Below are positions 1-32,000 of a DNA stretch of 32,000 nt, in pieces; the stretch's first letter is position 1, and each line of letters opens with the position of its first letter. Position numbers and translations under genes: made by a program. The DNA comes from Candidatus Lokiarchaeum ossiferum (GTDB taxonomy: Archaea > Asgardarchaeota > Lokiarchaeia > Sigyniarchaeales > Promethearchaeaceae): the NCBI GenBank assembly GCA_025839675.1, contig CP104013.1, positions 5,820,001 to 5,852,000 on the forward strand. Reading direction: 5' to 3'. The notes beneath the pieces are model-generated. The model made no database searches and had not been told where the DNA came from. It saw only the letters and a list, made by a program, of their open reading frames with translations.

Positions 1-454
1 GGGCACTAATATGGTAGAAAAAGTCATCTTTGGTTGCAACAGGATAAATATTTTTAAAATCGCCTAAATTATAAAACATCTGGGCTAATTGGGCGTCTGC
101 AGCAGGAATTCCAGAAGAATGCGACAGTAAGTGTTTCAATTTAATTTCTGGATGGTTGGAAAAGGGAGGTCGTGAAAGATAAGTTGCCACACTTTCTTCT
201 AAGGAAAGTTTTCCTTCTTGAACCAATTTCATAATGGCAAAAGCAGTAATGGATTTAGTTACACTCGCAATCCCTATTAGTGTGTCTGCAGTCATAGAAA
301 GTCCTTTTTCTAAATCGCGATATCCATAACCACGAGCGTGCAATACTTTATCTCCTTGAATTATTCCTATAGAAAGGCCTGGGACCTTTTTTTTCCGCAT
401 TGTTTTCCGAATAAAATTTTCGATTTTTGTAAGGTTTTCAGGTGAGATTGGCAT
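1..454 (-). CDS. Serine hydrolase / beta-lactamase-family protein, N-terminal part (gene runs off the left edge)
   Basis: Own translation of the minus strand from ATG at 454..452: MPISPENLTKIENFIRKTMRKKKVPGLSIGIIQGDKVLHARGYGYRDLEKGLSMTADTLIGIASVTKSITAFAIMKLVQEGKLSLEE... It contains the S-x-x-K active-site motif (SVTK) in the usual class C beta-lactamase/esterase context. It is absent from the ORF track because there is no stop inside the window. Confidence 0.8.
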   Translation of the reverse strand, partial: MPISPENLTKIENFIRKTMRKKKVPGLSIGIIQGDKVLHARGYGYRDLEKGLSMTADTLIGIASVTKSITAFAIMKLVQEGKLSLEESVATYLSRPPFSNHPEIKLKHLLSHSSGIPAADAQLAQMFYNLGDFKNIYPVATKDDFFYHISA

Positions 455-922
455 CTTTTATCAATTTATTCTAATCATTTCTAGTAATTAAACAAAAATG
501 TTTGAGAAAGAGAGAGAAAAAAAGGAGAAAAAAGGAAATTAATGATTATTCCCTGTCCATATGAGATAGATAACTGCTCATCCATTTGGAATTCGTCTTA
601 AACGGAGAAATTATTACAATTTGGTTTAAATCAAATATGAAATGGTAGAAATATGGGTGTTTTTTCCTTTAGAAATATCTAAGTTTTGTTCTTTTTTTTT
701 TCCCAATTCTTTAACCTTCTTTTCCTTCTATTGTCTATTTCTTCACTGATTGAGTCTTAGGGAATAGATATTTATCACGGAAAGCTATACGATTTTTAAT
801 TAACCTCTCATTATGTCTGATCAAATGGGAGAAGAAAAGAAAAAAGTTAATTATAGGTTGAAAAACTGTGCCTATCGCATGGATACAGTGAGAACTGCCT
901 CACAAACCTCCGTTAGAATTCA

Positions 923-3601
923 TTACGATGTACTATTTTTATTTTTTGAACCTTTCCTTCTTATAACAATTCCCAAGAGTAATGATAAAACCATTGGTAA
1001 TGTGGAAAAACCAGAAATATTTTTTTTTTCCTCAACTACATTTGTTTTTTCTGTGGTCGTTTCTTCTGTAGATGTCTCTGTTGTGTTGGCTTGAATTTCT
1101 TCTTTGTTGACAGTCAAGATTACAGTGTTATTTGATGAATTTCCATTTATATCATAAATCAAAATAGTTATTTCATAGGTTCCAGGTTCTAATCCATTTG
1201 GGATTGAAAAAGTGATTTCTGCCCCACTTGTCCATATAGCTTCAGATTCTATTTCAGTCCCATTCATGTATATCGAGTAATTAGTTGGATTAAGCTCTAC
1301 CACAATCCAAGAAATGATAGTGTCCAAATAATTTTCATCAATATTAAAATCTGATGGATATTTTATGATAATTGGTGCCTTGTTATCAATGGAGACGGAG
1401 AAAACTAAAGGAAAATTATCAAATCCATCCCCTTCACCTCTAATTTTGTAAGGTATATTCCAGATAATTCCATTATTCTCCGCGTCACTATAAATGGATG
1501 TATATTCTTCACCCCAAAAATTTCCAAAACCATTTTTATCCCATTCATTTCCTTCACACATCCCCGTTTCATTCGCTTGTATTAACTGATTATTTTGAAT
1601 ATTATTTCTATAAATCGTGTTATTATTACTGTTTATTAAGATCAAACCAATTTCCAAATTAAATTCGATACAATTATAATGGCATTCATTGTCATTGGAA
1701 CCAAATAAATACAACCCATATTGATTATATTGAACTGTATTATTGGAAATAGTACTAAAGAGTGAATTAAATAGTGCAATTCCAGCAGTACTCATTGATG
1801 CTATGTTTTTTGAAATACTACTCGTATGAGAATACGTTAGTGCAATTCCTACCGTATTGTTCCCAACTTCATTTTCGATTATAGTGGAATTATCTGAGTT
1901 AGACACCATGATCCCCATGCCTTGACAATCATTAACATAATTCTCAGATATTGAAATAAAATCAGTCTCTAGGATGTGGATTCCATGATTTGAATTTTTT
2001 CTTATAATATTTTCTTGAATCGTGATAGATCGTGATTTTTCAATATAAATTCCATCAAAATTGTTAAGGAGGTTGTTAGATTGAATAAAAATACTTTCAC
2101 ATGAATAAAGCTTTATTGCTTCTGTAGTGTTCACACATATAATCGAGCTAATATTGGTATTATGGCAAAATTCTAAGAAGATTGCATTCATTACATTAGA
2201 AATGTTTAGCGCATTAATTCTTGAATTGTTACAATTTACGAGAATTAATTGTCCGAGATTTTCCAAATTTGAAATTGATAAACTTTCCATATTTTCATAG
2301 TAATAAATGGGTCTATCAATAATTTTATTGCTTTGATATATAGTATTATTTTTACATTTACTCAGACTTATTCCTGAATAATCCATAGTATTTGCTGCGA
2401 TTGTATTATTGTGAGAATTATATAATTCTAAATTTCCTTCAGTGTTATTGCTTAAATTATTATTGTTGATTGTAATATTTCGCGATCCTTGAATTTCAAT
2501 TCCAAATATCTCACTGAATTGAATTAAATTATTTGAAATCAATGAATCTACTGAATTGTATAATTCAAAACCTATATTAGTATGTGAAATATTATTGAAT
2601 GAAATTATCCAATTATCAACATCATACATTTCTGAACCAATAACTGAATTAGAAATCTTATTGTAAGAAAAAGTGGTGTTTGATGATTGGTCACAAAGAA
2701 ATGCTTGGTTCGAATTTGAAGTAATATTATTTTCTAAAATTCGATTATTACTTACATTTAGAAGTAAAACTCCCTCACCATTTAAGGTAATATTATTCTG
2801 AATAAGATCGTTATCTAATGAATCCTCGATGAATACACCTAAACCATTCTCAGTAAAAGTATTTTGTAAGATAAAGAGTTGGGAAGAAGAATCACTTGAT
2901 AATCCTTCATTATTTTTAGAAAACTCGCAAAATTCGACCGAAATATTATTCGATGTTCCAATTAACACTCCTCGATTATCATTTTCGAATAAAATATTCT
3001 TTTGCATTGTAACATTATTTGTAAAATGGAGTGAGATGCCATCTTGATTTAAACTGATATTATTTTCAAGTAAGGATATGTTTTGAGATCTATAACAATG
3101 GATTCCATCAATCAAACTCATAGTCACATTATTATTCCGAATTGCGATATTATTTGAATTAAAAAGACTTATCCCGTAGGTCTGTTCAGATATGTTACAC
3201 TCATATATATGGGTATTATTGACATTTGAGAGTTCGATGGCTGTTCCATACTCCGAATTTGTTAAAATTGAACAATTTTTGATAACTAAATTTGCGTTTG
3301 TATTTCTTATTTGAATTCCATAATTATTATCAACATTAATTGAGTAATTTTCAATAATATAGGGATTTCCTTCAGAACCATCACCGTTCAAGAATTCTTC
3401 TGAAATAAAATTAGCCAATTCAATATCTCCATCAATAATTATAGGATTGTGTATTCCTGCAGAAAAAATGATCGTTTGCTTATCATTAATATCATCATTT
3501 TGATTATTGTCATCGAAGTCGAAACTTCCAACTTGAATGAATAGAACCATAATTGAAAGGATAAAAATACATGCTCGTAATTGAATTTTTGCGCTTTTCA
3601 T
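923..3601 (-). CDS. Secreted/surface-anchored right-handed parallel beta-helix (PbH1/NosD-like) repeat protein with Ig-like module, Thr/Glu-rich linker and C-terminal TM anchor
   Basis: ORF track 923..3610 starts at TTG. The ATG at 3601 gives a signal-peptide-like N terminus (MKSAKIQLRACIFILSIMVLFIQVGS). About 20 repeats of the type N.I..N.I..n..GI.l..s.n follow. A NosD-like cap reads NEWDKNGFGNFWGEEY...GEGDGFDNFPL. The C terminus is ...TTETSTEETTTEK...SGFSTLPMVLSLLLGIVIRRKGSKNKNSTS. Confidence 0.85.
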   Translation of the reverse strand: MKSAKIQLRACIFILSIMVLFIQVGSFDFDDNNQNDDINDKQTIIFSAGIHNPIIIDGDIELANFISEEFLNGDGSEGNPYIIENYSINVDNNYGIQIRNTNANLVIKNCSILTNSEYGTAIELSNVNNTHIYECNISEQTYGISLFNSNNIAIRNNNVTMSLIDGIHCYRSQNISLLENNISLNQDGISLHFTNNVTMQKNILFENDNRGVLIGTSNNISVEFCEFSKNNEGLSSDSSSQLFILQNTFTENGLGVFIEDSLDNDLIQNNITLNGEGVLLLNVSNNRILENNITSNSNQAFLCDQSSNTTFSYNKISNSVIGSEMYDVDNWIISFNNISHTNIGFELYNSVDSLISNNLIQFSEIFGIEIQGSRNITINNNNLSNNTEGNLELYNSHNNTIAANTMDYSGISLSKCKNNTIYQSNKIIDRPIYYYENMESLSISNLENLGQLILVNCNNSRINALNISNVMNAIFLEFCHNTNISSIICVNTTEAIKLYSCESIFIQSNNLLNNFDGIYIEKSRSITIQENIIRKNSNHGIHILETDFISISENYVNDCQGMGIMVSNSDNSTIIENEVGNNTVGIALTYSHTSSISKNIASMSTAGIALFNSLFSTISNNTVQYNQYGLYLFGSNDNECHYNCIEFNLEIGLILINSNNNTIYRNNIQNNQLIQANETGMCEGNEWDKNGFGNFWGEEYTSIYSDAENNGIIWNIPYKIRGEGDGFDNFPLVFSVSIDNKAPIIIKYPSDFNIDENYLDTIISWIVVELNPTNYSIYMNGTEIESEAIWTSGAEITFSIPNGLEPGTYEITILIYDINGNSSNNTVILTVNKEEIQANTTETSTEETTTEKTNVVEEKKNISGFSTLPMVLSLLLGIVIRRKGSKNKNSTS

Positions 3602-4196
3602 TAAAACCAATTATATTACATCCTTTTTAGTTAAAAATTTTTTATATAATGAAATAATCCGAAAAATTTTCATAAAAATCATTTCCTATTATTTATGCTT
3701 AATAATTCTTGACCGACAAGAGTACCTCACTGAGAGAAATTACGTGCATAATACACATTTTTGATTTTCTGGGTTGAATTTGTTGTAATTTATAATTCTA
3801 TCTTCTCACTTGATACTATTTAGCATCCAAGATTCACTTTTCATTTTATATTGTATCATGTCAATGTTTTTTTGTGGTTCGAAACTGAAATTAACTCCGA
3901 ATTGCAAGAACTATGAATTGAAGCCCAATTTCGAATCAGTGAGTAGATGGCAATAGAAGGAAAAAATTTACTCGCAAACCACTCAATCAAAGGATAAAAC
4001 CTAAATCCAGAGAGCAAGCTCATAAATTTTAACTTGGAGGGTAGGGTATTTTTGGTAGAAGTCGATCCAAAAAAAAACGGTTAAATTTGGGGGGTTTTGA
4101 GAAGAAAAAACTGCCTGAATTGGACATTTGTAATGTTGACCATAGCTGGATAGTTATTTATCTTCCATTTGGGGTGAATCCCGAAGGAATGTGTGG

Positions 4197-4718
4197 TTAT
4201 TTATCTTTTTTAGATGGGGAATTATATTGCTTTAAATTTTCTCCAAATTTTCTGGCTTGGAGTAATTCTTCTTCTGAGGGATGGCCTAAAGGTTCTTTTG
4301 GGGTCGAATTTTTACTCATCCGAAAAGCCCCCTTTGAATAAAAGCGTTCGGGTAGAATTCTTATTTGACTTTTGGTAGTAAGTTTTTTTTCCATCGCTTC
4401 AAACATGATATCCTTAATTAACCGTGGATTGGTCTTATCACCCATTGGATTAATGTCATCCGGAGCCCCACTCGTAAAGAATAATGCTACTTTTTTTCCC
4501 TCAATATTCTTTTTCCAGAGTTTCTTTATGTATCGAGATCCAGCAAAACTAATTCGTCCTGCAATTACCCATGAGCCTAGTACAACTAAATCATAATCTT
4601 GAAGATTTGGAATATGTTTATTATTAAAACAATCTGCTTCAAGCCCTTCTGCAATGTTTTTCGCAACTTTTTCTGTATTACCGCCACGAGAATTATATAA
4701 TACTACTGCTTTTCCCAT
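4197..4718 (-). CDS. Flavodoxin-family protein
   Basis: The N terminus MGKAVVLYNSRGGNTEKVAKNIAEGL matches the flavodoxin FMN phosphate-binding loop (S/T-x-x-G-N-T-E). The length of 173 aa fits the family. Confidence 0.8.
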   Translation of the reverse strand: MGKAVVLYNSRGGNTEKVAKNIAEGLEADCFNNKHIPNLQDYDLVVLGSWVIAGRISFAGSRYIKKLWKKNIEGKKVALFFTSGAPDDINPMGDKTNPRLIKDIMFEAMEKKLTTKSQIRILPERFYSKGAFRMSKNSTPKEPLGHPSEEELLQARKFGENLKQYNSPSKKDK

Positions 4719-4844
4719 AATAAGATAATATCTTTGATGAATTTAATATTAAATATAGTCCAGTTATTGAGAAAAAATGAATGTAAAACAATAGAGAGAA
4801 TTTCTTTGTTATCTCCCCTTTCTTAACAAAACCCTTCTTTTCTC

Positions 4845-5132
4845 TTAAAAAAAATGTTCTTGTTGCTCAAAATTCTCACAAGTTCTTGAAAAAAGAATTA
4901 TCTCTTTGAAACTCATACGAGTAAATCCATATCGACATTGAACTTCAACATCATTCCTATCATGGAAAGAAATATACATGCATGATTTACAACTGCTACA
5001 ACGAATTGCTAACTTGGATTGTTGTTCTTCTCTGATTATTCCTTCAAATCTTAAAAGATCAGGGATTTCATTCCGATATTTACTAATTTTAGGCTTTTTT
5101 GGATTGATTTGTTGCATTTTCTTCACTTTCAA
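4845..5132 (-). CDS. Hypothetical small protein with CxxCxxC...C cysteine cluster
   Basis: 95-aa ORF, co-directional with and upstream of the flavodoxin gene. It contains CSSCKSCMYISFHDRNDVEVQC. I recognise no family. Confidence 0.4.
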   Translation of the reverse strand: MKVKKMQQINPKKPKISKYRNEIPDLLRFEGIIREEQQSKLAIRCSSCKSCMYISFHDRNDVEVQCRYGFTRMSFKEIILFSRTCENFEQQEHFF

Positions 5133-5168
5133 CTTAATTACTTATTTTGATCAAAAAAAATGAGTGAG

Positions 5169-5429
5169 CTATTTACTGCCATTTTGTCGAAAGGCTTGAA
5201 TAACATCTCTTTGAATTGCTTCTAAAACATCGATCAGTTTTTTTCTTGCTATTGGTGTTTTTTTATACTTTAATGAGGGGAAAGTTGCATTTGATTCAAA
5301 CCAACTTAATTCATTGGCATTGATCATAGTATTGCTTGATTTTTGATATAATTTTCTTGAGATTAAATGCTCTAGAGGAGGGGTTATTTTCCTTTCAATT
5401 CTTTTCTTAGTAAAATTTTTTAGTATCAT
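5169..5429 (-). CDS. Hypothetical protein
   Basis: 86-aa ORF, co-directional with 4845..5132 and separated from it by a 36-bp gap. I recognise no family. Confidence 0.35.
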   Translation of the reverse strand: MILKNFTKKRIERKITPPLEHLISRKLYQKSSNTMINANELSWFESNATFPSLKYKKTPIARKKLIDVLEAIQRDVIQAFRQNGSK

Positions 5430-5744
5430 CTTTTTCCTCGGTGTTCTTTTACCCGAAATAGAAAATAGTCTTATGAATTTAAATTAACAATTTACGATTC
5501 AAATTTATGGTCCATGGTATGGGTAACATATTTTAAAATTATTCGACCGTAAATACATGAGTTTTTGGATCTTTTACATAAATAAATATGGAATAATTGC
5601 AATTGCTGTAATTATCCAATTGTTCTCTAAAGAAATAAAGTTAAGTCTATTTTATTAGATAGTTGAGTAAAAAATTAATTCTATTTGGAAATTAGTAGCA
5701 CTAAGTACCAAAGAGTTAAATTTATTGATATCAAAATACCCCTC

Positions 5745-6569
5745 ATGATGAAAAATCAATGGATTCTTATTACTGGAGCTAGTACTGGAATAGGTCGAGT
5801 AGCTACTGAATTTCTCCAACAAAAAGGATATTCAATTTATGCTTGTGCTCGAAAAGAGGGTGACCTCCAAGATTTAGGAAGGATTCCGAATGTGATTCCC
5901 ATTAAACTTGATGTAACTAAGAACGAACAAATTGAACAAGCCTTTCAAGAAATATCTGATCGAAAAACTGGCTTATTTGGACTTATAAATAATGCGGGAA
6001 TTGTTCATGCTGGACCAACTATGGATCTTGATGTAGAGGAACTAAAACATCAATTTGATGTGAATTTTTTTGGTGTTCATCGGGTTACAAAGCAATTCTT
6101 TCCTCTAATCAAGAAATCCAAGGGTAAAATAGTTATGATTGGAAGTGGGGCCGGAATCATCGCTAATCCCTTTTTTGCACCTTATTCTAGTTCCAAATTT
6201 GCCTTGGAAGGTTATACGGATTCCTTAAGAAGAGAACTTTTGCTATATGGAATTCAAGTGGTGATAATTGAACCTGGGATGGTAAAAACACCTATTTGGG
6301 ATAAGGGTGAAGCTTTACTTGGAAATTATAATGGTGATATGCTTAAAAAAGAGGCTTCTGGGATCGGTTCTATGGCAGTTCAAACAGCCCGTGATATTGG
6401 GTTACCTCCAGAAAAAATAGCTTCGCTAATCTATAAAATTTTGACAAAAAAAAACCCGAAACCCCGATATGCTATTGTACCTAATTATTGGATGCGACAA
6501 CTCATGCTCAAAATGCCCACCAGAATGCTCGACCGCTTTATTTTAAAAAAAATGCAAAAATTTCAATAG
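5745..6569 (+). CDS. Short-chain dehydrogenase/reductase (classical SDR)
   Basis: TGASTGIGR cofactor motif (TGxxxGxG), NNAG, and a YSSSK catalytic Y-x-x-x-K. The ORF track starts at TTG 5685. The in-frame ATG at 5745 (MMKNQWILITGAS...) places the Rossmann motif at the normal distance from the N terminus. Confidence 0.85.
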   Translation: MMKNQWILITGASTGIGRVATEFLQQKGYSIYACARKEGDLQDLGRIPNVIPIKLDVTKNEQIEQAFQEISDRKTGLFGLINNAGIVHAGPTMDLDVEELKHQFDVNFFGVHRVTKQFFPLIKKSKGKIVMIGSGAGIIANPFFAPYSSSKFALEGYTDSLRRELLLYGIQVVIIEPGMVKTPIWDKGEALLGNYNGDMLKKEASGIGSMAVQTARDIGLPPEKIASLIYKILTKKNPKPRYAIVPNYWMRQLMLKMPTRMLDRFILKKMQKFQ

Positions 6570-6590
6570 GATACTCAAAGTTCTTCTATC

Positions 6591-6597
6591 TTTTTTT
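6591..6597 (+). terminator. Oligo-T tract (T7) 22 nt after the SDR stop
   Basis: tttttttgtg follows the TAG at 6567..6569. Oligo-T tracts are the established archaeal intrinsic termination signal. Confidence 0.4.
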
Positions 6598-6672
6598 GTG
6601 CGGATTATTTTTCTTTTTCGAATAGGAAGGTTTAGGCATATATTTAAGGAAAAAGCACACTTCCAATAGAAT

Positions 6673-7509
6673 ATGGTTAAAAAATCTAACTTTAATCTAA
6701 AGAAATATAAACTGGCTGTCATTACTGGAGCATCTAGCGGTATTGGGTTAGAATTTGCCAAACAATTTGCAGAAAATAAGATTAATTTAATTCTTATTGC
6801 ACGAAGAGTAGAAAAATTAGAAGAAATATGCTTAGATCTTGAAAAGCAATATCATATCAAAGCCACATACATTAAAGCGGATCTGACTCTCGAAAATGAT
6901 GTAAAATCTTGTATTAATCAACTGGATCAGACAAAAGGGATTGATATTCTTGTGAATGGGGCAGGTTTTGGGACTATTGGGGGATTTACTTCTGTGTCCT
7001 TAGAAGCCCATTTCCAAATGATTCAACTTCATATCAATGCCGTAGTTCATCTTTGTCACGCCATTTTACCTCAAATGCAACAGAATAATAAAGGGATAGT
7101 TATTAATATTGCATCTTTAGGTGCTTTTACTCCCACACGGGGAAATTCTGTATATAGTGCTTCTAAATCCTTTTTAATTACTTTTTTTGAAAATTTACAA
7201 AAAGAGTTGGATAAAACCGAGATTATTCTACAAGCGCTTTGTCCAGGCTTTACACGTACAGAATTCCATGAAGTTGGCCATTTCTCAGATTTTGACCGAT
7301 CTCGAATTCCAACTCGATTATGGATGACAGTTAAAGATGTTGTTGCGATTTCACTCGCTGCCTTAAAGAAAAAATCTCTTATTGTAATACCTGGAAGAAA
7401 AAATAAATGGATTTACCGCTTATACAGAAGCCCTATCGTTCAATTCTATATGAAGAAGAGAAGAAAAAAAGGATCAAAAAAAGGTTCAAAGAAAAATAGC
7501 ACAAAGTGA
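6673..7509 (+). CDS. Short-chain dehydrogenase/reductase (classical SDR) with Lys-rich C-terminal tail
   Basis: ITGASSGIGLEFAKQFAE (TGxxxGxG), NGAG, and YSASK (Y-x-x-x-K). The tail reads KKRRKKGSKKGSKKNSTK. Confidence 0.85.
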   Translation: MVKKSNFNLKKYKLAVITGASSGIGLEFAKQFAENKINLILIARRVEKLEEICLDLEKQYHIKATYIKADLTLENDVKSCINQLDQTKGIDILVNGAGFGTIGGFTSVSLEAHFQMIQLHINAVVHLCHAILPQMQQNNKGIVINIASLGAFTPTRGNSVYSASKSFLITFFENLQKELDKTEIILQALCPGFTRTEFHEVGHFSDFDRSRIPTRLWMTVKDVVAISLAALKKKSLIVIPGRKNKWIYRLYRSPIVQFYMKKRRKKGSKKGSKKNSTK

Positions 7510-7542
7510 AATAAGTTTTACTGAAATTATTCCATCAAGTTT

Positions 7543-8865
7543 TCAATCTTTACTAATTATTTCTCCATTTCCAATTTTTTGAACTAAATTTTTAATCAAT
7601 TCAACTGCATCCTCTAATTTTTCTGGTTTAACCAAATCTATCGTATCTTTTTTACTATGGATTATTTTAGTATCATTCTTTGCTAAGAAACAACAGACTT
7701 CTACCTTTTCTTTCTTGAAGGATGCATGATCACTATTTCCTCCTATCGGAGAGTTAAATTTTCTTGCTTCTATTTTGAGTTCTTCAGCAGATTTTTCAAT
7801 AAGTACATTTAATTTGGTGTTTATTGGTTTTTTCTTCAGAAGTCCTGCTTTATCTAGGTAAGCAAGTTCGGACCCGACCATGTCTACATTAATAGCATAA
7901 GAATTGTCTTTATTTTCAACAATCTCTTGTTTATGAGTCTTCACATAGCCCTTCGATCCAAATAAACCCCATTCTTCTGCTGTACACCAAATAAACTTTA
8001 GATGTACGTTTTTAGCGGGATGCTCTTTGAAAAATTTTGCTAAGCTTAAAAGTATTGCAGATCCGCTTCCATTATCGCATGCTCCGGGACTCGTATTTAT
8101 TCGTTTGGCAAACATATTAGATATAATAATGAGAATTACCAAAATGGTGCAAATTAAAATAATCACATTTAAAATTCTAATAGCAAGGTTGGTAGAAATA
8201 TTATCTCGGAAGAAATATACTAATGAAATGATGCTGGATACTAAAGTAAGTAACAAAATCAATAGAAATCCAAAAAACATTCCGATCATAAATTTAATGT
8301 AAAATTTGGGCAAGTTTGATGCAACGCTATCAGAATGGGCAGTTAAATAAATTATTGTGGGTTTTACTTCTTCATGCCTAATTGGAGGAAATTCACAGAT
8401 CACATTTTTCCCAATTGCGGATTTTCCTAAACATTTGAATTTGTCTGCTTTTAATTCTTTTCCAAAAAGCATAAGGCCCAGAAATGATATTGGGATCAAC
8501 AAAATTGAAAGGATTCCGTTGGTGGGTGGTATAATTCTGAGGGTAAAATTAATTAAAATTCCAAATAATCCTAATAGTATAAACATTAGTTTGCGTCCAT
8601 TAACTGAAGCTGTGGACCATTCGATGTTTTCTGTATACGCTTCTATGCTATTTTGACTTAAAAAATCCAGTAGAAATGTAGTCGTTTCTTCTTCTCCAAT
8701 TGTTCCCATCATTCTCGGTTGACTTAGGATACTTTTTTTTAAGATGTCGAAAGTAGGTTGATTAGATTGTGTCATTTTTTTCTTCTCTATCAAATTATTC
8801 TTTATACTTTGAGTACTTGGTGCTTTAATTATGTAAATCCTTGTTTTCCTTTTTACTATCATCAT
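7543..8865 (-). CDS. M28-family zinc metallopeptidase with membrane-spanning insertions
   Basis: M28 metal and catalytic motifs occur in order: LTAHSDSV, GACDNGSGSA, TAEEWGLFGS, NVDMVGS, NSDHASF. Hydrophobic hairpins are inserted before and between the first two motifs. An alternative start at ATG 8775 (MTQSNQPTF...) is possible. Confidence 0.8.
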   Translation of the reverse strand: MMIVKRKTRIYIIKAPSTQSIKNNLIEKKKMTQSNQPTFDILKKSILSQPRMMGTIGEEETTTFLLDFLSQNSIEAYTENIEWSTASVNGRKLMFILLGLFGILINFTLRIIPPTNGILSILLIPISFLGLMLFGKELKADKFKCLGKSAIGKNVICEFPPIRHEEVKPTIIYLTAHSDSVASNLPKFYIKFMIGMFFGFLLILLLTLVSSIISLVYFFRDNISTNLAIRILNVIILICTILVILIIISNMFAKRINTSPGACDNGSGSAILLSLAKFFKEHPAKNVHLKFIWCTAEEWGLFGSKGYVKTHKQEIVENKDNSYAINVDMVGSELAYLDKAGLLKKKPINTKLNVLIEKSAEELKIEARKFNSPIGGNSDHASFKKEKVEVCCFLAKNDTKIIHSKKDTIDLVKPEKLEDAVELIKNLVQKIGNGEIISKD

Positions 8866-9046
8866 AATAGGATAAATGTTCAGAAATCCCCTTTATCAAA
8901 ATTACATTTTTGACATACTATTCCTAACTTTTATGAACCAGGGGTTTCAGAAGGTAAATTATTTTTTTAATACTCCGATTCTTTGATAAATTCGCTATTT
9001 ATAGGTGAAGCTGATGAAATTTAAAACATTACAAAAAAAATAAAAA

Positions 9047-10012
9047 ATGACCATAATTGTTTTTCTCGTGATTGTAATTGCTTCTGTGATTACAATTATT
9101 TATATTACAAACCCAAAGGAAACCCTACTTATCTCGAAGCTTGGAAGTATTGAGACTGGAGGTGATACTTGCGATGTAGAAGTTGTGGATGGAATTGCAT
9201 ATGTTTCAGATATGCAAGCCAATGCACTAAAAATAATTAATGTCAGTGATCCATCCAATCCTGTTCTTCTTTCATCTTATGGGGTAAGTGGAAATCATCA
9301 ATTACTCGTTAGTGATGAAATAGTTTACATTACTGACCATAATAGAGGACTGGTATTATTGAATGTATCAAATACTTCTCAACCCATTTTTATTTCCAGA
9401 TATAATGACCCAGGAGAAATCGATGACTTATACATTGTGAATGATACGGCGTATATTATTGATCAAGTTGATGGACTTGAAATTGTGAATATTTCTGATC
9501 CTACACACTTAACAAAGCTGGGTTCGTTTAACTATGGATCAGTGGGTCATCATGTAGATGTTTTTGTACGAGACAATATCGCATATCTAACCGATGCTGA
9601 AAATGGACTTTATGTTGTTGATGTGAGTGATCCAACAGATATTGTGGAACTTTCCTATTATGAAGAATCAGGGATGATGTGGATGGATGTGTCCAATGAT
9701 TTTCTTTATATTCCAAATCAAAAATCTGTCCTTTTATTCAGCATTGAAACTCCCGAATCCCCCAAATTATTACGAAATGTAAAAATTGGTGCAAATCCGT
9801 CAGTAATTACAATTAAAGGTGAAATTGCATGCGTTTCAACAAGTGATGCTGGGATTAAAGTACTTGATCTTTCAAATCCGCGTTATCCAAAAGTTATTGG
9901 GTCCTTTTATGATGAAGGGTTGTCTTTAGGTTCTTATATTGTAAATGATTATATTTATGTAGCGGATAAATCTGGTGGATTAGAGATCTTACAAATGACC
10001 TCACAAATATAA
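9047..10012 (+). CDS. LVIVD-repeat beta-propeller protein with N-terminal signal anchor
   Basis: N-terminal TM segment MTIIVFLVIVIASVITIIYI. Repeated blades carry GLVLLNVSNTSQP, GLEIVNISDPTHL, GLYVVDVSDPTDI, GIKVLDLSNPRYP and GLEILQM, which is the LVIVD repeat signature. Confidence 0.8.
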   Translation: MTIIVFLVIVIASVITIIYITNPKETLLISKLGSIETGGDTCDVEVVDGIAYVSDMQANALKIINVSDPSNPVLLSSYGVSGNHQLLVSDEIVYITDHNRGLVLLNVSNTSQPIFISRYNDPGEIDDLYIVNDTAYIIDQVDGLEIVNISDPTHLTKLGSFNYGSVGHHVDVFVRDNIAYLTDAENGLYVVDVSDPTDIVELSYYEESGMMWMDVSNDFLYIPNQKSVLLFSIETPESPKLLRNVKIGANPSVITIKGEIACVSTSDAGIKVLDLSNPRYPKVIGSFYDEGLSLGSYIVNDYIYVADKSGGLEILQMTSQI

Positions 10013-10013
10013 C

Positions 10014-10021
10014 TTTTTTTT
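10014..10021 (+). terminator. Oligo-T tract (T8) immediately after the LVIVD gene stop
   Basis: taac-tttttttt lies in the 16-bp gap between two convergent genes. Confidence 0.4.
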
Positions 10022-10028
10022 ATTCCTT

Positions 10029-11390
10029 CTACACCATAAATACCAAGAAGATTCCAGCGATTATCAAATGAAAAATCGCAAATAATCCTCCAACTTTAAC
10101 CAGTTTCAAGTAATTGAAGCCTACCACTCGTTCTTTTTGAGCTATCTCCAATGCCATCAAATCGCTCGCGGTTCCTTGAGGGAGAATATTACTTCCAATA
10201 TTTATCCCAATAATGAATGCAAATAAGATATGTATTTCATATTCCGGGTAAGTGCTGAGCAAGTCAACGATTACAGGGTGAAATATAATTGTGACTGGGG
10301 CATCATCGATTAAACCGGATAAAACACTGACAATTACCATTAAAATGATAACAAGGACTATAATAGATTGATTTTGTTGAGCTAGTAATATTTCAGCAAT
10401 CATGTCAATAATACCATTGAGTTCCATCAAAGTTTCCAAGATGAAAAAACAAATAAAGAAGTAAATTAATTTGAAGTCTGCATTTTTAGCATGAAATATT
10501 AGATCGGGGTGTTTTTTTGATGTTTCTTCCCCAACCGGATTGATAATCGTCAGAATTAATAATATAATTATCCCCACTAAAACAAAATTTTCAATTAAAA
10601 CTAGCCCTATAAAGTATAAAATTAAAACAACACTATTGGCAAGAAAAAGATTACTGCTAATTATTGGAGATTCTGTTGAATGTTCTTTAATCTCTTTAAT
10701 AAGTGAAAGTGAAGCGAAATGGAGGTCTGAGTGTTCTTCTCCATCGGTAAGGCGTTGATTATAATGAGTTTTGATTTTTTTTCTGAGAATGAAAACATCC
10801 AAAAAAATCAAAGTAAACACCGTAGTTATAAGAAAATAAAGCCCCATATTTTGAAAGAACCACATAAAATTTAGCTGAAAATCGTTTGCAATGAGCACAT
10901 TTTCTGCTGAAGCAAATGGACTTATCGTTGCGGCTAAGTTGATGCAAATTGTTACCCCAAATAAATATGGAAGCGGTGAAATTTCGGATTTGCGACAGAG
11001 TTTGATTACAAAGGGTAAAATAATGATACTAACTGATAGATCTTCTATAACACTGGCTAAAAATATCGAAAAAATACACAGAGTGTAAAAGAAAATTCTT
11101 TGATTTAGAATATTTTTTTGGAGAATTCTTCGAGCTAATTCCTCAAAAAAGGGCTCTAAAATTTCAATACTAACTACCATGCAGACCAGAAATAGAATAA
11201 TTTCCCAACGAATAGCCAAAATATAGGTATTTACACTTCTGGCTTCTGGAATAACCAAGGAACATACCAAAATCGCAACAATCAAAATTATTACTGTGTA
11301 GGTTAGATAATCCCCTTTATCAAAGAAGAGAATGATAATGATTCCTACCAAACACAATATTAGAAAGATTTGTAATAAAATATTTGCCAT
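10029..11390 (-). CDS. Ion-transporter-superfamily permease (ArsB/NhaD/CitMHS-like)
   Basis: 453 aa and polytopic, with two hydrophobic halves separated by a hydrophilic loop (KKIKTHYNQRLTDGEEHSDLH...). Each half has a hairpin-like motif (INLAATISPFASAENVLIAN and IGINIGSNILPQGTASDLMAL), as in ArsB/NhaD-type carriers. Substrate unknown. Confidence 0.65.
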   Translation of the reverse strand: MANILLQIFLILCLVGIIIILFFDKGDYLTYTVIILIVAILVCSLVIPEARSVNTYILAIRWEIILFLVCMVVSIEILEPFFEELARRILQKNILNQRIFFYTLCIFSIFLASVIEDLSVSIIILPFVIKLCRKSEISPLPYLFGVTICINLAATISPFASAENVLIANDFQLNFMWFFQNMGLYFLITTVFTLIFLDVFILRKKIKTHYNQRLTDGEEHSDLHFASLSLIKEIKEHSTESPIISSNLFLANSVVLILYFIGLVLIENFVLVGIIILLILTIINPVGEETSKKHPDLIFHAKNADFKLIYFFICFFILETLMELNGIIDMIAEILLAQQNQSIIVLVIILMVIVSVLSGLIDDAPVTIIFHPVIVDLLSTYPEYEIHILFAFIIGINIGSNILPQGTASDLMALEIAQKERVVGFNYLKLVKVGGLFAIFHLIIAGIFLVFMV

Positions 11391-11490
11391 CTTTTTTTCC
11401 CTAATGTGATTATTCCCGATGTTCCTTTATCGGGATCTTGAAAGAAGGTACGATAGCAAAAAAGATTTTTTATATCACCAACTTGGAGGT

Positions 11491-12090
11491 TCATTTATGA
11501 AGTGAAAGATTTTGTTTATCTGAGGAATGGCCGATTTGAAAGCCAAATTGATATGCTTCATCCATCAGTTTCTGATTGGATCGGATTTCTCCTGCCTCGT
11601 AGGCCGAACCATGGAGTATTTTCAGGATATTGCAATTTGTATAATCAAACATCTCTTTGAGTGAATTAATTCCATGAATTCCTCCTGAAGATTGCAAAGT
11701 CGATGCTCCATAGGTCATTATAATTCCTATATCTTTATTTTTTAAAGCATAATTCTTGGAATAATTATTTGTATAACATCGATCAATAAATAATTTCAAT
11801 TGGGCCGTATAATTAAACCAATAAACTGGAGAAGTCAAAATAATTGTTTTAGCTTCTCGAATTTTTGGATAGATTTCTTGCATATCATCCTTTATGCTAC
11901 ATTTATATCCTTCTTTAGTTTTGCAACTATTACAATGGGAACACGGCTTAATTTGCTTGTTATGAAGAAAAATTGATTCGACTTCGCCTCCCGCCTTAAT
12001 GATGCCTTCTGAAACTTTTTCGGCTAAAATTGCTGTATTACCTTTTTTCCGCGGGCTTCCTAATATGATGAGTGTTTTTGATTTTTTCAT
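11491..12090 (-). CDS. Iron-sulfur flavoprotein (Isf)-like, NAD(P)H-dependent FMN reductase fold
   Basis: ILGSPRKKGNT FMN-binding N terminus. A compact Cys motif CSHCNSCKTKEGYKC (CX2CX2CX7C) matches the Isf 4Fe-4S motif CX2CX2CX4-7C. Confidence 0.75.
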   Translation of the reverse strand: MKKSKTLIILGSPRKKGNTAILAEKVSEGIIKAGGEVESIFLHNKQIKPCSHCNSCKTKEGYKCSIKDDMQEIYPKIREAKTIILTSPVYWFNYTAQLKLFIDRCYTNNYSKNYALKNKDIGIIMTYGASTLQSSGGIHGINSLKEMFDYTNCNILKILHGSAYEAGEIRSNQKLMDEAYQFGFQIGHSSDKQNLSLHK

Positions 12091-12127
12091 GAATTGCTCA
12101 ACTTGTAAGTTTTCTTATTCTTTATTT

Positions 12128-12661
12128 TTATCGTAAACCTTTCCATACCTTTCCATAATCGTCACCAAACACAAAATCTTGCAAATCTTTGCGTTTTTGT
12201 TCTTTTGGCTTATATTTGGGATAACCTAAGGGAGTCATTCCGATTATTCGGGTCTCCTTAGGAATGTTTAATGCTTTTTTAATGGGTTCTTCTTTAAACC
12301 AACCCATCCATACAGTACCCAAACCTTCATTAGTTGCAGAATATATCAATTGAGTTAGGCAGATTGCAGCATCTACTGGAAAATATTGCAGTCCATCGTG
12401 ATTCTTTCCTGAATCCTTTGGATCTATGCAGACAACCACAAATACGTTTGCTGATTTCGTCCACTCTTGTTCAGAAGCTTCCCTAATGATTTCAATTTTG
12501 CTTGGGTCGCTTACCAAAACATATTTTACTCCTTGTTTATTTGCCCATGTTGGAGAAAGGCGCGTTTGTTCAAAAATTCGTTTTAGAACTTCAATTGGTA
12601 TCATTTCATCGGTAAATCCGCGTATACTTCTTCGTGTAGTTATTAATTTATTAAATTCCAT
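12128..12661 (-). CDS. Nitroreductase-family oxidoreductase
   Basis: MEFNKLITTRRSIRGFT...LSPTWANKQGVKYVLV is the typical nitroreductase N terminus (RRS.R.F ... PS..N.Q). The ORF track begins at TTG 12691; the ATG at 12661 is the more conventional start. Confidence 0.85.
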   Translation of the reverse strand: MEFNKLITTRRSIRGFTDEMIPIEVLKRIFEQTRLSPTWANKQGVKYVLVSDPSKIEIIREASEQEWTKSANVFVVVCIDPKDSGKNHDGLQYFPVDAAICLTQLIYSATNEGLGTVWMGWFKEEPIKKALNIPKETRIIGMTPLGYPKYKPKEQKRKDLQDFVFGDDYGKVWKGLR

Positions 12662-12735
12662 TTTGAATTGCTCCTTTGATGTATCAATCAAAACAAATTA
12701 TGCAAAATAATATTCGTTTCTGATGTTAATATTCG

Positions 12736-12763
12736 AATGTTAATTTATAAATGTTAATTTATA
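12736..12763. repeat. Perfect tandem duplication of a 14-bp unit aatgttaatttata
   Basis: Read directly: 12736..12749 equals 12750..12763. A partial third copy aatgtt lies at 12764..12769 and a degenerate copy gatgttaatattcg at 12722..12735. Each full unit junction carries the palindromic TATA-like tttataaa. Confidence 0.9.
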
Positions 12764-12901
12764 AATGTTTCTCTTTTATCTTCCTTGATATTACCTCAAA
12801 TTTTATTTTTAGGTTCATGTATGAGTAACCTTTATTTTCCTCTTTATTCAAATTATGACCATATCGCCCTAGGTGATAAACCTCTCTAAGGTAATGTAAA
12901 A

Positions 12902-13543
12902 ATGAAGAAAGAAAAAGCGGAAAAATCCATGCGAGATTTATTCTATGATAATGCTGATTTAGTCTCCCAAAGTTTTCGAACAATGCAAGATGCTGTTGTA
13001 GCTTATTGTCAAAATAAGATGGAAATTGCTCATGAAAAAGCAAAAGAAACCATCGCAATTGAAAAAACACAAGATCGATCTAGAGATGAGATAGTCAAAA
13101 GGATTTTTTCAAAAGAAACAATGGTGTTTTCACGACCAGATCGATTAAAATTGGTTGAATCTATGGATTCATTATGCGATGAAACGGAAATTGTTGTAAG
13201 AAAATTATTACAACATAATCCTATTGCACCGGTCGAAATTAGTTCTGGATTAGAAGATATGGCTAACAATATTGGAAAAATTGGTAGTAAATTACAAGGG
13301 TTGATTAAAGCAGTTCTCGAAGATTTTTCCAAGGGCGATGAATTTATTAATCAAATTACAGATATTCGGAGAGATGTTCGGGACTGCCATTGGGCATTAT
13401 TAGAAAAGAATTATGCACTTAAACCTGAAATTTATGATTTCATTTATTTCAAAGATATGATTAAAGCCATTGCGAAAGTAGCCGACAAGGCGGAAGAATT
13501 TTCCGATGGTATTCATGGGTTATTATGTAAATACGCTCTATAG
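12902..13543 (+). CDS. DUF47 / PhoU-like phosphate-transport regulator (PiT-associated)
   Basis: 213-aa helical protein directly upstream of a PiT transporter, which is the classical DUF47-PiT pairing. The internal pattern ...EKTQDRSRDEIVKRIF...DRLKLVESMDSLCDETEIVVRKL resembles DUF47 helices. Confidence 0.7.
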   Translation: MKKEKAEKSMRDLFYDNADLVSQSFRTMQDAVVAYCQNKMEIAHEKAKETIAIEKTQDRSRDEIVKRIFSKETMVFSRPDRLKLVESMDSLCDETEIVVRKLLQHNPIAPVEISSGLEDMANNIGKIGSKLQGLIKAVLEDFSKGDEFINQITDIRRDVRDCHWALLEKNYALKPEIYDFIYFKDMIKAIAKVADKAEEFSDGIHGLLCKYAL

Positions 13544-13582
13544 TTCATTTTTCCTACTACAAATTAAAATGTGATTTATAAT

Positions 13583-13587
13583 GGAGG
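13583..13587 (+). promoter_or_regulatory. Shine-Dalgarno-like GGAGG 10 nt upstream of the PiT ATG
   Basis: ataatGGAGGaaaagaagaaATG. This is the operon-internal gene of the DUF47-PiT pair. Confidence 0.45.
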
Positions 13588-13597
13588 AAAAGAAGAA

Positions 13598-14614
13598 ATG
13601 GCATTAGACGTAATTGTAATTGTTCTACTCGTTTTAATGATGGGATTAGCTTTTGCAATTGGGGCTAATGATGAAACGATGGCAACTCTTGTTGGAAGTA
13701 GATCGATTAAGGTGAAAACAGCGGTAATTCTCGGGGCGTTTCTCGTATTTGCCGGAGTTGTTTTTCTTTCAGCTGGAGTAGGAAAAACTGTTGGTGCTTC
13801 CTTACTCGGTTCTGAAGTAGAATATAATGTGAACATGATGCTCGCGATCTTGATAAGCACAATTATTTGGCTAGTTGTGGCATCCCAAACAGGTGCACCA
13901 ATTTCAACAACTCATTCTTTGGTTGGTTCAGTATTTGGAATTGGAATTATTTGGGCAATTCAAGAAGGACAATCCTTTTTTGATGCTTTAAATTGGAGTA
14001 AGATGGGCAGTGTTGCCTTAGGCTGGGTAATTTCCCCTATCTTTGGTTTTGTTGGTGCTTATTTATTCCAATTGTTGGTAAATAAGTTTATCCATAAGCA
14101 GAAGATTGGATTGGATGGATTGGAAAAGAATGAAAAAGGCTTTCTTTATTTGTTATTTGCCGCAATCTGTGTGAGTCAAGTGAGTAGGGGTGGAAATGAT
14201 TCTGCAAATGCCCTTGGGATTATGTATGGGTTGATTGAATCTGGTGATCTGACGGAAGGGCCATTAACAGTAGGGCTCTTGATTATTGCTGGAATAATGT
14301 TGGCTTTAGGCCTCGTCATCGTTGGTCGAAATGTGATTGAGAATGTTGGTAATAACTTAATTGAGATGCGTCCCAGTGATGCTTTTAGTATCCAGATGTC
14401 TACGAGTATAGTTATTTTTCTCGCAACGGTTCTGGGGTTACCTGTGTCGGGAAGTCATATTTTGATATTTGCTGTTATTGGGGCAGGTAAGGTCAAGGGT
14501 GAATCTCCCGATAAGAAATCATTCCGGAAAATGGTGGCAAGTTGGGTTTTAACGTTCCCTGTTGCTGCTATCCTTTCAGCGATTTGTTATTTGATTTTCT
14601 CTGGTATTTTATAA
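13598..14614 (+). CDS. pit: Inorganic phosphate transporter, PiT family
   Basis: The duplicated PiT signature GANDxxxxxG is present twice (IGANDETMATLVGS and RGGNDSANALGIMYG). The protein is polytopic. The ATG at 13598 is preferred over the GTG at 13571. Confidence 0.9.
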   Translation: MALDVIVIVLLVLMMGLAFAIGANDETMATLVGSRSIKVKTAVILGAFLVFAGVVFLSAGVGKTVGASLLGSEVEYNVNMMLAILISTIIWLVVASQTGAPISTTHSLVGSVFGIGIIWAIQEGQSFFDALNWSKMGSVALGWVISPIFGFVGAYLFQLLVNKFIHKQKIGLDGLEKNEKGFLYLLFAAICVSQVSRGGNDSANALGIMYGLIESGDLTEGPLTVGLLIIAGIMLALGLVIVGRNVIENVGNNLIEMRPSDAFSIQMSTSIVIFLATVLGLPVSGSHILIFAVIGAGKVKGESPDKKSFRKMVASWVLTFPVAAILSAICYLIFSGIL

Positions 14615-14619
14615 AATTA

Positions 14620-15171
14620 TTAATCCTTTTTTACATCTTTTTCATTTCTTTCATTCTTTCGGAAGGGTAAATTTTCAATTCGTTGGTGAGGTATCATTAA
14701 AATTGTAAATTCTACCGCAAAAATTAAGTTGTACCATGATTTTGTTAATAATCCAATACCATAAAGCATCATAAGTAATCCGATTTCTTCTGGATTTTTG
14801 AAATATTTGTAGAGGGAATGGTCAACACGCTCAATATTATCTCGATAAAAATTGATCCCCAAAGATCGCTCTAACCCCAATATATAATAACCCCATGTCG
14901 ACACAATTAAACCTACACCAATCATTAAACCTCCAACTATTTGAAGAATTAAAATATTATGGAATAGTAATTGAGGGCTAAATTGAAAAACTCCAAGCAG
15001 TGTGAAGGTTATAATCCACATAGAATTTGTAATTATGGAATGAATCCGAAAATCATGAGATTTAAACCATTTGGACATCTTTCGTCCATACCACTGTAGA
15101 AGAAACATTGTGGACTCTATAGAAATTGTCAGAAAACCCAAAATTAATAAAATTATGAAGAAATAATTCAT
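14620..15171 (-). CDS. Polytopic membrane protein, possibly ICMT/PEMT-like methyltransferase fold
   Basis: Has 4-5 TM segments. The C-terminal region HSLYKYFKNPEEIGLLMMLYGIGLLTKS loosely resembles the G.Y...R.P.Y.G motif of isoprenylcysteine/phospholipid methyltransferases. The function call is weak. The ATG at 15171 is preferred over the TTG at 15189. Confidence 0.45.
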   Translation of the reverse strand: MNYFFIILLILGFLTISIESTMFLLQWYGRKMSKWFKSHDFRIHSIITNSMWIITFTLLGVFQFSPQLLFHNILILQIVGGLMIGVGLIVSTWGYYILGLERSLGINFYRDNIERVDHSLYKYFKNPEEIGLLMMLYGIGLLTKSWYNLIFAVEFTILMIPHQRIENLPFRKNERNEKDVKKD

Positions 15172-15232
15172 TGATATTCGTTCTCCCAAATGTTGTAAAA
15201 CTATTTAGGTGTTTCTATTCGATAAATGTCTT

Positions 15233-15424
15233 ATGGGTGAAAAATTAAAAACTCTTTTTGATTATGTCAAGGCAGAAAAAGGGTCCTACTATGAGATGCA
15301 ATTGGCAATTTTCCTCGGAATTTCTTCATCTCGGGTAGATCAAACTCCTGATACTGAAGAACTATTAGATAAAGCTCAGAAGATGGTGGTTGACGTGTTT
15401 AAGCTTGATAAAATACCTCAATGA
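15233..15424 (+). CDS. Hypothetical small protein
   Basis: 63 aa from ATG 15233 (MGEKLKTLFDYVKAEKGSYYEM...). I recognise no family, so it could be non-coding. Confidence 0.3.
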   Translation: MGEKLKTLFDYVKAEKGSYYEMQLAIFLGISSSRVDQTPDTEELLDKAQKMVVDVFKLDKIPQ

Positions 15425-15503
15425 AATCTATTGAATCGTTTTTCTTTTGTTTTTAACTTTTCTGTAATAAAGTCTTTTTTTAGGAATAGTTCTATATTCA
15501 CTT

Positions 15504-16532
15504 ATGGAAATCGACCAAAGGTTGTCTTTAATTCAACGAAATTTACAAGAAATAATAGATGGGGATAAAATTGAAGAAATTCTTTCCTCACGTGATTTAA
15601 AAATCTATTGGGGGACTGCGACCACTGGAAAACCTAACTTAGGGTATTTGGTTCCCATTTTCAAAATTGCGGATTTTTTAAAAGCAGGATGTCAGGTGAC
15701 CATTCTTTTTGCCGATTTACATGCTTACTTAGATAATATGAAAAGTACTTGGGAAATGCTTGCAAAAAGAACTCGATACTATGAATTTCTTATTAAGGAG
15801 ATGTTAAATCTTATAAAAGCCCCATTAGATAAATTGAATTTTGTTCAAGGGACTGATTTTCAGTTAAGCAAGGAATATACTTTAGATATGTATAAATTAT
15901 CAGCTCTTGTAACCACCAAAAACACTCAAAAAGCGGGAGCTGAGGTTGTGAAACAAGTTAAAAATCCTAAAATGAGTGGTTTATTATACCCAATTCTCCA
16001 AACCCTTGATGAAGAATATCTTAAAGTAGATGCTCAATTTGGCGGAGTTGATCAGCGGAAAATCTTCATGTTTGCACGGGAATTTTTGCCAAAGCTTAAC
16101 TATAAGAAACGCATTCACTTTATGAATCCTTTAATCCCGGGTTTAGGCGAAAGTGGAAAAATGAGTTCTTCGGAACCTAATTCCAAAATTGATTTTGATG
16201 ATACTCCAAAGCAGATTAAGAAGAAAATTAGTAAAGCCTTTTGTAAGGATGGAGTTATTGAGGGAAATGGATTGCTCTCAATTATGAAGTATATAATATT
16301 CAGAAAATTGGAAGATGAACAAAGGGCGTTTATTATCGATCGTCCAGAACAGTATGGAGGGAAGATTATTTTCAATTCATATGGGGAACTCGAATCAAAA
16401 TTTGGTGAAGGCACCCTTTCTTCCATTGATTTGAAACAAGGATTGACTCAAGAATTAATTGCTTTTCTTCATCCCTTACGGGAAAAAATTGCCCAAAATT
16501 CTCAACTTTTGAAGGATGCATACCCTGCTTGA
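15504..16532 (+). CDS. tyrS: Tyrosyl-tRNA synthetase, archaeal/eukaryotic type
   Basis: 342 aa with YWGTATTGKPNLGY (HIGH region), ADLHAYLDNMK, DAQFGGVDQRKIF and a KMSSS loop (KMSKS equivalent). Confidence 0.95.
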   Translation: MEIDQRLSLIQRNLQEIIDGDKIEEILSSRDLKIYWGTATTGKPNLGYLVPIFKIADFLKAGCQVTILFADLHAYLDNMKSTWEMLAKRTRYYEFLIKEMLNLIKAPLDKLNFVQGTDFQLSKEYTLDMYKLSALVTTKNTQKAGAEVVKQVKNPKMSGLLYPILQTLDEEYLKVDAQFGGVDQRKIFMFAREFLPKLNYKKRIHFMNPLIPGLGESGKMSSSEPNSKIDFDDTPKQIKKKISKAFCKDGVIEGNGLLSIMKYIIFRKLEDEQRAFIIDRPEQYGGKIIFNSYGELESKFGEGTLSSIDLKQGLTQELIAFLHPLREKIAQNSQLLKDAYPA

Positions 16533-16550
16533 AATCTCTAGTTCTTCTAC

Positions 16551-16559
16551 TTTTTTTTT
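16551..16559 (+). terminator. Oligo-T tract (T9) 19 nt after the tyrS stop
   Basis: ctac-ttttttttt-a, an archaeal oligo-T termination signal. Confidence 0.5.
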
Positions 16560-16624
16560 AATTCAAGGGAAAATTTAACATTGTATTCTTTTTTTTACTA
16601 TCGTAGCATTACATAATACATCTT

Positions 16625-19321
16625 ATGTCTGATTTTCAACACTCAATAATAATGGAAAATTCATCTCATGCAAATCCTAAAGCAATTGTTCACTTTCAAA
16701 ACGTTCGTTTTACAGTTTTAACTTCAAGAATATTTCGAATTGAATATTCTTCCTCTGGTTCCTTTGAAAATCGTAGCACTCAAGTAATTCTCAATCGAGA
16801 ACTACCAGTTCCTACATTTGACCTTAAAGAAACAGATGAAAAAATCGAAATCATCACCCAATTTTTGCATTTAATATATCATAAATCTTCCAATGGGTTC
16901 ACACCTGCTAATTTATCCGTTCATCTTTTAAAAATAGACCATATTTGGCATTTTGCTGATAAAGATCCCAGCAATTTAAAAGGGACTACTCGAACATTGG
17001 ATATGGTTGATGGTGCAATTTCCTTGGAAAAAGGTCTTATTTCTCGATCAGGGTGGGCCGTGCTCGATGATTCAAACACCTTGGTTTTTAATTCCCAGGG
17101 ATGGTTAGAAAATCGAACCGATTCAGAGGTAGATCTCTACTTCTTCGGTTTTGGAACTGCTTATCAAGAATGCATCGACGAATATTGCTCTCTTGCTGGC
17201 AAAGTTCCGATGATTCCTCGATGGATTTTGGGGAACTGGTGGAGTCGTTATTGGGAATATACCCAAGATGATTTAGTTCACTTAATGGAATCCTTTGAAT
17301 CCCATGACATTCCTTTGTCTGTTTGTATTGTGGATATGGACTGGCATATCGTGAATATTCAGAATTATCTCGCAAAACATTCTGCCGATGATTGGAAGGG
17401 TGTGCAATTTCATAATGGGTGGACCGGATTTACTTGGAACGAAGATTTCTTTCCCGATTACCCTTCTTTTTTACAATTTCTCAAAACAAAACAGATACGG
17501 GCTGCTTTAAATCTTCATCCTGCGAGTGGAATTGCTCCACATGAAAGTCAATATATTCAAATCGCAAAAGCAATGGGATTAGATCCTGCTCTAAAGAATA
17601 CTGTTCCATTTGACATTGCAAATCCTAAACTCGCCCAAGAATATTTTAATCAAATATTACATCCCTATGAAGAGAAAGGTGTTGATTTTTGGTGGATGGA
17701 TTGGCAACAAGAAAAATCTACTTCTATTATTGGTTTGGACCCTCTTTGGTGGTTAAATCATCTTCATTTTCTTGATCTTGGTAGGGATATGAGTAAACGC
17801 CCTGTCATCTTTTCTCGTTGGGGTGGATACGGTAATCATCGCTATCCAATTGGTTTTTCTGGAGATACTTACGTGACATGGAAAAGTTTAGCATTTCAAC
17901 CTTATTTTACTTCCACTGCTTCCAATGTTGGGTACTCATGGTGGAGTCATGATTTAGGAGGCCACATGTCTGGTTATGATGATCCAGAGTTGTATATCCG
18001 CTGGATTCAATTTGGTTTATTCAGCCCAGTATTCCGATTACATTCCACAAAAAATCCCTATATTGAAAAATTACCTTGGAAATTTGATGCTCATATTTAT
18101 CAACTTGCCAAATCTGCTATGCAATTTCGTCATGCGCTAATTCCTTATATATATTCTATGGCTTGGAAAAATCATACTCTAAGCGAATCCTTAATTCGTC
18201 CCTTATATTATTTACATCCAGAAACTGATGAAGCCTATAAGACCCAGAATGAGTATTACTTTGGAAGTGAATTACTCTGTGCTCCTGTTGTAGATCCAAT
18301 AGATTCAGATCTTCAACTAAATCGACAAGTTGTCTGGTTACCGAAAGGTAAATGGTTTAATTTTTTTACTAGTGAGTTCTATAAGGGTAATGAGTCCTAT
18401 GCGATCTATTCTCGCCTATCGGAGATTCCCGTTTTTGCCAAAGCTGGAGCAATCATTCCACTTGCCCATAAAAATTCATGGAATCATATATGTAATCCCG
18501 AAGAATTAGACATTTATATCTTTCCAGGAAAAAGTAATTCTTTTGAATTGTATGAAGATGATGGGGTATCTCAGTATTATCATGAGGGGGTTTATGATAT
18601 AACTCAATTCAAATTAACTTGGAAGAAAAAATTCATGGAATTCTCCATTTCAAGTTCAGAAGAACCCCACGATTTTATTCCGACAAATCGGAAAATGAAT
18701 TTATATATTAGAGGGATCAAGGATATTCCTGATCTTGATATATTGGAAAATGATACTCCTTCCCAAATCCAGCGTTCATATGATGAAAATACAGATACAT
18801 TAATTCTTCATAGTATCAGTTTTCCTGCCGTATCGAATTGGGTTCTTAAGATTTCTTCCCCTTCCAGGAATTTGATTTCTAGACGGGATCGAACGCTTTC
18901 TAAAACCAAAGATTTGATTAAATTGATGAAAATACCTTTAGATTTTAAGCATTTCCTAGATCAAAACTTACAAAAGATCACTTCACAAATGCAGCAATTA
19001 ACCAAATTTTTGCGAACTATGCTAAATTCTGTTAAATATGCTCGGGATGATGAAATATACGATAATGACTTGGCATTATTGAAGCATTTTCTTCCCCAAA
19101 TTCTATTAGGGAATATCAATACCATTATATCTCCATATATTTTGGATCCATCTCAGTTCATTGAAAGTTTATCTGTTTCGGACACTAATGCTGAAAGTGA
19201 TGTTCGAGATCTATTTTGGAATCAAATTCATAATAGTGAATTAATTCAAAACGTACAGAATTTAACTCCTAATCAATTGCGTGCCTTAGGTGAATTTTGT
19301 GGAAATCAGATTATTGATTGA
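16625..19321 (+). CDS. Glycoside hydrolase family 31 (alpha-glycosidase), cytoplasmic, with long helical C-terminal extension
   Basis: GH31-like blocks are present. VDFWWMDWQQE holds the putative nucleophile Asp, and YPIGFSGDTYVTW the putative acid/base Asp. WSHDLGGH, LYIRWIQFGLFSPVFRLHS and a distal beta-sandwich (ELDIYIFPG...FELYEDDG) follow. No signal peptide is visible. Confidence 0.8.
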   Translation: MSDFQHSIIMENSSHANPKAIVHFQNVRFTVLTSRIFRIEYSSSGSFENRSTQVILNRELPVPTFDLKETDEKIEIITQFLHLIYHKSSNGFTPANLSVHLLKIDHIWHFADKDPSNLKGTTRTLDMVDGAISLEKGLISRSGWAVLDDSNTLVFNSQGWLENRTDSEVDLYFFGFGTAYQECIDEYCSLAGKVPMIPRWILGNWWSRYWEYTQDDLVHLMESFESHDIPLSVCIVDMDWHIVNIQNYLAKHSADDWKGVQFHNGWTGFTWNEDFFPDYPSFLQFLKTKQIRAALNLHPASGIAPHESQYIQIAKAMGLDPALKNTVPFDIANPKLAQEYFNQILHPYEEKGVDFWWMDWQQEKSTSIIGLDPLWWLNHLHFLDLGRDMSKRPVIFSRWGGYGNHRYPIGFSGDTYVTWKSLAFQPYFTSTASNVGYSWWSHDLGGHMSGYDDPELYIRWIQFGLFSPVFRLHSTKNPYIEKLPWKFDAHIYQLAKSAMQFRHALIPYIYSMAWKNHTLSESLIRPLYYLHPETDEAYKTQNEYYFGSELLCAPVVDPIDSDLQLNRQVVWLPKGKWFNFFTSEFYKGNESYAIYSRLSEIPVFAKAGAIIPLAHKNSWNHICNPEELDIYIFPGKSNSFELYEDDGVSQYYHEGVYDITQFKLTWKKKFMEFSISSSEEPHDFIPTNRKMNLYIRGIKDIPDLDILENDTPSQIQRSYDENTDTLILHSISFPAVSNWVLKISSPSRNLISRRDRTLSKTKDLIKLMKIPLDFKHFLDQNLQKITSQMQQLTKFLRTMLNSVKYARDDEIYDNDLALLKHFLPQILLGNINTIISPYILDPSQFIESLSVSDTNAESDVRDLFWNQIHNSELIQNVQNLTPNQLRALGEFCGNQIID

Positions 19322-19335
19322 AATCCTTTAATATC

Positions 19336-19341
19336 TTTTTT
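19336..19341 (+). terminator. Oligo-T tract (T6) after the GH31 stop
   Basis: atatc-tttttt-c lies 15 nt after the TGA at 19319..19321. Confidence 0.3.
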
Positions 19342-19388
19342 CTTATTGCAACTAAATATTTTTAACTATCACTATATATATTTCTAAC

Positions 19389-19793
19389 ATGTCTTTTCAG
19401 TGGTCGGAGGATATTTCCGTAAACGTGAGGCGTTTTGATTACCAACATCAAAAATTGTTAGAATTGTTTGATCAAATAGGGGAACAAATCTCACATTGTT
19501 CGGAATTTTCTGATTTTGATTATCTCTTCGAAGAATTACGGGAATATGCAAATTACCACTTTCAATCTGAAGAAAAAGTCTTGAAAGATGCAAATTATCC
19601 TCATATTGGAAAACAAATAATACATCATAACAATTTCCTAAAAAAAATCGATGAATTTCGGGGAAAATTTGCATGTGACAAAGATTTCATCGGTGATGAT
19701 GTGAAAATATTCTTAAGAAATTGGTTTTATCACCATGTAAAAACGGTGGACAAACAATATGGTGATTTTTTGAATGCTCTTGATATTTTTTAA
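19389..19793 (+). CDS. Hemerythrin-like metal-binding protein (bacteriohemerythrin type)
   Basis: FQWSEDISVNVRRFDYQHQKLLELF, YANYHFQSEE, IIHHNNF and WFYHHVKTVDKQY give the H...HxxxE...HxxxH...HxxxxD ligand pattern of hemerythrin domains. Confidence 0.85.
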   Translation: MSFQWSEDISVNVRRFDYQHQKLLELFDQIGEQISHCSEFSDFDYLFEELREYANYHFQSEEKVLKDANYPHIGKQIIHHNNFLKKIDEFRGKFACDKDFIGDDVKIFLRNWFYHHVKTVDKQYGDFLNALDIF

Positions 19794-19825
19794 ACTAATT
19801 AATAAAAGTCAGAAGGATGATATAA

Positions 19826-20743
19826 TTGCAGTTTGAAAAGGATTTATATGGAACTTTTGGTGGGTTGGTGGATCCTTCCTATAAGGGCGATGAAGATATT
19901 ATATATGATGCTGTAATTCAGGGGATCCCCTATGAAGTGGCTACTAGTGGCAAAAAAGGGACATCCTATGCTATGAAAGCTTTAAGAGCCATTTCTCAAG
20001 ATATGCAGATCATATCACGAACTGGGCGAGATTTTTCATCAATCAAGATCTTTGATGCAGGGGATGTTCCTATATTTCCTCTTGATTCTGAAGAAACCCG
20101 TAAGGCTATCGAAAATGCATTCATGTATTTACGAAAAACTTATCATTGTCCAATCATCTCAATTGGTGGAGATCACTCGGTGACCTATCCCCTCATTAAG
20201 GGTCTTCAAAATGAAGGAAAAGTTGGAGTTGTGTGGTTTGATGCCCATCGTGATTTGTTAGATGATTTCTTACGATCAAAATATTCGCATGGAACTTCAC
20301 TCCGACGGGCCATTGATTTGCCCAATGTCGAACCAAGTAATGTCTTACTTGTGGGAACGAGATATTTTACTCCCGAAGAAGAGAAAGTTGTACAAGATTT
20401 AGGTATTCATGAATTGCGCAAAGTTGATTTAGAGAACTCTTCCAATTGGATTTCTGATTTTCAATCTATTTTAAAGGAAATTGAATCCCGGGTTGATTAT
20501 TTATACATTTCTTTGGATATTGATGGATTAGATCCTGCTTGTGCACCTGGGACCGGTACTCCCGTATGTGGAGGTGTATTTACCCATGAATTGATGCAAA
20601 TGTTATCTTCGATTCAAGTACCGATTGCAGCTTATGATATTGTTGAAGTGTCTCCTCCCCTCGATTCGTCGGGAATAACGGTAAAAACGATGATGGGAAT
20701 TTTAACTGAACTATTAGCGAAAATTTTTAGTCTTAAATTTTAA
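19826..20743 (+). CDS. speB: Agmatinase / ureohydrolase (arginase fold)
   Basis: Mn-binding motifs GGDHSVTYP, VWFDAHRDL, SLDIDGLDP and DIVEVSPPLD. TTG start with gaaggatga upstream. Assignment to agmatinase rather than another ureohydrolase is at family level only. Confidence 0.8.
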   Translation: MQFEKDLYGTFGGLVDPSYKGDEDIIYDAVIQGIPYEVATSGKKGTSYAMKALRAISQDMQIISRTGRDFSSIKIFDAGDVPIFPLDSEETRKAIENAFMYLRKTYHCPIISIGGDHSVTYPLIKGLQNEGKVGVVWFDAHRDLLDDFLRSKYSHGTSLRRAIDLPNVEPSNVLLVGTRYFTPEEEKVVQDLGIHELRKVDLENSSNWISDFQSILKEIESRVDYLYISLDIDGLDPACAPGTGTPVCGGVFTHELMQMLSSIQVPIAAYDIVEVSPPLDSSGITVKTMMGILTELLAKIFSLKF

Positions 20744-20797
20744 AGATCGCTAACAAAATAAAAGAGTTGAACACAAACAATCCAATATTAGTCACAA

Positions 20798-20805
20798 TTT
20801 TTTTT
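20798..20805 (+). terminator. Oligo-T tract (T8) 55 nt after the agmatinase stop
   Basis: cacaa-tttttttt-ataatt. Confidence 0.4.
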
Positions 20806-21082
20806 ATAATTGTTGGAAAATGTTAAATGTAATATTTTTATATAAATATTACAATTATCAAATGATTAGTAAATCGATGATTTACTGAATACACTTCGAA
20901 GAGTCTTTTAAAAAAATGTAAAATTTTGATTTCAGATTCTAATCCAAAAACCCACTTAATAAATGCTTATTTTTTTTGGAAGCAGATAACTTCAATTTTA
21001 CTAAAAATTTTTTTACGTTCATAATCGTTAATAAATAGTGATTAATTAATTATCAAAATCGAAACGAAAATATGTGAATATT

Positions 21083-22297
21083 ATGTCAATTGATTGGGAA
21101 AAAGTTAAAGAGAAACCAGATAAGGCCTACAAAGTATTGGGGCAAACTCTATTAGATCAGAAACGGAAAATTGGTGATTTAGAGAGTAACTTGCAAAAGA
21201 CTTCATCTGCGTTAAATAAAAATATGACTGAACTTGATTCGGCAAACACAAAGATCTCGGGTTATGAAGGAAATATTGCTGAATTGAATACGTCGATTGC
21301 TGGAAAAGATAATGAAATTGCACAACTGAATGCTCAAATTGCTAAAACAAACCAAGAATATGCTAATCTCCATGCTGCTTATACACAAATTGGACAAGAG
21401 AAAGAATCTCTTGAACAAACAAAAGCCACATTAGAATCAGAAAAAACGGCTCTGGAATCTGCAAAAGCAGGTCTGGAAGCTGAGATTGAAGCTAAAAATG
21501 GTGAAATTGAATCAAAAAATAGTGAAATTTCTGGTAAAGCGGCAGAAATCGAAGGAAACTTGGCAAAAATCACAGAATTAAATACTACAATTGCAGAAAA
21601 AGATGCGCTTATCGCCGAATTAAATGCAATGATTAGTTCAAAAGATTCTGAAGCATCAAGTTCTCTTTCGGAAATGGCAAGTCGGGATGCAAAAATTGCT
21701 GATCTTAATGCTAAGCTCGAAGAAAAAGTTGGGGAAGTTGCTCAATTGAATTCAACTATTGAAGCTAAAGTGAATGAGATGAATGCAACCATGGGGTCCA
21801 AAGTGGAAGAATTCAACAATTATGTTGCCCAAAAAGATGAGATGATTGGTCAATTAAATACTAAAATTGATGAATTGAATACTTCTCTTCAACAAAAAAT
21901 CAGTGAAAGTGCAGAATATGCAAGTCGAATACAAACTATGGAACAATCCTTAGGTGAAAAAGATCAAAATTATTCTAGTCAATTAGCTGCTCGAGAACAA
22001 GAACTTGCTCAAAAAGAAGCTGCTCTCAACGAAAAACAAGCGAATTTAGAAGCTCTCCAGAATCAGCTCACTGAAAAAGATCAAAACATTGAAGAATATG
22101 AAGCCCGTATCAAAGAGTTAGAACCTCCAATTCCTGATGTTGGTGAATATCATATGGATACTCGTAGAGTTTGTCCTATGTGTAATGCTGTTGATATCAA
22201 AGATGTCGAAGATAAGACTAAAGTATTAAGTTATGTAGGACACGTGCCTCTTTATGCCAAGAAATCCGTTTGCAAGAAGTGCGGGTATGAATTCTAA
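21083..22297 (+). CDS. Long coiled-coil protein with C-terminal zinc ribbon
   Basis: About 340 aa of Ala/Glu/Gln/Leu/Asn-rich heptad-like sequence. The motif [IV]-x-[EQD]-L-N-x-x-[IL] recurs at least 8 times (IAELNTSI, IAQLNAQI, ITELNTTI, IAELNAMI, IADLNAKL, VAQLNSTI, IGQLNTKI, IDELNTSL). The protein ends in CPMC-x29-CKKCGYEF. The ATG at 21083 is preferred over the GTG at 21074. Confidence 0.8.
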   Translation: MSIDWEKVKEKPDKAYKVLGQTLLDQKRKIGDLESNLQKTSSALNKNMTELDSANTKISGYEGNIAELNTSIAGKDNEIAQLNAQIAKTNQEYANLHAAYTQIGQEKESLEQTKATLESEKTALESAKAGLEAEIEAKNGEIESKNSEISGKAAEIEGNLAKITELNTTIAEKDALIAELNAMISSKDSEASSSLSEMASRDAKIADLNAKLEEKVGEVAQLNSTIEAKVNEMNATMGSKVEEFNNYVAQKDEMIGQLNTKIDELNTSLQQKISESAEYASRIQTMEQSLGEKDQNYSSQLAAREQELAQKEAALNEKQANLEALQNQLTEKDQNIEEYEARIKELEPPIPDVGEYHMDTRRVCPMCNAVDIKDVEDKTKVLSYVGHVPLYAKKSVCKKCGYEF

Positions 22298-22329
22298 AAT
22301 TTACTGTTAAATTGGTTGCTATCTTAATA

Positions 22330-22338
22330 TTTTTTTTT
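22330..22338 (+). terminator. Oligo-T tract (T9), with a second T7 at 22349..22355, after the coiled-coil gene
   Basis: taata-ttttttttt-attagatttc-ttttttt-c. Confidence 0.5.
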
Positions 22339-22392
22339 ATTAGATTTCTTTTTTTCAATAACTTTTTGTAAAAACTTTAATGTTATTATCTT

Positions 22393-23169
22393 ATGCAAAT
22401 TGAAAGAATTACATCCTCAAATGAGAATCTCTTCTTCTCTTATGTTAAGGACAAAGAATTAGAGTTCTTTTTCTATATTATGGATTATAAACAATATCCT
22501 GAAAAAACTCAACTATTTATTGCAAAAAATAGTGATAACGAAATTGAAGGATTGTTTATCATTTGGCAAGAACACACAATACAGTGTCGTGGAAGTGAAG
22601 CAGCGGCAAGAACTTTTATTAAATATTTGAAACAAACAAAAGTGGATATTCATCAAATCACAGGGACTTTAGAACATCAATTTCTATTGAATGAATGTTT
22701 TCCAAACCCTAAAATGAAGTTCAACTTGTTCCGTATGACTTTGCGAAAGGGGCAGGAAAAATTAGATGAAAAATACAAAATTGTTGAGTTAAATGAAACT
22801 CATAAAGAGCCAATCGCTGCCTTATTACGGAAGAGTGATCCGGTGTATTTTGGAGATCAAACCGCTGATCGCATAATGATGGATGAAAATAGACCCTTTT
22901 TCGCCATAATGGATGGGGATAAGATGACTTCCATCTCAGGATTATGGATCGATGAGAGCATGGGTATTATTAATCTCATTGCTACAGATCCCAATTATCG
23001 CAGGCAACAAAGAGCCACTTCTATTGTTTCTTCAAGTGTAAGCTGGTTATTTAAGAAAACTGATAAAATTTTAATCCATGTCCGCTCTGAAAATTTCCCA
23101 GCAATAAATACTTATAAGAAAGTTGGATATCAAATTGCCTTTGAGTATATCGTTATGACAGTAAAATAA
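22393..23169 (+). CDS. GNAT-family N-acyltransferase (two-lobed; C-terminal lobe carries the acyl-CoA motif)
   Basis: The C-terminal half GLWIDESMGIINLIATDPNYRRQQRATSIVSSSVSWLF...IHVRSENFPAINTYKKVGYQ fits GNAT motifs A/B. The pyrophosphate loop is atypical (RRQQRAT instead of R/Q-x-x-G-x-G/A). Confidence 0.65.
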   Translation: MQIERITSSNENLFFSYVKDKELEFFFYIMDYKQYPEKTQLFIAKNSDNEIEGLFIIWQEHTIQCRGSEAAARTFIKYLKQTKVDIHQITGTLEHQFLLNECFPNPKMKFNLFRMTLRKGQEKLDEKYKIVELNETHKEPIAALLRKSDPVYFGDQTADRIMMDENRPFFAIMDGDKMTSISGLWIDESMGIINLIATDPNYRRQQRATSIVSSSVSWLFKKTDKILIHVRSENFPAINTYKKVGYQIAFEYIVMTVK

Positions 23170-23200
23170 GGGTATACGGGGATCTTCATAATCCTTATCC

Positions 23201-23209
23201 TTTTTTTTT
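23201..23209 (+). terminator. Oligo-T tract (T9, then T6 at 23212..23217) after the GNAT gene
   Basis: ccttatcc-ttttttttt-gg-tttttt-c. Confidence 0.5.
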
Positions 23210-23260
23210 GGTTTTTTCAATTAAATTTTTAATCTTTCATTCAATAAATATCCGTAAGCA

Positions 23261-24019
23261 ATGACCCAAAGTTCCGATACTGAAGATTTTCAACCGATTT
23301 TATCTGCAAATTATCCCGGAAAAAAAGGGACCCAGTTATTACTTTTTCTGGAATTTTGGTTAACGTTGACATTGATGTGTTTTATTAATCTTCCCTATTA
23401 TAGGTTGATGGTTAATCATTTATGGATGCTCATTTTGCTTCCACTATCCATTTATGGGCTTTTTTGGCAGTTTATGGGGTTAACCACTTTATTTTCAACC
23501 ATAATTTACAAAATCCTAATAAAAATTGAACCCCCAAAAGAGGGTATTTTTACTCTGACTAGTCGAGAATTCCAGTATTACAGCCTAAGGTTTTGGGTTT
23601 GTTATTACCTGTTGTATTTTGCACGTGCGATGCCGTTGCCTTGGGTAGATATGTTCATTTTTCCTATATTTGGCTCCAAAATTGGGCACAATGTTGTACT
23701 ATATGATAGTTGGATTGATCCAGAGTTCGTGAACATAGGAGGTTCAAGTATGATCAGTTTGAATACTCAGATTTTTTCCCACTGTATATATAAAGAGCGT
23801 TTTATTGTAAAACAAGTGGTCATAGAAAAAAATTCCATTGTTGGTGCTGGTGCGATTGTAGCACCAGGGACTTATATCGAAGAAGGGGCAATCTTGGGAG
23901 CAAATTGTTCGACTGCGATTGATCAAAAATTGCAATCCTACACGATTCATATCGGTTCTCCCGCAAATATTAGTCTCCCGATTAAACTCCATAATGGGGA
24001 AAATGAGGTGAAAAAATGA
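23261..24019 (+). CDS. Membrane-anchored left-handed beta-helix (hexapeptide-repeat) acyltransferase-like protein, paralog A
   Basis: N-terminal hydrophobic helices (LLLFLEFWLTLTLMCFINL, LWMLILLPLSIYGLFWQFMGL). A linker PPKEGIFTLTSREFQYYSLRFW follows. The LbH region is FGSKIGHNVVLYDSWIDPEFVNIGGSSMISLNTQIFSHC...VVIEKNSIVGAGAIVAPGTYIEEGAILGANC. Confidence 0.8.
   Translation: MTQSSDTEDFQPILSANYPGKKGTQLLLFLEFWLTLTLMCFINLPYYRLMVNHLWMLILLPLSIYGLFWQFMGLTTLFSTIIYKILIKIEPPKEGIFTLTSREFQYYSLRFWVCYYLLYFARAMPLPWVDMFIFPIFGSKIGHNVVLYDSWIDPEFVNIGGSSMISLNTQIFSHCIYKERFIVKQVVIEKNSIVGAGAIVAPGTYIEEGAILGANCSTAIDQKLQSYTIHIGSPANISLPIKLHNGENEVKK
24005..24010 (+). promoter_or_regulatory. Shine-Dalgarno GAGGTG 5 nt upstream of the paralog B start, inside the end of paralog A
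   Basis: aatGAGGTGaaaaaATGA. The ATG at 24016 overlaps the TGA at 24017..24019 of the upstream gene. Confidence 0.55.
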
Positions 24020-24828
24020 GCAGTCCTACAAGTACAAAACTTGCCCCCCCCACTTACGTAGATCCTCGAGTAAGAAGGAGAAATATTATTGGATATATAT
24101 TGCAAATATGGGTGTCTTTAATTCCTGGATCTTTTCTTCTCTATTGGTTTTATTATGATTATGTTCTAGAAATCTCTCCCTTTGCTACTGGAATTATGCA
24201 ATTTTCCTTTAGAAATTTGATTGAACAAGTTTGGATTATGCCGCTTGGAATTCTTTTTATCCTTACTCCCATAATTCTTCTTTTGGTTTATCTCGTCACC
24301 GTGATATGGGCTGCAGTCGTCACCAAACTCGTTTTATTAGGTTTGAATATCATTCGAAAGCCCATCGAAGGGGTATTTACTCGTAATCTGCAAGATCGAG
24401 ATTATGTTTATTGGAATAAACGAAATTTAGCTCGAGTATTTTTATTTTGGCTACTGCATTCAGTTCCTTTTACTTTTCTCAAAATAACCTTTTCTTACCG
24501 CTTTTTGGATGTAAAGGTGGGAAAAAAAGCCATTCTAAATCATTGCTGGATCGCTCCAGAATTTGTGAAAATTGGCAATAATGTAACCTTGGGGCAATCT
24601 GCTGGAATCTACAGTTTTCAATTTCAAGGAGATAAACTTCTCGTGGCTCAAGTAATCTTGGAGGACAATGTAATAGTTGGTCCTCAAACGGTCTTACTTC
24701 CAGGAACCATTGTGAATAAAGGCGCTATTATTGATGGTGGATCTTTCTCTCATCCTTTCACCGTTTTCGAAAAAGATGGGATATATCATGGGAATCCAGC
24801 AAAATTGGTTCGAAAATCACAAGATTGA
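24016..24828 (+). CDS. Membrane-anchored left-handed beta-helix (hexapeptide-repeat) protein, paralog B
   Basis: Same architecture as 23261..24019. TM helices come first, then RKPIEGVFTRNLQDRDYVYWNKRNL. The LbH region is LDVKVGKKAILNHCWIAPEFVKIGNNVTLGQSAGIYSFQ...VILEDNVIVGPQTVLLPGTIVNKGAIIDGGS. It overlaps the upstream gene by 4 bp. Confidence 0.8.
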   Translation: MSSPTSTKLAPPTYVDPRVRRRNIIGYILQIWVSLIPGSFLLYWFYYDYVLEISPFATGIMQFSFRNLIEQVWIMPLGILFILTPIILLLVYLVTVIWAAVVTKLVLLGLNIIRKPIEGVFTRNLQDRDYVYWNKRNLARVFLFWLLHSVPFTFLKITFSYRFLDVKVGKKAILNHCWIAPEFVKIGNNVTLGQSAGIYSFQFQGDKLLVAQVILEDNVIVGPQTVLLPGTIVNKGAIIDGGSFSHPFTVFEKDGIYHGNPAKLVRKSQD

Positions 24829-24833
24829 GTTTA

Positions 24834-24841
24834 TTTTTTTT
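24834..24841 (+). terminator. Oligo-T tract (T8) 6 nt after the paralog B stop
   Basis: tgagttta-tttttttt-cac. Confidence 0.45.
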
Positions 24842-24913
24842 CACTTAATGCTTTTCTTTATCAAATTTTGTAACACCAAACTTATTAAATTTCCACACTA
24901 AAAGATAACTCAA

Positions 24914-25747
24914 ATGAGTTTAATTGAAAAATGGAAAGATATTTGGGCAATTAAGGAAGAAGATCTTCCACGAGAAGAACGGATTTTCAAGAAGGGAAAT
25001 ATATTAATCATAATTATTGCATTCATTATTAGTGCTGGGATTGGTATGGGGATGCTGTATTTAATAAATCGATTGGAACCGATGTTATCTACATTTCCCG
25101 ACGGTATGTACCAAATGAACGCTTGGGCCGCCTCCTATTTCTTATATTTCTTCTGTATGGTTATCCCAATTATTGTCGCGAACATTTTCTATCAAAAAAC
25201 AAAGACTCCTTCCTATGGTTTTTCATCCTTTGCAGGATTTATCGTAGCAGCAATTATGTATTATTTTATTGCTCCCCGGTTTGCTCTTTATACGATTTAC
25301 AGTGTTTCTTTGGCAGTTCTTGGCAACATCCCGAGTCAAAAGGATTATAAATTAAAATGGTATCACATGACTTTTTATTTTGTGCTTGGAATTATTGCAT
25401 GTTATTTCAATATGATATATCAAGTGGAAAGTTATGATGTGTGGGTTTGGTTGCAATTTATTCACTTACATTTATTCGTAGTATTAATCGCATCCGTGAA
25501 AATTCGACAATGGAGTTATATGTATATGTTTGGATGGGCATTTATGGGATTACTTTTTATAATTTTCCCCAACTTTCCGATTTTTGGGCTGGTTGAGCCA
25601 CATAATGTTATCAGCAATCAATTAATTGGAGTGTACAATGTATTTGTTCCACCTTTGCTTGTTATCACCATTTTAACCTATTTCTTCAAAATCCAACGGA
25701 AAACTAACATAGGTTATGGTAAAAAACTTTCCAAGGAAAGTCCATAA
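24914..25747 (+). CDS. Polytopic integral membrane protein, unknown family
   Basis: 277 aa with about 7-8 hydrophobic segments rich in aromatic residues (for example ILIIIIAFIISAGIGMGMLYLI, AASYFLYFFCMVIPIIVANIFY, MTFYFVLGIIACYFNMIY). I recognise no motif. Confidence 0.65.
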   Translation: MSLIEKWKDIWAIKEEDLPREERIFKKGNILIIIIAFIISAGIGMGMLYLINRLEPMLSTFPDGMYQMNAWAASYFLYFFCMVIPIIVANIFYQKTKTPSYGFSSFAGFIVAAIMYYFIAPRFALYTIYSVSLAVLGNIPSQKDYKLKWYHMTFYFVLGIIACYFNMIYQVESYDVWVWLQFIHLHLFVVLIASVKIRQWSYMYMFGWAFMGLLFIIFPNFPIFGLVEPHNVISNQLIGVYNVFVPPLLVITILTYFFKIQRKTNIGYGKKLSKESP

Positions 25748-25768
25748 AGTTAAATGTCAGTTCAACTC

Positions 25769-25775
25769 TTTTTTT
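25769..25775 (+). terminator. Oligo-T tract (T7) after the membrane-protein gene
   Basis: caactc-ttttttt-aatt, 22 nt after the TAA at 25745..25747. Confidence 0.35.
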
Positions 25776-25797
25776 AATTAATTCTATTTGACCAGTG

Positions 25798-26943
25798 ATG
25801 AAGATGAAATCAAAAGCCAACGTATATCTTGCTTCCCCAGTATTCTACGAAATCTCTCAAAATCCTATGGTCTCACCAGACCTCCAAAAGAAAATTGAAG
25901 AATTATTTAATGAATTACGCGAAATCGCAGAAGTTACAATTTCTCCCACACGATTTCCATCAGAAAAGGAACTGATCGAAACAGTTCAAAATAATACCAT
26001 AGATTTTATCGGTTGTCATATATCCCACCCAATTACCTCTTTTATTACTCAAATTCCTTCAGTAAAAGGAATTGCCACCTCCACCATGGGATTCAATCAC
26101 ATTCATATGGAGCCTGGAGTTCTAGTAACTCATACTCCATCAGTGTTAGATAAAACGGTGGCTGATTTTACCATGGCTTTGATCCTTTCAACATTACGAA
26201 ATATCGTGCCATTACATAATGGACTATGGGCAGGGAATTGGATACCGGGTACTAAATGGGATCTTGATGATCAAATGAATCATTCTTTAGATAATATGGT
26301 GGTAGGAATTATCGGAATGGGAGAAATTGGGCGTGAAGTCGTGAAACGCCTTATTCCTTGGAATGTCCAAATTTTGTATTTTGATCTAAAACGAGATGAA
26401 ATTCTTGAAAATCAACTACCAAACCTTTATTACGAATCAAATATTGAAACCATCTTTGCTCAATCCGATGTTATCTCTCTTCATATCCCCTTAAATGCAC
26501 ATACAAAAGGTTATGTCAATGCTGCTTTATTGAAAAAAATGAAACCTCAAGCTCTTTTAGTTAATACTGCTCGTGGTGGAGTCGTTAATTTTGAAGATCT
26601 TCTTCAATTGTTAGAACTAAACGAAATTGCGATACATTTAGCGTTTGATGTCTATGAACCTGAACCAATTTCTCCAGAGATTTTGGAGAGATTTCATAAA
26701 ATTTCCAAACAACACCCCGAGTTACGTTTTGTATTTATTCCCCATAATGCGAGTTCAGACGCGAATACTCGGGCCAAAATGAGCATCATGATGCTTTCTG
26801 ACTTAATTTTACTGGCAAAAAGTAAGAATTTACAAGATTTAGCCCCGATCCACTTGATACCTCCCCAAAAAGATTTATTACAAAAAAATGCAATCCCGCC
26901 CTCGAAAATCAGAAATTATCGAATTTTTCAATGGTGGGAGTAA
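25798..26943 (+). CDS. D-isomer-specific 2-hydroxyacid dehydrogenase family, NAD-binding
   Basis: VGIIGMGEIGREVVKRL (GxGxxG), LVNTARGGVV (catalytic Arg context), DVYEPEP (Glu) and IPHNASS (His). It has a C-terminal extension of about 60 aa beyond the usual end. The ATG at 25798 directly follows the GTG at 25795. Confidence 0.85.
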   Translation: MKMKSKANVYLASPVFYEISQNPMVSPDLQKKIEELFNELREIAEVTISPTRFPSEKELIETVQNNTIDFIGCHISHPITSFITQIPSVKGIATSTMGFNHIHMEPGVLVTHTPSVLDKTVADFTMALILSTLRNIVPLHNGLWAGNWIPGTKWDLDDQMNHSLDNMVVGIIGMGEIGREVVKRLIPWNVQILYFDLKRDEILENQLPNLYYESNIETIFAQSDVISLHIPLNAHTKGYVNAALLKKMKPQALLVNTARGGVVNFEDLLQLLELNEIAIHLAFDVYEPEPISPEILERFHKISKQHPELRFVFIPHNASSDANTRAKMSIMMLSDLILLAKSKNLQDLAPIHLIPPQKDLLQKNAIPPSKIRNYRIFQWWE

Positions 26944-27017
26944 ATCTCGTAAAATTCTCACCATTTGAATATCATGAACGAAATGGAATATTCGGAATTT
27001 GAAAAATTTTTTGAATA

Positions 27018-28814
27018 ATGCGAACTTTTTACTGCTTGATTAAAATGAATGGCATTAAATGGGTTTCACGATTATTCCTTAAGTACAAAGGACAAACATT
27101 TTATGTTGCTACCTTCGCTATAGTAGAGGTTCTTCTCTTCATGGTACCAATTTCAATCACCGCGGATGTCATTGAAATTGCCATTGAGGGAGGCGGATTA
27201 GCGGCAGCAAAAGGAAAAATTTGGTTACTTTTAGGATTGGCCATCATTCAAGCTCTAATCTTCTTTTCTATCTCTTTCATTAATGAAGTTTTAGCTCACC
27301 GCATTCAGACTGATATGACTCAAGAATTATTTGAATCACTACAATTTCGTTCCTTGACCTACCATAATACAAAGGATGTGGGAAACATCATGGCTCGAGC
27401 TACAGGAGATACTCGGACTATTAATATCGCGATATCTCCCGCTATTAGATTTCTCCTAGCAAGTTTTGTCATTTGGGTTGTAGCTTTTATTTTAACTCTA
27501 CAAATTCATTGGATTTTATTTATGTATTCCATTTTCATTTTTGTTCTCTTTGGAATCACGAGTTACTTCTATGTTCAAAATCTTATTCCAATTAGCTTAA
27601 AAACTCGTGAGTCTTTTGCTGAAATATCTGAGACCGTCAATAATAATTTGACCGGTGTGAAGGAATTAAAATCCTTTGTCGCGATTGGCTGGGCAAAACG
27701 AAAAATGGGAAAAAAATCTCAACAATTAATGCAAAATGAAATTCGTGAGGGCAATAAAATGGCGTGGTTTTATCCAATTTTAATAGTGACCTTTTATTGT
27801 GCTTCTATTTTAATAATTAGTATCTTTTTGAATTTTCAAGGTGGATATGGTATTGGTATTCCAGATATAGTGAGAATTGCAGGATCTGTTTCATTGTTAT
27901 TGGGGATGTCTGAAGAACTTGGTTGGTGTCTGGAATTTCTAATAAGAGGTAAAACTGCTGCTGATCGAATCTATTCTATTGTTTCTGAGAAGGATTCTGG
28001 AGCGTTTTCCGATGGGAAAAATATTTTTGATAATAAACCCTCTACTATTGAATTTAAGAATGTTGATTTTCGCTATCGGGAGGATTTACCCAAGGTATTA
28101 AAACAAATTTCTCTTAAAGTTGAAGAAAATCAAACTGTGGCTGTTGTGGGTGGTCCCGGATCTGGTAAATCTACTCTGACTCAATTGATTCAACGTTTAT
28201 ACATACCAACTGCTGGTGAAATTTTACTGGGTGGTATCCCAATTCAAGATTACACGAATGAATCCTTAAGGAAGAATATTTCAACAGTGGAACAAGATAT
28301 ATTCCTATTTAATTCCAGTGTTAAAGATAATATTCGGTATGGAAAACCAGATGCTTCGGATGAGGAAGTTTTCAAAGTTGCAAAAATTGCCGAAGCGGAT
28401 GAATTTATTAAAGAATTACCTAATGGATATGAAAATCTTATAGGTGAGGGAGGAGTACGATTGTCTGGAGGGCAAGCTCAACGTTTATCTATTGCTCGTG
28501 CTCTTCTCGTGAATCCCTCTATTCTTTTAATGGATGATGGAGCTTCTGCTTTGGATTCCCGAACCGAAGCTCGAATTCAGAAAGCAATAACGGAAATCCT
28601 AAAAACTCGAACTACTCTTATAACTACCCATCGATTGGCCATAATTGCTAAGGCTGATTTAGTTATTATTTTAGAGAAGGGAGAGATCGTAGGACTCGGG
28701 ACCCACGAATCATTAATTCGAACCAATTCCTATTATCGACGTCTCTTTGAAAAACATTACGATTTACCAAAACTTGAACAAACGACTAGTACGGAGGTGG
28801 CCATTGATGTCTGA
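27018..28814 (+). CDS. ABC exporter half-transporter (TMD-NBD), subunit with non-canonical catalytic residue
   Basis: Six-helix TMD. Walker A is GGPGSGKST, the signature is LSGGQAQR, and the H-loop is TTHRL. Walker B reads ILLMDD, so Asp replaces the catalytic Glu. An alternative start at ATG 27045 (MNGIKWVSRLFLKYKG) is possible. Confidence 0.9.
   Translation: MRTFYCLIKMNGIKWVSRLFLKYKGQTFYVATFAIVEVLLFMVPISITADVIEIAIEGGGLAAAKGKIWLLLGLAIIQALIFFSISFINEVLAHRIQTDMTQELFESLQFRSLTYHNTKDVGNIMARATGDTRTINIAISPAIRFLLASFVIWVVAFILTLQIHWILFMYSIFIFVLFGITSYFYVQNLIPISLKTRESFAEISETVNNNLTGVKELKSFVAIGWAKRKMGKKSQQLMQNEIREGNKMAWFYPILIVTFYCASILIISIFLNFQGGYGIGIPDIVRIAGSVSLLLGMSEELGWCLEFLIRGKTAADRIYSIVSEKDSGAFSDGKNIFDNKPSTIEFKNVDFRYREDLPKVLKQISLKVEENQTVAVVGGPGSGKSTLTQLIQRLYIPTAGEILLGGIPIQDYTNESLRKNISTVEQDIFLFNSSVKDNIRYGKPDASDEEVFKVAKIAEADEFIKELPNGYENLIGEGGVRLSGGQAQRLSIARALLVNPSILLMDDGASALDSRTEARIQKAITEILKTRTTLITTHRLAIIAKADLVIILEKGEIVGLGTHESLIRTNSYYRRLFEKHYDLPKLEQTTSTEVAIDV
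28793..28799 (+). promoter_or_regulatory. Shine-Dalgarno GGAGGTG 7 nt upstream of the second ABC gene start
   Basis: acGGAGGTGgccattgATGtcTGA. The ATG at 28807 overlaps the end of the upstream gene (stop 28812..28814). Confidence 0.55.
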
Positions 28815-30699
28815 AACTAATTATGAACCAAAATCTACCAACAAATCTAAAGTTAAGGCTAAAAAGATAGCTAATACTAACGCTAAAATTAAAGAAAAAG
28901 CTAAGACAAAAACCGCTAAAAGATCGGATCGTGAGCTTTTGTCATTTCTTTGGAGTTATATCCGACCTTATAAGAAAGAATACATTCAAGTTTCTGCCTT
29001 ACTTCTTTTGAATGTTGCCTTTGCTACCTTGGCTCCGATTTTCTTTAGAAACGCGTTGGATATCCTAGATAATTTAGAAATTGTTCGGTCAATTTCCATT
29101 ATACTTCCTTCTTTGATTATCTATTTAATCCTGATGATTGCAAAGTGGTTTGCTGAAGTGTTCCGGAATGTTTTCCGTGTTCAATTGAATTCTAAAGTGA
29201 CCAAAGATTTACGGGAAGATATTTTTCAAAGTATTTTAGATAACAAAATGGGTTTCTTTGATCATAATGAATCAGGTGTACTAACCAGCCGAATAACGAA
29301 TGATATTGCTGAATTGAGTGAAACTAGTCAGCGATTTGTAGAATTGTTGACCATGTTTGTTCGATTGATAGTAATCGTGGGGATTTTTCTATCATATTCT
29401 CCCGTTTTAACCTTTGTATCCATTGTATTTCTTCCCTTTTTCTTTCTCTTTTCAGTTTTAATTCGTAAGTATATGCGACACGCGGAAAAAACATGGAGGA
29501 AAAATTTTGCTAATGTAAATCAGCGCTTTAGTGAAACTATGCGTTCTATTGCCATTAGTAAAGCATTTGCGCGGGAAGAAGAAAATATTCGCAATTTTAC
29601 CCAACTCAATGAACAAACCTACAAATCTTCTATTAAACGAGGTTTAGCTATTTTTCTTATGGGTCCCATTGGTGATTTCTTCCGCCATGTTTTGCTAATT
29701 ATTATTTTATTGGTGGGAACCATGCAAAATGAAGCTGGTAATCTCTCTGTGGCGACTTTTTATTTCTTCATCTTCTTATTGGATTATTACTATTATCCGG
29801 TGATGGGGTTGGCACGCAATTACAGTCGATTTCAAGCACTCTTTGCTAATCTTGAAAAAATCTTGGAAATAACCTCTAACATTGAAGTCAAAGAAATTAA
29901 TAATGCTTCAGTTCCAATTTCTGAACTTAGAGGGGATATTAAATTTGAACATGTAAATTTTGCTTATACGGAAGAAAAACAAATTCTCCAAGACATATCA
30001 TTTCATGTCAAATCCGGTCAACGAGTTGCCTTAGTGGGGAATACTGGATCGGGTAAAACCACAATTGCTTCTCTTTTAATGCGTTTTTATGATATACAAG
30101 AAGGACAAATATTAATTGATGATCATCCGATCCAAGATTATGATATTTCTTCTTTACGGAATGCGATAGGTCTGGTAAGTCAGCGAGTACTGTTATTCAA
30201 AGGAACTATACGCGAAAATTTATTGCTGGCCTATCCTGAGGCTACCGATGACCATTTGTGGAGTGCTTTAGATGCTGTTCAAGCCCGAGAATTTATTGAA
30301 TTGTTGCCCGATGGATTAGATTCGAAAGTATCCGATGGGGGGAATAACTTATCTGCTGGTCAACGTCAAATGATCACTTTTGCCCGTGTTTTACTTGGAA
30401 ATCCCCAAATGATCATCCTTGATGAGGCCACATCTGCAGTCGATCTTTATACCGAATCCAAAATTCAAGATTCTACCGATCTCCTCTTAAAGGGAAGAAC
30501 TAGTATTGTAATTGCTCATCGTTTGACCACTATTTTAAAAAGTGATCTCATAATTGTCTTAGAAGATGGAATGTTGCGTCAATTTGGGACCCATAATGAG
30601 TTAATGGCTGTAGATGGCCCCTATCAAGAAATGTATCAGTTATATTTCAAAACTCAATCCGCCAAGTATTTAGAAAATATTAAAACGGCTGCGAGCTAA
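28807..30699 (+). CDS. ABC exporter half-transporter (TMD-NBD), canonical catalytic subunit with Lys-rich N-terminal extension
   Basis: Walker A is GNTGSGKTT, Walker B is MIILDEATSAVD with a canonical Glu, and the H-loop is IAHRL. The signature is LSAGQRQM, which is non-canonical. The N terminus reads MSETNYEPKSTNKSKVKAKKIANTNAKIKEKAKTKTAKRS. The ORF-track start (TTG 28747) lies inside the upstream gene, so I prefer the ATG at 28807 with its SD. Confidence 0.9.
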   Translation: MSETNYEPKSTNKSKVKAKKIANTNAKIKEKAKTKTAKRSDRELLSFLWSYIRPYKKEYIQVSALLLLNVAFATLAPIFFRNALDILDNLEIVRSISIILPSLIIYLILMIAKWFAEVFRNVFRVQLNSKVTKDLREDIFQSILDNKMGFFDHNESGVLTSRITNDIAELSETSQRFVELLTMFVRLIVIVGIFLSYSPVLTFVSIVFLPFFFLFSVLIRKYMRHAEKTWRKNFANVNQRFSETMRSIAISKAFAREEENIRNFTQLNEQTYKSSIKRGLAIFLMGPIGDFFRHVLLIIILLVGTMQNEAGNLSVATFYFFIFLLDYYYYPVMGLARNYSRFQALFANLEKILEITSNIEVKEINNASVPISELRGDIKFEHVNFAYTEEKQILQDISFHVKSGQRVALVGNTGSGKTTIASLLMRFYDIQEGQILIDDHPIQDYDISSLRNAIGLVSQRVLLFKGTIRENLLLAYPEATDDHLWSALDAVQAREFIELLPDGLDSKVSDGGNNLSAGQRQMITFARVLLGNPQMIILDEATSAVDLYTESKIQDSTDLLLKGRTSIVIAHRLTTILKSDLIIVLEDGMLRQFGTHNELMAVDGPYQEMYQLYFKTQSAKYLENIKTAAS

Positions 30700-30701
30700 T
30701 C

Positions 30702-30707
30702 TTTTTT
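30702..30707 (+). terminator. Oligo-T tract (T6) 3 nt after the ABC operon stop
   Basis: taatc-tttttt-cttttccattttt. Confidence 0.35.
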
Positions 30708-30765
30708 CTTTTCCATTTTTCCCGAAACCTTTTTCATCCTTTACATCCAAATTAATGTACGGAAG

Positions 30766-31524
30766 ATGGGATCTTATAACAAAAGTTTGAAACAATTAAT
30801 AGATGATGATCCGGAAATACGAATCAAGGCTTTGCGAGTTTTAGGTGATCAGAAGGCCTCGGAATGTCTTTCTGATATTATACGCATAATTGAAAAAGAT
30901 ACTGATGATAATGTAAAACTTGAAGCCGTTGTTACCTTGGGTAAGATCGGAGACATTTCAGCAGGAGATATTCTTTTACCCTTTTTAGAATCCGACGATA
31001 TACCTTTAATCATGGAATGTGTTAATGTTTTAGGGCTCTTCTGTGCAAATGGATATACAAAGGGAATTCCACCAATCGAAAAACTTATCGATCATCCTAA
31101 TTTTCGCGTCCGCAAATTTGCCATTGATGCTTTGGGAAAAGCAGGATCCTCTTCATCCCTCCAATTATTGTTTGATCATTTAAAGAAAGAAGAAACTTCG
31201 ATTGAAACTAAACAACTCGTAGCCACGGCGATCGGTCAAATTGGGGGATCGGAAGCCATCAATATTTTAAAATTATTAATATCTCCGAATGATGAAGTCG
31301 CAGAATCTGTAATGGAAGTTAGACGGGCTGCAATTTATGCTCTCGGGGAATCAAAGAAAACTGCTGCGCTTGATATTTTAGGCAAAATTTATAACAATAA
31401 AGAAGAACATAAGATCATTCGGAAATACGCTGAGGAAGCCATTAAAAAGACCATTTTAGGTGCAAAACAAGACTTTTTGGCAATCAAACAAAGAGCCGAA
31501 GATGTCTTGAAAGGAAAAAAATAA
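30766..31524 (+). CDS. HEAT-repeat protein (PBS-lyase HEAT-like repeats)
   Basis: Repeats of the form D.d..vR..Av.aLGkiG...a...L recur: IRIKALRVLGDQKASECL, VKLEAVVTLGKIGD, FRVRKFAIDALGKAGSSSSL, VRRAAIYALGESKKTAAL. Confidence 0.8.
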   Translation: MGSYNKSLKQLIDDDPEIRIKALRVLGDQKASECLSDIIRIIEKDTDDNVKLEAVVTLGKIGDISAGDILLPFLESDDIPLIMECVNVLGLFCANGYTKGIPPIEKLIDHPNFRVRKFAIDALGKAGSSSSLQLLFDHLKKEETSIETKQLVATAIGQIGGSEAINILKLLISPNDEVAESVMEVRRAAIYALGESKKTAALDILGKIYNNKEEHKIIRKYAEEAIKKTILGAKQDFLAIKQRAEDVLKGKK

Positions 31525-31528
31525 AGTG

Positions 31529-32000
31529 ATGCAAATGGCTGATATTCGCGCTTTTTTTGCAATTGAAATAGAAAATCAAGATACTCTTGAGAAAATTGGT
31601 AAATTCCAGCAAGAATTGCAGAAATCCATTGGTCCCTTAAAATTAGTGAAACCGGAGTTGATGCATATTACATTGCGGTTTCTCGGTAATATTTCAGAAC
31701 AGAATGCTCAAAATCTCCTTGAATTTCTTCAAAAGGAGATTAACTCTGTATTCTTTCCTCAAGGAAAAGTATATTCGAGTTTCTTTAAGGGGGTTGGTGA
31801 TTTTGGAAAGCGGGTGTTCTTTGTTAAGATTCAGGAACAACACGATTTCCTCCAAAAACTTAATTCCCTAATAGAAGCAAAACTAACCGAATTCTCTGGA
31901 ATTAAAGCTGAATCAAAACCATTCACTCCCCATTTAACAATTGCTCGTGCTAAAAGATCTCGCCATTCTTCTCGATCGAATCAAATTATTCATGCGAATG
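31529..32000 (+). CDS. thpR: RNA 2',3'-cyclic phosphodiesterase (2H phosphoesterase, ThpR/LigT family), C-terminally truncated by the window edge
   Basis: Own translation: MQMADIRAFFAIEIENQDTLEKIGKFQQELQKSIGPLKLVKPELMHITLRFLGNI...SKPFTPHLTIARAK... Both H-x-T/S-x motifs (HITL, HLTI) have the spacing typical of 2H phosphoesterases. It starts 4 nt after the HEAT gene stop. Confidence 0.8.
   Translation, partial: MQMADIRAFFAIEIENQDTLEKIGKFQQELQKSIGPLKLVKPELMHITLRFLGNISEQNAQNLLEFLQKEINSVFFPQGKVYSSFFKGVGDFGKRVFFVKIQEQHDFLQKLNSLIEAKLTEFSGIKAESKPFTPHLTIARAKRSRHSSRSNQIIHAN

Follow-up and report, generated by a model that had tools for sequence, protein, structure and literature searches.

Two overlapping genes of Candidatus Lokiarchaeum ossiferum, designated A and B in the following, encode proteins that combine membrane helices with a left-handed beta-helix (LbH). 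The locus raises the question of whether these proteins are free-standing modules of the type that terminates the Pls/PosA synthetases, as a first-pass annotation of the sequence had proposed, or whether they form an acyltransferase of a different kind. The existing annotation of A and B is merely 'hypothetical' or 'acyltransferase'. The window, i.e. the whole stretch of DNA that was analysed, has a length of 32,000 nucleotides, and the features discussed here are listed in Table 1.

Table 1. Features of the A/B locus and its surroundings, in positions of the window
Feature	Position	Strand	Description
Neighbour CC	21074..22297	+	Coiled-coil protein; N-terminal motif conserved; zinc ribbon (CxxC...CxxC) at the C-terminus
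GNAT gene	22393..23169		5' of A
Intergenic region 5' of A	23178..23260	+	Oligo-T runs past the GNAT stop codon; A/T-rich stretch before the A start
Gene A (NEF87_004943)	23261..24019	+	252 aa; ORF listing
Coupling junction	24005..24019	+	GAGGTG at 24005-24010, then ATGA stop/start overlap at 24016-24019
Gene B (NEF87_004944)	24016..24828	+	270 aa; ORF listing
Membrane protein M	24914..25747		Downstream of B

A coupled pair of membrane-anchored paralogs

The ATGA overlap of the two reading frames and the Shine-Dalgarno (SD) motif inside the first gene, both described in the first-pass annotation, are present at the junction, and all peptide strings that it cited were found in the translations of A and B. 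The GAGGTG within gene A matches the SD consensus. An SD-like GGAGG also precedes the start of B in 46 of 61 distinct orthologous loci, and the spacing between A and B is mostly -4 to +7 nt across the loci holding both genes. The oligo-T runs upstream of A, together with a T-run at 24832-24842 past the stop codon of B, suggest that A and B constitute a two-gene transcription unit, in which the T-runs would act as putative archaeal terminators and the A/T box before A as a putative promoter.

A and B are paralogs with 26% identity over about 200 residues (BLASTP, E 1e-22), which bears out the paralogy that had been read from the sequence. In both, a hairpin of two membrane helices is followed by a helical linker and an LbH, as judged from hydropathy and from an AlphaFold2 model of A (pLDDT 86.6, pTM 0.79). 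In this model, two long membrane helices (residues 24-52 and 54-89) are followed by a linker composed of a strand (95-98, motif IEPPKEGIF), a helix (102-123) and short helices (129-137). The beta-helix covers residues of about 140-240 and includes a hairpin (174-177/180-183) that begins at His174. Both proteins belong to the left-handed beta-helix (hexapeptide) superfamily, with Hexapep repeats (PF00132) scoring 29.4 bits in A and 29.3 bits in B, above the Pfam gathering threshold of 27; the Pfam search of A and B yielded no domain besides Hexapep. The N-terminal tail of B, MSSPTSTKLAPPTYVDPRVRRR, is very strongly conserved among orthologs.

Conservation and neighbourhood of the pair

The loci were collected by searching genome contigs with the A family only. 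The gene pair noticed in the window recurs in other archaeal genomes: A and B lie side by side on one strand in 77 of the 77 Asgard loci with both genes, and the pair is present in all 77 species-level genomes returned by the scan. This pairing is far beyond chance. Across the Asgard lineages, one locus per genome was found, with identities of 36-67%, while the B orthologs share 39-72% identity and have invariant residues of their own. Such wide conservation of a single locus is more suggestive of a housekeeping function at the membrane than of the production of an antimicrobial polymer.

The conserved neighbour CC is encoded directly 5' of A in 75 loci, in divergent orientation in 62 and co-directionally in 13. 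Searches with the CC family returned just coiled-coil noise and weak zinc-ribbon matches. A tandem metallophosphoesterase follows B in most lineages. The membrane protein M of the window was considered as a detached piece of this enzyme and shows no similarity to it. The GNAT gene was likewise dismissed as a part of the conserved neighbourhood, as a relative was found in only one other locus, where it is located elsewhere. The conserved neighbours, CC and the tandem metallophosphoesterase, provide no clue to the substrate of A/B, and no glycosyltransferase or polysaccharide genes are conserved near the pair.

A histidine conserved in one of the two proteins

The first-pass annotation had contrasted a His in A with a Phe in B and had read this as one catalytic and one degenerate subunit. 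This asymmetry is conserved. His174 of A, which belongs to an invariant Ser173-His174, is kept in 81 of 81 orthologs, whereas the same column of B, occupied by Phe201 in L. ossiferum, contains F in 70, Y in 3, S in 2, C in 1 and H in 1 of the 77 orthologs (F/Y in 73 of 77). A further difference that is fixed across Asgard archaea is a charge reversal, with Asp130 in A and Lys/Arg in B.

Among solved structures, maltose and galactoside O-acetyltransferases have the nearest folds, and in the maltose O-acetyltransferase of C. difficile it is the His of the 'YTAYHPID' motif that aligns with the His of the A family. The general-base His of the Maa/LacA loop is thus present in A only and is replaced by Phe or Tyr in B. 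Judged by this alignment, His174 is the putative catalytic base, and B may be regarded as a putative non-catalytic partner subunit. Like A, the enzymes of the Maa, LacA and WcaF/NodL class consist of an LbH with a loop or hairpin insertion that bears the general-base His. However, they are soluble and assemble from three identical chains with three identical active sites, whereas A and B are distinguished by membrane hairpins and by a distinct conserved linker (IEPPKEGxF, RFW, ARAMPLPWVD) and form an obligate asymmetric pair. Alignments to the soluble acetyltransferases begin only at the beta-helix (profile position of about 130-141).

A comparable restriction applies to the heptaprenylglyceryl phosphate O-acetyltransferase model (NF058585; YvoF-type, Bacillus), the second NCBIfam match of both proteins (E 6e-10 and 3e-11). 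It scores 39-43 bits against a cutoff of 300, its match is confined to the LbH, and with 172 positions the model is too short for a membrane hairpin. As the YvoF-type enzyme acetylates an archaeal-type ether lipid, a lipid acceptor is conceivable for A/B by analogy.

Relation to the Pls/PosA terminal domain

TIGR02353 is, as had been supposed in the first-pass annotation, the model of the Pls/PosA NRPS terminal domain, the poorly understood part of these synthetases by which bacteria build lysine polymers at the membrane, and it has a curated cutoff of 423 bits. It is the top NCBIfam match of both proteins, with 41.8 bits for A and 48.4 bits for B. These scores are about a tenth of the cutoff and exceed the one of the ordinary acetyltransferase model NF058585 by 3-5 bits only. 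Two Pls-type synthetases (P0139 and P0143) reach 487 and 603 bits and are true members. A profile search with A and B found 152 proteins at E <= 1e-30. Among the best 150 of these 152 matches, about 43 exceed 1000 aa and contain three matched stretches, and those of them that were checked are true Pls/PosA synthetases.

Full-length A or B aligns with Pls units at 98-99.7% probability in hhalign, with local spans of 90-244 in A, starting from the linker, and of 20-267 in B, starting from the membrane helices. HMMs of the membrane-helix and linker region alone performed no better than decoys against Pls synthetases, and hhalign of this region gave 6-29% probability, which is not significant. N-terminal-only profiles reach Pls only via bacterial free-standing three-unit proteins (94% from A to those, 68% from those to Pls). 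The similarity of A/B to Pls therefore lies mainly in the beta-helix, and independent homology of the membrane region is not claimed because the N-terminal-only HMMs found nothing above decoys in Pls.

According to a published description based on AlphaFold (PMC10522769), the unit of the PosA domain comprises two membrane helices, a linker made of two helices and a strand, and an LbH that a hairpin interrupts. Compared by this published description, the AlphaFold2 model of A agrees with the architecture of the PosA unit. Pls/PosA and A/B share the pair of membrane helices, the linker helices with a short strand and the five-turn LbH with its hairpin. They also share the restriction of the His on the acetyltransferase catalytic column to one unit, which is one of three in Pls/PosA and A in the pair. 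The A His falls on the column of the conserved unit-3 His of the Pls/PosA synthetases (motif 'QTHLFEDR'), which in Pls occurs in unit 3 in 10 of 10 synthetases and never in unit 2; the free-standing three-unit proteins P0073, P0121 and P0108 have it in unit 2 only. A was also considered as an ortholog of the His-bearing units of other systems or of Pls unit 3. This was rejected since the scores are similar across units, and the position of the His therefore does not define an orthologous lineage.

In contrast to these shared features, the three units of Pls/PosA are fused in tandem behind adenylation and thiolation domains, so that a single chain contains six membrane helices, whereas A and B are separate chains with one unit each. 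The distribution of Pls/PosA is sporadic, while A/B is conserved across Asgard archaea. No adenylation or carrier (thiolation) ORFs were found within 8 kb of the pair in 82 loci, which extends to the orthologs what had been seen for these domains in the window. Because the TIGR02353 scores are far under the cutoff, the membrane and linker region gives no significant match on its own, and no adenylation or thiolation genes are located within 8 kb, the pair is not a member of the Pls/PosA family. The profile comparisons show remote homology to Pls units, and we read the pair as a free-standing and distant relative of their domain. Hence, the resemblance to Pls/PosA modules proposed in the first-pass annotation stands with respect to the top match, the hhalign probabilities and the layout, but falls short in the 42-48 bits reached and in the membrane and linker region. 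Amino-acid polymerisation by the pair is not supported. A literature search returned nothing relevant on a Pls cryo-EM structure, TIGR02353 or free-standing units in archaea, and literature and structure searches gave neither a solved structure nor defined catalytic residues for the Pls/PosA terminal domain.

A second system of LbH units in Asgard archaea

Asgard archaea contain further paralogous membrane LbH proteins, referred to here as system 2, which comprise two units (about 520-630 aa) or three units (about 790-805 aa; examples among both are P0073, P0229 and P0268). One locus (L083) encodes system 2 as a two-unit gene and a separate third unit, and the orthologous locus (L084) as a three-unit fusion. 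System 2 occurs in the same organisms as A/B and is built of the same membrane-hairpin, linker and LbH units, with N-terminal regions that are clearly homologous to those of A/B (hhalign 99.4-99.7%). Each set has one His-bearing unit, and the first unit opens with MSTPVS..., similar to the MSSPTS of the B tail. Unlike A/B, the units are fused, the full set consists of three distinct units (U1-U2 plus U3), and the locus is a different one, adjoining genes for SAM synthetase, zf-AN1 and M50 protease-like proteins. No unit of system 2 is a clear ortholog of either A or B. As with the pair, the annotation of the system 2 proteins does not go beyond hypothetical protein or acyltransferase. AlphaFold2 models the three-unit protein with confidence as a single body (pTM 0.83).

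Discussion

The reading that we favour, and to which we give about an even chance, is that of an LbH acyltransferase in the membrane with A and B as its two kinds of subunit (perhaps A1B2), a single His174 in A and an acyl-CoA donor. Each subunit would represent one unit, in which a helical linker connects the hairpin in the membrane to a beta-helix in the cytoplasm. Since LbH enzymes act as trimers with active sites at the subunit interfaces, A and B would, by analogy, assemble into one heterotrimer, most likely A1B2. In such a complex, A would supply the sole general-base His174 near the membrane-proximal end of the helix, and B would complete both the trimer and a bundle of six membrane helices. 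As donor, a thioester from the cytoplasm would be used, and acyl-CoA is the most probable one since the pair is not accompanied by a carrier protein or an adenylation enzyme. The acceptor may be a hydroxyl or amine on a membrane-bound or membrane-crossing molecule; conceivable examples are the head group of a lipid, a lipid-linked glycan and an exported polymer. The predicted one-body structure of the three-unit relative lends indirect support to a trimer.

Alternatively, A and B could be duplicated but otherwise ordinary membrane-tethered O-acetyltransferases of sugars, glycans or lipids, with A forming homotrimers in the manner of maltose O-acetyltransferase or WcaF, B being a separate enzyme or a decayed copy, and the resemblance to Pls being that of beta-helices in general. 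We consider this doubtful. It would agree with the nearly equal scores of NF058585, WcaF and TIGR02353, with the maltose and galactoside O-acetyltransferases as the best solved folds, and with the region N-terminal to the beta-helix having no significant Pls match of its own. However, the degree of conservation of B, its own invariant residues and its hyper-conserved N-terminus are not those of a decaying gene, and B is translationally coupled to A and never apart from it in the 77 loci. The alignments also speak against ordinary enzymes, as those to Pls begin in the linker or the membrane helices and those to soluble acetyltransferases only at the beta-helix. Moreover, relatives of A/B exist as two- and three-unit fusions, which soluble homotrimeric acetyltransferases, to our knowledge, do not form, and the conserved surroundings of the pair lack glycosyltransferase and polysaccharide genes.

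Two further readings have far less weight. A/B might act in trans as a Pls-like polymerase that takes an aminoacyl thioester from an A-T protein encoded elsewhere and polymerises the amino acid at the membrane. The homology to Pls units and the same pattern of one His per trimer would fit, as would the full-length Pls/PosA-type synthetases in some archaea (published PosA survey). The unit set is also joined to differing N-terminal modules among the profile matches, mostly A-T and in P0108 a short-chain dehydrogenase, which shows that the membrane module is portable. Nevertheless, such a polymerase is very improbable, given that 0 of 82 loci have an adenylation or carrier ORF within 8 kb, that none of the conserved neighbours has to do with the activation of amino acids, and that one conserved locus throughout Asgard archaea is more in keeping with a core function than with a secondary metabolite. 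The least probable reading is a non-enzymatic role in structure or transport, in which a beta-helix trimer with a non-catalytic His would cap a six-helix bundle. A precedent is plant complex I, where gamma-carbonic-anhydrase-like subunits form a heterotrimer with degenerate members. Among solved structures, the B profile indeed matches a carbonic anhydrase best (3r1w, 42.5 bits), and the matches that come next include gamma-carbonic-anhydrase-like subunits from mitochondrial complex I. On the other hand, A has its invariant Ser-His on the catalytic column of the acetyltransferase class, the three zinc-binding His of gamma-carbonic anhydrases were not apparent in A/B on informal inspection, and no transporter or respiratory genes are conserved nearby.

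Beyond the heteromeric acyltransferase favoured here, a broader hypothesis is put forward tentatively, as we think it rather unlikely. The Pls/PosA domain could descend, by fusion and capture into NRPSs, from an older and more widespread class of membrane LbH heterotrimers in which just one subunit is catalytic. Asgard archaea would have kept the unfused form, i.e. A and B and the second three-unit system, as core near-universal genes that build or acylate a component of the envelope or membrane, possibly by iterative transfer through the six-helix bundle.

A split version with about 250 aa per subunit and a division into a catalytic and a non-catalytic chain would be a tractable model for the Pls/PosA domain, and A/B would show that this membrane module is not confined to NRPSs. 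Asgard archaea are the closest archaeal relatives of eukaryotes, and the A/B pair is a candidate for a lineage-typical modification of their membrane or envelope.

Gene pair and architecture

Genes A and B, which encode paired membrane-anchored left-handed beta-helix (LbH) paralogs, share the stop/start overlap ATGA, and GAGGTG lies 6-11 nt ahead of the B start. Oligo-T runs, read from the sequence after the upstream gene and after the B stop codon, suggest a two-gene transcription unit. The proteins are 26% identical over ~200 residues (E 1e-22) and both exceed the Pfam Hexapep threshold. All features of the overlapping pair and its layout described in the first-pass annotation were found. 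In databases, these Asgard proteins are named 'hypothetical protein' or 'acyltransferase'.

The layout was derived from hydropathy analysis and an AlphaFold2 model of A (pLDDT 86.6, pTM 0.79). Basic residues border the membrane hairpin at both ends, which by the positive-inside rule would place the beta-helix in the cytoplasm. The N-terminal cytoplasmic tail of B (MSSPTSTKLAPPTYVDPRVRRR; MFQPASLKGDSPTPIDERIRNKY in distant lineages) is among its most conserved parts Asgard-wide. A similar motif, MSTPVS, opens the first unit of a second Asgard system of paralogous two- and three-unit membrane LbH proteins; in its three-unit example P0073, the equivalent tail is disordered in the model (pLDDT below 50). 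The B tail may serve in docking or regulation.

Features of the A-B locus, of protein A and of related loci
Feature	Position	Strand	Remark
Coiled-coil protein, C-terminal zinc ribbon	window 21074..22297	+	sole neighbour conserved throughout
GNAT-family acetyltransferase	window 22393..23169	+	between coiled-coil gene and A
A, NEF87_004943, 252 aa	window 23261..24019	+	exact database match, Candidatus Lokiarchaeum ossiferum
B, NEF87_004944, 270 aa	window 24016..24828	+	exact database match, Candidatus Lokiarchaeum ossiferum
B N-terminal tail	window 24016..24084		first 23 codons
Multi-pass membrane protein, 277 aa	window 24914..25747	+	after B
2-hydroxyacid (glyoxylate reductase-like) dehydrogenase	window 25795..26943
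Two ABC exporter genes	window 27018..30699	+	ORFs overlap 28747..28814
A, two long membrane helices	residues 24-52, 54-89		hydropathy, AlphaFold2 model
A, short strand, conserved 'EGIF'	residues 95-98		AlphaFold2 model
A, helix	residues 102-123		AlphaFold2 model
A, two short helices	residues 129-137		AlphaFold2 model
A, hairpin within LbH, beginning at His174	residues 174-183		AlphaFold2 model
Tandem phosphoesterase gene	L014 9608..11209		531 aa, soluble
Two-unit gene	L083 (CP070831) 6001..7575
Single-unit ORF, complete	L083 (CP070831) 7612..8346
Three-unit fusion, 789 aa	L084 6001..8370		locus syntenic with L083

Conservation and gene neighbourhood

A scan with the A family, which took a single genome from each species, yielded 77 loci, and these were examined by ORF and HMM analysis. 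Every locus came from Asgard archaea, labelled Loki-, Hermod-, Thor- or Hodarchaeota under Promethearchaeota. The pairing, on which the first-pass annotation had made its reading depend, is conserved: in 77/77 loci holding both genes, A and B are direct neighbours in the same orientation, mostly spaced by -4 to +7 nt, and an SD-like GGAGG precedes B in 46/61 distinct loci. The noted His/Phe asymmetry also extends beyond the window. His174 of A is kept in 81/81 orthologs, and the same column in B orthologs holds F (70), Y (3), S (2), C (1) or H (1). Several further positions (A numbering) are fixed differently between the families, namely 122 (Arg in A, Ala/Ser in B), 130 (Asp, Lys/Arg), 148 (Tyr, Asp/Asn), 153 (Asp, Ser) and 230 (His, Tyr), which argues that B is a constrained partner and not a decaying copy.

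The coiled-coil/zinc-ribbon gene lies directly upstream of A-B in 75 Asgard loci and is divergent in 62. Its product, which has no family assignment, combines a coiled coil of highly variable length (158-408 aa) with a motif conserved at the N terminus (IDWxKxExKPDK...LLDxRxKxxDLE) and a zinc ribbon at the C terminus (CPMC...KVLSYVGHxPxYAKKxxCKKCGYEF). Apparently a local insertion, the GNAT gene occupies this spot in L. ossiferum alone; the best NCBIfam matches of its product are weak (RimI-like, beta-lysine N-acetyltransferase-like). The presence beside B of the membrane protein, which lacks a Pfam or NCBIfam match, and of the dehydrogenase is confined to L. ossiferum and its near relatives in the Lokiarchaeales. 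At 58 more distant loci, covering most Asgard genomes outside the Lokiarchaeales, the B stop is overlapped by the start of a tandem calcineurin-like phosphoesterase gene (for example in L014), which may belong to the same operon and is followed by a ThiS/Urm1-like gene (93 aa). Downstream of the cluster in the window are two adjacent ABC exporter genes, each encoding a transmembrane domain and then an ATPase domain; this pair is not conserved beside A-B elsewhere.

Relation to Pls/PosA synthetases

Pls/PosA enzymes are amino-acid-polymerising NRPS synthetases whose terminal domain, modelled by TIGR02353, has three tandem units of membrane hairpin, helical linker and LbH. TIGR02353 is the top NCBIfam match of A (41.8 bits, E 4.7e-11) and B (48.4 bits, E 4.5e-13) at about a tenth of its 423-bit cutoff, and it leads the ordinary acetyltransferase model NF058585 by only 3-5 bits. 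More informative than this score is the reverse search, in which 44 A and B sequences, combined into a profile, were compared with 1.84 billion representatives. It matched 152 proteins at E <= 1e-30, among them single-unit proteins, two-unit proteins and three-unit proteins, the last group being free of NRPS domains. About 43 of the best 150 matches exceed 1000 aa, with three matched stretches apiece, and those checked are true Pls/PosA synthetases with adenylation and carrier domains (TIGR02353 487 and 603 bits), in which the profile aligns with each of the three units.

In hhalign, the A and B families matched alignments of Pls units 1, 2 and 3 with 98.3-99.7% probability. Local alignments start in the linker for A (90-244) and in the membrane helices for B (20-267, unit 3), whereas those with soluble acetyltransferases begin only at the beta-helix (profile position ~130-141). 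The conclusion of homology to Pls is limited by controls on the membrane-helix and linker region, since HMMs of this region alone did not score Pls synthetases above decoys and hhalign against Pls gave 6-29% probability. For the same region, probabilities were 99.3% between A and B, 99.4-99.7% with the second Asgard system, moderate with bacterial free-standing three-unit proteins (A 94%, B 66%), and 68% between the latter and Pls.

In the PosA domain as described from AlphaFold (PMC10522769), three pairs of bent membrane helices are in pseudo-threefold packing, and each pair leads into two helices, a strand and an LbH of five turns with two strands interrupting it; the model of A fits this unit. 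The PDB copy searched held no Pls-type structure. In our reading, A, B and the Pls/PosA domain belong to one broad superfamily of membrane LbH units, within which A and B are distant from that domain and not members of TIGR02353. The Pls/PosA-type likeness first proposed is supported as structural resemblance and not as family membership.

Histidine pattern and free-standing modules

In C. difficile maltose O-acetyltransferase, the residue aligned with the A-family His is the His of 'YTAYHPID', the general base in the Maa/LacA class. All units were aligned to the A/B profile and the residue in this column was read. In the 10 Pls/PosA synthetases examined, the His is present in unit 3 of all ('QTHLFEDR'), in unit 1 of two and never in unit 2; no test of it was found in the accessible literature. 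In the free-standing three-unit proteins P0073, P0121 and P0108, only unit 2 carries it. One His-bearing unit per three is thus the usual pattern, and A/B resembles these sets in having one such unit, A.

A P0073 query recovered a large family in Asgard archaea, made up of two-unit proteins together with a few that have three units. This second system is very widespread (>120 clusters), with zf-AN1, M50-like protease and SAM synthetase genes as neighbours. Its units occur interchangeably in fused or separate form, as seen from the two-unit gene plus single unit in L083 and the fusion in L084. The AlphaFold2 model of P0073 is confident as one body (pLDDT 82.4, pTM 0.83), and its His-less units 1 and 3 are mutually similar. 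By analogy with this pattern of two His-less units and one His unit, an A/B complex would be A1B2.

Three-unit Pls-like membrane modules without adenylation domains also occur outside Asgard archaea (P0108, 960 aa; P0121, 680 aa; P0153, 809 aa). Besides P0108, with its N-terminal short-chain dehydrogenase (SDR) fusion, they include a free-standing protein from a 1.3-Mb contig and a protein annotated in the chytrid fungus Obelidium mucronatum. NRPSs are thus not the only proteins to carry the module.

Discussion

The most probable reading of A/B is a heterotrimeric LbH acyltransferase that is embedded in the membrane and has a single active site. In it, His174 of A would sit where A meets B, towards the membrane-proximal end of the helix, the donor would be a cytoplasmic thioester and the acceptor membrane-associated or exported. 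Duplicated ordinary membrane-tethered O-acetyltransferases working as homotrimers are a less probable explanation that still carries some weight: the solved structures best matching the model of A are maltose and galactoside O-acetyltransferases. A trans-acting Pls-like polymerase is improbable. The amino-acid polymerase function considered in the first-pass annotation is not supported, as no adenylation- or carrier-like ORF lies within 8 kb in any of 82 loci. About as improbable as the polymerase, with His174 invariant in A, is a non-enzymatic cap. For the heterotrimeric acyltransferase, acyl-CoA would be the likelier donor because a carrier or adenylation partner is absent nearby.

A published PosA survey was restricted to proteins of 1100-1800 aa, and free-standing units go unmentioned there; no description of these Asgard proteins was found in the literature searched. 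We rate A/B as a form of the Pls/PosA-type membrane LbH module that is asymmetric, split and independent of NRPSs, and that is conserved across Asgard archaea.
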